DNA of 64,000 nucleotides, from IMG/VR virus record IMGVR_UViG_3300007770_000001; one strand, written 5' to 3'. This stretch comes from a virus (Duplodnaviria > Caudoviricetes). Below the pieces are notes generated by a model, which was given only the letters and a program-made list of their open reading frames with translations, was not told the DNA's origin and did no database searches. Positions 1 through 64,000 of this stretch are shown here, piece by piece. Within the stretch, counting starts at the first letter, position 1. Every line of letters begins with the position of its first letter. Made by a program: the position numbers and the translations under genes.

Positions 1-1
1 T

Positions 2-3000
2 CTGGATTCTGAGTTCAACCTGGCTGCCCAGGCTGCTTGGGAGCGTGAGGCCAATGCGGTCCGGGCGCAGATGCCCTCAGGGTTTCTCCTGGACCCGTTC
101 CAGTCGGATGCCGACTACGTCACGGACGAGAACTGGTCGAACTGGCTACAGTTGGGACGTCCCGCAGCAGGGGATCAGACCCCGGTCCTTTGGGCCAATG
201 TCAACGGGTGGCTCATCCCCGTAGCGGGCTCCAACGCCACTGATCTGTCCAACCGGATCAACCTCTGGAACCCGCCGACTACGGATGCCCGCACGGACTT
301 CATCTTCCTCGAGGTCTGGCTCTCCCTGGTGGCTCCCAACCCCTCCACGGTCAACAAGCCTTCTGCGAGCACGATCTACAAGTACGGGAACACGGAGTTT
401 GGCGGTACCAACATCGCCGATGATCTCATGGACCCGAACATCGGGATCGAGACTTCGGAGCGGGTGCAGATCCAGTACCGACTCCGAGTCGTGGGGCAGG
501 GGGCAGGACTGGGCTCCAGCGTGGATCTGACCACATACCCTGACGGGCTGGGAGACCCCAACGTCCTGGCCCAGGGCAATGCGACGGCCCCCCAAGCAGG
601 TCTCTCCTACGTCAACATGGGAGAGACCCTGGGAGATCCCGGTCTCTGGCGGGCGGGGGATGGAGACTCCACCAACGCTCTTGCGACGGTGGACGGCTAC
701 TCCTACGCAATCCCCGTGTGTGGGATCTTCCGGCGAAACACGAGCTCGTTCGTCGCGAGGACCACCAGTGGGAATGCCAACCAGAACGGAGCTCTGGATC
801 GCAACCCAAGCTCTACCACCCCGACCACTCCCGTTGAGGCGACCAGGACATTCACCGAAGTCACGTTGACCTCAGCGATCGACGAGACTGCAACCGGCGC
901 TGTACAAGTTGACGGGCTGGCCTCCTCGGGTCTGGACAACAGCGACATTGACTGGGATAGCACGTTCCTCGTCATCGATGGCGAGATCATCTACATCGAG
1001 AGCGTCTCGACCGCCACCACTCCCGGGACGATCACCATCAGGGCCACTGAAGGCCGGGGTCGGAACGGAACACAGGCAGCCCCGCACGATGCTGGGGTCT
1101 CCGTACAGTTCTACAACTTCCGCCCTGATGGGAAGTTCTCCGACCAGATCCTTCCCGACGACATCCTCGACCTACGGCGAGGAGTCCAGGCAGGGGACTG
1201 GGACTACAAGGCCCTGCTCGCTCACAATCTGGGCAAACTGTTCGAGAACACCCTCAAGTCGGCGTTCAAGCAGGCCGGTCCCTCGGATACCCAGGGACCT
1301 GTGGTCTTCGAGGTGGACACCCTCCACGCCAACTCGGCGACCTCGACTCCCAACCAGACCGAGGCCCTGGACGGCCCTGACGGTATCCGGGAGGTTTTCT
1401 CCGATGCCTCGGTCCTACAGTCGAACGTTTCTATCATCCTGAATCCCGAGATTGGATCCGGGGGTTCTGCGGTGGTCATCTCCGACTTCACGTCGGACGC
1501 AACCTCCTGGGGTCCTGCAGCTGAGTTCGTCCCTGACGGATTCCAGCCGGATGGCGGGGGTTGGGACAACCAGACGATCATCCATCTCTACATCGGAGGA
1601 GCGACCGGGTCTGGAGGCGCTCGCGCCACCGTTCGTGGGAGCGAGAACAAGATCGTCCGCTTCATCTCCCCACGGGAGCATTGGCTTACCCGCGATGAGA
1701 TCGAAACCGATGCCGGCATCGGCGTTTCCGGAAACCAGTACCCGTTCCTGTTCCGTCTCCTTGAGGAAGGTTGGGGGGACCCTGCCGGGGCTGACGAGCC
1801 TGCTGTGCAGCACCCGGGCCCCATGTTCCCCCTTCCCGAGTACAACTTCGAGCGTCCGTTCATCGTCCTCGGAGGGTCAGTCAACTCCCTCCTGGCATCC
1901 AGCACCGCAGAGGCCGTCGCTACGGGATCCAGTCCTGCCGGGTTCTCCTTGGTTCGCTTTTCGGGCCTGGACTTCGACACTCCCGGGGACTGGTTCCCCA
2001 CAGGCGACGTATCCAGCTTGTCCCCCGAGGGCGTCACCAACACGCTCCTCCATGGACAGCGGAACCTTTTCGATATGGTGACCAATGGAGGTCGGGATCG
2101 CTCCGGAGCGAGCTCCGAGCTCTATCTGGTTCTGGAAGGGGACCTCACCACTCCAGCCAACAACGGAGTCTGGCGGGTCATCGGAGCGGGCACCGCAGGC
2201 TACACAACGGTGGACGGAGCTACGGCCGAGGATCTCGTGGTCGAGCGTGTAGGGGTCGGCGCGAACGTCTTGGTCGCAGGGACAAGCCTCACGGCCTCGG
2301 TCCGTTCCCAGTACACTCACACCGAGGACGGAACCGTAGCTGGAGAGTCCGCTGCAGTCGTCGTTCTCACAGACCTGGGTGGGGCGGTTGGCGGGCTGAC
2401 CTACCCTTGGGACAGCCTCACATCCCTTCCTTCCGTCAGCCAGGCTGTGCTGGACACCACGATTCAGTACAATCCCAGCCGAGGCGGAACAGCTCGAGTG
2501 GCCAACAAGGTCCGTCGAGTTGCCATGGTGGGTGTGGACTCAGCGGAACTCGTTCGCGAGGCGCCGACAGGAATCGACACCAGCTTCGATTCCCAGGCTG
2601 GCATTCCTGAAGGGGAGATCTACTTCCCCTTCTCCCACGTCCAGACTTGGAACCGTCTCCCCAGCCTGGGTCTCTCTGCTCCGAGAGCTCCCGCCTATGG
2701 CAACAGTTCCTACTTCGGAGAGTATCGACGGGAAGCTGAGGCCTTCGTCGACGCAGGATCCAAGACTCTTGTTCTCCGCCCTTTCCAGAGGACTGATCTC
2801 ACCCTGGTTCGCTACCGGGCCACGGCGGGCGCCACGGATCGATTCTTCCCCGACACCTACACGGCCGGAGCCAGCGCAGGAACCTCAGTGGACGGAGGTC
2901 AGCTGTTCCCCTCGGATGCCGACTACGCCTACGCATTCCCCCACGAATGGATGCCTCGTCTCGGGCGTCAGGATATCCCCTTCCACCAGACCACAGGAAC

Positions 3001-5248
3001 CACAGGTCCAGTCTTCTACGGGGTGAATCACCTCTTCGGAGACTCCCAGACGAGCTCGGATGATGTGTTCCGCGTCCTCGGAGGCCAGGACTCCAACTCC
3101 GCAGTGGAGTCCCTCTTCTTCCAGACGGGAACCACCTCGGGGCGTGTGTATGGCGAGTACTTCGCCATGGGAGGCTCAGCCGCCGGCTACCAGGCTCGGA
3201 TCTACGAGGACGTGAATGTCCACTCCTCGGATGTCCCCAGGGGTCTGAAGGGCATCCAGCTGCCCCCGTTCCTGGGCATCGCTCGGATCTATGGAGTCTA
3301 TGACCTTCGGGAGTTCTCGGGACAGGGAGCCTGGGATGCCGATCGCGTGACCCTGAACACTTCGGGAGGGCGGCCTGCCAACCTTCTCCGTGACGACCAG
3401 GACAAGCAGACCCTGTTCATCGTCCCTGGCGGGGGCTCCGATGTCACTGGGGACGAGGACGACCACACCTACGTGATCCCCAACACCCTCATCGACGTCC
3501 GGCGCTCTGGACAGTATGTGGCGGGGGAGACCTTCGATGACCTCGAGTTCGTAGTTGAGTGTGTTGTCTTCGGGTTCGCTCGGGGCTTCATCACCAAGAA
3601 CAACTATGTCTTGGCCCGTCGGAATCTTCCCACGGGAGTGGATCCCATCGCAACCTCTTCTGCTGTTGCGGGGCAGGTTTCCTGTATTCTCCCTTTGCCC
3701 CTGCCCTACAATGAGCAGGCATACATCGCCTATGATCGCACGGTCTACCAGGGCGACCCCTACATGACTCGGGATGGGGCGACCAAGACAACTTCCGACT
3801 ACGAGAACCGCTACGGGATGATCCCTTCCTCCAGCTCCGCAGAGCTCGGGACAGCCATCCAGCAGTTCGATAGCTCCAACGACTACGCCCAGGTCCCTGA
3901 GACTCTGAACGCCCGTGGGTTCGAAGTCCTGGCCTCCGCCGACTTCTACACGACTCTCGGGACGGGCAAGGTCGGGGGTCGGATCTACTCGGGAACGTTC
4001 TTGGATATCGGTGTCGTGTCCTCATCAACACGAATCGCGGCGAGCGCCAGCGACCCCTTGTGGCAGCCCCAGGCCCGAGCCCTCACCGAAGGCCAGGCTC
4101 TGAGCGCCGCCCGGGCAGTCCTGGAGATCGAGGTTCTCACGGATAGCGCAGCTTCCGTAGGCGAGGCGATCGTCTTGGAGAGAGGAACCAAGACGAACAC
4201 TCTGGTATCGAATACGGCCTTCTCAGGAGCCACCCCGGAACTGGTCGCCCAGTCCCTCGTTGGGGCCATCAACTCCTCGGACTTCGCTGCAAGTACTGCC
4301 CAGGTCCGCGCGTACTGGAACGGTGGTCGGGTCTGCTCTCTGGTGTCGATGATCCCAGGAGCCGAAGGGAACGAGACCCACGTGAGAATGGTCCCCGCTT
4401 CCACACGGGCCGTTACAGGGTTCCGAATCCATGCCCGGGGCTCCTTGTCCCAGCAGGCTCTCTCTACGATCACCGGGTCGAACCTCATCGGAGGAGTGGA
4501 TTCTCCGATGAATGGTCGGGATGGTTCTCTGGCGACGACTCCAGTCCGGATGGCTGGCCTCATCGAGCGCCTCCCCTTGGGGATTCTCCTGCAGGACTCG
4601 GACTTCGTCGGTGAGGATCCTCTCCAGAACGGATCGAGTTCCCTTTGGGTCAATCTGAGTGGAGGGGCGGTCTCGGCAACCTCCCTGACTCCTCTCTCTG
4701 GAGACTCCGAGTACGGGCGTGTCGAGGGTTCGGGGCAGATCGCCATGGCAGACGGCGCCATCCTCGAGTACACGGCATGGACCCTTGCCCAGCCTACGGG
4801 AACCAAGAGCTTCCGCCTGTTCCGCGGAGGGGGCTCGGCTTGGGTCATCGACCCAAGCCCCGTGGGAGGCCCTGCAGACTGGTCTGCGGGAGGCTTCGAC
4901 GAGGGCTCTCAGCCCGTGCTGAAGGGCGCGCTCTTGGCTGGCCGGGCCTACTTGGTCCGGAACTTCCCCGAGACGGCCTACACGGGCTCAGACACTCGCT
5001 CGCACGGCTCCGAAATCCAGATGGTCATCTGCACCAACGGGATCTTGGGTCTCGGCCCTCTCTGCAACAAGGGCTATGACCTCAAGGGTCAGATCTCTCC
5101 CACCGGCTACGGAGAGGGCTTGGCTGCCGCTGATCGGTATCTCCTCGAAGGCCGGCCCATGTCCCGAGGACCTCGCGTGAGTGCCTCGACGACAGGAGAG
5201 TTGGCTCCCTTCCCGGGGATGGACGCGGCTGCTGATGATGGCTGCTGA
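2..5248 (+). CDS. Very large virion structural protein (tail/baseplate-associated), 5' end outside the window
   Basis: Frame is open from base 2 through the 1725 aa ORF. It is Gly/Ser/Thr/Asp-rich and beta-rich, with an AxxLxxAIN-type segment (PELVAQSLVGAINSS) also seen in the 33.7 kb structural ORF. No enzyme motif. Confidence 0.6.
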   Translation: MDSEFNLAAQAAWEREANAVRAQMPSGFLLDPFQSDADYVTDENWSNWLQLGRPAAGDQTPVLWANVNGWLIPVAGSNATDLSNRINLWNPPTTDARTDFIFLEVWLSLVAPNPSTVNKPSASTIYKYGNTEFGGTNIADDLMDPNIGIETSERVQIQYRLRVVGQGAGLGSSVDLTTYPDGLGDPNVLAQGNATAPQAGLSYVNMGETLGDPGLWRAGDGDSTNALATVDGYSYAIPVCGIFRRNTSSFVARTTSGNANQNGALDRNPSSTTPTTPVEATRTFTEVTLTSAIDETATGAVQVDGLASSGLDNSDIDWDSTFLVIDGEIIYIESVSTATTPGTITIRATEGRGRNGTQAAPHDAGVSVQFYNFRPDGKFSDQILPDDILDLRRGVQAGDWDYKALLAHNLGKLFENTLKSAFKQAGPSDTQGPVVFEVDTLHANSATSTPNQTEALDGPDGIREVFSDASVLQSNVSIILNPEIGSGGSAVVISDFTSDATSWGPAAEFVPDGFQPDGGGWDNQTIIHLYIGGATGSGGARATVRGSENKIVRFISPREHWLTRDEIETDAGIGVSGNQYPFLFRLLEEGWGDPAGADEPAVQHPGPMFPLPEYNFERPFIVLGGSVNSLLASSTAEAVATGSSPAGFSLVRFSGLDFDTPGDWFPTGDVSSLSPEGVTNTLLHGQRNLFDMVTNGGRDRSGASSELYLVLEGDLTTPANNGVWRVIGAGTAGYTTVDGATAEDLVVERVGVGANVLVAGTSLTASVRSQYTHTEDGTVAGESAAVVVLTDLGGAVGGLTYPWDSLTSLPSVSQAVLDTTIQYNPSRGGTARVANKVRRVAMVGVDSAELVREAPTGIDTSFDSQAGIPEGEIYFPFSHVQTWNRLPSLGLSAPRAPAYGNSSYFGEYRREAEAFVDAGSKTLVLRPFQRTDLTLVRYRATAGATDRFFPDTYTAGASAGTSVDGGQLFPSDADYAYAFPHEWMPRLGRQDIPFHQTTGTTGPVFYGVNHLFGDSQTSSDDVFRVLGGQDSNSAVESLFFQTGTTSGRVYGEYFAMGGSAAGYQARIYEDVNVHSSDVPRGLKGIQLPPFLGIARIYGVYDLREFSGQGAWDADRVTLNTSGGRPANLLRDDQDKQTLFIVPGGGSDVTGDEDDHTYVIPNTLIDVRRSGQYVAGETFDDLEFVVECVVFGFARGFITKNNYVLARRNLPTGVDPIATSSAVAGQVSCILPLPLPYNEQAYIAYDRTVYQGDPYMTRDGATKTTSDYENRYGMIPSSSSAELGTAIQQFDSSNDYAQVPETLNARGFEVLASADFYTTLGTGKVGGRIYSGTFLDIGVVSSSTRIAASASDPLWQPQARALTEGQALSAARAVLEIEVLTDSAASVGEAIVLERGTKTNTLVSNTAFSGATPELVAQSLVGAINSSDFAASTAQVRAYWNGGRVCSLVSMIPGAEGNETHVRMVPASTRAVTGFRIHARGSLSQQALSTITGSNLIGGVDSPMNGRDGSLATTPVRMAGLIERLPLGILLQDSDFVGEDPLQNGSSSLWVNLSGGAVSATSLTPLSGDSEYGRVEGSGQIAMADGAILEYTAWTLAQPTGTKSFRLFRGGGSAWVIDPSPVGGPADWSAGGFDEGSQPVLKGALLAGRAYLVRNFPETAYTGSDTRSHGSEIQMVICTNGILGLGPLCNKGYDLKGQISPTGYGEGLAAADRYLLEGRPMSRGPRVSASTTGELAPFPGMDAAADDGC

Positions 5249-5291
5249 ATGAGGCGTCCCCGGTAACTCCTCTCTGAGAACCGGAGACGTC

Positions 5292-5732
5292 TTGAATCCC
5301 AATCCGATCCCTGTGGCCTCTGTCCAGAACACGCGTTTGGGAGAGCTCTCGGCGGCCCTTCGGTCGGGAGAGTTCACGCAGACTTCTCAGGCCCTGAAGA
5401 GGAAGCTTCTGGACGGAACCTACGCTCACTGTGTCCTCGGCGTCGCCTGCGAGATCGCAGATATCGAGACCCTCTCCTGGGAAGATGGAGAGGGGGATAC
5501 ACTCAACCTTCGGGAGAAGGGCGGGGAGGCTCGGGTCTCTGTCCCTCCCCTGTCTGTTCAGGACCACTACGGGTTCACCCACGCCCAGGGGTTCCGGGTC
5601 ACTATCGACAGGTATCCTCAGCTGCTGAAGGTGGGCCGAGGACCTACCTTCCTTCTGGCGACCCTGAACGACTACGGAGTCCCATTCGAGGTCCTGGCAG
5701 ACCTCATTGATGACTTCCGGGAGAGGAGCTGA
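5292..5732 (+). CDS. Hypothetical phage protein (ALRSGE-x-Q...C-x-LGV-x-C type)
   Basis: 146 aa ORF with TTG start; stop overlaps the next ATG. Confidence 0.6.
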   Translation: MNPNPIPVASVQNTRLGELSAALRSGEFTQTSQALKRKLLDGTYAHCVLGVACEIADIETLSWEDGEGDTLNLREKGGEARVSVPPLSVQDHYGFTHAQGFRVTIDRYPQLLKVGRGPTFLLATLNDYGVPFEVLADLIDDFRERS

Positions 5733-6610
5733 TGGGACATCCTCGTGCCAAGGGGACAATCCCCTCTGAGGTGGTGTTCTTCCTCCGGAAGCGTCCTGTT
5801 CTGAAGCGAGGGACTGCGGTCTATCCCGCCTTCCCAGTGCCTCCTCACCTGGTTGCTCGTCAGAGCGGGACCTACCACAACGCTGTTAGTTGGGCGCGAG
5901 GCCCTCGTTTCCAAGATCCTTTGGTCCCTCGATCCTGGACTGAGCCGGCTTCTGTCCGTCTCCAGAACATCCCTCGAAGTGGTTATCGGCTGGCTGGATT
6001 CGAGACTCGTTCCGAAGGCGGAACGGCCTGGAAGGTGGTCACTCCCCAGGGTCATCTGGTGGATCTCCGGAGTGATGTGTTCCTTCCGATCCTCATGTCT
6101 CGGGGGGTTCCTGCAGATGGGTTCCTTGACGCCACACTTCAGTGGTGCCAGAACGGGAGCCAGCTGCGTCTGGAAGAGGTGGGTACGGAGGCCCACTCCC
6201 GCTACCGCCCCGTCGGAGAGCCTGAAGCGCCGATTCAGAAGTTCCGGCCCAAGGACCTGGTTGTCGGGGGTTGGTACGAGGCCAAGATCAGCGGATGCTG
6301 TGTCCCTCACATCTATGTGGGCCGGGTCAAGAAGATGGCCTCCACTTTCGAGGCATCCCCCAAGAAGAGATTCGCTTGGCTAATGCTCCCCACCCATGTC
6401 GGGAACTTCGCTGAGTTTCGGGATTGGTGGTCCTCCTGCGGAGCGAGAGTTACCAATCCGGTCGCGGTCCTCCGAGTGACTTCCTCGGTTATCGCTGTGT
6501 CGAGCAAAAACATCAACACCGGATTCACCCATCTGAATCTGGAGCCTTGGGTTCACTGGGAGGACGGACAGGGCTACCAACTCGATCGCACCCGTTACAT
6601 CTGGCCGTAG
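5732..6610 (+). CDS. Hypothetical protein, paralog of 6611..7438
   Basis: Shares VVFF, PAF, A-x-SWA, WKVVTP-x-G, DVF, LQWCQ and LRLE blocks with the next ORF. Confidence 0.75.
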   Translation: MGHPRAKGTIPSEVVFFLRKRPVLKRGTAVYPAFPVPPHLVARQSGTYHNAVSWARGPRFQDPLVPRSWTEPASVRLQNIPRSGYRLAGFETRSEGGTAWKVVTPQGHLVDLRSDVFLPILMSRGVPADGFLDATLQWCQNGSQLRLEEVGTEAHSRYRPVGEPEAPIQKFRPKDLVVGGWYEAKISGCCVPHIYVGRVKKMASTFEASPKKRFAWLMLPTHVGNFAEFRDWWSSCGARVTNPVAVLRVTSSVIAVSSKNINTGFTHLNLEPWVHWEDGQGYQLDRTRYIWP

Positions 6611-7438
6611 ATGCGCGCCAAGGGATTCATCCCCTCCCGTGTGGTGTTCTTCATCAGAGATCGGAGACCCGTCCCGAACGGGGTGCCTTATCGTCCTGCG
6701 TTCGCCTTGGCGTACCATACGGTTGAGATCCAAGGGGGAATGTGGAACCGAGCACGTTCTTGGGCATGGGAAGATCGCTGGGGCACCCCCAGCCCAGAAA
6801 CCGTAGTCGTAGAGAACCCTCCGAAGACTGGCTACTCGGTTGTAGGGATGTCCTCCCTGAAGAGAGGGCGGAACTGGAAGGTGGTCACGCCTGAAGGGTT
6901 CCTGGTCCCTCTACAGGAGGATGTTTTCGCCCAACTGGTTCTCAATCATGGGATCGGGATGAGAGGGAGAGTTCCTGTTCCTCTCCAATGGTGCCAGAGC
7001 AGTTCGGCTCTCCGTCTTGAGATCGTTGGCTCCGAGGAGCACCAGAGGTACAATCCGAGGGACATGAGTTCTGTAGATCCTCTTGAGTTGCAACTTCCGG
7101 CCTGTGAGCTCCAGAAGGGATCCTGGTACCGAGTAGGCTTCTTGGGCAACAGCATCTATGCGGGCCGTTTCCAGAAGAAGGGCTATGGATCCAGCTACTA
7201 TTACGTTTGGATAGACATCCCTTCCAGCATCAAGACCGCGGAGGAGGTGTCGGTTTGGTTGGTCTCTCTGTGTGAGACTCCAGAGACAGCTCTGGTTATC
7301 GTTACCGAGAGGCCCAGAGCCCGAGGAGCCTTGGGATACTCCACCATGCTTCCGCTGGACCCCTTCCTGGAAAAAGGGGTCTGGAAGAACGGGAACCGTA
7401 TCCCAATGGATCGAGAGGATTTCATCCCGTGTATCTGA
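6611..7438 (+). CDS. Hypothetical protein, paralog of 5732..6610
   Basis: Same conserved blocks in the same order; abuts the previous stop. Confidence 0.75.
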   Translation: MRAKGFIPSRVVFFIRDRRPVPNGVPYRPAFALAYHTVEIQGGMWNRARSWAWEDRWGTPSPETVVVENPPKTGYSVVGMSSLKRGRNWKVVTPEGFLVPLQEDVFAQLVLNHGIGMRGRVPVPLQWCQSSSALRLEIVGSEEHQRYNPRDMSSVDPLELQLPACELQKGSWYRVGFLGNSIYAGRFQKKGYGSSYYYVWIDIPSSIKTAEEVSVWLVSLCETPETALVIVTERPRARGALGYSTMLPLDPFLEKGVWKNGNRIPMDREDFIPCI

Positions 7439-7713
7439 ACGATCATGACTCCCCCAGTCAGGCTCTCCTGGAACACCCCTCGGGAGACTGCCAGAGCCCT
7501 GACCCTGGCGTTGTTCCGCAAATCGACAACGCCTTCGATGAGTGGTTCCTGGAGGATATAAACCAAACGATCGGCTTCATATCCGATCTGGTCCAGATCT
7601 CTCTTCTCGGCTCGTTCTGCGGCCTGGTATGGGGGACCCCAGGCGCGGTAATAGGGGCTATCTCCGGCTACTTGATCTCCAAGCTCACCTGCCGTCTCCT
7701 CCTATTCATCTGA
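7429..7713 (+). CDS. Small putative membrane protein
   Basis: C-terminal Gly-rich hydrophobic segments; start uncertain. Confidence 0.45.
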   Translation: MYLNDHDSPSQALLEHPSGDCQSPDPGVVPQIDNAFDEWFLEDINQTIGFISDLVQISLLGSFCGLVWGTPGAVIGAISGYLISKLTCRLLLFI

Positions 7714-7720
7714 GGTTCCT

Positions 7721-7996
7721 GTGACTCGTTGGGCCAGAGCAGTCAGCACTTCTCTCATCGTTCTGCTGGGAGGATTCGCGGTGGTCATCCCTACCGAGAT
7801 CAACGCCCCAAAGCCGGATACGGCCCTGGTGGCGTTCCGGTGTGAGAACGCGTGCTATCCCTTCGCGGATATGCCGAAGCGGGTTGGGGGAGTCCTCACC
7901 TGCTTCTGCGCCCATCCGGACAGCGTGGTGGGGGAACCCACTTGGGTTCCCCTCCCTCTACCGCCTCTCTCAGAAGAGGACGTCCAAGTCCCGTAG
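7721..7996 (+). CDS. Small membrane or secreted protein with Cys motif
   Basis: N-terminal hydrophobic helix, then CENAC...CFC; GAGG RBS upstream of GTG. Confidence 0.5.
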   Translation: MTRWARAVSTSLIVLLGGFAVVIPTEINAPKPDTALVAFRCENACYPFADMPKRVGGVLTCFCAHPDSVVGEPTWVPLPLPPLSEEDVQVP

Positions 7997-8260
7997 GGCA
8001 GCCTCGGTAGCGAGCATCGCCGGGAGAACGCGCTCCCCGGGGATCATGTCGGTGGGCGTCCCGTCGTACTCTCCGTGGAGCTGGGTGATCTGTCCATGCG
8101 GACTCTCCCACTCGCCGTCGATGCCGTACTTGCCGTGGATCACCTCAGCGGTGGTCTGTCCATCAAGGGAGACGAACTGCCAGTTCTCCCCCGTCCAGAA
8201 CCAACCTTCCCGCTCCAGACTGCCTTCGGCCGCTGCGATTTCCAATTCCAGGATATTCAT
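7970..8260 (-). CDS. Hypothetical protein
   Basis: GGAGG RBS and GGTTT-N16-GACGTAAC promoter upstream on the minus strand. Confidence 0.7.
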   Translation of the reverse strand: MNILELEIAAAEGSLEREGWFWTGENWQFVSLDGQTTAEVIHGKYGIDGEWESPHGQITQLHGEYDGTPTDMIPGERVLPAMLATEAALRDLDVLF

Positions 8261-8276
8261 TTGACCTCCTGCTAAG

Positions 8277-8305
8277 GTTACGTCACATCCTCATACAGGG
8301 AAACC
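8277..8305 (-). promoter_or_regulatory. Phage promoter motif GGTTT-N16-GACGTAAC
   Basis: Reverse complement reads GGTTT ccctgtatgaggatgt GACGTAAC; repeated motif upstream of an RBS. Confidence 0.75.
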
Positions 8306-8318
8306 GGTAGAGAGTTCT

Positions 8319-9122
8319 ATGACTGATCTTGTCGCGTACCGGAAGTCCGTTGTCACCCCTGACGTAGCCGAGGCCCTCCGCAAGCTGGAGCTTGCCGGCG
8401 CAGAGCGGGGTGGTATCCGGATTCAATACCAGGGAGTCCCTCGAGGGGATGCCTCTTGGGAGGGGGTCTCGAAGGGTCCTGGACCAACAGGACTTCCGCC
8501 TCATCTGTCCATGCGCCCATCCGGACGCGAAGTCTACCTCTCGGTGTCCTTCCTGGAAGGCTCCGGAGACAGGTTTGGAGAACTCGCCGTCCTCTGGGGG
8601 TTGGCGGTTCCTCTGGGGTTCATGCCATGGGATCGCTATCCTGTCCCGAGCCCTACGGACCGAGTGTTCCACTATCTCGGCCCTTGGTCCCTGGTAGGGG
8701 ACTCCCTGCAAGGTGAGGGGAAGGGGGAGCTCGTGTGGCCTTCTATCTGCTCTGCTGCTCAGATAGAAGTCGGCACATGGTCCGGAAGGAATCTCCTCGA
8801 GAGAACAGTCCAGTCCCACCTACATCGGCTGGGTGTCAACTGTGGCCCCGTCGATGGCCTGGTCGGGGAGAGGACCCTTCGCGCTCTGAGGGCCTTGGGT
8901 CTCGGAGGGACTCCTCTCCATGAAGTAGTCGGGGCTCTACCGCGTCTCCAACCCCCTGGGACATCCCAAACCTCTACCAGGACAGCCAACCTGACCGTCC
9001 CTCGAGGCCTCTCGTTAGAGGCGTATCCCTCAGGAGACCTCGAGGTAGCTCGATCCCACACTGGGATGGCTATCACGGTAGGAGGGAAAGGGAAGCTGAC
9101 CATTCTCTTCCGGGAGTCCTGA
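8319..9122 (+). CDS. Peptidoglycan-binding-domain protein with a degenerate M15-peptidase-like N-terminus
   Basis: QSHLHRLGVNCGPVDGLVGERTLRALRAL fits the PG_binding_1 pattern. Spacing of SMRPSGREVY and RVFHYLG resembles the M15 SxHxxGxAxD and ExWH motifs, with ligands replaced. Confidence 0.5.
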   Translation: MTDLVAYRKSVVTPDVAEALRKLELAGAERGGIRIQYQGVPRGDASWEGVSKGPGPTGLPPHLSMRPSGREVYLSVSFLEGSGDRFGELAVLWGLAVPLGFMPWDRYPVPSPTDRVFHYLGPWSLVGDSLQGEGKGELVWPSICSAAQIEVGTWSGRNLLERTVQSHLHRLGVNCGPVDGLVGERTLRALRALGLGGTPLHEVVGALPRLQPPGTSQTSTRTANLTVPRGLSLEAYPSGDLEVARSHTGMAITVGGKGKLTILFRES

Positions 9123-9124
9123 CT

Positions 9125-9736
9125 GTGAAGCCATGGCGCCAAAACCTCGGCCCTCCATCTGCGTGTACTATCGGGGGAGACTGCATCTTCGACGAGGTGG
9201 ACAAGGGCGCTCAGGAGATCGAGCAGAAATGGCGGACCCTCGCCCGTCGATGGCCGTCGGTAGCTACAGGATCCGTGTCTCGTTTGTTCGGGCTTGGGAC
9301 CCCCCTCGTGGATGTCGAGTGGCTCCTGGAGGTTCTCTTCTCTCCTCCCCGGACCTGGCCCATGGGCCTCACCGAAGACGAGATCGAGATCCTCAAGATT
9401 GCAACGGCGGTTGCCCAGTACGTGTCGTTCGGAGCCCGTGGCGCCCAGGCTACTCCCGGCTCAGATGAGAACACCCTCCTGGCAATGAAGAAGCTGGCCG
9501 CCCTGTTCCGCAAGAACATCGCTGTCCCTATGTACCGAGAGTACGACAAGGGTGTCCAGAGAGCCGGTGCTCGGATCGCCCCTCTATGTCCTGATCTCTA
9601 CGACGAGTCCTGTACTGTCGAGGACGCCAAGGGTATCTTCCAAGGGGATATGCAGAGGGGGTGGAGGGCTTCCACCTTGCGGGTTCGTCCTGAGACCCAG
9701 AAGGTTCTCCCCCTGTTTTGGGATTGGCTCAGCTGA
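9125..9736 (+). CDS. Hypothetical protein
   Basis: 203 aa ORF, GTG start with GGGAG upstream. Confidence 0.6.
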   Translation: MKPWRQNLGPPSACTIGGDCIFDEVDKGAQEIEQKWRTLARRWPSVATGSVSRLFGLGTPLVDVEWLLEVLFSPPRTWPMGLTEDEIEILKIATAVAQYVSFGARGAQATPGSDENTLLAMKKLAALFRKNIAVPMYREYDKGVQRAGARIAPLCPDLYDESCTVEDAKGIFQGDMQRGWRASTLRVRPETQKVLPLFWDWLS

Positions 9737-9778
9737 ACCTCTGCGGACCCGGTAACTCCAGAGAGAGGTCTGGTTCGG

Positions 9779-11560
9779 TTGCTCCAAGAGGTCTATGCGA
9801 AGCTGAAGAAGGTTCGGGACAAGGAGGATCTCAACCTCCCACCGAACCCGTTTCTGCGTAAAGAGATCAAGAGGCCGGGTCGAGACCCGATCCAGTTCAA
9901 GCTGCGCAACTATCAGAAGCAGATGGTGGTGCACCTCCTCTGTATGAACCGCTTCGTGGTGGGGGATGATACTGGTCTCGGGAAGACGATTGAGACCATC
10001 GCTGCCCTGTGTTACGTCTGGATCAACAATCCGGATACCAAAGCGGTCATCCTAACCAAAAAGAGCTCGGTCCCTCAGTGGTACTCCGAGTTCGAGAGGT
10101 TCACCAAGGGGGTCAAGGTCATCCTCTGTGTGGGAGGTCCCAAGAAGCGGGCCAAGCTCCAAGAGGAGTGGGAGAACAGCACCGGACCTACCGTCCTCAT
10201 TCAGGGCTACTCCTCGGCGTGTAACGACTTCGCGAGGATGCACAAATGGGAGGACTACACTCTCATTTGTGACGAGGCAACGGTGTTCAAGACCCCAACC
10301 ACGCGGGTCCACCGAGTCTGCAAACACCTAAGTGCTCAGGCTCTCCGTTGCTGGGGTCTCACCGCAACCCTCATCAAGAACAACCTGATGGAAGGGTACG
10401 GCATCTATCGGGTGGTGGTCCCTACCCTGTTCAAGATGACCGCTAACACATTCATGAATCGGTTTTGCATCGTACAGATGAACCGAGTCGCGAGGAACCG
10501 CAGAGTTCCCCAGATTGTAGGGTACAGACCCGAACAGCTTGAGGACTTCCGAGACTCCATCGATCCGTTCTATCTGGGCCGACCGAAGCACGCTGTCGCT
10601 GATGACCTCCCTGTGTTGGAGTCCCGAGACGTCACGGTAGGCCTCACCAAGTTCCAGCACACCAAGTACCAGGAATCCTTGGGTGGGCTCCTTGAGTACG
10701 GAGACGGAGGTGAGCGGGAGGTCAGCCATCTCACCGCCCTCATCTACTGCCAGGAGATCGTAAACCATCCGGGCCTCATCAGCTTCCCAGACTACCCTTC
10801 CGAGAAGCTGGATGCCCTGGTAGATCTCCTGTCTGGAGGATCGGAGCTTGAGGGCGAGAAGGTCATCGTGTTCACCCGGTTCTCTACCATGGTGGGGATC
10901 GCCCGCGCCGCTCTGGAGAAGAAGGGCATCAAGTGCACCCAGGTGACAGGCGCTGAGGGAGAGAAGCAGCGCAAGGACGCGATGGACGCGTTCCAGAATC
11001 CCAAGGACCCGACCAAGGTCATCTTCATCACGATGGCGGGTGGGGATGCGATCAACCTCCAGACCGCCAAGGCCCTGATCTTCTACGACACCCCTTGGTC
11101 TGCAGGGGACTACATCCAGATCCTTGGTCGGATGATCCGCATCGGAAGTCTGCACGACCGGGTCTTCGCGATCCACCTCATCGCGCGGAACACCATTGAC
11201 GAGCATGTCCAGAAGGTGATGCACAAGAAGAAGGAGCTCATCGAGAAGGTCCTTGGCGAGCGTCTGCGGGGAGAGAAGGGCGGAGACGTCATGTATGCTG
11301 CGGGTTCCGAGACCAAGAACCTGTTCGACGCGATGGTTGCCGACGCCCAGAGCAAGACAGGGACATCCAGATTCACTCCTCAGAAGACCACCCGGAGACC
11401 GAAGTACCCCAAGAAGGGAACCACGGCTCCCGCAGTCCCCAAGAAGAAATCTCCTCCCAAGAAGGCGCGACGCCCTTCCCCCAAGGATATCCGTGTCCCT
11501 GGACCCGATTCGGATATGTCCGAAGATTTCAAGCCCCGCACGGTAGGCTTCAAGATATGA
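9779..11560 (+). CDS. SNF2-family (SF2) helicase/ATPase
   Basis: LRNYQ, DDTGLGKT (motif I), CDEAT (II), GLTAT (III), KVIVFTRF, GGDAINLQ-x-A and Q-x-LGR-x-x-RIG; basic Pro/Lys tail. Confidence 0.92.
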   Translation: MLQEVYAKLKKVRDKEDLNLPPNPFLRKEIKRPGRDPIQFKLRNYQKQMVVHLLCMNRFVVGDDTGLGKTIETIAALCYVWINNPDTKAVILTKKSSVPQWYSEFERFTKGVKVILCVGGPKKRAKLQEEWENSTGPTVLIQGYSSACNDFARMHKWEDYTLICDEATVFKTPTTRVHRVCKHLSAQALRCWGLTATLIKNNLMEGYGIYRVVVPTLFKMTANTFMNRFCIVQMNRVARNRRVPQIVGYRPEQLEDFRDSIDPFYLGRPKHAVADDLPVLESRDVTVGLTKFQHTKYQESLGGLLEYGDGGEREVSHLTALIYCQEIVNHPGLISFPDYPSEKLDALVDLLSGGSELEGEKVIVFTRFSTMVGIARAALEKKGIKCTQVTGAEGEKQRKDAMDAFQNPKDPTKVIFITMAGGDAINLQTAKALIFYDTPWSAGDYIQILGRMIRIGSLHDRVFAIHLIARNTIDEHVQKVMHKKKELIEKVLGERLRGEKGGDVMYAAGSETKNLFDAMVADAQSKTGTSRFTPQKTTRRPKYPKKGTTAPAVPKKKSPPKKARRPSPKDIRVPGPDSDMSEDFKPRTVGFKI

Positions 11561-11567
11561 GGCACCC

Positions 11568-11981
11568 ATGACCCTACGCAAAATAGAAGACCTGGAAGAG
11601 TACCGGAAGCAACGGGGGGCGGGCACGCTTCCTCCGGCAGAGGATTCCTGGAAGACACCCCAGACACAGCCCCTGAAGGACGCACTTCCCTCCGTGGAGC
11701 CCCTCACGGATCTGGACATCCTTCATCTGTGGACTCTGATCGCGGAAGCTCACGACTCGGTCTCCGTGCCTGAGCCCCAGACAGGTGTTCTGGCCCTGGA
11801 GAAGATCACCAAGGAGTCTGCTCGCCTGATGCAAGAAGCGCCGGAGGCCCTGGCTCGGGCTCTCACGGATCTGGACGAGCTTCGGATTCGCTACGACGCT
11901 CTCTTGGCCTATGTCCGATACAAGGCCCCCAGAGACGCCAGGGCAATGCATGTTCTAAAGGCTGTCACCCAGGGTGAGTGA
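11568..11981 (+). CDS. Hypothetical protein
   Basis: 137 aa ORF in the operon with GAGG RBS. Confidence 0.6.
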   Translation: MTLRKIEDLEEYRKQRGAGTLPPAEDSWKTPQTQPLKDALPSVEPLTDLDILHLWTLIAEAHDSVSVPEPQTGVLALEKITKESARLMQEAPEALARALTDLDELRIRYDALLAYVRYKAPRDARAMHVLKAVTQGE

Positions 11982-12742
11982 TGGCCATCGTCCAGGTAGT
12001 CTCAGACCTCCATCTTGAGTTCCACAGGCCCGCCAGTCAGAAGCGCCTGATCGAGGAGATACACGAGCCTGGCGTGGACGTCCTCGTCATCGCGGGAGAC
12101 CTGTGCACTCTGGATAGGCTGGCATGGGCTCTTGGCCACTTCTGCAGACTGTATCCTCATGTGGTCTATGTCCTGGGGAACCACGAGTTCTACGGGTCCT
12201 CGGTGGGGGGAGTCCTTCAGGAGATGGCTTGGATCACCCAGCAGCTTCCCAACCTCCACTGGCTGGACAACTCCATCGTGAAGGTAGCTGGGGTCCGGTT
12301 CATAGGAGGCACCCTGTGGTTCACCAAACCCAAGAACGCCCTCCGCTCCGAGTGGGTCCTTCGGATGAACGACCACCGGATGATCAAGGGGTTGGAACCT
12401 TGGGCTCACGAGCAGAACCAGGCCTGTGTTGAGCTCCTACAGCAGGTTCTGCCCACCGATGTGGTGGTGACCCATTACATGCCTTCCGAGGTATGTGTGT
12501 CCCCGTGGTACAAGGGCTCCCCCCTCAATCACTTCTTCGTCCATGACCTGACTCCTTTGATAGAGGAGCGAGGCCCCGCTCTGTGGGCCTACGGACACAC
12601 CCATGACCGAGCAACCCACGTGGTGGGGAAGACCCTCTTGGTAGGGAATCCTCTCGGATATCCTGGGGAGAGGGAGCATGAAGCTCGAGGCCGGTTCTCG
12701 TCCAGTCTGACGATAGAGGTCCCTGCCCCCTCCAAACCGTAA
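11978..12742 (+). CDS. Calcineurin-like metallophosphoesterase
   Basis: SDLH, IAGDL, LGNHE, VTH and GHTH motifs. Confidence 0.92.
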   Translation: MMAIVQVVSDLHLEFHRPASQKRLIEEIHEPGVDVLVIAGDLCTLDRLAWALGHFCRLYPHVVYVLGNHEFYGSSVGGVLQEMAWITQQLPNLHWLDNSIVKVAGVRFIGGTLWFTKPKNALRSEWVLRMNDHRMIKGLEPWAHEQNQACVELLQQVLPTDVVVTHYMPSEVCVSPWYKGSPLNHFFVHDLTPLIEERGPALWAYGHTHDRATHVVGKTLLVGNPLGYPGEREHEARGRFSSSLTIEVPAPSKP

Positions 12743-12762
12743 CACACTCACAGGAGGGGAAC

Positions 12763-13488
12763 TTGGCATCTGCGAATCCTGACTGCCCAGAGTGCTTTGG
12801 CACGGGAAACGTAGAGGGAGAATACAACCCTCCCCACCCCCCGAAGTTCGAGAGATGCGAGTGTGTCCAGCAGGCGGACATCCTGCAGAACGTAGAGAAG
12901 GCCCTGAAGGGTCTCTCCATGCAGCCTGTTGTGAAGCAGTCCCCCCTGGCAGGCGCACATCAGGAGAACCTCTGGATTACTGCGGGATCTGAGTTCCTGC
13001 CTCATCTGAGGCACGTAGCCATCCGGAGGCCCCCTCATTGGTTCCTACAGGTCTCCACAGACGCTGATCTCATCACCGCGTGGTTGGCCACTATTTCTCT
13101 CCAGGGCGGGGAGATCCATGACGCGGATGCGATCAAGACATCAACCCGATTCCTCACCGTCGTGGATCTCGCGGAGCCCCCAGACCTGCTGGTCCTGCGG
13201 ATGGGAGTCAAGGTAGCTCGGAACGCTGCTGCCCCCGAAGTCCTGGCAGAGGTCCTGAACCACCGACTCCACATCGGGAAGCCAACTTGGGTGTGGGACC
13301 AACCAACCCACCCCCTTGACACAGGCCATCTATGCTGGTCCTCGGCGGTCGGGCAGTCCCTGTCCAGCTATCGCCGGGTCAAAGACCTATCCAATCCCGC
13401 TGCCAAGAAGAGGGCGCGTACCCCTGGTCGCAAAACGGGCCGTCGCGCACCCTCCCGCACCACCCTTCGAAGGGGGGGACCTGAGTGA
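12763..13488 (+). CDS. DnaC/IstB-like helicase-loader-like protein with N-terminal zinc finger and degenerate P-loop
   Basis: CPECFG...CEC N-terminus; EPPDLLVLRMG at the Walker-B position; VLNHRLHIGKPTWV like the DnaC RxxxxKPTII segment; sits directly upstream of DnaB. No GxxGxGKT. Confidence 0.6.
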   Translation: MASANPDCPECFGTGNVEGEYNPPHPPKFERCECVQQADILQNVEKALKGLSMQPVVKQSPLAGAHQENLWITAGSEFLPHLRHVAIRRPPHWFLQVSTDADLITAWLATISLQGGEIHDADAIKTSTRFLTVVDLAEPPDLLVLRMGVKVARNAAAPEVLAEVLNHRLHIGKPTWVWDQPTHPLDTGHLCWSSAVGQSLSSYRRVKDLSNPAAKKRARTPGRKTGRRAPSRTTLRRGGPE

Positions 13489-14969
13489 AGGTTCTTCTGC
13501 GCTCTACGTTCAGAAACAGCCCCTCCGACGACAAGGACTCCTTCCTCCGAAACGCCCAAGCATTGCGGGCCTCTGGGGTCGAGTTTCCTGTGGAGGAGGA
13601 CGAGGCGGTTTGGTCCTGGATTCAGGATTTCGTCTCCCAGTACCGGCATGTCCCTGACGCCTCTACAGTGCGTCAGCACTTCACCATCGCAGGCCAGCTC
13701 ACCGTCGTCGACCGGTTCGAGACGGTGGCCGCAGCCGACCCAAAGATCCAGGGAGACTTTCTCCAGCTTCTGGAACGCGTCGCGGAAGATCGACGTCTCC
13801 GGTTGACATCGGAGATCCTCAAGGACGCCAGCCAGATTGCGGTTCGCGGTCTATCCATCAAGGAACCAGGCCAACGCAAGGAAGTACACCTCAGAGGGCC
13901 TGTACAGGCCCTACAGTATGTCGTGGACCGCGCTGGGGATGTCACTACCCCCCTATCGGGGGTCCCTCTCTCGGGGAACGCTACGACGGATGGGGACTCC
14001 TTCAAGGAGGAGTACGAGCGGGTGGAAGAAGACCCTATCGCGGGCTTGGGGCAGTTCTCAGGCATCGAGCAGATGGATGTTGTCCTCAAGGGGGCCAAGC
14101 GACAGCAGATGTGGCTCCACGCAGCCTTCACTGGAGGCCTGAAGTCCACTCTCGCTGTCAACTGGATCTACAACCAAGCGATCTACTACAGGCACTCCTC
14201 AGTGTTCATCTCTCTGGAGATGCCATACGCGCAGGTGCGGCGGATGATCTACGCCATCCATACCTGCCATCCCAAGTTCCGGGATACCCGTCGCAAGCTG
14301 GGAATCAAGAAGAGTCTCGACTACACCAAGATGCGGGACGCAGAACTCTCCGCGGAAGAGAAGACGTTCCTCTTTGACTACGTGGTTCCGGATCTCATGG
14401 ATACCGAGAACCTGTATGGATCCATGTACATCGAGGTGGCGGACGCGCTCAAGGCAGACTTCAACGTCAATGATCTCCGCTCGAAGGCAGAGCTCCGGTT
14501 CAGCCAGGACCCCTCGGTTCGCATGGTAGTCGTGGACCACGCCGGCCTGATGTCCTCCCGGAACCGGCACAACTCCACCACGGAGCGGCTCAACGAGGTT
14601 CTCCGGGACATCAAGAAGCTCTCCATGTCCTTCAACCAGGGCTTGGGGATCGCTATGTTGGTGTTGTTCCAGATCTCCCGGGAAGGGTTCAAGTCCGCAG
14701 AGAAGAACGGAGGCCGCTACAACCTGACGCACCTCAGCTATGCGAACGAGGCCGAGCGCTCCTCGGATATCGTGACCGCTTCTTGGGTCGATGATCAGCT
14801 CGAGGAATCAAACCTGGTGAAGATCCAGCACCTCAAGGCTCGAGAGGACGCGAAGTTCAAAGAGTTCTATGCCGGGGTACTCTGGCCTGCCCGCCGCATC
14901 TTCACGACCAACGATGTTGTCCCCGAGATGGCCAAGAAGACGGGCGACAAGATCGACCTGGGGTTGTGA
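13485..14969 (+). CDS. dnaB: DnaB-like replicative helicase
   Basis: AFTGGLKST (variant Walker A), ISLEMP, VVVDHAGLM, LFQISR and EAERSSDIV match DnaB motifs H1-H4. Confidence 0.85.
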   Translation: MKVLLRSTFRNSPSDDKDSFLRNAQALRASGVEFPVEEDEAVWSWIQDFVSQYRHVPDASTVRQHFTIAGQLTVVDRFETVAAADPKIQGDFLQLLERVAEDRRLRLTSEILKDASQIAVRGLSIKEPGQRKEVHLRGPVQALQYVVDRAGDVTTPLSGVPLSGNATTDGDSFKEEYERVEEDPIAGLGQFSGIEQMDVVLKGAKRQQMWLHAAFTGGLKSTLAVNWIYNQAIYYRHSSVFISLEMPYAQVRRMIYAIHTCHPKFRDTRRKLGIKKSLDYTKMRDAELSAEEKTFLFDYVVPDLMDTENLYGSMYIEVADALKADFNVNDLRSKAELRFSQDPSVRMVVVDHAGLMSSRNRHNSTTERLNEVLRDIKKLSMSFNQGLGIAMLVLFQISREGFKSAEKNGGRYNLTHLSYANEAERSSDIVTASWVDDQLEESNLVKIQHLKAREDAKFKEFYAGVLWPARRIFTTNDVVPEMAKKTGDKIDLGL

Positions 14970-15475
14970 TGACTGCCGTAGCTGCCATCGAAGACGCGAT
15001 CCGGCGCAGTTGGAATGAGCGCTTCGTCAGGGGAACCCCTGCGGAGTCCTTGGCCGAACGCCATCTGAACGAGGTCCTCCAGGACTTCATCCTCACCGAA
15101 CCGGTCCTCTCACGCCTCCAGCCTTTCCCGGTCCGGATCCGGGTCCGGATCGTACGGGGTGGGGACATCATGTGGGGGTTCGTCGCCCAGGGAGACCCCA
15201 AGGGGCTGTCCTTGTTCCAGCTGAACCACCCGGAGGACTTCGAGTCCAACTTCCCTGCGAACAAATGGATTTCGCGGTACTCACCCACCCGCGCGTCAGA
15301 GCAGGAACTGGTCTCCATCATCGCACAGATTCTCTCCTATTCCTCCCTTCGGGAGGAATATGGCCAGGATACCTTGGGGGTCCTGATGGCCCTCGGTGCC
15401 CACCGACAGGTGGAGAACCCGGACGAGAAGATCGCGACCCTCGCCAACCGTATCGACAAGGTGCCCCTCAGATGA
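14966..15475 (+). CDS. Hypothetical protein
   Basis: Coupled by overlap to both neighbours. Confidence 0.6.
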   Translation: MMTAVAAIEDAIRRSWNERFVRGTPAESLAERHLNEVLQDFILTEPVLSRLQPFPVRIRVRIVRGGDIMWGFVAQGDPKGLSLFQLNHPEDFESNFPANKWISRYSPTRASEQELVSIIAQILSYSSLREEYGQDTLGVLMALGAHRQVENPDEKIATLANRIDKVPLR

Positions 15476-16062
15476 ACAGAGCAGGACGTGCCGCCGAGAA
15501 CATCCGAGAGCACGTCCCTATCTCCCGTCTGTTGGCCGACTACGGCTACATGGTGGATCCCCGAGGGGATGACCGGGAGCAGCAGTTCTCCTGCGATCTA
15601 CATGGGGACGGACAGGACAGCAAGCCCTCCGCTCGCCTGTACCCGGGGAGCGGTCAGTTCTACTGCTTCGCCTGCGGGATATCTCGGGACCACGTTGCCC
15701 TGGTCCGCGAGAAGGAGGGTGTCTCCTTCTGGGAAGCCGTCAAGATACTGGAGCGTCGCTACGACGTCCCTGCGCTTCCCTGGGAGCCTGACGAGCAGGA
15801 GCGTCCCCCTACCCCCGAGGAGGAGGTTGCGACGCTCCTACAGTCTTCTGAGACGGCCGAGGATGCCCTCCGGAGAACCGAGCGCCTCCTTCGCACTACC
15901 ACCCGAGAACGAGAGCTCCCTGTGAAGACTTGCATGGGTCTGTGGGGAGTCTATGACCGGGTAGTGGCCGCCCATCAAGAGGGTGTGGAAGAAGCCCAGA
16001 TCGTTCAAATGGCACACAGCATACTGGAGAAGACCAAGAAGTCTCTCCGTGGAGAAGCATGA
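15472..16062 (+). CDS. Stand-alone CHC2 (DnaG-type) zinc-finger protein
   Basis: ATG at 15472 overlaps the previous TGA. FSCDLH...D-x-KPS...YCFACG...FWEAVKIL is the DnaG zinc-binding domain; no TOPRIM domain follows. Confidence 0.85.
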   Translation: MNRAGRAAENIREHVPISRLLADYGYMVDPRGDDREQQFSCDLHGDGQDSKPSARLYPGSGQFYCFACGISRDHVALVREKEGVSFWEAVKILERRYDVPALPWEPDEQERPPTPEEEVATLLQSSETAEDALRRTERLLRTTTRERELPVKTCMGLWGVYDRVVAAHQEGVEEAQIVQMAHSILEKTKKSLRGEA

Positions 16063-19022
16063 TCCAGTCCAGTCTCTTCGACCAAATGGCAGATCTCGCG
16101 AAGCCCCGGCTCACCAAGAAGCCCTGGATGGAGACGGTAGAGCTCATCTTGGGGGTGCCTGATCTCATCCCCCAGGTGATTCAGGAGTGTATCGAATCCG
16201 GCATCTACGGGCTGGATTTGGAGACCTCCGGCCTGGACCAACGTGCGTTTCCCAACGATACGGGGGAGCTCGAGACGGTCGACAAGATCGTCGGCGTATG
16301 CATCGCTCCGACGACCTCCAAGGGCTACTACTTCCCGGTTCGACACAAGGACCAGGGAGCGGAAGCCAACGTGCCGGTCCGTCTCATCAAGGAGATGATC
16401 GAGAAGATCCAGGAGGGGAAGGCGGTCGCGGTGTTCCACAACGCCAAGTTCGACCAGAAGTTCCTCAAGTACGATCCCTGTGGGGCCATTGGGGAGTGGG
16501 ACGAGCCGGATACCTGGCACGACACCTGGATCCTTGCCTACCTCCGCAACTCTCGCCAGCGCCAGAAGGGTCTGAAGTTCCTGGCGGGGTCCGAACTCGA
16601 CCGAGAGATGTTCGAGCTCCATGAGCTCTTCCTCAAGGAGCGGGGGAAGAAAATCGACAAGGACTTCTCCAAGTTGGACCCCCTGTGGGAACCGGTCCTC
16701 TGGTACGCGGCTCCTGACGCCATCAACACCCTGGCCCTGTTCGAGATCCTCTATCCGGCGATCTCGGAGGAGGACCAGTTCGGCAACGCCCAGAACGTCA
16801 TCTACACGATCGAGAAGATCTGCTCTACGGCCACAATGTGGATGGAGCAGTGCCGGATCTTCATCGACCGGAAGAAGCTCGAAGAGCTCATCCGCCTGGG
16901 GCAGCAGGAGTGGTGGGAGTGCGTCAACAAGGTCTACGATGAGGTTTCTGCCGCTCTTGGGCGGGACGCCCGCCCCGCTTGGCTGGGAGAGATGGGGCGC
17001 ATCTTCAACAAGGATGTGATCTCCCCCAACTACGGGGAGGTCCGAGCGATGGCTCTGACCCGTGTAGCAGAGCCGGCCAGGCCTTCCATCACCAAGTCCG
17101 TCCCTGGTCTGGTGAACAAGAAGCAGCGGGAAACGGTTCACTTCCCCCACACCTACGACATCACGATCCCCGCCTCTCTGGGGCTCCTGCTCCGTGAGAT
17201 GAACGTCCCTGGCCTGGTCCCCACGGAGAAGTCCGGACAGGTCAAGACGTCGAAGGACGTGCTGGACAAGGTCATTGAGGACCAGGGCGAGACGCTGCCT
17301 TGGATGAAGTCGGTTCGCCGCTTCCGGCAGATCACCAAGTCCCTGGGCACCACCCTGCTCAACATCTACAAGGACTCCTCCCCGGAGCGGGCCCCTGACG
17401 GGTGTGTCTGGGCCAACTTCAATGGTCTGAAGACGGATACGGGTCGGTTCTCCACCCCCACGCCACGGGACAAGAAGAACTTCCACGGCCAGGTCAACTG
17501 GAACGTCCAATCAACGACGGCCACCTACGACAAGAGCCTGCCTGCCTGTTCCTACCGACAACGCGAGGTGGTGGCGGCCAAGCCCAGCTACATCTTCTTC
17601 GCGATCGACTACTCGGGCGTAGAGCTCCGGATCGTCACCAACCTCTCCGGCGAGCCCAAGTGGGTGGCGGAGTTCTTCCGGTGCGCTCCGTGTGGTCTGG
17701 AGTTCGATCGGGGAACAGAACCTCCACCGTTCTGCCCCGAATGTGGGTCCAACAAGATCGGGGACCTACACACGCTCACCGCTATCGGGATCTACGGGTC
17801 AAGCGATAAGCTCAAGAGACAGACCGGCAAGATCGTCAACTTCCTCCTCTGCTATGGGGGCTCAGGAATCGCTGTCCAGAGGTCCACTGGGTGCAACGAG
17901 GAGGAGGGCTGGCGCATCAAGAACCAGTTCGACAAGACCTACCGGGGCCTGCAGGCTTGGTGGCGCGCCCAGGAGCGTCTGGCGAAGAAGCAGAAGTACG
18001 TCACCACGGCGTTCGGCCGGAAGTATCCGGTTCCCGACATCGACCACGAGTACAACAAGTTCCGGTCCAAGGCCAAGCGGAACGCGGTCAACGGGCCTGT
18101 ACAGGGAACCTCCGCTGACATCATGAAGCTGGCGATGGGCCTCCTGTATCGGGAGTTCAAGCGCCGGGGATGGATCAACCGGGGGCCGGACCTTGAGGAC
18201 CTGGTTCGGATGGTCCTCACCATTCACGACGAACTCGGGTTCGAGATCCATGAGTCCATCGTAGACGAGGCCATCCAGGTCATCTGCGATATCATGTGTC
18301 GCAAGACGGTCGGCCAGCTGGGGTGGTTGATTCCCCTCAAGGTCGACGTTGAGTTTGGCGCCAACTGGACCGTCCCCAACAACCTCACCGAGATGTCCTA
18401 CAACAAGGGTGGTGGTGACTGGACCCCCTATCTGGCCAAGGTCTTCCCGACCTACTATGCCAACTACCTGGAGCACGGGGGGACCCCCGTAGCGGAGAAG
18501 GAGGAGCCGCCCCCCTCGGACGACAACGGAGGAGGTGCTCCCAGTGAGGGCCCTCCGGGTCCCGATCACCCCGATGCCTGCACCACCTGCAGCGGGCATG
18601 GCTACACTCCGTTCGAGGACTCCTGTTCCAAGTGCGAGGGTTCGGGTTTCCGCGCAGACGGTAACTCCAACCCTCCGGATGGATCATCGGGAGGCAGTTC
18701 AGAGATTCCCTCCCCGGTTCCCCCGCCTTCTTCCACTGTTGGACAGGATGGCTTGGGTTCTGTGGCTTCTCCGCGAGGCCACTCTCGGGAACCGGGGAAG
18801 GTTTCTCGGGTCGGAGATGGGCGAGAGTTCGTCTACAAGATCCAATCTCATCTGCTGACTCCCGACAACGCCGAGAAGTTGGCCCGTGTGGTCCAACGGT
18901 GTCAGGGTCGAGGCACGGATTCTGTTCGGATCCAGAGCACTGGGGGTACTGATCTCTTGGGCCATCCCGTCCGCGTCGCTCTGGATGAGTTCAAGATCAT
19001 TGCCCAGTACGAGGGTCTGTAA
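16059..19022 (+). CDS. polA: Family A DNA polymerase with 3'-5' exonuclease
   Basis: Exo: GLDLETSG, FHNAKFD, YAAPDA. Pol: TDTGRFS, IDYSGVELRI (A), RQTGKIVNF-x-x-x-YG (B), N-x-PVQGTSADI-x-K, IHDEL (C). Confidence 0.95.
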   Translation: MIQSSLFDQMADLAKPRLTKKPWMETVELILGVPDLIPQVIQECIESGIYGLDLETSGLDQRAFPNDTGELETVDKIVGVCIAPTTSKGYYFPVRHKDQGAEANVPVRLIKEMIEKIQEGKAVAVFHNAKFDQKFLKYDPCGAIGEWDEPDTWHDTWILAYLRNSRQRQKGLKFLAGSELDREMFELHELFLKERGKKIDKDFSKLDPLWEPVLWYAAPDAINTLALFEILYPAISEEDQFGNAQNVIYTIEKICSTATMWMEQCRIFIDRKKLEELIRLGQQEWWECVNKVYDEVSAALGRDARPAWLGEMGRIFNKDVISPNYGEVRAMALTRVAEPARPSITKSVPGLVNKKQRETVHFPHTYDITIPASLGLLLREMNVPGLVPTEKSGQVKTSKDVLDKVIEDQGETLPWMKSVRRFRQITKSLGTTLLNIYKDSSPERAPDGCVWANFNGLKTDTGRFSTPTPRDKKNFHGQVNWNVQSTTATYDKSLPACSYRQREVVAAKPSYIFFAIDYSGVELRIVTNLSGEPKWVAEFFRCAPCGLEFDRGTEPPPFCPECGSNKIGDLHTLTAIGIYGSSDKLKRQTGKIVNFLLCYGGSGIAVQRSTGCNEEEGWRIKNQFDKTYRGLQAWWRAQERLAKKQKYVTTAFGRKYPVPDIDHEYNKFRSKAKRNAVNGPVQGTSADIMKLAMGLLYREFKRRGWINRGPDLEDLVRMVLTIHDELGFEIHESIVDEAIQVICDIMCRKTVGQLGWLIPLKVDVEFGANWTVPNNLTEMSYNKGGGDWTPYLAKVFPTYYANYLEHGGTPVAEKEEPPPSDDNGGGAPSEGPPGPDHPDACTTCSGHGYTPFEDSCSKCEGSGFRADGNSNPPDGSSGGSSEIPSPVPPPSSTVGQDGLGSVASPRGHSREPGKVSRVGDGREFVYKIQSHLLTPDNAEKLARVVQRCQGRGTDSVRIQSTGGTDLLGHPVRVALDEFKIIAQYEGL

Positions 19023-19327
19023 TGAGAGACCGAGTCAAATCGCTCACCGACGAGAACGAGGACACCTATACGTGTGAGAACGAGCAGTTCTGGCCCCCTC
19101 CCGAGGCGTTCATCTATGAGAACGCCCAGGCCGTTCGAGCCGAGTGGGGGGATACTGTCTATGAGCGGTTCCGGGTCTGGGAGAGGGTCTGTGGTCTGAA
19201 GAGCATGAGCCATGACAAGTGCCTCGAGTGCCCTCACGTTCTCAAGAATGGGCAGAACAAGCGCAGACGGAAATCTGCCCTGCCCTCAGCTCAGGCTGTA
19301 GGTCCTGCGCGGAATCGGAAGAGGTAG
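19022..19327 (+). CDS. Hypothetical Cys-containing protein
   Basis: 101 aa ORF overlapping the polA stop. Confidence 0.55.
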   Translation: MRDRVKSLTDENEDTYTCENEQFWPPPEAFIYENAQAVRAEWGDTVYERFRVWERVCGLKSMSHDKCLECPHVLKNGQNKRRRKSALPSAQAVGPARNRKR

Positions 19328-19351
19328 AGAGCCTATCCCGGCACTCCCTCC

Positions 19352-20395
19352 ATGAAGACCGGCGCTTCCCTGACAGTTGGAGATAGGACTTCCCCTCTGG
19401 AGGCGGACCTCCTGGTTTCCATGGCGAGGGATCACTCCTTGATCGGGAAGGCTGTTCGGGTCTCCCCTGTAGCGGAAGGGAGACTCCAGAAGCGACGCGG
19501 GGAGACCGGAGAGATCACCGGCGTAGTCGTTCGGTACGGAGAGGTCGTCTGCTACGAAATCTCGATCGACGGAGACACCTACAACGCGACCCTCAAGGAT
19601 GTCTTCACCAACCGACAGGTCCTTGAGGATATCCAGCCGGCGACCTCGGAGATAGCCAAGGTCCAGGAAGCCCTGGCTCACTGGATGCAGCCCCGGACCT
19701 ACTGGGAGTCGCGGATAGACGGGTTGGAGAACCTGTTTTTCGAGATGGCCTCCCTCTCCTTGGATGTCCATATGGACATCACAGACGGGCTGAAAGTCAT
19801 CATCCCGAACGACTTCGGGGATATGGCCGTAGTTCCGGTGACTGTCACCCCCGTGCGGAACGCTTGGATGATGACCCTGGGGGTCTGCTGGGATCGTTCC
19901 CCCCGACCCTTCTCCAAAGGGGATGTAGCCAAAAGCCACTGGGTTCGTACCTTTGAGTTGACTCAGGAGGCGGCGGACTATCTGTGGAGAGAGAAGTCCC
20001 TGCCCTGGGGATTCGCTCTGGAGATCCTTGATCGGAACAAGCACCAGACCAAGAAGACCCTCCGGCCCCTGTTTGAGAAGACCATGCGGCGGGTCCTCGC
20101 GGAGTCCATGAAAGTCCTGGGCCGCCGGAAGGTCCTGGGTCCTGTTCATGTAGGGTTCTCCGATGTCCGCCTCCCGGCCACCGCTATTGGATTGACGGAG
20201 CCTCCTTCTGATCGACGCCCCTACACTGTGGTGTCGATATCCCCCCGCACTCTGAATGACCCCCACCAGCTACAGCAAGTGGTGCTCCACGAATGCATTC
20301 ACATAGCGGTAGCGTCTACAGGGGGCGAGCCTCACAACGCCGAGTTCATGAAGATGGCGGAGGCGCTGGGTCTCGACGAGGAATATCGCAACTGA
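19352..20395 (+). CDS. SprT-like zinc metalloprotease domain protein
   Basis: C-terminal VLHECIH...HNAEF (HExxH...H) motif. Confidence 0.75.
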   Translation: MKTGASLTVGDRTSPLEADLLVSMARDHSLIGKAVRVSPVAEGRLQKRRGETGEITGVVVRYGEVVCYEISIDGDTYNATLKDVFTNRQVLEDIQPATSEIAKVQEALAHWMQPRTYWESRIDGLENLFFEMASLSLDVHMDITDGLKVIIPNDFGDMAVVPVTVTPVRNAWMMTLGVCWDRSPRPFSKGDVAKSHWVRTFELTQEAADYLWREKSLPWGFALEILDRNKHQTKKTLRPLFEKTMRRVLAESMKVLGRRKVLGPVHVGFSDVRLPATAIGLTEPPSDRRPYTVVSISPRTLNDPHQLQQVVLHECIHIAVASTGGEPHNAEFMKMAEALGLDEEYRN

Positions 20396-20424
20396 GGTTT
20401 CCCCTCCCCACCCTGGGACGTAAC
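20394..20424 (+). promoter_or_regulatory. Phage promoter motif
   Basis: GAGGTTT-N16-GACGTAAC followed by GGAGG and ATG 20445. Confidence 0.8.
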
Positions 20425-20444
20425 TCTGGGGCAGGAGGGAGAAT

Positions 20445-20906
20445 ATGCGATACGACCCCCGGAGCTTTTCCGACCGTTGCAGCTTGGCTCGTGAGCTGAT
20501 CACCAAGCTGGAAAGCTGTGGGTTCTCCCCGACGGAGATCCCCGGAACTCAGGAGAAGGTCTATCAGCGCCAGGTGCCCAACACCTCCCTGTGGATCACC
20601 GTCTACACGACGGTCGTGGTCGACTCCTTCGATCCCAACGGCGCGCTTTGCGTCCGGACATCTGGTTCCGACGCCATCCGCGTGGTTCTCCTTCACACCA
20701 AGAACCGTACTCGGGGTGTCGGGAAGGAGAGGCGGGTGAATCGGACGGGCACGATCCCGCGGATCACCCACCGGATGCACGAGAGGATGCGGGACGCCTA
20801 CCTGAAGGCTCTCGAGACCGAGCGTTGCTCCAGCTGCGGGAGCGCCCTCTTCCTCTCCAAGAAAAAGAACCAGGTCTGTGCGGACCTCTGCTGGAAGAAC
20901 CGATGA
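20445..20906 (+). CDS. Hypothetical protein with C-terminal CxxC...CxxxC
   Basis: 153 aa ORF behind a promoter and RBS. Confidence 0.7.
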   Translation: MRYDPRSFSDRCSLARELITKLESCGFSPTEIPGTQEKVYQRQVPNTSLWITVYTTVVVDSFDPNGALCVRTSGSDAIRVVLLHTKNRTRGVGKERRVNRTGTIPRITHRMHERMRDAYLKALETERCSSCGSALFLSKKKNQVCADLCWKNR

Positions 20907-21097
20907 GCAAGAGAAGCCTACAAATCCTGGTCCGCCGCACTCGGGGAGGGCACGCCATGAACCTGGTCCGAGAGCGGATCTCTGAGATGTCGGATGAGGA
21001 GGCTCGTCAGTGGCTCGTTCTCTTCCAAAACGTCCAAACCCAGGCGCAGCAGGAGGGCGAGTCGAACGTCCGTCGGAGGTATCCGTGGCATCGGTAG
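20903..21097 (+). CDS. Small hypothetical protein
   Basis: ATG overlapping the previous TGA; 64 aa. Confidence 0.5.
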   Translation: MSKRSLQILVRRTRGGHAMNLVRERISEMSDEEARQWLVLFQNVQTQAQQEGESNVRRRYPWHR

Positions 21098-21864
21098 ACG
21101 ACCTGATCATGAACTGGTCCAAGGGACCCAAGACCCCCACCACCAAGAAGGCTCCTCCTCCGGCAGAGCCGGCCAGGGACACCTCGGAGCTCGCGGCAGC
21201 CCAGGCGCTTCGCAAGGCCCTCCTGGAGCTGGAGTCCGCAGGCAAGGAGTATCCCAAGCAGACTCACTGGATCCCCCTGGTCCGCAAGGCCCTGGGACGG
21301 AGCCGTCTGCGCCGGAGCCTGTTCGACAAGGTCGTGGCTGCGGGAATCCAGGCCAAGCTGTTCAAGAAGGATGGCGAGTACCTGTTCATCCCCCCAGAGA
21401 CCAAGGAACCGGCCAAGAAGCCTCCCTCCAAGAGGACGGAATCCCCTGGGATCCGGATTCCGGAAAAACCCAAGGCTCCCTCTCCCCACCGGATCATGGA
21501 CTGCGGGCACCCCAACTTCCAGAGAGTCCCCAAGGAGGGAACCGAGGACGAGGAGTATCTCTGCAACCAGGTACGTCCTCGGAACGTTCGCCGGTTCAAC
21601 GGCCCGGAGGACTGCTATATGTGCTCCGCAGGGCTCCCTGGGAAGCCCCAATACCAGAAGGGGGAGTACCGTAGCCCCGTTCCTCTGGGGAACCGTAGGA
21701 CGGCCTCCAAGGACTCCCATACAGGCTTTCCTGGCCTGTGTGCAGACCCTGAGACCGGCTTCTACATCGGGGGGGTTGGGAACAACTGCAGACTCTACCA
21801 TGACGGACCGGAACGCTGTGTAGCGCACGCTCCTCGGGAAACCAAGACCGGTAAGGACACGTAG
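21085..21864 (+). CDS. Hypothetical protein with Cys-rich C-terminus
   Basis: GTG 21085 with GGAGG upstream, inside ORF 21010..21864. Confidence 0.6.
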   Translation: MASVDDLIMNWSKGPKTPTTKKAPPPAEPARDTSELAAAQALRKALLELESAGKEYPKQTHWIPLVRKALGRSRLRRSLFDKVVAAGIQAKLFKKDGEYLFIPPETKEPAKKPPSKRTESPGIRIPEKPKAPSPHRIMDCGHPNFQRVPKEGTEDEEYLCNQVRPRNVRRFNGPEDCYMCSAGLPGKPQYQKGEYRSPVPLGNRRTASKDSHTGFPGLCADPETGFYIGGVGNNCRLYHDGPERCVAHAPRETKTGKDT

Positions 21865-21865
21865 G

Positions 21866-22012
21866 ATGAAACCGCAACTCGTGCAGCGCCAAGTCGTATC
21901 CACCGGAGGTCTGCAGAAGGCCCGGTTTGGGATCTCCGACCGCACCAAGGCCCGTGTCTTCCGGATTCTGCGGAGTGCTCTACACAGGGTGTCTGTCCTG
22001 GAAGGAAGCTAA
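21866..22012 (+). pseudogene. Orphaned original 5' end of rIIA
   Basis: MKPQLVQRQVVSTGGLQKARFGISDRTKARVFRILRSALH aligns without gaps to rIIA residues 1-40 (19/40 identical by eye), then runs into the endonuclease gene. Confidence 0.85.
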
Positions 22013-23068
22013 TCTTTCGGGGTCGAATGGCTTTTCGACCAAAGGCCAGTCTTCTTTTTGGAATATCCTCAGATCCACTTTATGCTCACCCAGTACCTTG
22101 TGCATTTTGGCTTTGGCTTCTTCTGGGAAATATCCCTTGACCTCTATGTAGATACCAAATGTTGGAATATAGAAGTCAGGCGTGTATCTCCGGTGTCCTG
22201 CGTAGCAGAGACTATGTCGTTCCCATAAGACTCCGCAACGGTGAAGCCATTCAGCGACCCGTTTCTCCCAAGTCCCTTGGACAAGGGATATGGTGTCCCC
22301 GTTCTGGACCTCATACCAAATACACCGGTTCTTGTAGTTGTTTCCCACCATGCGTTTGGAGTGGAACTCCCGGATGGGGGTGCTCCTCGGTGAGGCATAG
22401 AATTCTCTCAAAGATGCTATACGTTTTCTCTCAGAGATGGCTCGCTTTTCTGAGAATGCGGGCCCCATGCGCTTGGCGTTCCAGTCCTGGAGGTTAGCCC
22501 GGGCGGTCGTCCGAGCTGTTTCTGAACGAGCACTCTGCCAAAATTCTAAGGTCCCCTTGAGGAGTCGGTTCCTGACCTGCTCTTTTTGCTCGGGAGAATA
22601 CCGTTCCCACTGTCTCCTGGCTTGCTCCCGGAGACGTACTCTCTCCCGTTCCCGTTCTTCTGGCGTCATGGCTGCACGCCGGGCTTTCTTCCCTTCCCGT
22701 AGGGGTCTCATGTACTCTTCGATTTCTTGGGGAGATCTCTGATCCCAGCGTTCTTGATTCCCTCGAAGAAGCTGTTGGAGGACCCGTTCTTGATCTTCCC
22801 CGCCACAGGCCCATTGGTGCTTCGCTGAGCAACTACTCGAACAGTATTTGGAGTTGGTTGTATCCTTCCCACATCTGAAGCAAGCCTTCAAACGCTTTAT
22901 TCTACCGTGGTTCCTCTGGCACTCCTGGGAGCAAAAGGCGATCCGGTTCGCATGCTGGGTGCCGCACTCAAGGCAATCCTTGACCTGTTCAGGGTGCCTG
23001 TCAATTTTCCGGCACTTCCCAGAGCAATAAAGAACTCCTGCTCTTGAGGTGGCTCCCCCGCAAACCAC
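21980..23068 (-). CDS. PD-(D/E)XK homing-type endonuclease with repeated CxxC...CSxxC zinc fingers
   Basis: C-terminal WE...YTPDFYIP...YIEVKG nuclease motif. The frame stays open upstream to 23185 and includes a further zinc finger. Confidence 0.85.
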   Translation of the reverse strand: MVCGGATSRAGVLYCSGKCRKIDRHPEQVKDCLECGTQHANRIAFCSQECQRNHGRIKRLKACFRCGKDTTNSKYCSSSCSAKHQWACGGEDQERVLQQLLRGNQERWDQRSPQEIEEYMRPLREGKKARRAAMTPEERERERVRLREQARRQWERYSPEQKEQVRNRLLKGTLEFWQSARSETARTTARANLQDWNAKRMGPAFSEKRAISERKRIASLREFYASPRSTPIREFHSKRMVGNNYKNRCIWYEVQNGDTISLVQGTWEKRVAEWLHRCGVLWERHSLCYAGHRRYTPDFYIPTFGIYIEVKGYFPEEAKAKMHKVLGEHKVDLRIFQKEDWPLVEKPFDPERLASFQDRHPV

Positions 23069-23336
23069 GCAAAAGGATCTCCGAGGGGGTTTCCTGGCAG
23101 GGTCTTTTTGGAGGCATTTTCGGGAACAGTAAGGGGTCCCTCTTCCGCGGCTGTGGGGTTTTGAGCAGATGATACAAGTTTTACTTCAAAACCGTAAATA
23201 AGGTTGAGGACTGCCTATGCGAACTCACAGGACCCAAAGAAAAATAGTCCGAAAAGGCGGGCTTCAGACAGCAGGGTTTGGGATCCGTTCCCAAGGAACC
23301 GCGAAAATCTTCCGTATCCTCAGGGATTTCCTATAC
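21980..23336 (-). mobile_element. Intron-less homing endonuclease cassette inserted antisense into the rIIA 5' end, with a replacement N-terminus (boundaries approximate)
   Basis: Endonuclease ORF flanked by two diverged copies of the rIIA N-terminus; visibly more AT-rich than the flanks. Confidence 0.75.
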
Positions 23337-25553
23337 GGAGACAAGATACTCGCAGTATTGCGAGAGATCGGAGGGAACGCATGGGACTCCCACCGAGCCG
23401 CTGGGAAGCCGGATCTCCCGATACGGGTGGTCCTCCCCACGAGCCTGGAGCCGTCACTGGTCATCCGGGACTGGGGTCCCGGGCTCCGTGCAGGAGATCC
23501 TGACGAACCAGAGGAAGTCCGTGACCTCCTCGGTCCCAGCGTGTTCGGGACCTTCATCTGGTACGGGGACACCACCAAGGACGAGACCGACGAAGAGGTA
23601 GGCTCCTTCGGCATCGGCGCCAAGTCCCCGTTCGCATACAACGACAGCTTCTCTGTGGCCAGCTGGCATGGTGGTCTCCGTTGCGTCTACAGCGCAATGT
23701 TGGACGAGTCGGACGAGGGAGAGATGACTCTCTTCCACATGGCGGCTCTCGGAGAGCACATCGAGAGCTTCCTTGAGAGCAAGGAGATCCCGGTCTTCTT
23801 GCCTGCCAATGAGTGGGTGGGCCTCTCTACAGTCCCCGACCTGGAAGGACTCAAGGACGAGTTCATCGAGTGGCTTCGCGCCAAGGGGCTGGTATCTGAT
23901 TTTGAGACGGGGCTCGAGGTCAAGGTCCCGGTGGTACCCTCGGATTCCATCAAGTTCCACAACACAGCACGGGACCTCTTCCGCTACTTCGAGCCCCAGC
24001 CCGACATCAACGTCAAGCTCAAGCCCGCCGTCTACGCCTTTGAGAACGAAAACGGCGGGTTTGTTCGGGAGTCCCCTGATTGGACCTTGGTCATGGGCTG
24101 CATCCCGTACCGTGTCCGAGAGTCACGCATCCTCCCTTTCATCGGAGATGAGTACAAGTCCGCTTTCCGCACCCGTGGGGGGATTCTCCGCTGCGACATC
24201 GGAGAGGTATCGGTCACCGCCAGTCGCGAGGATCTCGAGTACACGGAACGCACCGTCGAGGCTGTTGTTCGCAGGTTCACCCTCCTGTGCCAGGCGGCCA
24301 TGCGTGACCTTGTCAGCAAGGTCACCAAGAGCTCCACGACTGATTGGGAGAAGCGGATCAGCGTCTTGGCTCTCCCGAAGGGTCTCCCTCTCCCTCCGGA
24401 GTTGGCGTCCCTCAATGAGGACAGGATCAAGATCTTCCGGAATAGGAAATCCTACGGCACCGCCCTTCCTGTCTTCCCGGCCCTGTACAACTTGCGCCGG
24501 CCTGTTCGGACCTACGGGAAATGGTCTCACCTGGATGATGCATTCTCCCTCCCCGTCAGCTCGAATACCCGTATCCTGATCAAGGACACCCACCACACTT
24601 GGCGTGGGTACGCTGCATCCACGTACGACCGGATCGTAATGCCAAAGCGGAGGGCTGACGTGGACGCAGCCGAGGCGCACATCAGGGATCTTCTCGAAAA
24701 GAAGGGGATGTCCGGAGTCCCAATCCTCAGGATGAGCTCCCTCGAGTTTACTCCTCCGGACCCGGCCAAGAAGGCGGCCATCGATACCCAGGCCCAGCAC
24801 AAGGCCAAGGTCCTCTCCTTGAAGGAGGACTTCGAGGATAGCAGGCCCCGCCAGAGGTCCTCCTACTGGGATGCGGCTGAGGTCGTCCTCTCTGCTGACG
24901 ATGTGTACGTGTTGACCCACCGGTTCCGTGCGGTGTCCCCAGGGCCTGTCGCCGACCCGGACACTCCGGAGAGCCTTCGGAACGGCTTCTTCGTCGAGAT
25001 CGAAGCGTTGCGGAGTCTGTTCCGGAACCTCAAGGTTCCGTTCCCCAAGATCTACGGGATCAAGAACCCCAAGGCCGATCGCTCGAAGATCCCTGCGAAG
25101 CCCTACGCAGAGTGGAAGATCGAGGCCCTCCTTCACCTGTTCAGGACCCATCCGGAACTGAAGGATTTCATCAAGTGGGCTCGCTTCAGTTCTGTCTCCA
25201 CGTACTCCTACTGCTCCTCGTATTCGGATCGAGAGATGTTGGGCCCCACCCACAGGTTCCTCGTCGAACAACTGGGGCCGGACCACGAGATCACCAAGTT
25301 CGCCGAACACCTCTGGAAAGCTCAAGAGCACACGCTCCATACCGGATACGTGGGCTGGGCTCTCTCGCTTCTTGAGGCCGCAGGACACACCCCAGCGATG
25401 GATCCGGCCGCTCTCCGAGACGACATCATCAAACGGTATCCGTTGCTCGGCGGAAAGCGCGATAGGAACTACCTGGGCATGTTCCGTTCCCGTGGGGAAC
25501 GAGAGCATTGGGTCCAGTACGTCAAGCTCATGGATACGCAGAGGAAGTCATGA
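23217..25553 (+). CDS. rIIA: rIIA-like protein (HSP90/GHKL-type ATPase N-terminus)
   Basis: LRE-x-x-x-NAWDSH, IRD-x-G-x-G, TK...GSFGIGAKSPFAY; followed by rIIB. Confidence 0.85.
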   Translation: MRTHRTQRKIVRKGGLQTAGFGIRSQGTAKIFRILRDFLYGDKILAVLREIGGNAWDSHRAAGKPDLPIRVVLPTSLEPSLVIRDWGPGLRAGDPDEPEEVRDLLGPSVFGTFIWYGDTTKDETDEEVGSFGIGAKSPFAYNDSFSVASWHGGLRCVYSAMLDESDEGEMTLFHMAALGEHIESFLESKEIPVFLPANEWVGLSTVPDLEGLKDEFIEWLRAKGLVSDFETGLEVKVPVVPSDSIKFHNTARDLFRYFEPQPDINVKLKPAVYAFENENGGFVRESPDWTLVMGCIPYRVRESRILPFIGDEYKSAFRTRGGILRCDIGEVSVTASREDLEYTERTVEAVVRRFTLLCQAAMRDLVSKVTKSSTTDWEKRISVLALPKGLPLPPELASLNEDRIKIFRNRKSYGTALPVFPALYNLRRPVRTYGKWSHLDDAFSLPVSSNTRILIKDTHHTWRGYAASTYDRIVMPKRRADVDAAEAHIRDLLEKKGMSGVPILRMSSLEFTPPDPAKKAAIDTQAQHKAKVLSLKEDFEDSRPRQRSSYWDAAEVVLSADDVYVLTHRFRAVSPGPVADPDTPESLRNGFFVEIEALRSLFRNLKVPFPKIYGIKNPKADRSKIPAKPYAEWKIEALLHLFRTHPELKDFIKWARFSSVSTYSYCSSYSDREMLGPTHRFLVEQLGPDHEITKFAEHLWKAQEHTLHTGYVGWALSLLEAAGHTPAMDPAALRDDIIKRYPLLGGKRDRNYLGMFRSRGEREHWVQYVKLMDTQRKS

Positions 25554-26836
25554 CCACCGAAGTCGAGTTCGACTACAACATCAGCCGCGAGTCCGCCACC
25601 ATCGTCCTGAACGGGGATATCTACACCCTCAAGAAGGGGGATCCCAACTTCGAGGAGGCTCGGGACAAGGCCCAGGATGAGGACATCGAAGGGCTCTTGG
25701 TCCTGTTCTCCAAGGGCCACGCTATCGAGAAGTGGACCGGTGGTCTGTTCCGGTTCCACCAGGGCTACATGATGTACAACGGCCGTCGGTTCCCGCCGGA
25801 GATGAACAAGCGCATGGTGGCGATGGCCGAGGCTGGGGACGACCCCACTGCCATCATGAAGTTCTGGCAGCGTCTGTCCAAGAACCCCAGCTGGCGCGCT
25901 GTCAAGAGTCTCTGGGGGTTCCTGAAGTCCCGGGGCATCTGCATCGACCTGGAGGGCCACATCCTGGCGTACAAGGCCGTGAATCCCGACTACACCTCCG
26001 TCCACAAGGATGAGGACGGAAACCCGGTCGACAACTCCATCGGCGCCAAGCCCTACATGGACCGGAACCGGGTCTCCGACGAGTACAACAGCCCCTGCCA
26101 CACGGGATTCCACGTCGGCAACCACCAGTACGCCAGCAACTACGGACCCCACAACCGGCGCATCATCGTGTGTCGCGTGGACCCTGCCAACGTGGTTTGC
26201 ATCTGCAACACCGCTCAGAAGATGCGGATCAACACGTACGAGGTCATCGGCAACTATGGGGCCCTCCTCCCGGACACCGTCTACGACATCAGCAAGGACG
26301 GCCTGGTCCCTAACCCTGCCGGGGGAACTCCTGAGGTGGAGAGTGTCCTGGACGAGATGGGTCCGGGAGAAGAGGAGCCGACCACAGCCCCAGAGAAGGG
26401 AGCTTCGCCCTCGGCCGTTTCCTCGGCCGCCCACAGCTTCGCTGCTCTCCTGGGCAAGGAGAAGGGCACTGTGGCCACACCCCCGGAGCAACGGGTGTCC
26501 TGGGATCTCTCCCTGGTTCCCGACGAGGCTCTCGTCAACGAGAACATGGCGAACCTCCGCAAGTACGCCAGCAACTTCCTGAAGATCGTCGGGGCCAGCC
26601 GGCTCCGGAAGTTGGATCACGATGGGGAAGAGGGCCTGATCACTGTCCTGATCAGGGAGCGCCAGAGGCGGCGTCGGGAGGTTTTCCGAGGAAGGGGCCG
26701 CGACGTAACCTCCGGGCAAGGAGGCACCCATGTCCGAACCCCAACGTCAAGCGAGCTTGCCCATGTCCTGGGCGGAAGCTGTCGCGGACCCCGGCGCTCT
26801 CGACCTCTCTGGGTCCAACCAGTACGATCTCCATGA
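25550..26836 (+). CDS. rIIB: rIIB-like protein (3' end probably extended by a lost stop)
   Basis: AYKAV-x-x-DY, DNS-x-G...MDR-x-x-V, C-x-x-GFHVG, V-x-VDP-x-x-VV, YEV; ATG 25550 overlaps the rIIA TGA. Confidence 0.85.
   Translation: MTTEVEFDYNISRESATIVLNGDIYTLKKGDPNFEEARDKAQDEDIEGLLVLFSKGHAIEKWTGGLFRFHQGYMMYNGRRFPPEMNKRMVAMAEAGDDPTAIMKFWQRLSKNPSWRAVKSLWGFLKSRGICIDLEGHILAYKAVNPDYTSVHKDEDGNPVDNSIGAKPYMDRNRVSDEYNSPCHTGFHVGNHQYASNYGPHNRRIIVCRVDPANVVCICNTAQKMRINTYEVIGNYGALLPDTVYDISKDGLVPNPAGGTPEVESVLDEMGPGEEEPTTAPEKGASPSAVSSAAHSFAALLGKEKGTVATPPEQRVSWDLSLVPDEALVNENMANLRKYASNFLKIVGASRLRKLDHDGEEGLITVLIRERQRRRREVFRGRGRDVTSGQGGTHVRTPTSSELAHVLGGSCRGPRRSRPLWVQPVRSP
26678..26709 (+). promoter_or_regulatory. 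Phage promoter motif
   Basis: GAGGTTT-N17-GACGTAAC followed by AAGGAGG and ATG 26730. Confidence 0.75.
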
Positions 26837-27359
26837 TCTTCCCGGGTTGCCTGGGATCTGTCTGGTCGTCTACGGGCAAGGAGGCCACACCCACGGCGCG
26901 GTGGTCTTCAAGAGGGACAACGACGGGAAGTTCCAGCCACTCGAGTACGCTTCCGGAACCCTGATGGAAGGGGAGCATCCGGGATGCTTCTGGTCCATGT
27001 CCTCCACTTTCCATCCGGATTTCTGCCTGGCTATGACTCAGCGTGTTTTGCTGAGGATCCGCCCTTGGAAGGACCGAATCGCGGACTGGGTCATCCAACA
27101 CCCCAACTTCCTCAACGACAACCCAACCGTGGTTGGTGTCTTGGCTGGGATCTCCAAGAATCCCGCGGAGGCTATGGATGCTCTTCGTGAGTGGTGTCCG
27201 GAGCGCCGCGCAGAGCTGGACACAGACCGTAACTGGTGTCGGAAGCCTCATCCAACACGGGAAGGCTGTGGGGACGAGGAGTGTGTTGACTGCACAGGCC
27301 CTCATCGGATCGACCTGAGCGTCTTCGACTTCTACTGCTTCATCTGCGACGAGGAGTGA
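26730..27359 (+). CDS. Hypothetical protein
   Basis: 209 aa with strong RBS and promoter; C-terminal Cys cluster. Confidence 0.7.
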   Translation: MSEPQRQASLPMSWAEAVADPGALDLSGSNQYDLHDLPGLPGICLVVYGQGGHTHGAVVFKRDNDGKFQPLEYASGTLMEGEHPGCFWSMSSTFHPDFCLAMTQRVLLRIRPWKDRIADWVIQHPNFLNDNPTVVGVLAGISKNPAEAMDALREWCPERRAELDTDRNWCRKPHPTREGCGDEECVDCTGPHRIDLSVFDFYCFICDEE

Positions 27360-27649
27360 TCCGGAACATGAACCGAGACACCCTGAGGCACCTCTCCCGG
27401 CTGGCGCAAGTCCGAACCAGCAAGGTGGTCCTCCCAGCGACCAAGAACGTCACGGGCATCCACATATTCACCCCGGAGGCCGACGAGATCTTCTCTGAGT
27501 TCTTCCGCCAGAACCCAAGCCTCATTCGAGGCTACCTGGAAGGGGATCACCATCACCAGTGGGTCACGTTCTCCCCGCCCTTCGAGTTCTGGGAACAAGC
27601 GGAGGACGCAGAGGCGGCTCTCCTCCGGGAGTTCCAGGTCAAGCGGTAG
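27356..27649 (+). CDS. Hypothetical protein
   Basis: 97 aa, GTGA overlap, GAGGAG RBS. Confidence 0.6.
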   Translation: MIRNMNRDTLRHLSRLAQVRTSKVVLPATKNVTGIHIFTPEADEIFSEFFRQNPSLIRGYLEGDHHHQWVTFSPPFEFWEQAEDAEAALLREFQVKR

Positions 27650-27673
27650 CCGGACTATTCTACCAGAGGGTGG

Positions 27674-28825
27674 ATGTCCCAAGACGCTCGCATCAGCTGG
27701 CCGTGTCCTCATATCGTGATTGAGGAACCGGTCTCATTGGGGTCCGACCGAACTTCTCTCCGGACCCGCGCGCCCATTGCAGGAGCGGGTGCGGTCCGGA
27801 TCCTGGTGAACAACACCCACTATGTCCCGGCACAGGGCCTGAAGGCTCCTGCCCGCCTGGTCTCGTGTTCTGCCGCACCCTATCCAATCCGGAAGTGCAC
27901 GCGAGGGGCGGGTCCAGACGGTGATCTGTTTACGGTCACGACCTCTGCTGGAACCGCCAGCGTTCGCCTCCCTGTCGGAGAGCGGGTCCTCCTGGATAGG
28001 ATCCTCAGATCTATCCGCCTCTCCGGGATCGATGATCTCGTAGTGGTTGAGTCCTCCAGCGGAGCTCTGGTCCTCATCGACCGACAGGAGTCAGGCCCTC
28101 AGAGCTTCATCCGGGTCTCAGGTCGCGCAGCAACCTCGATGGGCTTCCTACAGACGGGCGCTCGTGGTCAGTTCGTCTACCCGCCCTGGCGGTTCGGCTC
28201 CTCCCCAGACATCTACCCAACGGTTCGTGTCCAGGGAGTCCGCCAGGTCGGGTCCCGATTCCCACAGTTCACTCGGAAGGTTCGGGGCAATCCGACATTC
28301 AAGGTCACGTACACAGCGCATCCTGAGAGGTGTCCTCGGTGTTTGGGGACCTACGTCGAGAACGATGCACGGTTCGATACCTCCGGGGAGATGGTGGTCC
28401 TTGAGAACGAGGACCTCCTGCACCAGATATGCCTCAAGGCAATTCTGACTGAGAGGGGGTCCAATCCCTTCCATCCTCGCTACGGTTCGCGAGTAATGAG
28501 TCGGATCGGGTCCAAGATCGGAGGGGCGGCCGCAGCGCAGGTCCGGGAAGACGTGCTGTCCGTTCTCCAGCAGGTACAGACACTCCAGCAGAGCCAGAGC
28601 AAGTACCAAACGGTTCGGAACCGAGAGCGGCTCTACTCCATAGACAACGTCTCGGTCTCGAGAGACCCGGTCGACTTCACCATTCTCTACCTGGATGTGA
28701 CGGTCCGGAACGCTTCGAGGACTCCCATCAACCTGACGACGGTCTTCACCGTTCCTGGGGCCATTGCTCTGGCGGGAACAAACGGGCAGTCTCTCGGAAG
28801 CACCCGCTCTCCGAGGGTCGGGTAG
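27674..28825 (+). CDS. Baseplate protein with C-terminal gp25/GPW-like domain
   Basis: C-terminal L-x-Q-x-x-x-K-x-ILT-x-RGSNPFHP-x-YGS pattern and final beta strands typical of gp25; precedes the baseplate J-like gene. Confidence 0.7.
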   Translation: MSQDARISWPCPHIVIEEPVSLGSDRTSLRTRAPIAGAGAVRILVNNTHYVPAQGLKAPARLVSCSAAPYPIRKCTRGAGPDGDLFTVTTSAGTASVRLPVGERVLLDRILRSIRLSGIDDLVVVESSSGALVLIDRQESGPQSFIRVSGRAATSMGFLQTGARGQFVYPPWRFGSSPDIYPTVRVQGVRQVGSRFPQFTRKVRGNPTFKVTYTAHPERCPRCLGTYVENDARFDTSGEMVVLENEDLLHQICLKAILTERGSNPFHPRYGSRVMSRIGSKIGGAAAAQVREDVLSVLQQVQTLQQSQSKYQTVRNRERLYSIDNVSVSRDPVDFTILYLDVTVRNASRTPINLTTVFTVPGAIALAGTNGQSLGSTRSPRVG

Positions 28826-28834
28826 GGGTCTGTA

Positions 28835-31800
28835 ATGTCTACGAATCCACAGGTCTACGGTCCCGACGGAGTCCTCCGCACGGAGGCTTCCTACTCCACG
28901 ACTCTGGAGAGCAAGTTCGTCCAGGGAACGATCCCCTTGGATACCGTTGACGTCCAGGTATCCATCAATGGAGCGGGTTGGTCTTCGGACACGAATCTGA
29001 TTGAGTGGGGCGATGGAGACTGGACCGTCCCCAATCCCGCGAGCGAGCCGAACGGACTTCTCCTTCTCCCGGGCGCCAACATCATCCAGGTGAGGGCAAT
29101 CCGGAGCACTGGATCCACCACCCTCTCTGCAAAGGCTACCATCTCCCTGGTGTCTGACTCTGACCTGGGAAGCACAGCCTCTGCTCCGACGAACATCAAG
29201 GTGGCTCAGGAGAACAACTCGGTTACGATCCAGTCCGAGTCCTCCGAGGACGAGGGATTCCGGGGCATGTTGTTCTACGCGTCCCAGTATCCAGGGGGCG
29301 GTGCCGACGGATACACCCGGATCAACGTAGACATGGTGTCCGAGGGCTCTCTTCGAGAGGAAACCACTGACTGGGCCACCCTGGAGGCCACCCCGGACGT
29401 CCTGGTCGACAGCGAAGGCGATCCCGTAGCGGACCCCATGATCTATCGGGTCGCCACCCAGCAAGAGGACGAAGACGAGACCGTCCTGCAGGTAGACATC
29501 AACGAGACCTTCGAGGTTCCCGAGTCGGCTCGAGACCTGCAGGTCTTTCTGGTCTTGAAGACGATCCGTGAGATCACTGTCTACGAGTTCGCCCATAGCC
29601 GAAGTGCGGGCCCGAGCTCTACTCCCTCGACGGTTCGGGTGGGGTCCTTCGCTACACTGCCCTCGAACACTCCCTTGTTCTACGTGGTCACGGCTGTCTA
29701 CTACGACTCCGCCCAGAACTTGGAATACGAATCGGCCCACTCTGCGGAGGTCTCTGGACACCCCAGCACAGTCACCACAGCATTGGCTTCGATCCCAACG
29801 GTGTCTCGCCAGGCCATCGTGCAGGAATACGTCAAGACGGTGTTCCGCTCCAACCCTCAGATCAAGTTGGAGTCTGGTTCGTTCACCCGAGACACCGGGA
29901 TGGACCCGTTCTCCTACGAGACGGAACGGGTCCGGTTTCTGGTAGACTTCTTCAACCGCGCAAGGGTCCCTGAGCTCCTCCTACAGATCGACGACCCCAA
30001 CGGTACGGGAACATCAGTCCCCGTGTCCCAGTCCCCGTACAAGCTGGCTCTACAGGCCGCTCTGTACCTATCCTCCCCCGCAGATGTTCAGGCCATTATT
30101 GACGGGGCCTTCGAGGCGTATGCGAGCAACTATGGGGAGACCAGGCTGTCAGGAACGGCCTCCCAGGGACAGGCGACCTTCTTTACGACCAAGAAGCCTA
30201 CTCGCTCCATCCCGATTCCTTTGGGCTCGGTCATCTCAGGGGGCGGGGTGCAGTTCGCTACCACCCGCGCTTCCTCCATCGACTTCGAGAGGTTGGCGTC
30301 CTTCCACAACCCGACGACCGGTCGGTATCAGGTCACGGTTCCTATCAGGTGCCTCACCGTGGGGACCTCCGGGAATCTGGCTGCGGGCCAGATCAACACT
30401 GTTGTGTCCAGCCTGGGTGGGGGTCTGTCAGTCGTCAATGCTTCGGATCTCATCCCCGGGGAGGACGTCGAGTCGAACCTTGCCCTGACCGTGCGTGTTC
30501 GGAACTCTCTCGCCTCCGTGGACTCAGGGACAGAGAGAGGATACTTCAAGACAGCGGCGCGTGTCGCCGGTGTTCAGAAAGTAGATGTCATCTCTGCAGG
30601 GGAGGCTCTGATGCAGAGGGACCTCGAGGATGGGGTTCATAGAGGAGGCAAGGTAGACATCTGGGTCCAAGGTTCCAAGCTCGCGACCGTCACGGATACG
30701 TTCTCCTTCTCCTTCGAGATTGGCACAGACATACAGTTCGTTCTGGTCGGGGATCCCGCAGATTTGGTGTTTCAGGCCCTGGATCCCGACCTGAGCGAGG
30801 ACAACCCCATCGTAGAGATGTTGGACGACGCCAGCGCCGGCTACGAGTTCAAGAACGTTACCACGGGAGAGGCATTCGATCTGACCGGTGTGTCGGTCAC
30901 GGCCTTCGACCGCATCCAGCTGAGCACCGCTGTCTCCCAGCCCTCCGTCTCTCTGACTGATGTGGTCCTCGGTAGCTATCGCCGTCGTGTCGGAAACACG
31001 TTCGTTCTCCCGCGCCAGCCCGTATCGGAGATCACCAGCGTCGTAGGTTCTGTAAGCGGAACCCTTCCGGACACTGCGGTCCTCCTGGTGCATCCCGACG
31101 CTCCTCTGGAGACCGGTCGAAGTACTCTTGCGAAGGACTACCTACAGATCACCGCCTACACAGACGACGATGGGAATCAGGTCCCCTCAGGGGAGACCAT
31201 CTCGGAGACCGATGAGTCCCATGTCCTCGTAGGGCAGTACGCTGAGTTCCTCGACAACCTGGGCGCCAACTATCTGACGATCGTAGTCAAGGACAGCACT
31301 GGAACCATCACCTACAAGGGGCCAGACGACCCCAGCGGGGACCCCGACTACACCGTTACCCTGGGAACCCAGACTGTTCCGGTGTCCATCACTCGGACCG
31401 AGACTGGGGATATCCCCAGCGGTGCGACTGTTCTCGTCTCGTACGATCACGACGAGAACTTCACGGTCACATACAAGATCAACTTGGTCGTATCCCTGAC
31501 GCAAGACGCTATCGATGCCGACAAGCACTCGACGGCGGACGTCATCGTCAAAGACGCGATCCCAATCCCGATGGATATCGACGCCACCGTTGTTCTGGTG
31601 CGAGGCCGGGAGCAGAGCACGGTCGGCTCAGCGATCCGAACCAACCTAAAGAACTTCTTCGCGAACCTGCGGTTGGGAGACCCAGTACGTCAGTCGGACA
31701 TCATCAAGGTCATCGAGGACACCGAGGGGGTCTCCTACGTGGTGGTCCCTCTGACTCGGATGGTCCCTGCCTCCGGCGCGACGTTCATCCGAGAGGGAGT

Positions 31801-32296
31801 CTCCACCGACACGGCCTCGGAGAGCACCCTGGTCACCAGCCTCTCGACCAACCAGGCTTCTGTGTATCTGCTCAACAATGGCCTCCTGTACGACACCACT
31901 GATGGAGGAGGAGCGGACGGGTCCTTCAAGGCGGTGTTCCAGGACGATGTGGCTATGGAGCTCCTGGATGCTTCCACCAGCCTGTCTGGTCTGGGGGCAG
32001 TACCCAACCGAGCCTACATCCTGGGTTCGGAGGGGAGATCCATCCTGGGAATATCGGATGACGTCACTCTGGAGGCCGCCGGATATGTGACGGACTCCGC
32101 CAAGGAAGAGAGACGCAAGGAACTCACAGCGAACCACATCCTGGTGTCTCTGGCTGTGGGCTCCTCGCCTGTCTCCACCGCGTACTCCGCGACCTATGTG
32201 TCCACCACAGGAACCGGCGCCAAGAACGTGGATCCTGGAGCCGCTCAGTATGTATCTCAGGGCACGCTGGAGTTCACGTACGACGAGGAGAGGTAG
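28835..32296 (+). CDS. Large baseplate wedge protein (baseplate J/gp6-like)
   Basis: F-x-T...IP-x-GS-x-I...V-x-F-x-T, VPI-x-C-x-x-x-G-x-x-GNL, G-x-D-x-ES, SGT-x-x-GY, and the LG-x-PV-x-QSDII...EGV C-terminal pattern. Confidence 0.75.
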   Translation: MSTNPQVYGPDGVLRTEASYSTTLESKFVQGTIPLDTVDVQVSINGAGWSSDTNLIEWGDGDWTVPNPASEPNGLLLLPGANIIQVRAIRSTGSTTLSAKATISLVSDSDLGSTASAPTNIKVAQENNSVTIQSESSEDEGFRGMLFYASQYPGGGADGYTRINVDMVSEGSLREETTDWATLEATPDVLVDSEGDPVADPMIYRVATQQEDEDETVLQVDINETFEVPESARDLQVFLVLKTIREITVYEFAHSRSAGPSSTPSTVRVGSFATLPSNTPLFYVVTAVYYDSAQNLEYESAHSAEVSGHPSTVTTALASIPTVSRQAIVQEYVKTVFRSNPQIKLESGSFTRDTGMDPFSYETERVRFLVDFFNRARVPELLLQIDDPNGTGTSVPVSQSPYKLALQAALYLSSPADVQAIIDGAFEAYASNYGETRLSGTASQGQATFFTTKKPTRSIPIPLGSVISGGGVQFATTRASSIDFERLASFHNPTTGRYQVTVPIRCLTVGTSGNLAAGQINTVVSSLGGGLSVVNASDLIPGEDVESNLALTVRVRNSLASVDSGTERGYFKTAARVAGVQKVDVISAGEALMQRDLEDGVHRGGKVDIWVQGSKLATVTDTFSFSFEIGTDIQFVLVGDPADLVFQALDPDLSEDNPIVEMLDDASAGYEFKNVTTGEAFDLTGVSVTAFDRIQLSTAVSQPSVSLTDVVLGSYRRRVGNTFVLPRQPVSEITSVVGSVSGTLPDTAVLLVHPDAPLETGRSTLAKDYLQITAYTDDDGNQVPSGETISETDESHVLVGQYAEFLDNLGANYLTIVVKDSTGTITYKGPDDPSGDPDYTVTLGTQTVPVSITRTETGDIPSGATVLVSYDHDENFTVTYKINLVVSLTQDAIDADKHSTADVIVKDAIPIPMDIDATVVLVRGREQSTVGSAIRTNLKNFFANLRLGDPVRQSDIIKVIEDTEGVSYVVVPLTRMVPASGATFIREGVSTDTASESTLVTSLSTNQASVYLLNNGLLYDTTDGGGADGSFKAVFQDDVAMELLDASTSLSGLGAVPNRAYILGSEGRSILGISDDVTLEAAGYVTDSAKEERRKELTANHILVSLAVGSSPVSTAYSATYVSTTGTGAKNVDPGAAQYVSQGTLEFTYDEER

Positions 32297-32297
32297 G

Positions 32298-32549
32298 CTA
32301 CCTCTTCAGGAACGAGGCCGCTGTGCCCCAGCCCCCGGCGGAGAGCCGGCGCGGGCTCCTCTTGGTAACCCAACCCTTCTCCAGAGCGAAGCGCACGAAG
32401 ATGCTGGGAGTGTGCTCGTTCAGGCTCGGGTGTGGGCTCCCGTTCTCGACCTCGTAGGCTGCCCACTGCACCAGCAGGGTCCGCACGTATTCGTTGAGGA
32501 ACTTCCTCTGAGCCGCAGAGAGGTCAGACAGGGAACGTGTATCGGGCAT
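32298..32549 (-). CDS. Small hypothetical protein
   Basis: ATG 32549 within ORF 32298..32687; protein-like helical sequence. Confidence 0.55.
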   Translation of the reverse strand: MPDTRSLSDLSAAQRKFLNEYVRTLLVQWAAYEVENGSPHPSLNEHTPSIFVRFALEKGWVTKRSPRRLSAGGWGTAASFLKR

Positions 32550-32601
32550 CGGTGTCTTCCAAGTATAGTGGGGTCTTGAGTTACCGTATTCTGGAGAAAC
32601 C

Positions 32602-33375
32602 ATGAATCCCTTCTCAAGACGTGCATTCCTGAAGGTCCTCGGCCTGGGTGCTGTCGGGACTGCTACAGCCGCTCCCTTTATCTTCAAGTCCGAGGAGGTC
32701 GCGCCCGATCTTTCTCCTCAGAGTCCACTCGTGCTTCCCGGAGGAGAGCACTACGTGTTCTATGGGAACGCTCCTGTCCTGGAACCTGATGGGCTCGCCT
32801 ATTTCTTCTTCCAGACGGAGAGGGGCCTGTCCTACATTCACATGAAGAACTCGAGGACTGCGGGGTTTCGACAGCCGCTTCAGAAGGGTGCTCGGGAAGT
32901 CAAGCGGATGAGTCCTGATCGAGACCGGATCCGCGCAGGCTGGACTCCCGCAGGCCTCCCGGTCTGCTACCAGAAGGATGTCTCTCCAGTTCCGGATGAG
33001 GATCCCCACGTCACGTTCCTCATCGCGGCGATGGAGCTCCAGGACCAGATCAATGCTGACATGCAGTCTCTACACAAGACCCTGGGGAGGCGTGGTCTTG
33101 TTCCGATTACGCGGACGGATACCCCCATCATGGCGATGCCCAAGCCATCCCAGGGATACATCCTCCATACCGAGCTCACTCAGTTTGCTGCGGTCCCCTC
33201 TCAGGTGACGAACCTGGACAGGGCCGCCTCCTCCCAGGGAGAGATCCATATCGAGACCCCGGACAGCGTTCAGCTCAAGTACCTGGTGATGCTCTACGAG
33301 GATCTCGACAAGGCCGGCATGCTGGAGCACGTCAAGTTCCGGAGGGCGGGCCGCGTTCGCATCCCCTGGGCTTGA
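32602..33375 (+). CDS. Hypothetical protein with twin-arginine (Tat) signal peptide
   Basis: N-terminus MNPFSRRAFLKVLGLGAVGTATAA matches S-R-R-x-F-L-K plus a hydrophobic region; GGAG RBS. Confidence 0.7.
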   Translation: MNPFSRRAFLKVLGLGAVGTATAAPFIFKSEEVAPDLSPQSPLVLPGGEHYVFYGNAPVLEPDGLAYFFFQTERGLSYIHMKNSRTAGFRQPLQKGAREVKRMSPDRDRIRAGWTPAGLPVCYQKDVSPVPDEDPHVTFLIAAMELQDQINADMQSLHKTLGRRGLVPITRTDTPIMAMPKPSQGYILHTELTQFAAVPSQVTNLDRAASSQGEIHIETPDSVQLKYLVMLYEDLDKAGMLEHVKFRRAGRVRIPWA

Positions 33376-33411
33376 TAGCCTATCCTTCTCCTTTCTATCC
33401 CAGGAGCCCTC

Positions 33412-33717
33412 GTGGCACATCCTACTCCGACCGACCCGCCTGCCATCAACAACAAGCCGCGACCCGCTGTCTATGGGAAGATTCCACCTGAGATCCTGCG
33501 TCAAATCCAGCAGATGCAGGCGCAGTCTCAGAATGATCTTTCCCGTCTGGGGCAGCTGGAGCTCTCCAAGGCAGCCTTGGTCGCTCGGATCACTCACCGC
33601 AACGCCCAGATCCAATCCACCCTCCGGAAGCAGGCATCCCTCTTGGGCCTGCCTGAGAATGACTCCTTCGAAATGACTCCTGACGGAACCGTCATCGGGA
33701 ACGCTGTTGGCAACTGA
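33412..33717 (+). CDS. Small coiled-coil protein
   Basis: GTG with AGGAG RBS; Gln/Leu heptads. Confidence 0.6.
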   Translation: MAHPTPTDPPAINNKPRPAVYGKIPPEILRQIQQMQAQSQNDLSRLGQLELSKAALVARITHRNAQIQSTLRKQASLLGLPENDSFEMTPDGTVIGNAVGN

Positions 33718-35830
33718 GTGCTCAGATCTGACAGGGAAGTTCCCCTACCCTCCGAAGAACGGGACGGCGATGTCCGCTCTGACTCCGGGGAAGGTGGAGA
33801 TTGACATCCGATGGGATGATCCGTCAGATCTGAACACAGGACCGGAAGGGGTCCACATCGACGAGACCACAGTCGCCGCTGTGGATGTAGTGGTCAACGG
33901 CACTCCTACTGTCCTTTCGTCCGCGACAGGTTCCCTGACGGTAGTGTCCGCGCCCATCCCCGCCGGAGAAACGGTCAGCATAGATCAGCTGGTGCTCATT
34001 GCGTCCGCGGGTCCTCCTGCCAATGTAGATGAGTTCGACGGGAGTTCTCCCGATGCTGCAGTAGTGGCTGGGAACCTGACTGCTGCCATCAACAACGGCA
34101 GCATCGGGGATTGGGGGGTCTGCACGGCAGAGGCCTCTGGAACACATATCGCCCTCACCGCAGGGGCGAACACCGGAGAGGAGGGGAACGGAGTCCTCCT
34201 GGAATCCTCGACCGCGCAGGTCGTCCCCTCAGGATCCTCTCTCTCCGGAGGCACCTACCAGACTGTCTTGACCGTGGGGGAGTATGAGCTATCAGCGGTT
34301 GATGGGGACCGCACGCCCGGGGGATCTGATTTCGACATCAACGACGCGGGGGCCTCCATCGCAGAGGCCCTCAATGACCCCAAGAATCCGTTCTCGTTCG
34401 TGACTGCATCTTGGGGTGGGACCTGCGTCCGGATCCAAGCGGCTACCCGAGGCCTCTCCGGGAATGGGATTCCCGTTTCTTCCAACTCCGATACCCTCTT
34501 CCCTGCCTTCGAGAGCACCAAAGGGGGGACGGGAACTCCATGTCCGTTGGGAGAGGACAACTCCCAGTGGAACATCCTCGGGGTGAATGTCTACAGATCA
34601 AACACAGGGGAGAGAGGCCCGTACTTCCGAGTCAACAAGATCCCCTTGGGTTCTCAGTTCTTCCGTGACCGGACCGACATCGTAGAGGTCCCTGCGGAAG
34701 TGGTGTCCTGGACCTCTGGATGGGTGTTCAAGGGGGACTCTCCCAACAACAAGGGGTGGAGGATCCAGACCACCCGGCGTCCTGTCGTGAAGAAGGAAGG
34801 GAACGCGGTCCCTGCCAACTCTCCTCTCGACGTGGAAGTCTACGTCGATGGAGCTCGTGCTGTCGTTGCGGCGGTCTTCGGTCCTACTGGGGAGATCGAC
34901 CTCTCGACGGAGCAGGTCTGGAACCCGGGGACGGACTCCTGGGATATCCCGACCATCCCAACAGAGACCTCCCTGGTTCAGGTCCGCTACTACCACCAGA
35001 ACGGGCCTAAGATCCTCAACACCCTGGATCAAGGCCACAGGATCTTCTACCGCATCACGAGCGTCGCTACAGACCCTACAGGGACCTCCCCGACGGGTCT
35101 TGTTGAGACCCCTCTCGAGTATTCCCCTCCGATTTCTTCTACGGATTCGGAGAAGATCGATTGGATCTGGAAGGAAGCAGTTCGCCGGAACCGGTTCATC
35201 CTCCAACAGGGAGGAGAGATCGTCAAGTTGTTCATCCGACGTGGTTCGGGAAATCGGTGCCAGTGCGTATGGGACGCACAGCTGCAGGAGTTCCTCAAGC
35301 AGCCGATGAACAACTGCCTCATGTGCTACGGCACGGGTTGGATCGGAGGCTACGAGGGGCCCTACGACATCCTGGTAGGTCCTGACGAGTCGGAGCGCCG
35401 GGTATCCCAAACCCTGATGGGAAGACGCTTGGAGAACTCCTACGAGGTCTGGATAGGCCCCTCCCCTCGGGTATCCCAGAGGGACTTCCTGGTCAAGCAG
35501 AACGGCGAGAGATTCTCCATAGGGCCTGTGCGCCGAACAGGAATCCGGGGAGTTACTCTCCAGCAGGCGTTCACCATTGCCTACCTGGACTCAACGGATA
35601 TCCGGTACCAGGTCCCGATGTCCGCTTTGGAGAGGCTGCCCTGGCCCAAGACTCGGCAGGTCCGTCCTGAGGATTCTCCTTGTGAGGACGCCGCTCCGTA
35701 TCCGGTGGGGGCGGACTACCAGGCGACTCCGATGGCAACTGAGAAGAAGGGTATCCCGGATTCCAGGGAGCTCCGTGGTAGGACTCCTGTGTATCAGAAC
35801 ACCACCTATGGTGGAGAGGGGGGTTGGTGA
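33707..35830 (+). CDS. Virion structural protein (putative neck/head-closure with decorating domains)
   Basis: Gly/Ser/Thr-rich with AxNLxAAIN-like segments; C-terminal block with CxC...CxxCYGTG. Confidence 0.55.
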   Translation: MATECSDLTGKFPYPPKNGTAMSALTPGKVEIDIRWDDPSDLNTGPEGVHIDETTVAAVDVVVNGTPTVLSSATGSLTVVSAPIPAGETVSIDQLVLIASAGPPANVDEFDGSSPDAAVVAGNLTAAINNGSIGDWGVCTAEASGTHIALTAGANTGEEGNGVLLESSTAQVVPSGSSLSGGTYQTVLTVGEYELSAVDGDRTPGGSDFDINDAGASIAEALNDPKNPFSFVTASWGGTCVRIQAATRGLSGNGIPVSSNSDTLFPAFESTKGGTGTPCPLGEDNSQWNILGVNVYRSNTGERGPYFRVNKIPLGSQFFRDRTDIVEVPAEVVSWTSGWVFKGDSPNNKGWRIQTTRRPVVKKEGNAVPANSPLDVEVYVDGARAVVAAVFGPTGEIDLSTEQVWNPGTDSWDIPTIPTETSLVQVRYYHQNGPKILNTLDQGHRIFYRITSVATDPTGTSPTGLVETPLEYSPPISSTDSEKIDWIWKEAVRRNRFILQQGGEIVKLFIRRGSGNRCQCVWDAQLQEFLKQPMNNCLMCYGTGWIGGYEGPYDILVGPDESERRVSQTLMGRRLENSYEVWIGPSPRVSQRDFLVKQNGERFSIGPVRRTGIRGVTLQQAFTIAYLDSTDIRYQVPMSALERLPWPKTRQVRPEDSPCEDAAPYPVGADYQATPMATEKKGIPDSRELRGRTPVYQNTTYGGEGGW

Positions 35831-36090
35831 GCAATCTCAAGAGCATCCTGACAGCGGAGGGTATCTCCAAGGAATCAGCTTCCGCGCGGATGGACGTCCA
35901 AGTCCTGGAGCGAGGAACATGGGACAGCGGCACCGAATGGATCAAGGTGCGTGTTCGATCCGGAGGCAGGTCCACCTCGGGCACCCTGTACAAGAGGGGT
36001 TCGAGCTACTTCTGGGAGCACGAAGACGACGATGACATGGGGTATCGGGATGAGTTCTTCTCCCAGGTGGTTGGATCCGCTGTATTCTGA
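35827..36090 (+). CDS. Small protein, paralog of 36313..36591
   Basis: MSNLKSILTAEG...V-x-VLE-x-GT...TL-x-KRG...W-x-x-x-DDD-x-M. Confidence 0.7.
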   Translation: MSNLKSILTAEGISKESASARMDVQVLERGTWDSGTEWIKVRVRSGGRSTSGTLYKRGSSYFWEHEDDDDMGYRDEFFSQVVGSAVF

Positions 36091-36313
36091 GGCACAGTTC
36101 CGCAAGCGGGACCACCTCCGGGCATGGGCCAACCACGCAGCCCTCAACCTGGGAAGCGCCTTGGAGTGTTTCTGGCACGTGGTCCTCCCGCCCCAGGTGG
36201 ACCACAGGGCGAAAACGGTCATCAGTCTGGCGGGTTCCAACCCTATCCTTGAGTTCGGCTACGGGTTGGGTGTCCTGACCCGGCCCAAGCCCCCTTCCGA
36301 GAGTGGATTCTGA
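36050..36313 (+). CDS. Hypothetical protein (start uncertain)
   Basis: 3' part of ORF 35951..36313 fills the gap between the paralogs. Confidence 0.4.
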   Translation: MSSSPRWLDPLYSEAQFRKRDHLRAWANHAALNLGSALECFWHVVLPPQVDHRAKTVISLAGSNPILEFGYGLGVLTRPKPPSESGF

Positions 36314-36591
36314 TGGGACTCAAGAACATCTTGGCGGCGGAAGGAGTCACCCCTGGGAGGCAGGTCTCCTTCTCTGTAGAGGTCCTGGAAGAGGGCACCT
36401 ATCCTGCGGCCCCTCCCCACAAGAAGAGTGCCTCCTGGCGAAGGGTCCGCCTCTCCGGGCCTCGTAGATCCATTGAAGCCACCCTCACCAAGCGGGGCCG
36501 CACAGTGTGTTGGGATTGGGACGAGGACGACAATATGCCAGACCGAGATCAGTGGCTCGCCCGCCTGGTGTCCTCTGTTGCGTTCAAGTAG
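36313..36591 (+). CDS. Small protein, paralog of 35827..36090
   Basis: MGLKNILAAEG...VEVLEEGT...TLTKRG...WDWDEDDNM. Confidence 0.7.
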   Translation: MGLKNILAAEGVTPGRQVSFSVEVLEEGTYPAAPPHKKSASWRRVRLSGPRRSIEATLTKRGRTVCWDWDEDDNMPDRDQWLARLVSSVAFK

Positions 36592-36597
36592 GATGAG

Positions 36598-37179
36598 ATG
36601 CCCAAGGATAGACTTCGAGGTGTCTACGGAAAGCCTGTAGCTCGAGCCGCAGGTTTCTCCATCCCCCTGACCAAAGCTCAGTTGGAGTTCGTCGGAGAGA
36701 CGATGGTCACGGAGATCCGACGAGAGATCGCCCGTGACACCGCCAAGTCCATGGGAATCCGCGGGAGAGGCGAGCCGGTTCCTATCCCTCGGACACGGGA
36801 TTTCGCTCGCTCGTTCAAGTCCCGCGTCGTAGGGTCCTCGACCATCGAGATCTACTCGGACGGGCCAACCGCCCAACAGCACGTCTCGAAGGATGTCGAT
36901 CCGGACGCTCCCAAGAAGGATAGGACACGCCCCTTCCCGATGACGTGGCTCACGCGCCCTGCCGTCCCCTATGCTCGGATCGTCCGGCAAGACGGACAGG
37001 TCATCGTTCGGACGACACCCAACCCCAACAAGGGAGATAAGCCCTGGATCCACCCTGGGTTCCGCAAGTACACATTCTTGGAGAGAGGGATCAGGAAGGG
37101 TAAGAAGAAGGCAATCGAGGCCCTCATGGAGGAGCTCATCGGTACAGTGCTGAGCGAGCACGACCTGCTGGGGTCCTAA
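36598..37179 (+). CDS. Hypothetical, possibly neck/tail-completion protein
   Basis: 193 aa basic ORF in the structural block; ends WIHPG...FLERGI. Confidence 0.55.
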   Translation: MPKDRLRGVYGKPVARAAGFSIPLTKAQLEFVGETMVTEIRREIARDTAKSMGIRGRGEPVPIPRTRDFARSFKSRVVGSSTIEIYSDGPTAQQHVSKDVDPDAPKKDRTRPFPMTWLTRPAVPYARIVRQDGQVIVRTTPNPNKGDKPWIHPGFRKYTFLERGIRKGKKKAIEALMEELIGTVLSEHDLLGS

Positions 37180-37776
37180 GTGTACCTGGTCGAGACCAAC
37201 TTCCTGTTCCTTGAGGTCCCCGACCTTGGGATCGTTCTTCGGAAGGGAGTACCCTCCTGGGTTGAAGAGGACGACTACCAGCGGAGTTCCTGCCTCCAGG
37301 AACTGGTCCGGATAGGGAACGCCCGAGCCACTCCCAAGTCAAGGTCTCGGTCCCAGCGGCCAGCGAAGCCCTCCTTGCGGACCCGGAAGAGGACTCCCCC
37401 CAAGAAGGTTGCTCCGACCCCCAAGGCCCCTGAAGCTGTTCTGACGGTAGCACAGGCACAGGAGCTCGCGGAGAGGGCGGCGGAGAAAGCCGTACAGCGC
37501 GTCCTGGAGAGCTTCCCTACGCAACCCCCCACCGGGCTTCTGGAAGCCGTACAGGGGCTGCAGGAGGCCCTTGGAGCCGTCCCCGGAGCCGTGTCCGCAC
37601 CCACGGATTTCCTTTCTCCCCGAACAAGAGGTCCTGCTCCTGAGCCTATGTTCATCCCTTCGGGTATCGTTGGTCCATCCAAGGAGGCGGAGCTCGAGAT
37701 ACAGAGCTCTGAGTCGGGCGGAGGGGTCGAAGATGCCGCCCAAGCTCTCCGACGGATGAAAAACCGGAGGGAATGA
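37180..37776 (+). CDS. Hypothetical protein coupled to the actin-like gene
   Basis: 198 aa; basic low-complexity middle and helical C-terminus; stop overlaps the next start. Confidence 0.65.
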   Translation: MYLVETNFLFLEVPDLGIVLRKGVPSWVEEDDYQRSSCLQELVRIGNARATPKSRSRSQRPAKPSLRTRKRTPPKKVAPTPKAPEAVLTVAQAQELAERAAEKAVQRVLESFPTQPPTGLLEAVQGLQEALGAVPGAVSAPTDFLSPRTRGPAPEPMFIPSGIVGPSKEAELEIQSSESGGGVEDAAQALRRMKNRRE

Positions 37777-38774
37777 TGACAGCCAAGGGCAGGGGTCTCG
37801 ATATCGGGACCATGAACCTGGTGGCCGCAAAGAGTGCGGCCAAGGACAAGGTGGAGACCTCTCGCGTGAGGGATGCCTTCCTCAGCCTCGAGGCAGGAGC
37901 CAAGAGACGGCTTCGTCTCTCGGGCGTCAACTTCATCGATCGAGGGGAGGACGGGATCATCGTAGTCGGAGACGCCGCCCTGGAGATGGCCAACGTCTTC
38001 GGTCTGGATGTCCGCCGCCCCCTACAGGGCGGGTTGATCTCCGCGGGTGAGATGGACGCCCTGGAGATCCTGGGCGCCATGATCCAGAACCTCCTCGGGA
38101 AGCCAACCGTCAAGGATGAGGTCTGCTACTTCTCTATCCCTGCCTCCCCTGTCGATGTGGATCGGGATACCGTCTACCACAAGGGCGTCTTCGAGCGGAT
38201 CATCTCGGAATGCGGCTTCCGACCGATCGCTGCCAACGAGGCCATGGCCATCATCTTCTCGGAGACGGCCAAGGAGATGTTCTCCGGTCTGGCGTTCTCC
38301 TTTGGCTCCGGGATGTGCAACGTCGCTCTCTCCGTGAACGCTGTCAAGGGCCTCACGTTCTCCGTGGCGCGAGGCGGGGACTGGATCGACCAGGGAGCCG
38401 CCCGTGCCGTGGGGTCCACGAGCTCTCGGATGTGTGTCCTCAAAGAGGCTGGCATCGACCTCCTGAACCCCCAGGGACGGGAGCAAGAGGCTCTGGTGCT
38501 CTACTACAAGAGCCTCATCGAGTACGCCCTGGACGAGACGGCTCGAGAGTTCCAGAAGATCAAGGATCGGTTCGCTCTCCCGCGTCCCATCCCGCTCATC
38601 GTTTCTGGTGGCACCTCCAAGGCGGGCAACTTCTTGGAGTTCTTCACAAGGACCTTTGATTCTCGACGCCGTAGGTTCCCTATCACAATCTCGGAAGTGC
38701 GGCAGGCGTCTGAACCTCTGAATGCGGTGGCTCGGGGCCTTCTCATTCAGGCCCTGCAGGAATACGAGGACTGA
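37773..38774 (+). CDS. Actin-like ATPase (MreB/MamK/ParM superfamily)
   Basis: Phosphate-1 GLDIGTMN, VGD-x-A...RRP-x-x-x-G, connect-1 NEA-x-A, phosphate-2 SFGSGMCNV, adenosine VSGGTS, connect-2 PLNAVARG. Confidence 0.85.
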   Translation: MMTAKGRGLDIGTMNLVAAKSAAKDKVETSRVRDAFLSLEAGAKRRLRLSGVNFIDRGEDGIIVVGDAALEMANVFGLDVRRPLQGGLISAGEMDALEILGAMIQNLLGKPTVKDEVCYFSIPASPVDVDRDTVYHKGVFERIISECGFRPIAANEAMAIIFSETAKEMFSGLAFSFGSGMCNVALSVNAVKGLTFSVARGGDWIDQGAARAVGSTSSRMCVLKEAGIDLLNPQGREQEALVLYYKSLIEYALDETAREFQKIKDRFALPRPIPLIVSGGTSKAGNFLEFFTRTFDSRRRRFPITISEVRQASEPLNAVARGLLIQALQEYED

Positions 38775-38778
38775 GTTC

Positions 38779-39144
38779 ATGATCACTCAGGTAGGCAAGA
38801 AGTCCGACGGGAAGGGCTGGTACCCAGTCACAGGGAACCGCCATCCGATTGGGTCTGTGAAGCGCATCCGGACCAAGTGGGCGGCGCGCACCCCGGACCC
38901 CCAGACCCGCACGGGTTTCGCCACTCGAGGGGAGGCTGTGGCGTTCCTGGTGTCGGAATCGGCCTCTCGCATCCCCGCCGAACCGACACCCAAGGCAACC
39001 ACCTGGACTGATGTCTCCCATGAGGGGACGATGGTCGGTCAGGTGATCTGCCTTTCCAACGGGACCTGGCGCTCCCGGACTCTCTCGGGGAAGGAGAAGA
39101 TCAACATCGCCTCCTATGCCGAGGCGAAGGCTTCCCTGCTGTAG
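38779..39144 (+). CDS. Hypothetical protein
   Basis: ATG 38779 in ORF 38722..39144. Confidence 0.6.
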   Translation: MITQVGKKSDGKGWYPVTGNRHPIGSVKRIRTKWAARTPDPQTRTGFATRGEAVAFLVSESASRIPAEPTPKATTWTDVSHEGTMVGQVICLSNGTWRSRTLSGKEKINIASYAEAKASLL

Positions 39145-39181
39145 AGTTCTATCTCCGGTAACCTCCTTCCCGGAGGTCGAT

Positions 39182-39820
39182 ATGCCGGAAGCTGCTCTCC
39201 CCGAAGTCGCGATCAGACACAAGAAACAGCTGGCGGTGATGAGGGGCTGGCTGGAGGGACGTCGCTACTTCAAGGCGATGGATGCTCTGGAGTTCGTCCG
39301 TGGTCTCGAGAGAGGAACACGGAAGGACGGTGAGACCCCCAAGTTCCACCATCAGCTGTCCATTGCACGGCTGATCTCTACGCTCATCCCGCACCTGATC
39401 TATCCAGAGGAGACTCTGGCGGTGGCCTTCCTCCACGACACCAGAGAGGACCACCACGAGCAGGTGACCCATGATGTCCTGTTCGACAAGTTCGGATCTC
39501 TGGTCGCTGACGCCGTTTGGTTGCTGACCAAGAAGTGTGGGGGGCTCGTCAAGTCCCCGGAGACCTACTACAAGGCCATCGCAGGGTGTCCCATTGCTTC
39601 CATTGTGAAGCCGGGGGACCGCGCCCACAACCTCCAGACGATGGATGGGGTATTCACTCCGGAGAAACAGCTTCGGTACGTGGCCGAGGTCGAAGCCCAC
39701 TACTGGGATCTCATCCGCACCGCGCGCAGGCTCTTTCCTCGTCAGTATGGGGCCTACGAGAACCTCAAGATCCTGCTGCGCTGTCAGACGCGTCTGATTC
39801 GGAGAATACATGAAGCCTGA
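39182..39820 (+). CDS. RelA/SpoT-type HD hydrolase (small alarmone hydrolase, Mesh1-like)
   Basis: RKDG-x-TP-x-x-x-H, LHD-x-x-ED, V-x-x-AV-x-LLTK, K-x-x-DR-x-HNL; GGAGG RBS. Confidence 0.85.
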   Translation: MPEAALPEVAIRHKKQLAVMRGWLEGRRYFKAMDALEFVRGLERGTRKDGETPKFHHQLSIARLISTLIPHLIYPEETLAVAFLHDTREDHHEQVTHDVLFDKFGSLVADAVWLLTKKCGGLVKSPETYYKAIAGCPIASIVKPGDRAHNLQTMDGVFTPEKQLRYVAEVEAHYWDLIRTARRLFPRQYGAYENLKILLRCQTRLIRRIHEA

Positions 39821-40076
39821 TCCCATCCCGATGCTCCTGTGGTGTCCTGCCTGCAGCGCCCGGCATATCGACGAGGGTGAGTTCGCGACCCGCCCCCACC
39901 ACACTCACGCCTGTCAGAGCTGCGGAATGGTCTGGCGCCCCGCTCTGGTTCCGACCTGTGGGGTTCAGTTCCTGCCCGGGTTCAAGGACGCAGAGAAGTG
40001 CAAGCTCTGCACGAACCCTGTCTCCAACCAGGAGTACGGGCTCTGTGCTGACCATCTGGCGGCGGGTCCCGGATGA
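39810..40076 (+). CDS. Small zinc-ribbon protein
   Basis: CPAC...H...CQSC and CKLC...C-x-x-H. Confidence 0.6.
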   Translation: MKPDPIPMLLWCPACSARHIDEGEFATRPHHTHACQSCGMVWRPALVPTCGVQFLPGFKDAEKCKLCTNPVSNQEYGLCADHLAAGPG

Positions 40077-40210
40077 GGAAGGGATACGGGAGGGACCGCA
40101 TCCCGAAAGAGAACCCATTCTGGACGTTGGCGAAGAGTCTGACCAACACCTGGGGTGGCGACGATCCTGACAACACCATTTTTCCCTACCCGCACCATCC
40201 ACAACGATAA
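40073..40210 (+). CDS. Very small hypothetical protein (45 aa)
   Basis: ATGA overlap with the previous stop; fills the gap. Confidence 0.35.
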   Translation: MRKGYGRDRIPKENPFWTLAKSLTNTWGGDDPDNTIFPYPHHPQR

Positions 40211-40238
40211 CGTGTGGAACTGGGACTGAGAAAGCCCC

Positions 40239-40523
40239 ATGAGCGAGATCCCAGACCTCCGACTGAACATCCTACTTGGCCAGGCTCTCACCCAGAATGC
40301 GAGACTGGAGGACGACTACTTTTTCGCCCGGTTCGGCTGGAAGATCTCCAAGCTCCGCGAGATCGAGATGCTGGTCGCCCGGTACTCCACCAGCGACACT
40401 CTGACTCCTGAGGGAGAGCGCGAGAGGGATCAGCTGATCACCAACTACAAGGAGGTCTGGCGTCCTCGCCGGCTCCACATCGAGAGGATCAAGAACGGTA
40501 TCCGCGATCTACAGAAGGGCTGA
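40239..40523 (+). CDS. Hypothetical protein
   Basis: 94 aa helical ORF. Confidence 0.6.
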   Translation: MSEIPDLRLNILLGQALTQNARLEDDYFFARFGWKISKLREIEMLVARYSTSDTLTPEGERERDQLITNYKEVWRPRRLHIERIKNGIRDLQKG

Positions 40524-40528
40524 GACCC

Positions 40529-40558
40529 AGGTTTCTACTCGACCGGTTCCGACGTAAC
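40529..40558 (+). promoter_or_regulatory. Phage promoter motif
   Basis: AGGTTT-N16-GACGTAAC, then TAAGGAGG and ATG 40581. Confidence 0.8.
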
Positions 40559-40580
40559 TCTTGTGTAAGGAGGCAGGAAC

Positions 40581-41057
40581 ATGGAAATCTGTGGATACCG
40601 GAACCGTCGTGGAGCTCTCGCGATTCGCGTGGACGATGATGGGCCCCTCGTTCTCGAGAACGGTCGCACCATTCCCGGCGAGCACCCCGCATGGGAATAC
40701 GACGACGATGTCGACATCTCTGAGTGCTCTGGGGACCAGATCGAGTACATCATGGCTCTCTCCCACGAGGAGGAGCGCGCAGAGAGCATCCGCCGCGCGA
40801 AGGCCGCGGAGGCCCGGCGCAACCTGATGACCAGCTACGTCAAGACGGTCGCCACCAGGGGTCTCTCTGTCACGGACAGCGAGTACCCCAAGGGCCGGGA
40901 AGTTCTCCAGGAGCTCGTCTCCGAGAGTGATGCTCGCGGGATCCTCGAGGCAGGCGCGCAGAAGGATCGCGAGATCCAGGCCCACCGGGATCAGGCGTGG
41001 GATCGTATGCTCTCTGGGATGGAGAACCTGATCACGGTGCTGTCCCAGGCGCGGTAA
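40581..41057 (+). CDS. Hypothetical protein
   Basis: 158 aa with perfect RBS and promoter. Confidence 0.75.
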   Translation: MEICGYRNRRGALAIRVDDDGPLVLENGRTIPGEHPAWEYDDDVDISECSGDQIEYIMALSHEEERAESIRRAKAAEARRNLMTSYVKTVATRGLSVTDSEYPKGREVLQELVSESDARGILEAGAQKDREIQAHRDQAWDRMLSGMENLITVLSQAR

Positions 41058-41069
41058 CGGATTCCACTG

Positions 41070-41870
41070 ATGTTGGGTTTTCTGGCTATTCTCAAGACCC
41101 CTTTCCGGGGGGAGCGGTCGGTGTCAATGGAGACCCCTTTTGACCTGATCTCACAACAAGCTGGGGATGACGACGGCCAGCCTCGGACCAACCCTCTCGA
41201 GGGAAGCTGGTTCGACCTCCATGTTCGCAGGAGCTGCGGCCCTCGGTGCACTCCCCGGTGCTACGACCATCGGGGAGTGCTCGCTCAGTTGCCCTCGCAG
41301 TATCGGATCCCATCGGCTCCGTTCATCCGATGGTGTCTGTCCAAGACACCATCGAGGCATCTGTCCCTTCCCTGGAAGCCTGCCCACAAGTCAGGGATGA
41401 AAATCACAGGAGACAACCCCTACCACACTGACTGGGTGGTAGGGGCGGGCGTTTCCCTTGCGATGGTGTATCGTGACCATGCCTTGAGCAAAGCCGCAGA
41501 CAGGGTTCGTCTGGAAGTGCAGCAAGAGATCTGTGGATTCAAGGCAGCGGTCCTATGTGGAAATGCTCGGACCTCCTACCTGGAAGTGGTGCACCCGGAG
41601 CCCGATCAAGAGCTGAGCTCCTCAGTCATCGCTGTCTGTCCCTACGCATCTCCTGAGTACTACATCCCTGCAGTCACAGCTGCGGCAACCATCGTAGAGG
41701 TAGGGGGCCCTCTCTCCCACCTCGCCTGTGTAGGGCGCTCAGAGGGAGTCTCAGTACTCCAGGTTGATGGGGCCCGCGCCTTGTACCCGGAGGGAACTCG
41801 GGTACGGGTAGACGCCCTTCGCGGACTCGTGGAGGTGGATTTCCTCTACGACTTCCGGAGACCTGTTTGA
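41070..41870 (+). CDS. Protein with stand-alone PEP-utilising-enzyme phosphohistidine (swivelling) domain
   Basis: C-terminal A-x-IVE-x-GG-x-LSHLA-x-VGR-x-x-GV...DGA...G-x-x-V-x-VD-x-x-x-G-x-V; start uncertain (41070 or 41126). Confidence 0.75.
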   Translation: MLGFLAILKTPFRGERSVSMETPFDLISQQAGDDDGQPRTNPLEGSWFDLHVRRSCGPRCTPRCYDHRGVLAQLPSQYRIPSAPFIRWCLSKTPSRHLSLPWKPAHKSGMKITGDNPYHTDWVVGAGVSLAMVYRDHALSKAADRVRLEVQQEICGFKAAVLCGNARTSYLEVVHPEPDQELSSSVIAVCPYASPEYYIPAVTAAATIVEVGGPLSHLACVGRSEGVSVLQVDGARALYPEGTRVRVDALRGLVEVDFLYDFRRPV

Positions 41871-42466
41871 CCACCTACACATATCTCGACACCGAGACCA
41901 CAGGACTCGACTTCCTGGTCAGCGAGATCATCGAGATCGCAATCATCCGCGTGGGCCCTCGCGGAGAGGAGTCCCGCTTCGAGACGAAGATCAAACCCAA
42001 GAACATCGAGGCAGCACACCCCCGCGCTCTCGAGGTCAACGGATACACAGAGGAGGCTTGGGCAGACGCCCCCCAACTTGAAGAGGCAGCCGAAGAGATC
42101 GCACACCACCTCCGGAAGTCTGCTCTGGTGGGACATAACGTCTCCTTCGATGAGGTTCTTCTCAAGGAGAACCTCAAGCGTGTGGGGATGGGTCATCTCA
42201 AGATCCCCTACCACAAGGTGGACACCATCACCTTGGTTCATGAGCACCTGTTTCCCCTCGGACTCCGGAGCGCCAGCTTCGATCGGGTCCGGGAGTTCTT
42301 GGGCTGGGAGGTCCGGAAAGTGCATCGGGCGATGGATGATGCCGAGGACGCCCGGAGACTCCACCTCTTGCTCCAGAGAGCCGGGGTATGGCGGAGATGC
42401 ACTATTCGGCTGGGGAGAGTATGGCGTTCACTTCGGGGGCAGATGTCCTCTCCTCGGACCACATAG
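41867..42466 (+). CDS. DEDDh 3'-5' exonuclease (DnaQ-like)
   Basis: LDTETTGLD, GHN-x-x-FD, DT, HRA-x-DD. Confidence 0.92.
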   Translation: MTTYTYLDTETTGLDFLVSEIIEIAIIRVGPRGEESRFETKIKPKNIEAAHPRALEVNGYTEEAWADAPQLEEAAEEIAHHLRKSALVGHNVSFDEVLLKENLKRVGMGHLKIPYHKVDTITLVHEHLFPLGLRSASFDRVREFLGWEVRKVHRAMDDAEDARRLHLLLQRAGVWRRCTIRLGRVWRSLRGQMSSPRTT

Positions 42467-42972
42467 AGAAGGCTCTCCTCGACCAGATCAACAAGAAAGT
42501 ATGGGGTCCTCTGGGCAACCCTCCTGGTTTCAAAACGAGAGTCCAGAGATTCGACAGCCCGTCTATGATGACACGGGGCTTCTGGATAGAGGTGGAAGTC
42601 GAAGGCCGCGCTCGGGTGGGGACCCGAGTCGAGTTCTCTCATCTTGCGTTGAGCCGGCTAAGCGCCACGGATCTGGGCCAGGCTCTCAAGAACCAGGTCA
42701 TCGGGGGAATGCTAAAGAACTTCCCTCCTCGTCTGTACGAGTATGATCCCCGGAAGGGAACGGCTCGTATCGTCGGGAACATCTGTGATGAGGTGCTGGC
42801 CTGTCCAATCATAGATCCACCCCCAGGGGTCCGGAACCCGCTCGTTTTCGTGGACACCAAGGACCTCTGGAACCACTGCGCGACCTGTGATGTAGGATTC
42901 TCTCACGGGGAGGTGGTGTATTGGAGGGGTGGGTTTCTGCTCTGGGGATGTGCCCTCTGCACGCACGGTTGA
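42421..42972 (+). CDS. Hypothetical protein with C-terminal Cys motifs
   Basis: ATG 42421 with GGGGAG upstream; CATC...CALC. Confidence 0.55.
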   Translation: MAFTSGADVLSSDHIEKALLDQINKKVWGPLGNPPGFKTRVQRFDSPSMMTRGFWIEVEVEGRARVGTRVEFSHLALSRLSATDLGQALKNQVIGGMLKNFPPRLYEYDPRKGTARIVGNICDEVLACPIIDPPPGVRNPLVFVDTKDLWNHCATCDVGFSHGEVVYWRGGFLLWGCALCTHG

Positions 42973-43012
42973 CTCCCTATCGGGGGCTCCTGGGTGTCCA
43001 AGGAGCTGTCAG

Positions 43013-43390
43013 ATGTCCGAAGAGCACCGTTTCAAAGTGTCTGTGGAGCGTGTTGCTCAGATGCACCGTGCTGCCACCGCCCCTCGGGTGGTGGTGATCG
43101 ACATCTGGTCCAACCCAGGATACGAGAGGGAATACCAGGGTCCCCCCGGACATCTGGTGAAGCGCCAGATCGACCGGTACAGCATGTTCTCCGGGGGGTC
43201 TTGGAAGTTCTCCAAGACCTTCGATACCAAGAGGGAGGCGGAAGTCGCAGGGGAGAAGCTGAAGCGGGACTTCCAGAACAGGAACTGGCCTGGAGGGATG
43301 GCCGACTTCCCGGTGGTCATCGGATGGGATCACGGCGACGGATTCATCGAGTACCAGGCAGCGGTGAGCACGTATCTCTCTTGGTCGTAG
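43013..43390 (+). CDS. Hypothetical protein
   Basis: ATG 43013 with AAGGAG RBS. Confidence 0.7.
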   Translation: MSEEHRFKVSVERVAQMHRAATAPRVVVIDIWSNPGYEREYQGPPGHLVKRQIDRYSMFSGGSWKFSKTFDTKREAEVAGEKLKRDFQNRNWPGGMADFPVVIGWDHGDGFIEYQAAVSTYLSWS

Positions 43391-43406
43391 TCGGGTAACT
43401 ACGACC
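43383..43406. terminator. 9-bp perfect hairpin at gene end (no U-tract)
   Basis: GGTCGTAGT-cgggta-ACTACGACC overlapping the TAG stop. Confidence 0.4.
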
Positions 43407-43493
43407 CTCCAGAACGTAAACCTTCCGGGTAGTTAGGCTCCTGGAGGACTGCATTTACCTCTGACCGGGTAACCCTCAGAAAGAGGGGGTTCC

Positions 43494-44036
43494 GTGACGA
43501 GGAAGTTGAGGCCGGTGGAGATCCCGCTTCCCGAGGACATCCAGGAAGCTGTGTTGGGCCTCCCGGTGAACGGTGATCTGGGAACCACCACCGTGGGCGA
43601 ACTCCTCAGGAAGGCCCAGACCTATATGGATCTGGCAGAGGATGCTGTCCAAAAGAACCCTCTCCTTCAGGTAGCGGCAACGCATCTGATGCAGAAGGAG
43701 AACCGACGGGGGACCCCGGAGATACAGATAGGTCTGGGAGGCACTGTCTCCCTGGTCGTCCGGTACAATGGTGTCTCGGAGGAACCCCCGAGAACGCCCC
43801 TCCCCTCCCTCGGGGTTCTCCGGGAGATCGCAGCCAAAAACGGAGTGGACATCTCAGATCTGGGCCGGAAGAAGACGGAGATCCTCGAGCGCCTCCGGAA
43901 GTCCGGTATCTCCGCTATCTCTTCTCCCACACCGGAGGCTTCTTGGCAGAGTTCGGCTACTGGCAGTTCGGAAAGAGAAACGGACTCAAAGGTGTCGCAG
44001 ACACTTCCTACGAGCTCCCCGACGGGAGAATCGTAG
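43494..44036 (+). CDS. Hypothetical protein with SAP/HeH-like motif
   Basis: LPSLGVLREIAAKNGVDISDLGRKKTEILERL; the last ~45 aa look non-coding. Confidence 0.55.
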   Translation: MTRKLRPVEIPLPEDIQEAVLGLPVNGDLGTTTVGELLRKAQTYMDLAEDAVQKNPLLQVAATHLMQKENRRGTPEIQIGLGGTVSLVVRYNGVSEEPPRTPLPSLGVLREIAAKNGVDISDLGRKKTEILERLRKSGISAISSPTPEASWQSSATGSSERETDSKVSQTLPTSSPTGES

Positions 44037-44275
44037 TTGTCAAGGATCCTAACAACCCTGCGGTCATGTCCGATCAGGACATCCTCTGGGCCCTCTCTCA
44101 CTCACGCCGTGCCCGCTTCGACTTCGAGAAGCTGTTCCCAGATCTTGACGCAGATAGCCAGGACCGACTCACCACCCTTCTCAACCAGAACCCACGATAC
44201 AAGAGCCTGGTAGGGGATGACCAAGCCTTCGCTGATGCGATTCAGAAGAAGGAAGTTACCTCAGGTGTCCGGTAA
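43943..44275 (+). CDS. Hypothetical protein (start uncertain)
   Basis: TTG with GGAGG 4 nt upstream; overlaps the previous ORF. Confidence 0.55.
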   Translation: MAEFGYWQFGKRNGLKGVADTSYELPDGRIVVVKDPNNPAVMSDQDILWALSHSRRARFDFEKLFPDLDADSQDRLTTLLNQNPRYKSLVGDDQAFADAIQKKEVTSGVR

Positions 44276-44287
44276 GGAGTACCAGAT

Positions 44288-44764
44288 ATGAGACGACGCA
44301 AGCTCAACCTTCGGATCAGCCCCGACATCCACAAGAAGCGGGATGCTGCTCGTGCGGCGAAGGATGCGGCCAAGAAGAAGGGAGAGCAGAAGGCTCGACA
44401 GGCCGCCAAGGAAGCGCGTCTGAAGAAGGAGTCCGCACCGGCCCCCGAACCCGATCCAACTCCTGAGCCTGTCGTCGAGCCCACACCGGAGTCGGTCGTC
44501 GAGGATGCGCCTGAGCCTGAGATCGAGGAACCGACCCCCGAACCGGAGGTCTCCGAGGATCCCGAGCCTGCTCCCGAGATTGAGGAGCCGGTGACTCCGG
44601 GGCCGAATCTCTCCATCGTCAACGGATCTATCACCAGCATCCGGGCAGCCCTCGAGACCGGCGAGTACGACGGACACCTTGAGGAGCTTCTGAGCGCTGA
44701 GAAGGCGAACAAGGACCGGAAGGGGGCCAAGGAGGCCATCGAAGCTCGGATCGCCAAGGTCTGA
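44288..44764 (+). CDS. Protein with basic N-terminus, Pro/Glu linker and C-terminal helical domain
   Basis: PEP-rich spacer; ends LEELLSAEKANKDRKGAKEAIEARI; AAGGAG RBS. Confidence 0.7.
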   Translation: MRRRKLNLRISPDIHKKRDAARAAKDAAKKKGEQKARQAAKEARLKKESAPAPEPDPTPEPVVEPTPESVVEDAPEPEIEEPTPEPEVSEDPEPAPEIEEPVTPGPNLSIVNGSITSIRAALETGEYDGHLEELLSAEKANKDRKGAKEAIEARIAKV

Positions 44765-44768
44765 GACC

Positions 44769-45173
44769 GTGCGCGGCCGGATAGAGATGTTCTCCCGTGA
44801 CGCCATGTACGGGAAATGTCTCTCCGGACGAACCTCCCACCACTTCCATGCCCTGTCCTTCCGTAGATTGAAGACAGGAGGCCCCTTTCCTATCGTAGGG
44901 GAGGAGGTGGAGATAGAGATCCAGTTCGGGAAGGTGTTCTCTGTACACCGTCTGGAGGAGCCCGAGGTCTTGACAGGAGAGGTGATCTCCTTCTGGGACG
45001 GGTCTGGGTGGATCAAAGTGGACAACAGCCCGCGATACTTCCTCCACGGAAGCGAGGTGGTATCTGGAGTACCCTATCCCGGTGCTCGGGTACGATTCTT
45101 TCGAGGACACCGGAACTTCCAGCCACGCGCCTGCTGGGTAGAGGTCCTCCAGGGGTCTTATGTCTCAGGATAG
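44769..45173 (+). CDS. Cold-shock/OB-fold-like protein
   Basis: G-x-V-x-SF...GWI...YFLH-x-SEV...G-x-RV-x-F...PRA-x-x-V resembles a CSD; a second degenerate OB fold is N-terminal. Confidence 0.55.
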   Translation: MRGRIEMFSRDAMYGKCLSGRTSHHFHALSFRRLKTGGPFPIVGEEVEIEIQFGKVFSVHRLEEPEVLTGEVISFWDGSGWIKVDNSPRYFLHGSEVVSGVPYPGARVRFFRGHRNFQPRACWVEVLQGSYVSG

Positions 45174-45747
45174 GAACAGGTTCGGCGGGAAGAATCCACA
45201 CGGTGGGTACACCCCCATGTCAGAGGATGAGCAGGAGGTCCTGGAGAGGCTGATTGCGTCCCGAGACCTCCACGTCCATCTCGTAGGTTGGGGGATCATC
45301 CACTCCCCCCACATCACGTTTGGAGATCTCCGGGTCAATATCCCGATCCAGATCACGTTCTCCGCCCCTGACGTACCTGTCCTGGTCCACTACTTCGACC
45401 TGGAACTCCGCACCGGCTCGGGCATCCTCTTGTTCGCGCAGCGCCAGTCAACTGTGTACAATCACCAGCCATTGGCCATTGGCACAGGAACAGTCCTGAC
45501 CATGGTGTGGCACATCGCTATCCAGGACATGGATCCCAAACTGGTCAAGGCCATCAAGCCCGGAGCTATCGGCCTCACCTCACGTTGGATCGACCGAGAT
45601 ACCGGGGAGAAGACCCAGCTGGGGAACACGAGGATGACCTCTGAGGACCGGCTGGCTCTCCAGAACCTTCGCCAATGGGAACAGATTTCCCGCCAGGACA
45701 CTCTCCAGCAAGCAGCGAAGGCCACCAAGAAGGCTGGGGGATCCTGA
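45160..45747 (+). CDS. Hypothetical protein
   Basis: 195 aa ORF. Confidence 0.65.
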   Translation: MSQDRNRFGGKNPHGGYTPMSEDEQEVLERLIASRDLHVHLVGWGIIHSPHITFGDLRVNIPIQITFSAPDVPVLVHYFDLELRTGSGILLFAQRQSTVYNHQPLAIGTGTVLTMVWHIAIQDMDPKLVKAIKPGAIGLTSRWIDRDTGEKTQLGNTRMTSEDRLALQNLRQWEQISRQDTLQQAAKATKKAGGS

Positions 45748-45788
45748 GGCGCGGTAACTGGGGCTGAACCCAACCCCCAGGTGCCCCA

Positions 45789-46118
45789 ATGGCCTCCGTC
45801 GCTCCGATCAGCCCCAACGACATCACTCCCGCCAAGAAGTTGGCTCTCCCCGACGAGGTGGTCGAGGCGTTCAACCACCTCCTGGCGAAGAATTTCTCTG
45901 GGGGTCGGGCTCGGATCACCCAGAACGAGGCAATCGCGGAGATCCAGCGTCGTTGGCTCCAGAATCACAGCGCAGAGCTCGGACGACACGACATCTTCGA
46001 CCGCCGCTGGCTGGACGTCGAGCCTCTCTACCGGGAGCAGGGCTGGGAAGTCTCCTACGACAAGCCTGGCTACAACGAGCGTTATGGGGCGTACTTCATC
46101 TTCAGCAGAGGCAAGTAG
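45789..46118 (+). CDS. Hypothetical protein
   Basis: 109 aa; ends GW-x-V-x-YDKPGYNE. Confidence 0.7.
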   Translation: MASVAPISPNDITPAKKLALPDEVVEAFNHLLAKNFSGGRARITQNEAIAEIQRRWLQNHSAELGRHDIFDRRWLDVEPLYREQGWEVSYDKPGYNERYGAYFIFSRGK

Positions 46119-46406
46119 ATGTCCCAAGGAAGAAACTACACGGCAGGGGAACGCGCGGTCGCGCTCCTCGGCGTCCTGGCAGGGAAGACGGACGAGGAGA
46201 TCCAGGAGGTCCTGACCAAGGACCAGACTCGAACCGGCGCCACGCTCCGGGAAGTCTCCTCGAACTCATTGGCCATGCTGCGTCGCTCCTACCTCCCGAA
46301 GCTCTTCCCTGGGGTCTCAGGAGACCAGGAGAGGTGGGAGATCGCCTGGGGCCACATCACGAACCCGAAGACCCTGGGCGACCTCTCCCGCGATGAGTCT
46401 GTTTGA
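46119..46406 (+). CDS. Hypothetical protein
   Basis: 95 aa, abuts the previous stop. Confidence 0.65.
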   Translation: MSQGRNYTAGERAVALLGVLAGKTDEEIQEVLTKDQTRTGATLREVSSNSLAMLRRSYLPKLFPGVSGDQERWEIAWGHITNPKTLGDLSRDESV

Positions 46407-46686
46407 TCAGATCACAGGCCAACCTGCGGCCACCAAAGTCCGGGCTCACCTGTGGCTGTACCACAAGATCAAGGGAGTCCGTGCTCTTGGAGGCCCTCCG
46501 TTCCTGACTCTTGGGGAAGCGGAACAGGTACTCCGAAGCCATACAGGACTCCCCCTCGTGTTCAAGACTCCAGTAGGCGACGTGATGAAGCGCGTTTACG
46601 TTGAGAAGCTCAACGTCGCGGTAACTCTTCGAGAGGATGGCACAGTGCTGTCTGAGGCGCGGCTACCTCTGGAGTACGGGACATGA
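46393..46686 (+). CDS. Hypothetical protein
   Basis: 97 aa, coupled. Confidence 0.6.
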   Translation: MSLFDQITGQPAATKVRAHLWLYHKIKGVRALGGPPFLTLGEAEQVLRSHTGLPLVFKTPVGDVMKRVYVEKLNVAVTLREDGTVLSEARLPLEYGT

Positions 46687-47480
46687 ACCAAGCGAGTCGG
46701 TCGGAGCTTCTCAAATCCTTGGAATGGTCGGGATCTCGCACTCTATGGAGCGTCGCTGGGGAGCCTCATACGGAGGTCTCCTGCTGTCCTCGTTGCCGAG
46801 GCTTTGAGACAGTCCCCTCTCACTTCAAGGTGGGGGGCCCCCACTCCGGGTTCGCTACCGTGAATACACATCCGGACCATCTCGATGAGGTGGGGCACCA
46901 GGATGACTGTTCGTTGGCAGAGGCCATCAAGTCTCTGGAGACCGAACCTCAGATCTCCGAAGTCCTGACCCGCTCCTTCTGCGCCCTCACTGAGATGTGG
47001 GGCCGTCGCTACGACACTCCCTCAGATGATATCCCCGAGGTCTCCGAGGGAGAGCCCTTCGGTGCTCCTGTTGCGGTAGACGTGGGTCTTCTGGCAGAAG
47101 CCCAGACCCATCTGTTCGAGGTGGTCAAACACCTCCTCCCGGAGCTCTACGCGCAGATGACGAACGGAGGGGCTCCGGATGTTCCTCTTGCCAGGCCCCA
47201 AGAGAATCTGGTCGATTTGGACAAGCACCGGATCCAGACGGAGCTCGAGTTCCCCGACGAACAGGTCGCCTATGCCGAGTTCCTCTGGGGCCGCACCACC
47301 TTCGGGTACAACCTGGCGATACGGGATCTGGAGCAGATGCGCAGAGGGAAGGATGACGGGTCTCTCCGGCCTCCGGAGACGTATCACGAGATCTTTCACC
47401 TGATCCGGAATCTCCGAGAGATGGCCTCCCACATCGCGCAGACCTACGGGTTGGAACCCATCCCAGAGGAGAAAGGCTGA
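46683..47480 (+). CDS. Hypothetical protein with CPxC...HxxDC motif
   Basis: 265 aa, coupled. Confidence 0.65.
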   Translation: MNQASRSELLKSLEWSGSRTLWSVAGEPHTEVSCCPRCRGFETVPSHFKVGGPHSGFATVNTHPDHLDEVGHQDDCSLAEAIKSLETEPQISEVLTRSFCALTEMWGRRYDTPSDDIPEVSEGEPFGAPVAVDVGLLAEAQTHLFEVVKHLLPELYAQMTNGGAPDVPLARPQENLVDLDKHRIQTELEFPDEQVAYAEFLWGRTTFGYNLAIRDLEQMRRGKDDGSLRPPETYHEIFHLIRNLREMASHIAQTYGLEPIPEEKG

Positions 47481-48064
47481 TGTACTCTACTTGGAAGGAG
47501 GGCCGCCTCACGAGGGGGGTCGTGACCCTCGATTGCTGCGGGGGGGTCTTGAACCACCTGACTGTGATCCTGGCCTACCATCCTGGAGATATCAGCGATA
47601 AGCCTGCCGTCATCCGAGAGGCTCCCGCAGGCCTGAGTTGGGGCTGGTCCGAGGATATTGCTCCTTTCCCGAAGGGCCATCCAGACCACCACAAGTCTCC
47701 GATGCGTGTCTGGCTGGATTCTCTCCCCGAGGAAGCCAAGAAGGAGACCATCTTCGAGCGCGCGACCCCGTATTGGAAGGCCCGCCCTGCGGTTGAGGTC
47801 AGTTCCCTCCTGTGGCGGAACAAGGAGCACTACAAGGAGCCCCTCCCTTCGGCGAAGTTCTGCCCTCACTGCGGAACCCCAGTCCCCGAGATACAACGTA
47901 CCGACAACCTCATAGGCCCTGTCTACAAGCCGTCCGCGGATGGGGACTACTGCGCGACCTGCGAGAGCCGAAGCGGATGTTGCTCATGTCTCCCCCCAAC
48001 ATTCCTCTGGGAGACAGTTCGTCCCGAGGTTACCCGCCAAACGGAGCCTTCTGATGGCACGTAA
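47480..48064 (+). CDS. Hypothetical protein with C-terminal zinc ribbon
   Basis: FCPHCG and C-x-x-C...C-x-C motifs. Confidence 0.6.
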   Translation: MYSTWKEGRLTRGVVTLDCCGGVLNHLTVILAYHPGDISDKPAVIREAPAGLSWGWSEDIAPFPKGHPDHHKSPMRVWLDSLPEEAKKETIFERATPYWKARPAVEVSSLLWRNKEHYKEPLPSAKFCPHCGTPVPEIQRTDNLIGPVYKPSADGDYCATCESRSGCCSCLPPTFLWETVRPEVTRQTEPSDGT

Positions 48065-48281
48065 CTTCAGCTTCCTTCCTGAGCACGGGGAAGGTGGACA
48101 TATCGACTTGACTCTCCTGTCCCCCCTCGAGTACCTGCGGAACCGGGATGAGGAGGACCCCCAACCCCGGATGGCCCTGCTGACGGTACGGGGACGGGAC
48201 AATGAGCTGACAGCAGTGGAGCTGGAAAAGCTCGGGCGGGCATGTTTCCGTTACGCCCGGCTTATCCGTGATGGGAGGTAG
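48054..48281 (+). CDS. Small hypothetical protein
   Basis: ATG 48054 with GGAG RBS. Confidence 0.55.
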   Translation: MARNFSFLPEHGEGGHIDLTLLSPLEYLRNRDEEDPQPRMALLTVRGRDNELTAVELEKLGRACFRYARLIRDGR

Positions 48282-48333
48282 TTTCAGGGCTGGGGGAAAA
48301 CCCCGACCTCTGGAGTGAAAACTCCCAAACTAC
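48278..48333 (+). other. Candidate structured RNA or regulatory element (three-way junction)
   Basis: GTAGTTT/AAACTAC outer stem enclosing GGGG-GAAAA-CCCC and GGAGT-GAAA-ACTCC hairpins. Confidence 0.35.
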
Positions 48334-48393
48334 TTTCGATCTGGAGTTTCCTTTCTGCTCTGTGGCGTTTACAATAGAAGTGCGGAGGTCCCT

Positions 48394-48573
48394 ATGTTGG
48401 TTTCTTCGTGCACGCCAACCTGGACAGAAAGACGGAACCTGAACCTGCTCTCGGAGCGGGAGAGCACCATCTACATCATGGGCCGCATTGCCCGTGGCGA
48501 GGATGTCCCCGCTTCGGTATGGGAGTTCCTGGTCCGGAAGAACCTGATCCAAGGTCCGGTGGCCAACGCCTGA
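48394..48573 (+). CDS. Small hypothetical protein (59 aa) upstream of the release factor
   Basis: GGAGG RBS; MLVSSCTPTW...LIQGPVANA; not in the ORF track. Confidence 0.55.
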   Translation: MLVSSCTPTWTERRNLNLLSERESTIYIMGRIARGEDVPASVWEFLVRKNLIQGPVANA

Positions 48574-48618
48574 CAATCCTGTGTCCTGTGCTGAATCCCC
48601 GTTCAGTTGGAGCATTCT

Positions 48619-49303
48619 ATGTCTCTCATCGTTGAGATCAGGGCTGCGGAAGGAGGAGAGGACGCCAAGCTCCTTGTCCTTCAGCAGTTGTCCGTGTACT
48701 CCAAGTTTGAGGCTCGGGGGTCCCTTTGACTTCACGTTGGAAGTTGTAGCTGAACGACCAGGCTACATTGCACTGAGGGTCACGGGGAAGGACGCACGGA
48801 GAGCCTTCCGCAACGAGGCTGGAGGCCACCGCTGGCAACGGGTTCCCCCGACGGAGAAGCGAGGGAGAGTCCACACGTCCACGATCACCGTGGCGGTGCT
48901 TCGAGAACCCACTCCATCCCAGGTTCGGCTGGATCCCAAGGACCTGGATATCACGACCTGCCGTGGTTCCGGCAAGGGTGGGCAACACAAGAACGTGACG
49001 GACAGCGCTGTCCAGGTCAAACACAAGCCCTCTGGCATCATCGTACGGGCAGAGGCCGAGAGGTCTCAGAACCAGAATAAGGAGCTCGCCCTGGGCGTCC
49101 TTCGGGCCAAGCTCCAGGAAGTCCGTACAGAGGGCGAGAACACCCGTAGAAACGCTCGTAGAAGATCCCAGGTAGGCTGCGGGGCCCGCGGTGACAAGCG
49201 CCGTACAGTACGCCTACAGGCCGGCCAGGTCGTGGACCACATCACCGGGAGGAGGACCTCAGCGAAGTCCTATCTCAGGGGACAGCTGGAGAAGCTGTGG
49301 TAG
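48619..49303 (+). CDS. Class I peptide chain release factor, RF1-like, lacking domain 1, needing a +1 programmed frameshift (about 227 aa)
   Basis: ATG 48619 with GGAG: MSLIVEIRAAEGGEDAK...ARGSL, stop TGA 48727. The +1 frame continues DFTLEVV...EAGGHRWQRVPPTEKRGRVHTS...GSGKGGQHKNVTDSAV...ERSQ-x-QN. Confidence 0.92.
48715..48730 (+). promoter_or_regulatory. RF2-type +1 ribosomal frameshift cassette
   Basis: CGG GGG TCC CTT TGA C versus the canonical prfB AGG GGG TAT CTT TGA C. Confidence 0.9.
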
Positions 49304-49871
49304 GGGGGACAGCGCAGGTCAAGCACGTCTCCACACAGCCAGACTCTCCCTTGAAGAGCTTGGCATCGCAGGACTCAGCCCAGCAGCAGTTCTCCGAGGT
49401 TGGGTCCTGTCCACACGCAGCTTCCCATCCGAGACAGGAGGCCCAGGAGAGGTCAGGACACTGAGCCTCACAGTAAGCCTCGTTGTTCGTCTCCCGCGCG
49501 AGGGGAGGGAGTCCCACATAGCTCTCAGGCAGGAACGTGATGTTCGAGAAGTCCGGACGAGCAGTTCCCGGACTCTCCGCTCCGCCAGGTCCGTCGTTCG
49601 GAGGTCCGGGAGGGGTGCCTGAGCACACGCAGTTGGACTTGCAGTCGGTCTCGCAGTCCCCGTCGCAGAGGACCATGAAGCAGCACGCCGTATGATCTCC
49701 GGCGAGACACGCCACGTGGTAGCCTGCGCAGTCCCAGAACCCCAGGGAATCACACTCAGCTTTGCATCGAGAGTCGAGATTCGAGCAGTCCGGATTCCCA
49801 ACGGAAGGGGTGGCGGGGGCCGGGGGCGCTGAGGCCGTCGTGTAGCACGCCAGGACAAGAGCAAGGATCAT
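49275..49871 (-). CDS. Putative lipoprotein with two Cys-rich repeats
   Basis: MILALVLAC lipobox-like start; two repeats sharing C-x3-C-x7-C-x6-C-x7/8-CC-x4-CD spacing. Confidence 0.7.
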   Translation of the reverse strand: MILALVLACYTTASAPPAPATPSVGNPDCSNLDSRCKAECDSLGFWDCAGYHVACLAGDHTACCFMVLCDGDCETDCKSNCVCSGTPPGPPNDGPGGAESPGTARPDFSNITFLPESYVGLPPLARETNNEAYCEAQCPDLSWASCLGWEAACGQDPTSENCCWAESCDAKLFKGESGCVETCLTCAVPPTTASPAVP

Positions 49872-49902
49872 GAGATACCCCGGAGGTCCAAGATCCACCA
49901 AC

Positions 49903-50364
49903 CTACCCGAGCGGGGCGTTGGCCGCCCAGAGCTTCTCGAACTCTTCCTTGAAGGCCCGGACCACATAGCTGATGCGGATGATGACGAAGTTTTCCGCAT
50001 TCCGCTCGGTGGCGCTCTTGGTGAAGTTGTAGGAACCTGTGAGTACAGCCTTGGGCGCGTTCCGACCGTCTCCGATCAGGAACTTGTTGTGCATGATCCC
50101 CTTCTGGTGATCCCTTCGCACGTCCACACCAGCTGCCTCGAGCTTCTCGTCGTCCGCGTATTTGTTCCCTGCCTGGGTCTTGTCCATAAGCACGCGGACG
50201 ACGACTCCCCGCTGGTGTGCTCGGATGATCGCGTCCGCGATAGGGTCATGGGTCAGCGAGTAGATGGCCACGTCGCAGAAGGTATCACATCCGTCTATGA
50301 ATCCGACCACAACCTCGTCGGCGCCGCGATCTGGGCTGAAGTAAGTGCTGGCGTATCGTCCCAT
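49903..50364 (-). CDS. Phospholipase D family nuclease (Nuc-like, single HKD)
   Basis: VAIYSLT, RGV-x-VRV-x-x-D, MHNKF...TGSYNFT-x-x-A-x-x-x-N-x-EN. Confidence 0.9.
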   Translation of the reverse strand: MGRYASTYFSPDRGADEVVVGFIDGCDTFCDVAIYSLTHDPIADAIIRAHQRGVVVRVLMDKTQAGNKYADDEKLEAAGVDVRRDHQKGIMHNKFLIGDGRNAPKAVLTGSYNFTKSATERNAENFVIIRISYVVRAFKEEFEKLWAANAPLG

Positions 50365-50411
50365 GCGCCCCTCTCTGTATAGCCGAGGTAACTGTGGCAT
50401 AGGAGAAAAAC

Positions 50412-50851
50412 ATGAGGATCCTTTTGGTTCGCCACGGTGAGTCCCTGGCCAACGTCGATCGTTCCGTCTACCTATCCACAGCGGACCATGCCGTGCCCCT
50501 GTCGGACCGCAGGTCACGGACGAGCATATCCAGGACCTCACCGACGGGGTCCGGAAGAAGTTCCGGGATCTTCTGTGCGAGAGGGAGCTCACGGAGTGGC
50601 TCAAGATCTACGAGAAAGATCTCACCCCGGATGAGCGTCTGGTGCAAGGGCACCACTACGTCTACGAGGCCCGGCTCGTAGACGACCAGGCTGTCCTTTG
50701 GGAGGTTGGCTTCGGAAGAGGGCATGTCACTCGGAGGGATTTCATTCGAAAATTCGACTTCGATCCTCTCGAAGTCCTCAAGGAGCGACTCCAGGCCAAG
50801 ACGGACGCCGCGGATGCTCAAGACCTCTTCAAAGAGGTCGGACACCTCTGA
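50412..50851 (+). pseudogene. Histidine phosphatase (phosphoglycerate mutase) 5' fragment joined out of frame to a start-less ORF
   Basis: MRILLVRHGES-x-ANV...D-x-x-VPLS stops resembling the family after about 33 aa. A different frame (open 50441..50851, no start before 50642) encodes a protein-like sequence. Confidence 0.6.
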
Positions 50852-50866
50852 CCATAGGATACCTCC

Positions 50867-51190
50867 ATGGCTGAAAGACTCACCCTCAAGACCTACTACG
50901 CCCTCGTCGACCGACTTGCAATCGAGGCAGAGGCACGGAAGGAGGCATGGCCTCGAGAACGCGGCTACAAGGGTGGCTTGGAGTTCTCCCACGAGGTCGT
51001 CCAGGAGGAGGAGTCTCCCCATACCCAGGACCCCATTCTTGGTCTGGTTCTCCTCTCGTTCGCCTCCCGACCCGGTATTGCTTGGGAGGACTGCCCGATG
51101 CACAATCCGACCCGGGACTTCGCTCGGAACACCAGAATCCTGGCTCGTGAGGCCCTCATCTGGGATGTGTATCAACGCATGACGATTTGA
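50867..51190 (+). CDS. Hypothetical protein
   Basis: 107 aa with AGGA RBS. Confidence 0.65.
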   Translation: MAERLTLKTYYALVDRLAIEAEARKEAWPRERGYKGGLEFSHEVVQEEESPHTQDPILGLVLLSFASRPGIAWEDCPMHNPTRDFARNTRILAREALIWDVYQRMTI

Positions 51191-51219
51191 GGTTTCCTCA
51201 CTCCTCCCAGCGACGTAAC
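51189..51219 (+). promoter_or_regulatory. Phage promoter motif (original ligase promoter)
   Basis: GAGGTTT-N16-GACGTAAC, then AAGGAG and ATG 51244. Confidence 0.8.
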
Positions 51220-51243
51220 GGTAGGGAAGGAAGGAGAAACCTC

Positions 51244-51339
51244 ATGGCCCAGATCGCCGACCAGATCGCCACTCGCCTCCTCGCGGCCTCCCGCGCCTAC
51301 TACGGTGGCCGCGAGCCCTGTGGGCTTTCAGGATTCTGA
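51244..51339 (+). pseudogene. Orphaned original 5' end of the DNA ligase
   Basis: MAQIADQIATRLLAASRAYYGG aligns without gaps to [22 protein letters not shown] (11/22 identical). Confidence 0.85.
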
Positions 51340-52272
51340 AGCGTTTTGCGCTTTCCTTCTTGCCCAACGTCTTTTTTGGGATTCGCTCATTTTCCTGCGG
51401 GTCTCGGCGGATGTTACTTTCCCCGTATGGGTTTTCCGGACAGCTTCAGAGACCTTATTCCTGAAGTCTGGATCTTCCCATTGAGATACCATCTTTGCTC
51501 TCGCCGCTTCTCTCCGGGTTCCGTCGTCCTGGGACCACGCTTCCAGAGAGCGTTGTCGAACCCTTTCACGAATCGTATTGCCACCTTTCTCCCACCGTTC
51601 CCGTTGGGCGGTTGACATCTTCTGCCGAGACTCCTCGGAGTGAGTCCGCCCTTCCCAGTATTTGTTGCCTTGGTGTGCCTCGCTGATCTTTCTACGGGTC
51701 TCGGCAGACACGGTTTTCCCTCGGTGGGCTGCTCCAATCTTCTTTTTGGTTTCCGCTGTGTGCTTTTTACCTGTGGCTGCATCTGTTATCCTTCGGAGGG
51801 CGTCTGGGCTATGCACATGACCCCTCATCCGTTCTCTAATCTGCTCCACATGAGATTCTGACAGCTTCCTGCCCGACATCGCTCTGCTAATCTTGGCTCG
51901 GGTCTCCGGAGTGTGGGGAATCCCTATTCGGATTCGGCCCTTGGGGCATATATTGTATCCGGTGGTATGGGGTCTGAGGCGGTCTAACCATTTCTGTTCC
52001 GACTGCTCTACTCCTTCCGGAGAAACCTTTTCGAGGACACTCACTGAGAATGTCTCCTCCCCGTATTTTTCCCAGGCTCGTTGGAGCTTTTGGGAGTGAT
52101 GGGACCCTCTCCTGAGACTCCGGAAATGTCCCATTAGACGAGTCCTGATATTGACAGATCCTCCGACATACACTTTTCCGTTCAGGGTGTTGCTGATCTG
52201 GTAGACTCCCGAGCATTTCCGAGGGTCTCCCCCTACATCCCGTATCGCAGCTTCAATTGTGGGCACGTCCAT
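51328..52272 (-). CDS. GIY-YIG homing endonuclease with NUMOD3-type repeats
   Basis: GVYQI-x-N-x-x-NGKVYVGGS...R-x-x-x-H...F-x-x-x-VLE...EQ...YN; repeated H-T/S-x-ET-R/K-x-KIS-x-A motifs. Confidence 0.93.
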   Translation of the reverse strand: MDVPTIEAAIRDVGGDPRKCSGVYQISNTLNGKVYVGGSVNIRTRLMGHFRSLRRGSHHSQKLQRAWEKYGEETFSVSVLEKVSPEGVEQSEQKWLDRLRPHTTGYNICPKGRIRIGIPHTPETRAKISRAMSGRKLSESHVEQIRERMRGHVHSPDALRRITDAATGKKHTAETKKKIGAAHRGKTVSAETRRKISEAHQGNKYWEGRTHSEESRQKMSTAQRERWEKGGNTIRERVRQRSLEAWSQDDGTRREAARAKMVSQWEDPDFRNKVSEAVRKTHTGKVTSAETRRKMSESQKRRWARRKAQNASES

Positions 52273-52308
52273 ATGATGCCTCTTGAGATAGGCTGTCTAT
52301 TATTGTAG

Positions 52309-53455
<1,147 letters not shown>

Positions 53456-53457
<2 letters not shown>

Positions 53458-53485
53458 GTTTCTACACCCAGGTCCTGGACGTAAC
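53456..53485 (+). promoter_or_regulatory. Phage promoter motif between the ligase halves
   Basis: GAGTTT-N16-GACGTAAC, then GAGGAAGGAG and ATG 53510. Confidence 0.75.
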
Positions 53486-53509
53486 AGTCTTGAGGAAGGA
53501 GTGACCAAC

Positions 53510-54304
53510 ATGTTCCAGGTGCCCACCAACTGCCCCTCCTGTGGTTTCGAGCTCGAGATGGACGGAGGATACCTGAAGTGCTGCGGGCCCACGTGCCCGG
53601 CGCAGGTAGTCGGTTCCCTCAACCGGTGGGTGGGGAAGCTCCGCATCCTCAACATCGGGAACGCTCTGATCCAGGCCCTGGTCGATGCCGGGCGTGTGTC
53701 GGATATCTCTGGCCTGTACAGGCTGGAAGAGTCCTGGCTGCGCGAGTTCGAGATCGATGGCCGCAAGGTGGGCGGAAACGCCCGGCGCGTGGTGGCCTCC
53801 CTGAACGCAGCGCGGGATATCCCCGTCGACATGTTCGTGGGGAGCCTCGGGATTCCTCTCTGCGGCCGCAAGATGGTCAGCATCCTGGTCGACGCCGGCT
53901 ACGACGACCTCAGCAAGCTCGCCAAGGTCACGACTGCTCAGATGGAAGCGGTCCCCGGGTTCGGCGCCGAGCGCGCTCGTAGCTTCCGTGCCGGCTTCGA
54001 TGCATGCCGCTCTCTGATGCTCCAGATCATGGCCTCCGGAGTCGACGTGATCGCTCCGGTCCGCGCGGTGGCTACCGGAGATGCGATGGCCGGCCAGGCC
54101 GTGTGCTTCACGGGTGTCCGTGACAAGGAGGCTTCCGCGGCCATCGTGGATCAGGGCGGCAAGATCGCCAGCGGCGTGTCCAAGAACACCACCCTGTTGG
54201 TCGCGAAGAACCCCGCCTCCACCAGCGGCAAGGCCAAGAAGGCTCGCGCCCTGGGTATCGAGATCATCAGCCAGGCCGAGATGCGGTCCCGGCTCGGCCT
54301 CTGA
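53510..54304 (+). CDS. ligA: NAD-dependent DNA ligase, C-terminal part (Zn finger, HhH, BRCT)
   Basis: P-x-x-CPSCG...C-x-x-x-x-CPAQ, I-x-x-IG-x-x-x-x-x-x-LV, SLGIP-x-x-G, VPGFG, and BRCT VCFTG...GG-x-x-x-SGVSK-x-T-x-x-LV...K-x-x-KA-x-x-LGI-x-II. Confidence 0.93.
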   Translation: MFQVPTNCPSCGFELEMDGGYLKCCGPTCPAQVVGSLNRWVGKLRILNIGNALIQALVDAGRVSDISGLYRLEESWLREFEIDGRKVGGNARRVVASLNAARDIPVDMFVGSLGIPLCGRKMVSILVDAGYDDLSKLAKVTTAQMEAVPGFGAERARSFRAGFDACRSLMLQIMASGVDVIAPVRAVATGDAMAGQAVCFTGVRDKEASAAIVDQGGKIASGVSKNTTLLVAKNPASTSGKAKKARALGIEIISQAEMRSRLGL

Positions 54305-54311
54305 GGACGCC

Positions 54312-54464
54312 ATGAACGGTCCTGCTGGATTCTGGATCACCTACGTCATTGCCCCGCTCGTGGGACTCGCAGCCGGCATCCGCAGACACCGGAACCCGCT
54401 GAAGGTCCTCTACGCGGTGGTCGTCATCGGCCTCTGCTACCACACCTATGGCTGTCAGTTCTGA
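54312..54464 (+). CDS. Small two-TM membrane protein
   Basis: 50 aa with two hydrophobic segments separated by RRHR; GAGG RBS. Confidence 0.55.
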   Translation: MNGPAGFWITYVIAPLVGLAAGIRRHRNPLKVLYAVVVIGLCYHTYGCQF

Positions 54465-54474
54465 GGAGGAGCCC

Positions 54475-54764
54475 ATGGATTCCCGCTACGCCGCGATAGG
54501 TTTCGTCTGGGATTCGAGGAGTACTTCTACCGCAGGGATGGGAAGAAGGCCAAGGTCACCCTCCCTGCAGGAACCGTCCTGAAGGTGGACCGCATCTACA
54601 TCAGGGGAAAGGGCGGCCAGACTCGCGACTTCGACTCGGTCTCGTTCTTCTGCAACACCCATATCACCCCAGCCCGATCGAAGAAGCGAGGTCTGAAGCG
54701 AGGTCGGTTCTGGGTGAAGCTCGAGGACGCCAACAACATCAACTTCCGACCACTGGAGCTATGA
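54475..54764 (+). pseudogene. Hypothetical gene with a -1 frame break near the 5' end
   Basis: ATG 54475 with GAGGAGGAG RBS reads MDSRYAAIGFVWDS. The protein-like frame (VTLPAGTVLKVDRIYIRG...DFDSV-x-F...RFWVKL-x-D-x-N) is -1 and has no start. Confidence 0.55.
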
Positions 54765-55591
54765 TGTCCTTCTCAGGATTCGACTTCGGCAAAGCCCTGC
54801 GCCACCTCCGCTCTACGGGAGCTATCCGGATCACCTGGGATGGGGTTCGTCTGACTGTCCTCCCCAGCTACGCGCAGAACAGCATCCATCCGGAGATCCC
54901 ACATCGAGCCCTTCGAAATGGAGCTCAAGGGAGTCCCGATGCTCGCTCCGCCCCCCTTGATGTCTGGGTAGGCTTCTACCAGGCAGGACCTGACGTAATA
55001 CTCCTGCAGAAGGAGTATGCTACGATGTCCGTCCGGAACTACCTCGAGATGTTCTCCCAGGTCGTGGGTCGTCATCCCGACTTCTACAGTATGTACGAGT
55101 TGGTCGCGGAGCACGGGATCCTGTTCGGTCCGGGGAAGCATGAGGTCCCGGAGATAGAGATTGACCTCCTCTTGGCCGCGGAGGTCATGTGGCCCGGCTT
55201 CCGAGTCCAGGAGTGCTTCTTCAACGCACAGCGTCTTTCCGCCCATTCTCTCGGGGGCCTGCGATACTTCGAGGGCTTCGCGATGAGGATCATCCCGGTC
55301 CACCACGCATGGTTGGTGACCCCCTCGGGGCTCGTCCTGGACCCTACCTGGAGGCTTCGTGATGGTGAGTCGCCCCCCTGCCGCCCTGAGGGGCTCCCGG
55401 AACGCTGGCAGGACCGTGTAGTCCTGGGAAGCGTCCCTGAGGACATCGAATACGTGGGGGTCGAGTTCCCGTACCCCAAGCACGACTTCATCAAGCGGAT
55501 GGCCGACTACGAGGTGGCCTGGTCCATGCTCGATTGTCCACGGGACCGGGAGATTCTTCGCCGCGATCGCTGGATTGGGACTTCCTCCTGA
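54761..55591 (+). CDS. Hypothetical protein; C-terminal part resembles a transglutaminase-like Cys-His fold; probable internal start at 55025
   Basis: ECFFNA...Y-x-EG-x-A...HAW...DPTW motif; promoter and AAGGAG lie just before ATG 55025. Confidence 0.6.
   Translation: MMSFSGFDFGKALRHLRSTGAIRITWDGVRLTVLPSYAQNSIHPEIPHRALRNGAQGSPDARSAPLDVWVGFYQAGPDVILLQKEYATMSVRNYLEMFSQVVGRHPDFYSMYELVAEHGILFGPGKHEVPEIEIDLLLAAEVMWPGFRVQECFFNAQRLSAHSLGGLRYFEGFAMRIIPVHHAWLVTPSGLVLDPTWRLRDGESPPCRPEGLPERWQDRVVLGSVPEDIEYVGVEFPYPKHDFIKRMADYEVAWSMLDCPRDREILRRDRWIGTSS
54970..54999 (+). promoter_or_regulatory. Phage promoter motif (variant, inside ORF)
   Basis: AGGCTT-N16-GACGTAAT. Confidence 0.6.
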
Positions 55592-55607
55592 ATCCCGACG
55601 ACGTAAC
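55577..55607 (+). promoter_or_regulatory. Phage promoter motif (variant -35)
   Basis: GGGACTT-N16-GACGTAAC upstream of ATG 55636. Confidence 0.65.
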
Positions 55608-55635
55608 ACTATCGAATCCGCTACCGGATACGAAA

Positions 55636-55902
55636 ATGGCCCGCCGTCGCATCTCCCGCCGCCCCCAGCCCACCTTCCGCATCGGCAACCGCGTGACCGT
55701 GGATGGCGACTACAACGGCGACTACACGGGAACCGTGATCGAGATCGGCCGCTACACCAAGGCGGCCAGCCTCCACGAGCCCAACCCCCAGACCAAGCCC
55801 GGGGCTGTCGTCCTGGTTGACACCTGGGAGGGTCGCTACTACGTTGGCGATGAGCGGTTCGAGGTCGTCGCGTGGGACTGCGAGGCCCACCGCGCTTCAT
55901 AG
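55636..55902 (+). CDS. Small SH3/KOW-like protein
   Basis: FRIGNRVTV...TGTVIEI pattern. Confidence 0.6.
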   Translation: MARRRISRRPQPTFRIGNRVTVDGDYNGDYTGTVIEIGRYTKAASLHEPNPQTKPGAVVLVDTWEGRYYVGDERFEVVAWDCEAHRAS

Positions 55903-55928
55903 ATTCCACCCCCGATCAGGAGAACCCA

Positions 55929-56576
55929 ATGATCGACCCCAACATGCTCCAGAGACTCCTCATCGCTGATGCCATGGGCCCGACAGGTCCCGCGCAGGCC
56001 ATAGATGAGATCACCAACACGATCCAGAAGTGTGCCTCCGGCGTCATCCCCGATCGGGGCGACGTCCGCAAGGCCCTCGACGCCTGGGGGATCTCGTACA
56101 AGGAGGGGGCATCCATCTCGCAGCTCATGTCCCAGACCCCCGCGCTGAACGTGACGCTGCCCGAGGGCTGGGAGATCAAGCGGGAGGGAGGACACCACAA
56201 CCTCGTCGACAACCGGGACCGCAATCGTATCTGGTGGTACATCCACGGCTGGGATCCCATCGACGTCCGCATCAACCGTCGCTTCGGCGTCCGCCGTCAG
56301 GACCCCGTGATCGCCACCGAGGGCATCACTCTGGTCCGGGACGGCGACCAGGTCATCAAGTCCGTGACCATCCACTACCCACGCCCCTTGGAGAGCAAGC
56401 CGCGATCCCGTGGAGGCTTCTTCTACTTCATCGGCAACCTCCGCGACAACGGCTGGAAGGAGGCCGACCGCACCGCCGCCTACAAGGCCCAGAGTGACGC
56501 TGAGGCAGAGGCTCGTGCCTGGCTCGACGACAACTTCCCCGGCTGGCGGGATCCCATCCTGGCTTGGAGTCTGTAG
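55929..56576 (+). CDS. Hypothetical protein
   Basis: ATG 55929 with AGGAG RBS; strong GC3 codon bias. Confidence 0.75.
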   Translation: MIDPNMLQRLLIADAMGPTGPAQAIDEITNTIQKCASGVIPDRGDVRKALDAWGISYKEGASISQLMSQTPALNVTLPEGWEIKREGGHHNLVDNRDRNRIWWYIHGWDPIDVRINRRFGVRRQDPVIATEGITLVRDGDQVIKSVTIHYPRPLESKPRSRGGFFYFIGNLRDNGWKEADRTAAYKAQSDAEAEARAWLDDNFPGWRDPILAWSL

Positions 56577-56651
56577 ACCCTGGCTCTTCTGAATAACGAG
56601 GTTCGCCGTAGATATAGGGAACGTTTTCCCCAGATCCCCGTTATTTAGTAT

Positions 56652-57602
56652 TTGGCCAAGGGGGCAGAATTGGGCGCAATACCTGGAACTCTCTTCACGA
56701 GAGTGGAGCACGGCAGCTTTCCTGTATCTCGAAACGGCAAGGGGGTGCGGGTCCAATGGCCCCAGGGGGAACGTTCCTATCCGAACTGGCGTCGGGCTCT
56801 CATCGCCATCTACAACAGGAATCCCGTCCCCGGAGAAGGGTCTGTCGACCCCCATCTGACCTTCAACCGCTACTTCCGGCTGGGACGGTACGCACCGCGC
56901 CGTCCTGCTTCCAATCTCCTGGATCTCTTCACTCCAGATCCGGAGAACCAGGTCACGATCACGCCTCCCTCCCCGGAGCCCGAGATCGATTCCTCCCTGG
57001 CGGTTCAGGAGGAGGCTCTTCAGGAGCCCACTCTTGGGTTCGATCCTGAGGAGAAGTGGCTCGATATCCGGAGGATCTTCTTCTCCGGATTCGCCAAACA
57101 GGCCATCGGGATGGGATACGACCCGGAAGATGTTCTCCAGGACACCTATGTGAAGATCCTGGCGCAGAATGCGGGCCCCAAGCCGTTCAATCCCGAGAAG
57201 GCCAGCTTCGGCCACTACATCTACATCATGTGTCGACACGCTCTGTCAAACTACAACCGACGGTGGTCGGGGAAGCGGCGGAGGGAGCAGTTCGGGACTC
57301 GGAACCTGGAAGGGGAGATGATCGACGTGGCCACCTCCGATATGGCCACTGTTCCCGCCCACCAGGAGGAGAAGGTGGCGTGGAGAGAGGCCCGAGAGGG
57401 TCTGTTCGAGTACCTCGAGATGCGAGCCCAGGAGTTGGGCTTCCCTGTGCGGTATGTCCGTCATTGCATGGAGCGATACTGCCTGGATGGAGCCTACTTC
57501 AAGACCATCGGAGAGGAGATCGGTATCTCTCCCGGTCGGGTGTCCGGTATGGTGCGAGCGCTCCGTGAGGAAGCCCGCACCTGGGTCTATCAGGTCGCGT
57601 AG
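56652..57602 (+). CDS. ECF-type sigma-70 family factor with N-terminal extension
   Basis: Region 2: PEDVLQDTYVKIL...FNPEKASFGHYIYIMCRHALSNYNRR. Region 4 HTH: DGAYFKTIGEEIGISPGRVSGMV. No region 3. Confidence 0.85.
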   Translation: MAKGAELGAIPGTLFTRVEHGSFPVSRNGKGVRVQWPQGERSYPNWRRALIAIYNRNPVPGEGSVDPHLTFNRYFRLGRYAPRRPASNLLDLFTPDPENQVTITPPSPEPEIDSSLAVQEEALQEPTLGFDPEEKWLDIRRIFFSGFAKQAIGMGYDPEDVLQDTYVKILAQNAGPKPFNPEKASFGHYIYIMCRHALSNYNRRWSGKRRREQFGTRNLEGEMIDVATSDMATVPAHQEEKVAWREAREGLFEYLEMRAQELGFPVRYVRHCMERYCLDGAYFKTIGEEIGISPGRVSGMVRALREEARTWVYQVA

Positions 57603-57648
57603 ACAGGCTATCTCCCGGAGCAGTCAGACCTGACTCTGGGAGAACGAA

Positions 57649-58407
57649 ATGCCGGGTGTCTCCGGAGGACAGCTTCGAATCTCCTCCAAGAACCCCTGTC
57701 GTGTCGCAACTACAGGGAACATAGCGGACCTCGCTGCAGGGGCTCCCAACGTAGTTGATGGAAAAACGGTTCTGGTCTCGTCCCGGGTTCTCGTGTGGAA
57801 GCAGTCTACGGCATCCCAGAACGGCTACTATCAGGTAGTCACCCCAGGCACGGGGAGCGATGGGGCGTGGGTGCGGACCGGCGACTTCGTCGACGCTGTA
57901 GACAACCACATCAAGGCCGGCGTCTCCTGCTATGTGCAGGAGGGGGATCTCTACAAAGGCCACACGTTTATCCTGACGACCGAAGGGAACATCGTCGTCG
58001 GGACAACAGCCCTCACATTCTTCCAGGGATTCCCCCAGCGGTTCTTCGCCCACAAGGACTGGCCTGAAGGCACCGCCCAGGCCGGCAACGAACTCGACTA
58101 CAAGCTGTGGTGGCCAGTTCCTACTCGGATCCTGGCAGTCAAGGTCCGGATGGGAACGGTGAACACCCAGGGGACGTACACCCTGGCTGTAACCAACGAG
58201 AACACGACGAACTCAATGTTGGCTGGCGCCACGTTCAACATGAACGACCTCTCGGCGAACACGATCACCGACGTGGGTCTAACCAGCACCGACTCCGACA
58301 AGAAGGTCCCCGCGAACACTGACGTGACGATCACCCTGAACAGCAGCAGTGGTAGCTTTGACGGCTCGAAGATCTACCTCTCGGTCTACGTCGAGGAGAC
58401 CGCCTGA
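57649..58407 (+). CDS. Tail-fibre/virion decoration protein
   Basis: K-x-x-x-RVATT-x-NI...VDG...RVLV-x-x-Q-x-x-x-x-QNG-x-Y...GAW-x-R-x-x-D...V-x-EG...T-x-x-x-I-x-VGTT-x-L-x-F, a module common in phage tail-fibre N-termini. Confidence 0.75.
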   Translation: MPGVSGGQLRISSKNPCRVATTGNIADLAAGAPNVVDGKTVLVSSRVLVWKQSTASQNGYYQVVTPGTGSDGAWVRTGDFVDAVDNHIKAGVSCYVQEGDLYKGHTFILTTEGNIVVGTTALTFFQGFPQRFFAHKDWPEGTAQAGNELDYKLWWPVPTRILAVKVRMGTVNTQGTYTLAVTNENTTNSMLAGATFNMNDLSANTITDVGLTSTDSDKKVPANTDVTITLNSSSGSFDGSKIYLSVYVEETA

Positions 58408-59207
58408 TGGCCACATACGGGAGCAGATGGCAGGCGTTCGACGCCCACGGCACCACTGTGATGAACCAGGCGGGAGGCTTGGTTGAGGTGGCAACGTGGG
58501 ATTTCACGAAGGTGACGAACCACACCCTCACGGGAAGTGGGGACATCGACGACGATTTGGGTGCAAAGATCGTCGGATACAACGTCTTCACCCAGACAGG
58601 CTCTCCGACCCAGACCTTCCAAGTCACGGACGGCACTGGACTCACTTGGTCTCGTAGGGCGGTCAACTCCACCGGAGGGATTGCCTTCGACTTGGTAGAC
58701 GTGAAGGCCCTGCTGGGGACAAATCCCTGGCAGACAGTGTGGGTGATTGACGCCTACTTCACGTCGATGACCGGCTCGGAGGTCACAAACAAGACGTTCT
58801 GCGGGCTCTGCCTGGCTGATGTGAACAACAGCATCTCGAACAATCCCAATCGGGGTGGTCGGGTGATGTACGACGGGACGAACTGGCGGAGAGCCACCCG
58901 CGAGTACGTCTCCTCAGCAACCAATGTCAACTACAGCACGCTGGATGGGAAGCCCGCCTCCGGAGTCGGTCGGCTGGAGGTTCGAGGAAGCTCCGTCACT
59001 GCGGGCTGGCAGGATGATTCCGTAGCGGTGCCGGGTCGGCTGGTCGCCCCTGCTGCGTCTGCGGGGTCCGCCGCTGAGGTGGACGGGTCGATGCCCCTCA
59101 CTCCCTGGACGCATCTTATCCTCTGGGACAATCCGCTTGATAACGCCACGGCCAACACCTATACGCTAACCAAGATCGTGTGGTGGGCGCTGGGGGGAAT
59201 CACATGA
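58407..59207 (+). CDS. Beta-rich putative virion or lectin-like protein
   Basis: 266 aa Thr/Gly/Asn-rich, coupled to the previous gene. Confidence 0.55.
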   Translation: MATYGSRWQAFDAHGTTVMNQAGGLVEVATWDFTKVTNHTLTGSGDIDDDLGAKIVGYNVFTQTGSPTQTFQVTDGTGLTWSRRAVNSTGGIAFDLVDVKALLGTNPWQTVWVIDAYFTSMTGSEVTNKTFCGLCLADVNNSISNNPNRGGRVMYDGTNWRRATREYVSSATNVNYSTLDGKPASGVGRLEVRGSSVTAGWQDDSVAVPGRLVAPAASAGSAAEVDGSMPLTPWTHLILWDNPLDNATANTYTLTKIVWWALGGIT

Positions 59208-59434
59208 GTTCCGTAGCTATCTGGAATTGTGTCTGCCAGAAGTCAAGCGATGACGACGGAAACTCCAACGACAAGATTGAGGTCCACCTCGAAGTTCAGT
59301 CTTCGGAGCTGGTGGGGTTGCTCCAGACAGCGAGCAAGAACAAGGCAGCCCCACAGGGGAAGTGCCCCTACCAGGACTTCGCGATCTCCATGCTGACCGC
59401 GATTGCCGACTGCTGTCCTGAGTTCCTGGAGTGA
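59204..59434 (+). CDS. Small Cys-containing protein
   Basis: ATGA overlap; 76 aa. Confidence 0.5.
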   Translation: MSSVAIWNCVCQKSSDDDGNSNDKIEVHLEVQSSELVGLLQTASKNKAAPQGKCPYQDFAISMLTAIADCCPEFLE

Positions 59435-59826
59435 GCTCCAAGGAGTGGTGGGTATACGTCCTACAGAGCCTACAGACGCGCCGTTCTCGGAAGGGGGCGG
59501 TACTGCCCGGGTTCTTCTATGTAGGGGCTACAACCGACCCTCTTCGACGCCTACGGCAACATAACGGAGAGCTCTCGGGAGGCGGGAAGTTCACTTCCCG
59601 GAATCGTCCGCATATACTCAAGGCAGTGTTCGGGCCATACAAGAACCGGTCGGAGGCAATGAAGGCCGAGAGGGCTCTGAAGAGGGGGAAGAGAGGGATC
59701 AACCGAACGAGGTGGACCCCTCGGGATTCGAAGTGGTGTAGGGGACTGGGAACGGAAGACCCCCGCGTTCTCCAGTCTCGATCCGGTAATGCTGACACGG
59801 GGAGTCTGGATGAATCAGAAACGTAA
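59431..59826 (+). CDS. GIY-YIG nuclease, SLX1/UPF0213-like
   Basis: WVYVLQS...FYVG-x-T-x-D-x-x-RRL-x-QHNG-x-x-x-GG-x-KFT...RP...A-x-x-x-E-x-x-LK. Confidence 0.88.
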   Translation: MSSKEWWVYVLQSLQTRRSRKGAVLPGFFYVGATTDPLRRLRQHNGELSGGGKFTSRNRPHILKAVFGPYKNRSEAMKAERALKRGKRGINRTRWTPRDSKWCRGLGTEDPRVLQSRSGNADTGSLDESET

Positions 59827-60477
59827 ACTGCCGGGGCGCTACTGCGTCTGCGGGCTCCTGGCCACCAGCTACGGGATGGATTCCCTGGTTCGGTGTCCAA
59901 ACTGCTTCAACACCTGGCCTCACTCTCTCACAGAAAGATCCTCGGACGATGGAGGGATCTCGACCTGGTCCTTGCCCCAGCCCAAGGAACCCGCTCTCGT
60001 GTACAGCGAAATCGGATTGCGAGTCATGGCCTGGCGTCGGAAGAACTTTGGCGTGCAGTCCCGAATGCGGAACGTTCTCCAGCTGGTGGAAGAGTGTGGA
60101 GAGGCTTGCGAGGCCAAGCACAGCCAGGAGAACTTCAAAAAGAGCTTGCGGACTCCCTGCTTGCCCTCGCGGCCCTCAGCGTATCCGAAGGTTGTATACT
60201 GCTTCCCCCAGACGACATTCATGAGGGGGTGACCACTGACTCTTTGTTCTGCTTGGTCGGGAAGCTGGCGCGTGTGGTGGGGAAGGAGGATGAAGGGATC
60301 CGTCCCGAGAGCCGGGGGAGTGTGGAGCCCATCCTTTGCCGGATGGCCGGAGTCCTCGAGATGCTCTTCCAGCGGAGGTACAGCCATAGCGCCTCCCTTC
60401 GTCTGACCGTGTATGAGAGGATACAGAGGATGGAATCCCTGGACTTCACCAAGGACCCAGAAGGTGGGGAACGGTAA
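59810..60477 (+). CDS. MazG-like NTP pyrophosphohydrolase interrupted by a -1 frame break at C-AAAAA-G
   Basis: Frame A: W-x-x-x-NFG...LQLVEECGEACEA. Frame -1: KELADSLLALAAL. Together they give the MazG EExGE...ELAD motif. Confidence 0.7.
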
Positions 60478-60494
60478 CTCTGGGGGAGGACGCC

Positions 60495-60947
60495 ATGATC
60501 AACCTGCTCCCCAAAGAGTTCGAAGCGGAAGTCGCCCAGGCTGTAGAGAGCTCGCGTTCTCTGTGGCCGCGAGTACGCGTCTCCCAATACCGAGATCTGG
60601 GCCTGCTTCTGGAGCACCACATCTTCAAACGATGTACTGCCCTCCTCACTCTGGAAGGTAGGTCCGGGGAGGACTTCTTGTCTCTTGAGTCCCGAGTCTC
60701 TCCTGTCGCCAGTTCTGGATCTACCGCAGCGGCTCGTTCCTCATCTCGAGCTACGCTGGACGTGTGTGACGCTGTGGACCACCTCATGCTGGTTCTGGGA
60801 CATCTCCGAGTTCACTTCAAGAAGGCTCCGTGCGACTTCTGTGAGAGCCGGCTGAACACCAAACCCTGCGAGGTCTGCGCGAACGAGAGGTTCCGGACCT
60901 CTCTCCACAGCAGGTACAAGAGAGGGCAGTCTACAGACCCCTCATAG
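60495..60947 (+). CDS. Hypothetical protein with C-terminal CxxC...CxxC
   Basis: GGAGG RBS; 150 aa. Confidence 0.65.
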   Translation: MINLLPKEFEAEVAQAVESSRSLWPRVRVSQYRDLGLLLEHHIFKRCTALLTLEGRSGEDFLSLESRVSPVASSGSTAAARSSSRATLDVCDAVDHLMLVLGHLRVHFKKAPCDFCESRLNTKPCEVCANERFRTSLHSRYKRGQSTDPS

Positions 60948-60959
60948 AGAGGAACGCCC

Positions 60960-61313
60960 ATGATAGGGTACATGAAGGCGCTGATTGCGCAGCTCACGCA
61001 GATCTACGGGGAGGATCCTGGTCCGGGCACCTATCCGATCGTTCTCAAGGGGCGGTTGGACCTGGTTCGGCTGGACGAGGAGAACAAGATCCACTGTGGG
61101 AACTTCGTCCCCGTCGACACCCGCTTCCGCCATCGCAAGAGGGGCTCTACCTACAAGGTCAAGTCCTTCTCCGCGATGCAGTGCGCCGGACCTCTGGACG
61201 GACACCCAATGGTTCGCTACGTCGCGGAGGACCCAACCACTCCTCCCCAGTTCAAGGACAACGTCCGTCCAGCCGCCGAGTTCTTCGACGGCCGCTTCGA
61301 GAGGCTTGGGTGA
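60960..61313 (+). CDS. Protein with DUF1653-like SH3 domain
   Basis: FRH-x-K-x-G-x-x-Y-x-V...MV-x-Y...VRP-x-x-EF-x-x-x-RF pattern. Confidence 0.6.
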   Translation: MIGYMKALIAQLTQIYGEDPGPGTYPIVLKGRLDLVRLDEENKIHCGNFVPVDTRFRHRKRGSTYKVKSFSAMQCAGPLDGHPMVRYVAEDPTTPPQFKDNVRPAAEFFDGRFERLG

Positions 61314-61552
61314 GCTCTGGGGTCCTGGTCGCGCCGGCCCTCACCAAGAAGGAGCTCGCCTACATCGTGATGGGGTTAGGACACAAGAAGTGTATGCTGG
61401 AGACAGGGGACCCGCTCTACTCCCACGCTGACCTCATCCGGATGGACGAGAAGAGCCGGAAGAGGTTCCGGCTGAGGCTCGCGGACCGAGACCAACTCGA
61501 ACAGGCACGCGAAATAGAGGCCCTGATGGCCAAGCTGATGAGGTTGACATGA
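61310..61552 (+). CDS. Small hypothetical protein
   Basis: GTGA overlap. Confidence 0.55.
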   Translation: MSSGVLVAPALTKKELAYIVMGLGHKKCMLETGDPLYSHADLIRMDEKSRKRFRLRLADRDQLEQAREIEALMAKLMRLT

Positions 61553-61860
61553 CCACCGAGAAGTTCAACCCGGGAGATAGGGATCTGAGAACCCAGTCCC
61601 AGATGAGGAAGGTGATCCTTGCAGATCTCATCCGGAAGTTCGCGCGGGGAGAGACCACCCTGGAGGATCTCGAGAAGGAGTACTGGGAACGCACCAACCC
61701 TCCTCAGAGTGCGCTCCTCCCCGAGGACCTCGATTTCCTAGTCGAGCTGGTCGATATCGCTCTCAGGAACCGCCTGACCCACCTGGGTGTTCGTATCGAG
61801 ATCCCACCAGGCCTCAAGGAGCGCCTGGAGAAGGACTGGAAGGCGTCATGCCACAGGTGA
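61549..61860 (+). CDS. Hypothetical protein
   Basis: 103 aa, coupled. Confidence 0.6.
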   Translation: MTTEKFNPGDRDLRTQSQMRKVILADLIRKFARGETTLEDLEKEYWERTNPPQSALLPEDLDFLVELVDIALRNRLTHLGVRIEIPPGLKERLEKDWKASCHR

Positions 61861-62210
61861 TTCATCTCGTAGCAGGAGACTTCACCTCCTGTTCCCGAAC
61901 CGAGCACCTCAACGCAACCACCGAGAGGGAACAGGTCACCTGTAGGTCCTGCCTTCGGATCATGCTCCGACACGCCGAACGAGGTGCTCTCCTCTATGGG
62001 ACCAGCAAGACCGCAGGGAAGTGGCTCGAGAAGCTGAATCGGGCGCGGGCGAAACGAGGCCGGCCTCGTTTCGCTGATTCCGTCACGGAGGCCTTCCAGA
62101 TGAGGATGGGCGCCGCCAGGGATCTCAGGCGTCGTCTGGGCCTTCCTGAGGATGTTCCTGTGTACCAGCCAGATCTTGTAGGTGTCGAGACCCCTGCTTC
62201 CGCAGAGTGA
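61848..62210 (+). CDS. Hypothetical protein with H...C...VTC-x-x-C motif
   Basis: 120 aa; GGAAGG RBS. Confidence 0.6.
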   Translation: MPQVIHLVAGDFTSCSRTEHLNATTEREQVTCRSCLRIMLRHAERGALLYGTSKTAGKWLEKLNRARAKRGRPRFADSVTEAFQMRMGAARDLRRRLGLPEDVPVYQPDLVGVETPASAE

Positions 62211-63108
62211 TCCAGACCTGAAGCGCGTTCTTCACCACCTCTTCCAGAGGAGAAGCCCCTCTGAGAGCATGGATCTGTCGGATCAAGTGGGCGGGGACGG
62301 TTTCCATGAGGAGCGTCCCCTGGTCCCCGTTCCATTCGATGCCCGCATGGAGGGAGCTCAGCCCCTGCTTGGAGGCATGGGAAAACTCGATGCCCTCCCG
62401 AAGCTCGTGGGTGCTGAGTTCCAGACATAGGGTCTGCGGGTCGTCCCAGAACTCGTCGAACATACCAGAGAACTGGTTCTCCCCGGTGTGGCCGGTTGTC
62501 ACGTAGACCTGCCGGAACTCATTCTGCCGGGGATCCTCTATCCTCAGACTTCGAGGATGGCGGCGGGCGGCCTCATCCACCGCCCCCACGAACAGAATGA
62601 GTCCCCTTGTGTCCTGGGGTTGGGCGAACACCCGGAGGGTCGCCAGGCCATCGTGCTCTGAAGAGAGATCCTTGTCCGTCTGGAAGCAGATCTCCCAATC
62701 ACCACCCTGGAGGAAGCGTTCTCGGAGGAGAGGGATCTCCTCTACATCTTCCCGGAGGCTCCGTAGGATCGAGTGGGCATGATTCCGGTTCATCCCGAGG
62801 AGGACTCCGGAGAGCGGGGTGTCTGAGCAACCGACCTTCAGATGGGCTGTCGTTTCGTAGAGGACGATCAGCTTCAGGATATGGGTCTTCCCACTCCGAC
62901 GGCCGGCGCAGAGAAGGAGCCTTCGGAACGGCCCGAACTCCCCTGGGATGTGGTTCAGCTTCTTCTGCTCAAGGAGAGAGCTCGGAAGAGCCTCCTTGTA
63001 GAAGGGAGGTAGGTCGCTCAGGTCCAGATCGTAGAACATCCTCAGGACCCATTCTTGGCCTTTGGTCAAGGGGTATCCGATGGACGCGGCAAACTGGATG
63101 ATGTTCAT
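62125..63108 (-). CDS. Terminase-large-subunit-like ATPase domain without nuclease domain
   Basis: LT-x-x-Q adenine motif, LLCAGRRSGKT, RG, GAVDEAA and VTT; the C-terminus is short and lacks the RNaseH-like domain. Confidence 0.75.
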   Translation of the reverse strand: MNIIQFAASIGYPLTKGQEWVLRMFYDLDLSDLPPFYKEALPSSLLEQKKLNHIPGEFGPFRRLLLCAGRRSGKTHILKLIVLYETTAHLKVGCSDTPLSGVLLGMNRNHAHSILRSLREDVEEIPLLRERFLQGGDWEICFQTDKDLSSEHDGLATLRVFAQPQDTRGLILFVGAVDEAARRHPRSLRIEDPRQNEFRQVYVTTGHTGENQFSGMFDEFWDDPQTLCLELSTHELREGIEFSHASKQGLSSLHAGIEWNGDQGTLLMETVPAHLIRQIHALRGASPLEEVVKNALQVWITLRKQGSRHLQDLAGTQEHPQEGPDDA

Positions 63109-63137
63109 GGGCTTCTATTCCTGCTGCAGGACGTAAC
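63109..63137 (+). promoter_or_regulatory. Phage promoter motif (variant)
   Basis: GGGCTT-N15-GACGTAAC, then GGAG and ATG 63159. Confidence 0.65.
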
Positions 63138-63158
63138 TGGAACGTACCCGGAGAGAAC

Positions 63159-63392
63159 ATGTACAGAAAAGGAACACCGGTAGTGTTGAAGCAGAGGATC
63201 GTCATGGCCGGTCTTGGGCGAACACAGATGGACATCCGTGCAGGTGTCCGGGGCTTCCTTCTCCAGGAGTGTCTCCCCCCGGACACCTGCATGTACGTGC
63301 TCCTCGAGTCGCCGGGGATGTCCATCTCCGTCCAGGCCACTCGGAACCACTTCGACGTCATCGACCAGGAGTCTGACAGATGCCACATATGA
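63159..63392 (+). CDS. Small hypothetical protein
   Basis: 77 aa behind a promoter. Confidence 0.6.
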   Translation: MYRKGTPVVLKQRIVMAGLGRTQMDIRAGVRGFLLQECLPPDTCMYVLLESPGMSISVQATRNHFDVIDQESDRCHI

Positions 63393-63844
63393 CCACTGAG
63401 CTCCCGACGGAGGCGGGCTACTACCTGTTCATCGGGGACCGGGGAGATCATGAAGGGGGGCCCAGGGGTCGTGTCCCTGAGTTGGTCTGTGTCTTCTGGT
63501 ATCGGGGAGAGGTCGGCGGGAGGCTCTCGTACGTGGGGTCTGACTTTTTCTTCCACCCTGAGAAGGCTCGAGGCGTCTGGCGTCGAGTTCAGGTGGAGGA
63601 CATGAAGGAAGCGGAACTCGAGATGCAGCTCGACCGCTTCTTCGAAAAGGCCATGGCCAAGCTCGACAAGTACTCCTGGTACAAACGGGACCGCAAGAAC
63701 CTCCGAAGTCTCCTCTCGGGGAACTCTGGAGACATCAAGATCTACGAGTCGGTATCTCCGCTCTCCATCGATGAGATCGTAGAGCGTGCTTTCCAGAGGG
63801 GTCTCCTCACAGACGAGGTTTCCCAGGATAGCTCCAAGACGTAA
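63380..63844 (+). CDS. Hypothetical protein
   Basis: AGGAG RBS; LPTEAGYY N-terminal motif. Confidence 0.65.
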   Translation: MPHMTTELPTEAGYYLFIGDRGDHEGGPRGRVPELVCVFWYRGEVGGRLSYVGSDFFFHPEKARGVWRRVQVEDMKEAELEMQLDRFFEKAMAKLDKYSWYKRDRKNLRSLLSGNSGDIKIYESVSPLSIDEIVERAFQRGLLTDEVSQDSSKT

Positions 63845-63845
63845 C
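63815..63845 (+). promoter_or_regulatory. Phage promoter motif
   Basis: GAGGTTT-N16-GACGTAAC, then GGAG and ATG 63866. Confidence 0.8.
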
Positions 63846-63865
63846 GTCGGGGAATGGAGACCCTG

Positions 63866-64000
63866 ATGTCCGAAGCCCCCCAGGTCCTGTACCACTTCAC
63901 GTCGCCTCTCTACGCGCCGATGATCCGGCAGCAGGGGATCCGGCGGGGAGACATCACTGTCTCCCTGGAGACAGGGTTCTGCGCTCCTTGTCTGACCGCG
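63866..64000 (+). CDS. Partial CDS running off the window
   Basis: MSEAPQVLYHFTS...; promoter and RBS upstream. Confidence 0.55.
   Translation, partial: MSEAPQVLYHFTSPLYAPMIRQQGIRRGDITVSLETGFCAPCLTA

Follow-up and report, generated by a model that had tools for sequence, protein, structure and literature searches.

The insert at the start of the rIIA gene of this phage is probably a gene-end-replacement homing cassette. The anatomy of the locus shows about 1.35 kb of apparently foreign, lower-GC DNA at codon ~39 of the resident rIIA. It contains an intact endonuclease gene in antisense orientation, a divergent control region of 148 bp that provides a ribosome-binding site and, judging from composition and nucleotide identity, heterologous rIIA codons 1 to ~40-57. 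In the rIIA gene that is now complete, a donor 5' end appears to be joined to a resident body, which makes the gene a chimera. rIIA is made from the imported start, and splicing is unnecessary.

The window, i.e. the whole stretch of 64,000 nucleotides that was analysed (IMG/VR record IMGVR_UViG_3300007770_000001), comes from the genome of an uncultured marine jumbo phage. The locus begins on the plus strand with a conserved upstream gene, here called gene X (21085-21864, a gene call), that ends in a TAG stop at 21862-21864. An orphan 5' fragment of rIIA was originally described as lying 1 nt past this stop, and its ATG is indeed located at 21866. The rIIA-like part of this stub covers codons 1 to 38-40 (21866-21985, plus strand) and its ORF continues as far as a stop at 22010-22012, giving 48 codons in total (21866-22012). 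On the opposite strand follows the endonuclease gene (21980-23068), which is intact and free-standing and encodes 362 amino acids from a GTG start. A divergent intergenic region of 148 bp with a GC content of 0.50 (23069-23216) separates the endonuclease start from the new rIIA start. The working rIIA (23217-25553, plus strand; phrog_612) is an intact chimeric gene of 778 codons. Its putatively imported 5' end, codons 1 to ~40-57, spans 23217-23387 as delimited by composition and nucleotide identity, with the right-hand crossover somewhere within 23330-23390. rIIB (25550-26836; phrog_609, 7e-52) is located directly downstream. The GC content is low without interruption over 21950-23350 (0.45-0.57, versus 0.60-0.65 in the flanks). 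The endonuclease gene itself has a GC content of 0.53 and a GC3 of 0.575, compared to ~0.60 and 0.74-0.82 for the phage genes. Both the low-GC tract and the low endonuclease GC3 are what is expected of a free-standing homing endonuclease gene of foreign origin.

The similarity of the stub to rIIA is not a chance match, because it is also detected by an N-terminal rIIA HMM that was built independently of the downstream copy. This model covers alignment columns 1-62 of 26 rIIA homologues (127 homologues were found, of which 26 were aligned end to end) and matches the stub over model positions 1-44 with an i-E of 5.6e-11. Compared directly with the start of the 778-aa rIIA, the stub yields a pairwise BLASTP E of 2e-11, and a tblastn search against the whole window gives 1e-5. 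The gap-free match of rIIA residues 1-40 with 19 of 40 positions identical, as first described, was reproduced (18 of 38 and 20 of 45 are also obtained). The extent of the orphan fragment has to be amended, however: rIIA homology does reach codon 38-40, but codons 39-48 of the ORF read the 3' end of the endonuclease gene itself in antisense. The endonuclease C-terminus aligns with its family and with T7 endonuclease I, and its 3' end therefore belongs to the cassette. The family-invariant residues M1, G14, F21, L35 and R36 are all present in the stub, and Y40 is changed to H at the junction.

In composition the stub resembles the phage, with a GC content of 0.61 and a GC3 of 0.71 that falls at the 48th percentile among the first 38 codons of 46 other genes, a comparison of 38 codons only. 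Its nucleotide identity to clade relatives is 56-57%, and that of the relatives among themselves is 59%. For the closest full-length relative (P0002), the score is 92 with the stub versus 52 with the working N-terminus. Host-like composition, clade-typical distance and a position right after gene X support the reading of the stub as the resident rIIA 5' end. A displaced gene end (21866-21985) has, by these indications, survived beyond the endonuclease gene.

The working rIIA matches phrog_612 from residue 1 (E 6.4e-81) and aligns over its full length to the 26 homologues; with rIIB downstream, it is a member of the rIIA family. It has the new ribosome-binding site that was predicted, GAGGA, 6 nt before the ATG at 23217. 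A sigma-70-like site facing the endonuclease gene can be recognized within 23069-23216 as a consensus match only, and one such site versus 0.7 expected is the level of chance. None of the 46 other genes has a GC content as low in its first 114 nt as the working 5' end (0.51). The GC3 of this 5' end, 0.53, corresponds to the 2nd percentile of their first 38 codons and is near that of the endonuclease gene, and its codon log-likelihood is endonuclease-like (-0.18 per codon). The GC3 of rIIA reaches the host level after ~codon 50-57, and these composition tests on the rIIA ends use only 38-57 codons. With a nucleotide identity of 44-49% to clade relatives, the working 5' end is also a sequence outlier. 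The shared low GC and GC3 and the low identity to relatives agree with the proposal that a diverged replacement N-terminus came with the endonuclease. The same proposal described the new 5' end as recoded. A replacement start is indeed present, but it is a heterologous N-terminus with ~47-50% protein identity and not a synonymous rewrite. Composition, codon log-likelihood and nucleotide identity all split codons 1-~50 from the rIIA body, as expected of a chimeric host gene. The insertion point falls in the most conserved N-terminal stretch of the protein, with invariant L35, R36, Y40, A46, V47, R49, E50, N54 and D57. Conserved sites are typical targets of homing endonucleases.

A PD-(D/E)XK endonuclease on the opposite strand between the two N-terminal copies is confirmed by Pfam, by phrog_945 (5e-11) and by a profile comparison with T7 endonuclease I. 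The match to the Pfam family Phage_endo_I (PF05367) has an E of 7.8e-5 and 22.8 bits, which is under the curated cut-off of 29.1. The profile of the endonuclease family aligns to T7 endonuclease I (PDB 1M0D) with an E of 1.5e-9 and with all catalytic residues in register, from wE through YTPDF and EVKG and on to the C-terminal F.D[KR][YH]. The residues aligned to the T7 active site, E268, D298, E309 and K311, are intact. By these profiles, the protein is a subfamily related to PF05367 and not a threshold member. The T7 endonuclease I-like nuclease domain is C-terminal (residues ~246-362; 21983-22333, minus strand) and is modeled by AlphaFold2 with a pLDDT of 85-95. When the whole 362-aa model is compared with known structures, the top Foldseek rows are Bax1, the PD-(D/E)XK homing endonuclease I-Bth0305I (3R3P) and T7 endonuclease I. 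The E-values are weak throughout (best 0.019), as two thirds of the model has low confidence. The fold assignment of the nuclease domain is taken from the sequence profile and not from Foldseek. A terminator-like hairpin at 22028-22048 is no better than shuffled sequence (z -1.3).

The N-terminal 225 residues (22394-23068, minus strand) are unique to this protein: no covering homologue was found among 1.84 billion representatives, nor was there a Pfam match. Residues ~1-88 contain three zinc-finger-like repeats of the form CxxC...[FY]CSxxC...H, as read from the sequence, and residues ~93-225 form a helical region with three [ST]PE[EQ] repeats, the helices being predicted at moderate confidence. 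This zinc-finger-like and helical part is presumably the DNA-recognition part. A nuclease domain is in that case joined to a putative DNA-binding part in a separate ORF outside any intron or intein. The nuclease family is large: viral contigs gave more than 500 matches, the N-terminal modules vary, and a locus often has several copies. Most members are intergenic, mainly between tRNA genes, and have no adjoining protein-gene fragments; 43 of 94 copies lie in phage tRNA arrays, no more than 1 kb from tRNA genes. A search of 83 family loci for protein-level repeats flanking the endonuclease gene returned, besides the window, only similarities between tRNA genes in tRNA arrays. On this genomic distribution, the family appears to behave like mobile free-standing endonuclease genes.

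The same window contains a second cassette of the same design, at an NAD-dependent DNA ligase gene (51187-52440). An orphan ligase N-terminus on the plus strand, from an ATG at 51244 to ~51309, has a GC3 of 0.91. It is followed by an antisense GIY-YIG/NUMOD3 endonuclease gene (51328-52272, minus strand) with a GC3 of 0.56 and, after a spacer of 54 bp, by the ligase gene (from 52327, plus strand) with a low-GC replacement N-terminus. The GC3 of the new 5' end is 0.50-0.65 versus 0.85 in the body. The GIY-YIG cassette repeats both the topology and the composition signature of the rIIA cassette.

Relatives lacking the endonuclease have the organization that was predicted for them, with a single MKPQ- or MKIQ-type start running straight into LYK.K[VI]LAV. 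A second rIIA N-terminus or a nuclease of this family is absent from ~110 other rIIA loci (two partly overlapping collection scans of 82 and 29 loci plus two fetched contigs). The order PolA, SprT-like gene, gene X, rIIA and rIIB is conserved in relatives that have no endonuclease and a single N-terminus, and in one of them (L004) the ORF that directly precedes rIIA shares 36% identity with gene X (E 5e-39). In that relative, a 238-aa antisense gene call upstream of rIIA was considered as an endonuclease and rejected, as it has no Pfam hit and no similarity; the true gene at the site is the plus-strand gene X homologue. The endonuclease is missing from three syntenic clade relatives, and the nearest relatives are only 36-40% identical.

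Two fetched loci (among 16 listed contigs) and contigs from four public marine runs all have an identical endonuclease sequence. Over 20500-25000, each run provides one contig that is identical to the window, with no join skipping the insert. A near-identical cassette-free allele was not found among these loci and contigs, which all bear the cassette, and the contigs are uninformative on empty alleles because contigs drop rare variants. Since all comparable copies are identical and the nearest others are at 36-40%, the presence/absence polymorphism is seen only across distant relatives. A single-protein rIIA scan identified no relatives in viral contigs and no close ones in metagenome contigs, and a word search with rIIA residues 1-57 matched only the protein itself and no donor lineage. 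Joint movement of endonuclease and replacement end into several alleles or lineages was not seen in the collections searched; only the design recurs, with a different nuclease, at the ligase gene.

How such a cassette would spread can be outlined. The endonuclease is predicted to cut cassette-free rIIA within or beside the best conserved block of its N-terminal part (ILRD.LY..K.LAVLRE..NAWD, the GHKL N-box region), and during co-infection the break would be repaired from a cassette-bearing genome. The stub would be the left homology arm and the rIIA body the right arm, and because the two act as homology arms, the whole cassette would be copied in as a unit. The imported 5' end differs at the target, which would protect the new allele from cutting. 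The founding transfer may have come from a more distant phage of lower GC, its left join probably made by microhomology between CTACAC at the endonuclease 3' end and CTATAC at codons 39-40.

It is conceivable, though unlikely, that the structure is instead the scar of a one-off repair. An ordinary intergenic homing gene would have been located upstream of the donor rIIA, a single illegitimate repair would have duplicated the 5' end, and the stub would have no role and would not belong to a self-sufficient unit. The microhomology-like left junction would fit such an event, as would the intergenic placement of most family members near tRNA genes and away from protein-gene fragments. Likewise, no second copy of the rIIA cassette or of its N-terminus was found in the collections searched, including every surveyed rIIA locus and 5.8 billion proteins. 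Against this, the design of stub, antisense endonuclease and low-GC start also occurs at the ligase gene, and a donor phage with a plain intergenic endonuclease upstream of rIIA was not found among the loci surveyed. Moreover, the finished structure is equipped with perfect homology arms, by which it could home precisely into related phages that lack the cassette. Once such arms have formed, scar and unit are therefore stages of one process.

A local tandem duplication of the rIIA 5' end, with divergence of the copies and later insertion of the endonuclease gene between them, appears improbable. Admittedly, the best match of the working N-terminus among all sequences compared is the stub, with a score of 88, slightly above the 81 of the best of 119 other rIIA proteins. 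But the copies are only 51% identical in nucleotides and 34% at third positions, as in different phage lineages. The endonuclease-like low GC of the working copy is not expected from a local duplication, and the low-GC tract is unbroken from the endonuclease 3' end to ~codon 50 of rIIA.

That the insert is intron- or intein-like and removed at the RNA or protein level, the stub being the true rIIA N-terminus, is hardly credible: excising 21986-23336 would join stub codon 40 in frame to body codon 41, but the stub ORF ends in a stop and is in a different genomic frame, the downstream rIIA, a full-length gene, has an ATG and a ribosome-binding site of its own and the whole family N-terminus from residue 1, no Rfam family matches either strand of 21500-23700 at E up to 1, and the endonuclease ORF runs antisense to rIIA and has no Hint or intein domain in Pfam, in line with the original prediction that neither intron nor intein is involved.

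If the insert is a gene-end-replacement homing cassette, a selfish nuclease that carries a spare gene start can enter a phage coding region and needs neither an intron nor an intein nor a split protein. Gene-end-replacement homing, a mode of eukaryotes (yeast WHO elements, fungal mitochondria), would then also exist in phages and act on a 5' gene end. Such cassettes would make host genes chimeric, and phylogenies derived from gene starts can then mislead; they would also leave short stub ORFs that annotators call hypothetical genes. The locus offers a concrete pair of nuclease and target, in which a new zinc-finger-like part is combined with a T7-endonuclease-I-like domain and the predicted target is the rIIA N-box region. 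The large T7-endonuclease-I-like family supplies candidate homing endonucleases of phage tRNA arrays. We put it at even chances that phages carry a third class of homing element beside the intron- and intein-borne ones, namely gene-end-replacement cassettes with a resistant substitute start, the stranded start serving as a functional homology arm. The design would have been taken up independently by unrelated nuclease families (T7-endonuclease-I-like at rIIA, GIY-YIG at the ligase gene), and the PD-(D/E)XK family would represent a large and largely undescribed group of phage homing endonucleases, mostly in tRNA arrays.

T7 endonuclease I is a 149-aa Holliday-junction resolvase that lacks a sequence-specific module. 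The rIIA-locus endonuclease shares its core (1M0D, 2PFJ) of E, PD and E.K, through to the C-terminal F..K[HY], but has in addition the unique N-terminal zinc-finger-like and helical part of ~225-240 aa. With respect to the cassette as a whole, the nearest published parallels are the WHO elements of yeasts and the mobile ORFs of fungal mitochondria, which replace 3' ends. The mitochondrial mobile ORFs (Allomyces atp6, Rhizophagus mORFs) are comparable in that an endonuclease ORF inserted into a conserved gene brings a foreign gene end and the old end becomes a pseudo-fragment. In these mobile ORFs, the endonuclease (LAGLIDADG or GIY-YIG) usually forms an in-frame fusion with the host gene at its 3' end, whereas the rIIA cassette replaces a 5' end and has its nuclease in a separate antisense ORF.

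Among phages, our literature search for a published homing endonuclease accompanied by a gene start that is duplicated or replaced gave only a passing remark on HEG-islands, in a section of the study by Barth, Dunham & Seed (2023, PMC10055350). According to that section, small genes beside homing endonuclease genes are fragments of neighbouring full-length genes and are suggested to be recombination substrates, and one PD-(D/E)XK homing endonuclease gene is found in such an island. The fragments are mentioned there for their nucleotide homology to neighbours, and the section contains no in-gene cassette supplying a heterologous start. The free-standing endonucleases of T4-type phages are similar to the rIIA case in being phage-borne, free-standing and, for some, inside coding regions; they spread by double-strand-break repair with co-conversion of flanks, as in the intronless homing of SegF and SegG (PMC2988022). 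The in-gene cases mobE, mobA and seg43 split nrdA, gene 39/60 and gene 43, and two polypeptides result that reassemble, whereas rIIA stays in one piece by means of a spare 5' end; the word stem 'duplicat' is absent from that review (PMC2988022).

The WHO elements at FBA1 of Torulaspora and Lachancea yeasts combine an endonuclease gene with a divergent host-gene end that confers resistance (Coughlan et al. 2020, PMC7282813; Osborne et al. 2026 preprint, doi 10.64898/2026.08.13.744650). They replace the 3' half of a nuclear gene, employ LAGLIDADG nucleases derived from inteins, home in meiosis and occur in clusters. The rIIA cassette differs in that it supplies a 5' end together with translation signals, in a phage, with an antisense PD-(D/E)XK nuclease and one cassette per locus. 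Like the rIIA cassette, the WHO elements leave the old gene end as a fragment beyond the endonuclease gene, where it is proposed to be a homology arm, and involve no splicing (PMC7282813).

The window derives from an uncultured marine jumbo phage, for whose rIIA protein 16 contigs of up to 338,860 bp are listed. The two fetched loci and the contigs from four public runs (marine or seawater) share an identical feature region, with 2-3 base differences over 12 kb. The local genes are, in order, a family-A DNA polymerase gene, a small gene, a SprT-like gene, two small genes, the conserved gene X (21085-21864, plus strand), the feature, rIIA (23217-25553, 778 aa), rIIB directly after it (25550-26836) and baseplate genes. 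Gene X ends with a TAG at 21862-21864, and 1 nt further on an ATG at 21866 opens a 48-codon ORF (the stub, 21866-22012), the orphan rIIA 5' fragment of the original prediction.

In an ungapped alignment with the beginning of the 778-aa rIIA, the stub shows 18/38, 19/40 and 20/45 identities (BLASTP E 2e-11), reproducing the 19/40 match to residues 1-40 reported earlier; tblastn over the whole window gives 1e-5 for the two copies. An HMM was made from 26 aligned rIIA homologues (alignment columns 1-62) and run against the window segment and 82 related loci translated in six frames. The stub is matched at an i-E of 5.6e-11 over model positions 1-44, and the stub is therefore an rIIA N-terminus in its own right. 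The downstream rIIA, whose start lies 1351 bp from that of the stub, is complete: it matches phrog_612 from residue 1 (6.4e-81) and has a GAGGA 6 nt upstream of its ATG, bearing out the proposal that rIIA is kept whole by a replacement N-terminus with a new RBS.

Between the two N-termini, on the minus strand, a 362-codon ORF (21980-23068) encodes the predicted PD-(D/E)XK endonuclease. Pfam assigns it to Phage_endo_I at 7.8e-5, under the curated cut-off. Its PHROG matches, with E about 5e-11, are families annotated 'endonuclease' and 'Holliday junction resolvase'. When twelve homologues are combined into a profile, T7 endonuclease I (1M0D) is matched at E 1.5e-9 in an alignment that covers the four catalytic positions (here E268, D298, E309 and K311) and extends to a C-terminal F..K[HY] motif. 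Residues 250-362 are modelled by AlphaFold2 with a pLDDT of 85-95, and three PD-(D/E)XK proteins are the nearest solved folds to the whole model (Foldseek, with weak E-values): Bax1, the homing endonuclease I-Bth0305I and T7 endonuclease I. The first ~240 residues contain three CxxC...[FY]CSxxC...H repeats, then a helical region in which [ST]PE[EQ] occurs three times; no homologue covering these residues was found among 1.84 billion representative proteins, of which 1,189 share the nuclease domain alone. Relatives are free-standing proteins of ~250 aa on phage contigs, with varied zinc-finger and NUMOD3-like N-termini. A locus frequently holds several copies, and of 94 copies examined, 43 are <1 kb from tRNA genes in phage tRNA arrays. 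Free-standing homing endonuclease genes behave in this way, T4 segB among them, although segB has a different nuclease fold; a limited literature search found no published description of T7-endonuclease-I-like free-standing endonucleases of tRNA arrays. The family (VQGTWE...YTPDFY[LI]P...EVKG) has >500 matches in viral contigs, and family loci (L088-L166; e.g., L092 3881-4567, L098 1504-2187 and 3698-4354, L006 5001-5789) often hold several members per tRNA array. In L100 (4640-5750) a member lies between two tRNA-Leu(taa) copies (4659-4740 and 5648-5729) differing in one T-loop base, which by analogy with rIIA may be a target duplication.

Three independent lines, composition, distance and position, agree that the stub is the resident rIIA start and the working copy the imported one. 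The flanks have 60-65% GC, whereas 21950-23350 is an unbroken tract of 45-57%. Against the first 38 codons of the 46 other genes in the window, the stub is typical (GC 0.61; GC3 0.71, 48th percentile), whereas the working copy falls under all 46 genes in GC (0.51) and at the 2nd percentile in GC3 (0.53), similar to the endonuclease (0.575). By codon log-likelihood ratio the stub groups with the host genes (+0.06 per codon) and the working copy with the endonuclease (-0.18). In the first 114 nt, nucleotide identity of the stub to three clade relatives is 56-57%, against 59% among those relatives (80% for the third versus the second); for the working copy it is 44-49% to the same relatives and 51% to the stub. 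P0002, the closest full-length relative, gives a score of 92 with the stub and 52 with the working copy. A gene X homologue also lies directly upstream of rIIA in L004 (36% identity, E 5e-39). At 462-1472 of that locus the gene caller put a 238-aa antisense gene over the true plus-strand homologue (483 onward), whose frame remains open beyond the rIIA start at 1246; this may be an overlap or an assembly frameshift.

The insertion point lies inside the best-conserved N-terminal block (invariant L35, R36, Y40, A46, V47, R49, E50, N54 and D57), which is the likely target site, and conserved sites are the usual choice of homing endonucleases. Resident rIIA sequence stops at codon 38-40 (21979-21985). 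Since the endonuclease ends in F Q D R H P V, which lines up with the C-terminus of the family and of T7 endonuclease I, the 3' end of this gene down to its stop at 21980-21982 is inserted DNA. In the stub an H replaces the family-invariant Y40, since CTA CAC there is the endonuclease Val-stop read in antisense; the working copy reads CTA TAC at the same codons, which suggests that the left junction may have formed through microhomology. On the right, GC3 in 15-codon windows of the working rIIA is 0.40-0.67 over ~50 codons and at host levels after, so the donor-to-resident crossover falls roughly within 23330-23390. The cassette is inserted DNA with an intact nuclease, and it leaves rIIA chimeric but complete.

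The nearest rIIA proteins are 36-40% identical, and their loci have the order PolA, SprT-like gene, gene X, rIIA, rIIB with the endonuclease absent. As anticipated for endonuclease-free relatives, each has a single N-terminus, an MKPQ or MKIQ start running straight into LYK.K[VI]LAV. Two HMMs found neither a second rIIA N-terminus nor a nuclease of the family at other rIIA loci in surveys of 82 and 29 loci, which share at least one contig; two N-termini in an endonuclease-free relative, an arrangement at odds with the original prediction, occurred in none. No near-identical cassette-free allele was found, including in contigs of the four runs (contigs drop rare variants), and the collections searched yielded neither a donor lineage of the imported start nor a second copy of the cassette. 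Two metagenome rIIA homologues, P0013 (1158 aa) and P0043 (1094 aa), carry an intein with Hint and LAGLIDADG domains, in P0013 interrupting the conserved ATP-binding motif GIG|SKS near residue 120; selfish elements have therefore targeted rIIA more than once, by different means and at different conserved motifs.

The design recurs at the DNA ligase gene, where a gene-start replacement occupies 51187-52440. An NAD-ligase N-terminus of high GC is stranded there (ATG 51244; 12/23 identities with the working ligase start), followed by a GIY-YIG/NUMOD3 endonuclease on the minus strand (51328-52272; Pfam 1.5e-8 and 2.1e-21) and by the ligase gene, which begins at 52327 and has the endonuclease's low GC over its first ~38 codons. 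GC3 values repeat the rIIA signature: 0.91 in the stub, 0.50-0.65 in the replacement start, 0.56 in the endonuclease and 0.85 in the ligase body. Both loci have a stub, an antisense endonuclease abutting the break, a short divergent spacer and a low-GC replacement start, and this single design with two unrelated nuclease families (PD-(D/E)XK and GIY-YIG) argues for a mechanism rather than an accident. The NAD-dependent ligase itself is two consecutive ORFs in 52327-54304, 43 nt apart with no endonuclease between them: 52327-53457 (adenylation and OB domains) and 53501-54304 (beginning at the zinc-finger region). A split gene, a frameshift or a programmed event could each account for this.

The founding event may have been a one-off scar of illegitimate repair, but the finished structure has exact homology arms fit for precise homing. 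The cassette would home as a unit into related cassette-free phages, with the stub as left arm, the rIIA body as right arm and a presumably resistant imported end. A counterpoint to an imported start is that by score the working N-terminus is marginally nearer to the stub (88) than to the remaining rIIA proteins (best 81); this fits a donor of the same broad clade and leaves some room for a local origin. Local duplication of the rIIA 5' end followed by divergence would account for neither the low-GC tract nor the working copy's outlier status. Removal of the insert by splicing is very unlikely, as no Rfam family matches either strand of 21500-23700 at E 1, the endonuclease ORF lacks a Hint domain, the nuclease gene runs antisense to rIIA and the downstream gene is self-sufficient; no splicing element is present, in line with the original view that no intron or intein is needed. 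The original observation is confirmed, and its reading as an intron-less cassette that splits rIIA and supplies a diverged N-terminus is supported.

A limited literature search found no publication on a phage cassette replacing a gene's 5' end. Fungal mitochondrial mobile ORFs replace 3' gene ends in a similar way. T4 in-gene insertions are described only as split genes (PMC2988022). Barth et al. (PMC10055350) note that, among the small genes of phage 'HEG-islands', some are fragments of cargo genes next to them and may act as recombination substrates. Of published systems, the WHO element of Torulaspora yeasts comes closest; it is described as a third category of homing element, alongside introns and inteins, and combines an endonuclease gene with a resistant FBA1 3' end. 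At each integration this end takes the place of the resident one, leaving behind a displaced FBA1 fragment proposed as a recombination arm (PMC7282813; 2026 preprint). The WHO element replaces the 3' end of its target gene, whereas the rIIA cassette replaces the 5' end.

Follow-up and report, generated by a model that had tools for sequence, protein, structure and literature searches.

A predicted prfB-type +1 frameshift in the gene for a short RF1-like release factor of a marine phage and its relatives

Programmed +1 frameshifting at an SD-like element followed by CUU-UGA-C is textbook recoding, and to our knowledge the signal has been tied to one gene only, prfB, where it sits in domain 1, near codon 26. 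The first-pass annotation of a 64,000-nt stretch of viral DNA (hereafter the window) had noted such a cassette at positions 48619–49303, in what it read as a phage gene for an RF1-type release factor. Is this gene expressed through a prfB-type frameshift at a place that prfB does not use and, if so, what would be sensed by a UAA/UAG factor behind a UGA gate?

The window is phage DNA, as had been claimed, and encodes RIIA, a baseplate wedge protein, a DNA polymerase and helicases, in the standard genetic code at a G+C content of ~60%. The stretch is present in six public runs from two marine/seawater studies, none of them an RNA run, and database contigs bearing the encoded protein reach 228 kb; blastn against a phage collection gave zero matches. 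No tRNA genes were found in the 64 kb, and the neighbours of the gene within the window showed no informative function in Pfam or NCBIfam.

Anatomy and identity of the short factor

The gene lies on the + strand, to which all coordinates refer. Frame 0 opens at ATG 48619–48621, 6 nt downstream of a GGAG ribosome-binding site read from the sequence (48609..48612), and runs for 36 codons (MSLIVEIRAAEGGEDAKLLVLQQLSVYSKFEARGSL, 48619..48726), from MSLIVEIRAAEGG to ARGSL, before meeting TGA; homologues begin at the equivalent M-x-x-I-V-E-I-R. These codons correspond to the first strand and helix alpha-5 of release factor domain 2, are conserved in the same frame in ~100 homologues, and gave a Pfam match to PCRF positions 101–131 (E 1.6e-3). 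The AAEGG codons (48643..48657), which had been picked out as an unusual alpha-5 tip, precede that helix and fall opposite PGTGG of T. maritima RF1 when aligned via the uninterrupted homologue L015; an E-[ILV]-R-A-A-E-GG-like motif was present in 99/125 family proteins. The rest of the protein is in the +1 frame, as described, which supplies 191 codons and a TAG stop at 49301–49303 (48728..49303) and covers the rest of domain 2 and domains 3 and 4. From 48728 to 49300 it reads DFTLEVV...WQRVPPTEKRGRVHTS...GSGKGGQHKN and matches PCRF 153–194 (the last 42 positions) followed by the RF-1 domain (Pfam, E 1.3e-27). Within it lie PPT (CCC CCG ACG, 48845..48853, residues 76–78 of the fused protein), an RF1-type PxT ‘tripeptide anticodon’, and GGQ (GGT GGG CAA, 48977..48985, residues 120–122), the peptidyl-tRNA hydrolysis motif.

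The two parts meet at CGG GGG TCC CTT TGA C. An SD-like GGGGG (48716..48720) is separated by the 3-nt spacer TCC from CTT (48724..48726), the putative P-site slippery codon, at which CUU to UUU re-pairing would take place; there follow the TGA gate (48727–48729) and C 48730, a weak stop context (48727..48730), T 48727 being the base skipped. The whole cassette, GGGGG-TCC-CTT-TGA-C, spans 48716–48730, and its G-run stands 3 nt before CTT, as had been stated. The predicted fused product has 227 aa and the junction peptide already proposed, GSLDFTLEVVAER. No RNA structure was predicted downstream of the gate (z 0.44), and the prfB frameshift is likewise not known to involve one. Neither a sigma-70-like promoter nor an intrinsic terminator was found around the gene. 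Transcriptional slippage was considered and rejected, the site having three T's only, without a homopolymer run.

What kind of factor is this? An RF1-type factor had been proposed, and RF1 outscored RF2, which in turn outscored PrfH, in both the PDB and NCBIfam comparisons. The uninterrupted relative L015 matched T. maritima RF1 residues 88–300 over its full length in the PDB search (E 2e-46), compared with ~1e-31 for RF2 and 2e-11 for PrfH. NCBIfam ranked the gene product with prfA above prfB, PrfH and ArfB, all four under their cut-offs: the prfA models scored 182 and 177 bits (cut-offs 400 and 423), the PrfH model TIGR03072 80 bits (cut-off 167), and the ArfB model 35 bits (cut-off 100), with residues 64–99 alone matching. 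Judged from the homologue alignment, its first residues correspond to position 88 of T. maritima RF1. The RF1 decoding loop, QRVP-x-TE..GR-HTS, is intact (WQRVPPTEKRGRVHTS), and GKGGQHKN is also present; family differences from RF1 were seen in the codon-reading elements, namely AAEGG for GTGG, HRW-QRV, and PPT.

An AlphaFold model was made of the uninterrupted homologue P0016 (14-sequence alignment, pLDDT 79). It places a strand at residues 4–12 and a helix at residues 17–36, with the gate position at the C-terminal end of that helix, in agreement with the claim that the cassette follows alpha-5 rather than occupying the prfB position. Foldseek returned RF1 first for this model (E 1e-21, 40–42% identity), with TM 0.76–0.85 to compact (free or pre-accommodated) RF1 and RF2. 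The absence of domain 1, also claimed before, was borne out, a Pfam search having found no domain-1 sequence in the gene or in four upstream ORFs. Sequence and fold matches therefore indicate that the product has the domain 2–4 portion of an RF1-type factor and lacks domain 1, and the gene product is, judged on its predicted sequence, an RF1-like paralogue and not prfA.

Two other identities were rejected. A rescue hydrolase of ArfB type would be a lone GGQ domain with a basic C-terminal tail, lacking any domain that reads codons, whereas this protein has domains 2 and 4 and, with them, PPT. PrfH (RFH), the domain-1-less release factor paralogue paired with RtcB2, is like the short factor in lacking domain 1, in keeping GGQ and in being an accessory paralogue, but it matched far less well (E 2e-11 in the PDB; 80 bits against 167, below the TIGR03072 cut-off); the short factor has an intact RF1 decoding loop and a stop gate, and no rtcB-like Pfam family was found in its upstream ORFs, nor any RtcB family (Pfam) among the scanned neighbours of its relatives. 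According to Baranov et al. 2006 (PMC1586002), PrfH is unlike RF1/RF2 in the residues turned towards the mRNA and the decoding centre, and a conserved gene always lies upstream.

Conservation of the junction and variation in the gate

Conservation of the motif among homologues had been proposed as a check on the first reading. The gene was reconstructed in 143 loci (the window, 75 viral loci, and 67 from bacterial genome bins and isolates), and 101 of them kept a +1 shift at a CTT-stop junction, with TGA as the stop in 70, TAG in 30 and TAA in one. A further 34 had one or two in-frame TGA codons instead, four were uninterrupted members of the family, three were RF2-like outgroups, and one could not be resolved; a stop gate was thus kept in 135/139 resolved family loci. 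Loci needing the +1 shift came from viral and cellular contigs alike, with G+C contents from 21 to 75%, and the CTT-stop junction with its SD-like element recurred in loci that had diverged to ~40% identity. The 78 distinct frameshift contexts gave the consensus CGGAGG-N3-CTT-TGA-C or, written with its alternatives, C-G-G-(A/G)-G-G-N3-CTT-T(G/A)(A/G)-C. CTT was present in all 78; the SD-like element lay 3 nt from it in 53 and 4 nt in 10, and was lacking in 13; C followed the stop in 60, and TGA-C was found in 40.

These data bear on the possibility that a one-base insertion broke an ordinary short release factor gene, or that the assembly is in error. A single extra T would give the same picture in one sequence, and the uninterrupted relative L083 has CTG-GAG where its gated sister L081 has CTT-T-GAC. 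However, contigs assembled separately from four runs of the two marine studies (word depth 10–38) were identical at the site, with 0 differences and 0 gaps across 48500–49400. Those runs may include the window's own source, and the comparative argument is therefore the stronger one: the same CTT-stop junction occurs in 101 loci, and the full pattern GGRGG-N3-CTTTGAC, expected 0.03 times by chance, occurs once in the 64 kb, at the junction. A pseudogene or artefact is hardly credible in the face of this.

The protein might alternatively be made without recoding, from a start inside the +1 frame (TTG 48707 or GTG 48581); it would then lack helix alpha-5 as well as the first strand, and the frame-0 ORF would be a separate small gene or noise. 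A database gene call (P0003, 198 aa) does begin at TTG 48707, and in the window the +1 frame is open back to 48581, giving a 240-codon ORF from GTG. Against this, conservation of the frame-0 peptide is seen at the protein level, and the peptide matches the alpha-5 tip region of release factors, a tip needed for reading the first base of the stop codon, and uninterrupted relatives encode the same N-terminus in a single frame. Moreover, among 70 distinct sequences sharing the window's gate position (site 1), mean column entropy by codon position was 0.81/0.68/1.42 in frame 0 upstream of the gate and 1.32/1.15/1.71 in frame +1 downstream of it, so that the third-position peak of variability shifts by +1 right at the gate; and in 26/73 loci a stop closed the +1 frame in the 90 nt before the gate. 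Phase switch and closed frames together rule out an internal start as a general explanation, and for the window we consider one very unlikely. The EIRAAEGG motif was missing from 108/120 best database gene calls of relatives (an independent sample), which has the practical consequence that most database gene calls for the family are N-terminally truncated.

The conserved cassette, the phase switch and the different site therefore argue that this is a genuine prfB-type programmed +1 frameshift, predicted in a different, RF1-like paralogue and at a site not homologous to that of prfB. For the window gene itself, a 227-residue short class-I release factor (domains 2, 3 and 4, with PPT and GGQ) is probably made in this manner, and the gene is best described, on present comparative grounds, as a marine jumbo phage gene with a conserved frameshift, encoding an RF1-like factor that lacks domain 1.

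Gate changes were counted on a maximum-likelihood tree, from which it is clear that the single gated case first described holds as one instance, but that it belongs to a family-wide rule with two more shift positions and in-frame TGA. A clade of 78 rows (SH-aLRT 97), in which the window groups with L001 and L002, uses the window's gate position, at ~codons 33–40. An A+T-rich clade has two in-frame TGAs, and on two separate branches within it a frameshift at ~codon 53, CTT-TAG-CGG, without an SD-like element. In a basal clade, some genes have CTT-TGA-C at codon 46 and others an in-frame TGA in that position; the cellular members of this clade are Thiobacillus, Achromobacter, Variovorax, Novimethylophilus, a Cupriavidus plasmid and uncultured bins. 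Frameshift positions in the family thus fall at three different codons, the type of gate changed at least 13 times, and among frameshift genes at least 14 switches of the gate codon between TGA and TAG were counted; in-frame gates were TGA only, and nothing pointed to selenocysteine there. What stays constant in the family is the presence of an early stop codon rather than any single mechanism, and the window represents its commonest variant. Gating is nonetheless dispensable, since besides the four uninterrupted loci ~10% of database relatives are without any gate.

What the stop codon may sense

By analogy with prfB, ribosomes would initiate at ATG 48619 and translate 36 codons. They would then stall, the P site occupied by peptidyl-tRNA-Leu on CUU and the A site by the poorly terminated UGA-C, while GGGGG, 3 nt upstream, would pair with the anti-SD of 16S rRNA. 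The tRNA could then re-pair on UUU and GAC be read next, giving ...ARGSL-DFTLEVV..., or a release factor could reach UGA first, leaving a 36-residue peptide only. Slippage and termination at UGA would compete, and this competition would therefore set the yield of the factor. Both the occurrence of frameshifting and a role of the gate as a regulatory sensor are put forward here from the comparative analysis.

PxT reads UAA and UAG, as established from RF1 structures and tripeptide swap work, and the frameshift product is predicted from its motifs to terminate at these two codons. If so, TAG and TAA gates would be self-sensed, and the TGA gate of the window would sense host RF2, UGA termination in an infected cell being the work of that factor. 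The prfB product reads the UGA that gates its own gene, which would not be expected of a PxT factor, so the self-codon logic of prfB sensing is incomplete here. Such cross-regulation, one of two readings already offered by the first-pass annotation, is our tentative preference, held at somewhat short of an even chance. Where a carrier's prfB itself has the canonical cassette, levels of the short factor would track RF2 synthesis.

The variation of the gate bears directly on this. VPPTE was found in 123/125 proteins, the two without it being RF2-like outgroup proteins with SPF, and GGQ in 125/125; of all alignment columns, only that of the shift-site residue itself distinguishes proteins with a TGA gate from those with a TAG gate (Asp/Glu vs Ser). 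Flips of the gate codon with invariant decoding motifs, as reconstructed from these sequences, complicate both the reading of the gate as an RF2 sensor and that of a closed loop. With a labile gate codon and invariant decoding motifs, the UGA gate may therefore be a sensor of RF2, the feedback loop of a factor that itself reads UGA, or a plain attenuator.

The second of these, also raised in the first-pass annotation, would have the short factor recognise UGA in addition to UAA and UAG; each form of the gate (CUU-UGA, CUU-UAG, CUU-UAA or in-frame UGA) would then act as direct negative feedback, as in prfB. All stops would be equivalent for such a product, and changes of gate codon without change in the protein would be expected; at least 14 such changes were counted without a compensating protein change. 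Family-specific differences in all three codon-reading elements (AAEGG, HRW-QRV and PPT) point the same way. RF1 rejects G at the second position through the Pro first and Thr third of PxT and the Gln and Thr of QRVP..HTS, and these determinants are all present in the short factor, which speaks against an omnipotent protein, as does the restriction of in-frame gates to TGA. Other autoregulated release factor genes do use stops in their own mRNAs (prfB; the giant-virus factor, PMC3521657; and plant eRF1, PMC5397192). We regard an omnipotent factor as unlikely; were it true, a universal terminator that limits its own synthesis and works independently of RF3 would be present in phages and myxobacteria.

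A fixed attenuator is the third reading: the premature stop would merely lower and fix the yield of a potentially harmful factor, conveying no information on release factor levels. Gate codon frequencies resemble the stop codon choice of neighbouring genes (TGA 81, TAG 26 and TAA 10 in G+C-rich frameshift loci), apart from the avoidance of TAA at the gate. In the window itself, stop usage, tallied on ~83 ORFs where a genome tally had been proposed, was TGA 55, TAG 21 and TAA 7, without clear enrichment of TAG. The ~10% of relatives that are ungated and the 13/78 sites lacking an SD-like element also fit an attenuator. However, studies of prfB found competition between termination and slippage to be inherent in the mechanism, so that yield must to some degree follow the cognate release factor; lowering the yield could be achieved more simply by a weak ribosome-binding site; and 135/139 resolved loci keep a gate through at least 13 changes of mechanism. 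An attenuator is accordingly rather unlikely in our estimation, if a little less so than an omnipotent factor. Since gate frequencies resemble stop usage, all three readings (RF2 cross-regulation, UGA-reading feedback and fixed attenuation) are kept.

Relation to known systems, carriers and origin

The short-factor gate resembles that of prfB in its G-rich SD-like element, 3-nt spacer, CTT, TGA and C, in leading by a +1 shift into the remainder of a class-I release factor, and in that the uninterrupted relatives examined are without the CTT-T-stop junction. It differs in its site, at ~codon 36–37 at the end of alpha-5 in domain 2 as opposed to ~codon 26 in domain 1, and in its product, a PxT paralogue without domain 1 as opposed to an SPF factor; the short-factor family also has two other shift positions and in-frame TGA. 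The prfB signal is given as an SD-like element, a 3-nt spacer and CUU-UGA-C in PMC3711429 (citing Craigen and Caskey 1986 and Baranov et al. 2002). TAG gates, present in 30 short-factor loci, were undetected in prfB according to a 2025 survey (PMC12421855), which also reports poor frameshifting on the canonical motif in M. smegmatis and no programmed frameshift in prfA among 12,753 genomes. A 2016 review of frameshifting (PMC5009743) called an early UAG in RF1 genes unknown, and knew of no RF2 gene in which an early in-frame UGA is followed by continuation in the same frame.

Canonical RF1 (prfA) is the best sequence and fold match (L015 against PDB RF1, ~E 1e-46), and shares with the short factor the QRVP-x-TE..GR-HTS loop, GGQ and the architecture of domains 2, 3 and 4. 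In contrast to full-length PDB RF1 chains of 342–371 aa, the short factor has 227 aa and no domain 1, its gene is gated by a premature stop, and in cellular carriers it is an extra copy beside full-length RF1 and RF2. Domain 1 of class-I release factors faces RF3/L11, and it is plausible that its loss uncouples the factor from RF3. A truncated RF1 without domain 1 has been described as releasing peptide in vitro and functioning in vivo (PMC1586002).

The only viral case given in the 2016 review (PMC5009743) is the giant-virus factor. In Mimivirus and Megavirus, the class-I release factor gene needs one readthrough and one frameshift, which was read as autoregulation of bacterial style (Jeudy et al. 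2012, PMC3521657). Both that factor and the present one are viral class-I release factors whose own mRNA holds internal stop(s) needing recoding; the former is of eRF1 (eukaryotic/archaeal) type, in amoebal viruses, with both recoding events in one gene, whereas the short factor is of bacterial RF1 type, occurs in phages and myxobacteria, and uses the canonical bacterial frameshift signal. A preprint on phage recoding lists phage RF1 and RF2 genes and leaves frameshifting unmentioned, and full-text literature searches found no published description of a short, stop-gated, RF1-like family. What is new, as far as the predicted genes allow, is a prfB cassette in an RF1-like paralogue, at three non-homologous positions and with TGA, TAG or TAA, interconverting with in-frame UGA.

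In phage relatives the gene lay within or near tRNA genes in 24/37 loci scanned, and in the A+T-rich clade its surroundings included tRNA-Met genes, a CUA-anticodon tRNA, tRNA-Cys and sometimes tmRNA. This neighbourhood suggests that large phages carry the short factor as part of their translation toolkit, in which its role is likely that of an auxiliary terminator; it would be an accessory termination factor not described before. No functional partner gene was found among the neighbours of related loci. One family did recur nearby, in 19 loci, a GIY-YIG homing endonuclease, which appears mobile rather than functionally linked.

In six Nannocystis species the gene sits in conserved chromosomal synteny among ordinary chromosomal genes, for example ClpS and a FemAB-like gene. 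Nannocystis, Minicystis, Thiobacillus denitrificans and Achromobacter are cultivable carriers, which makes the short factor open to study, and Nannocystis exedens and Thiobacillus denitrificans have the canonical cassette in their own prfB too.

The recurrence of the cassette at several positions amounts to a natural experiment on the origin of such switches. Codons for Arg-Arg-Gly-Leu already provide an SD-like stretch followed by CTT, so insertion of one base could suffice to create the site. Arg and Gly codons could account for part of the SD-likeness, although Nannocystis keeps GGGAG while coding R-E-H, which speaks against this.

Predicted recoding sites across the short-RF family

Besides the site in the window, the family of short release-factor (short-RF) genes contained two further +1 frameshift sites. 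One, at approximately codon 53, reads CTT-TAG-CGG without an SD-like element and was present in A+T-rich phages (L057, L060, L062, L064, L065 and L075), in whose clade CTA-TGT-CTT-TAG aligned to the ATC-TGA-CTA of in-frame relatives; the other, at codon 46, reads CTT-TGA-C with an SD-like element and was present in a basal, partly betaproteobacterial clade (L126, L129, L131, L132 and L133). A G+C-rich relative (L007:2692-6126) had, in place of a frameshift, CTA-TGA-CTG in frame at the position of the window's gate (its internal stop), and was enclosed by an array of eight tRNA genes. Two short-RF genes with a single in-frame TGA had a tRNA-Trp(CCA) gene beside or near them (L068:1511-1587, L071:4840-4913), which could be the reader of that TGA.

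Two cellular genomes, Nannocystis exedens (L143) and Thiobacillus denitrificans (L148), each had two genes with the same cassette, because their own prfB carries it too (cggaggcat-CTT-TGA-cta and agggggttt-CTT-TGA-cta, respectively).

tRNA and tmRNA genes around the short-RF gene

The short-RF gene of A+T-rich relatives (L036-L062, L112) was housed in a translation module, with two tRNA-Met genes upstream and, downstream, an amber-suppressor-like tRNA (anticodon CTA; for example, L053:4539-4611) and tRNA-Cys(GCA) (for example, L053:6287-6358); at several of these loci the module also included a phage tmRNA (for example, L053:624-978). An amber suppressor adjoining an RF1-type factor is paradoxical, and the pairing may be the mark of a timed switch.

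Neighbouring genes in the window

A Cys-rich ORF of 241 codons (49275-50000, minus strand) is convergent with the release-factor gene, overlapping its last 29 bases, and is adjoined by a gene for a PLD-like protein (49903-50604, minus strand; PF13091, E 9e-26). Beyond these lies a homologue of the GIY-YIG ‘group I intron endonuclease’ (51328-52272, minus strand; TIGR01453, E 3e-36). At 19 loci, relatives of this homologue were no more than 3 kb away from the short-RF gene, probably as mobile hitch-hikers. An NAD-dependent DNA ligase in the window is split into two plus-strand genes, the first (52327-53457) encoding the adenylation and OB domains and the second (53501-54304) the Zn-finger-like CPSCG, HhH and BRCT parts, the latter gene having a ribosome-binding site of its own (GAGGAAGGAG) and an ATG at 53510.
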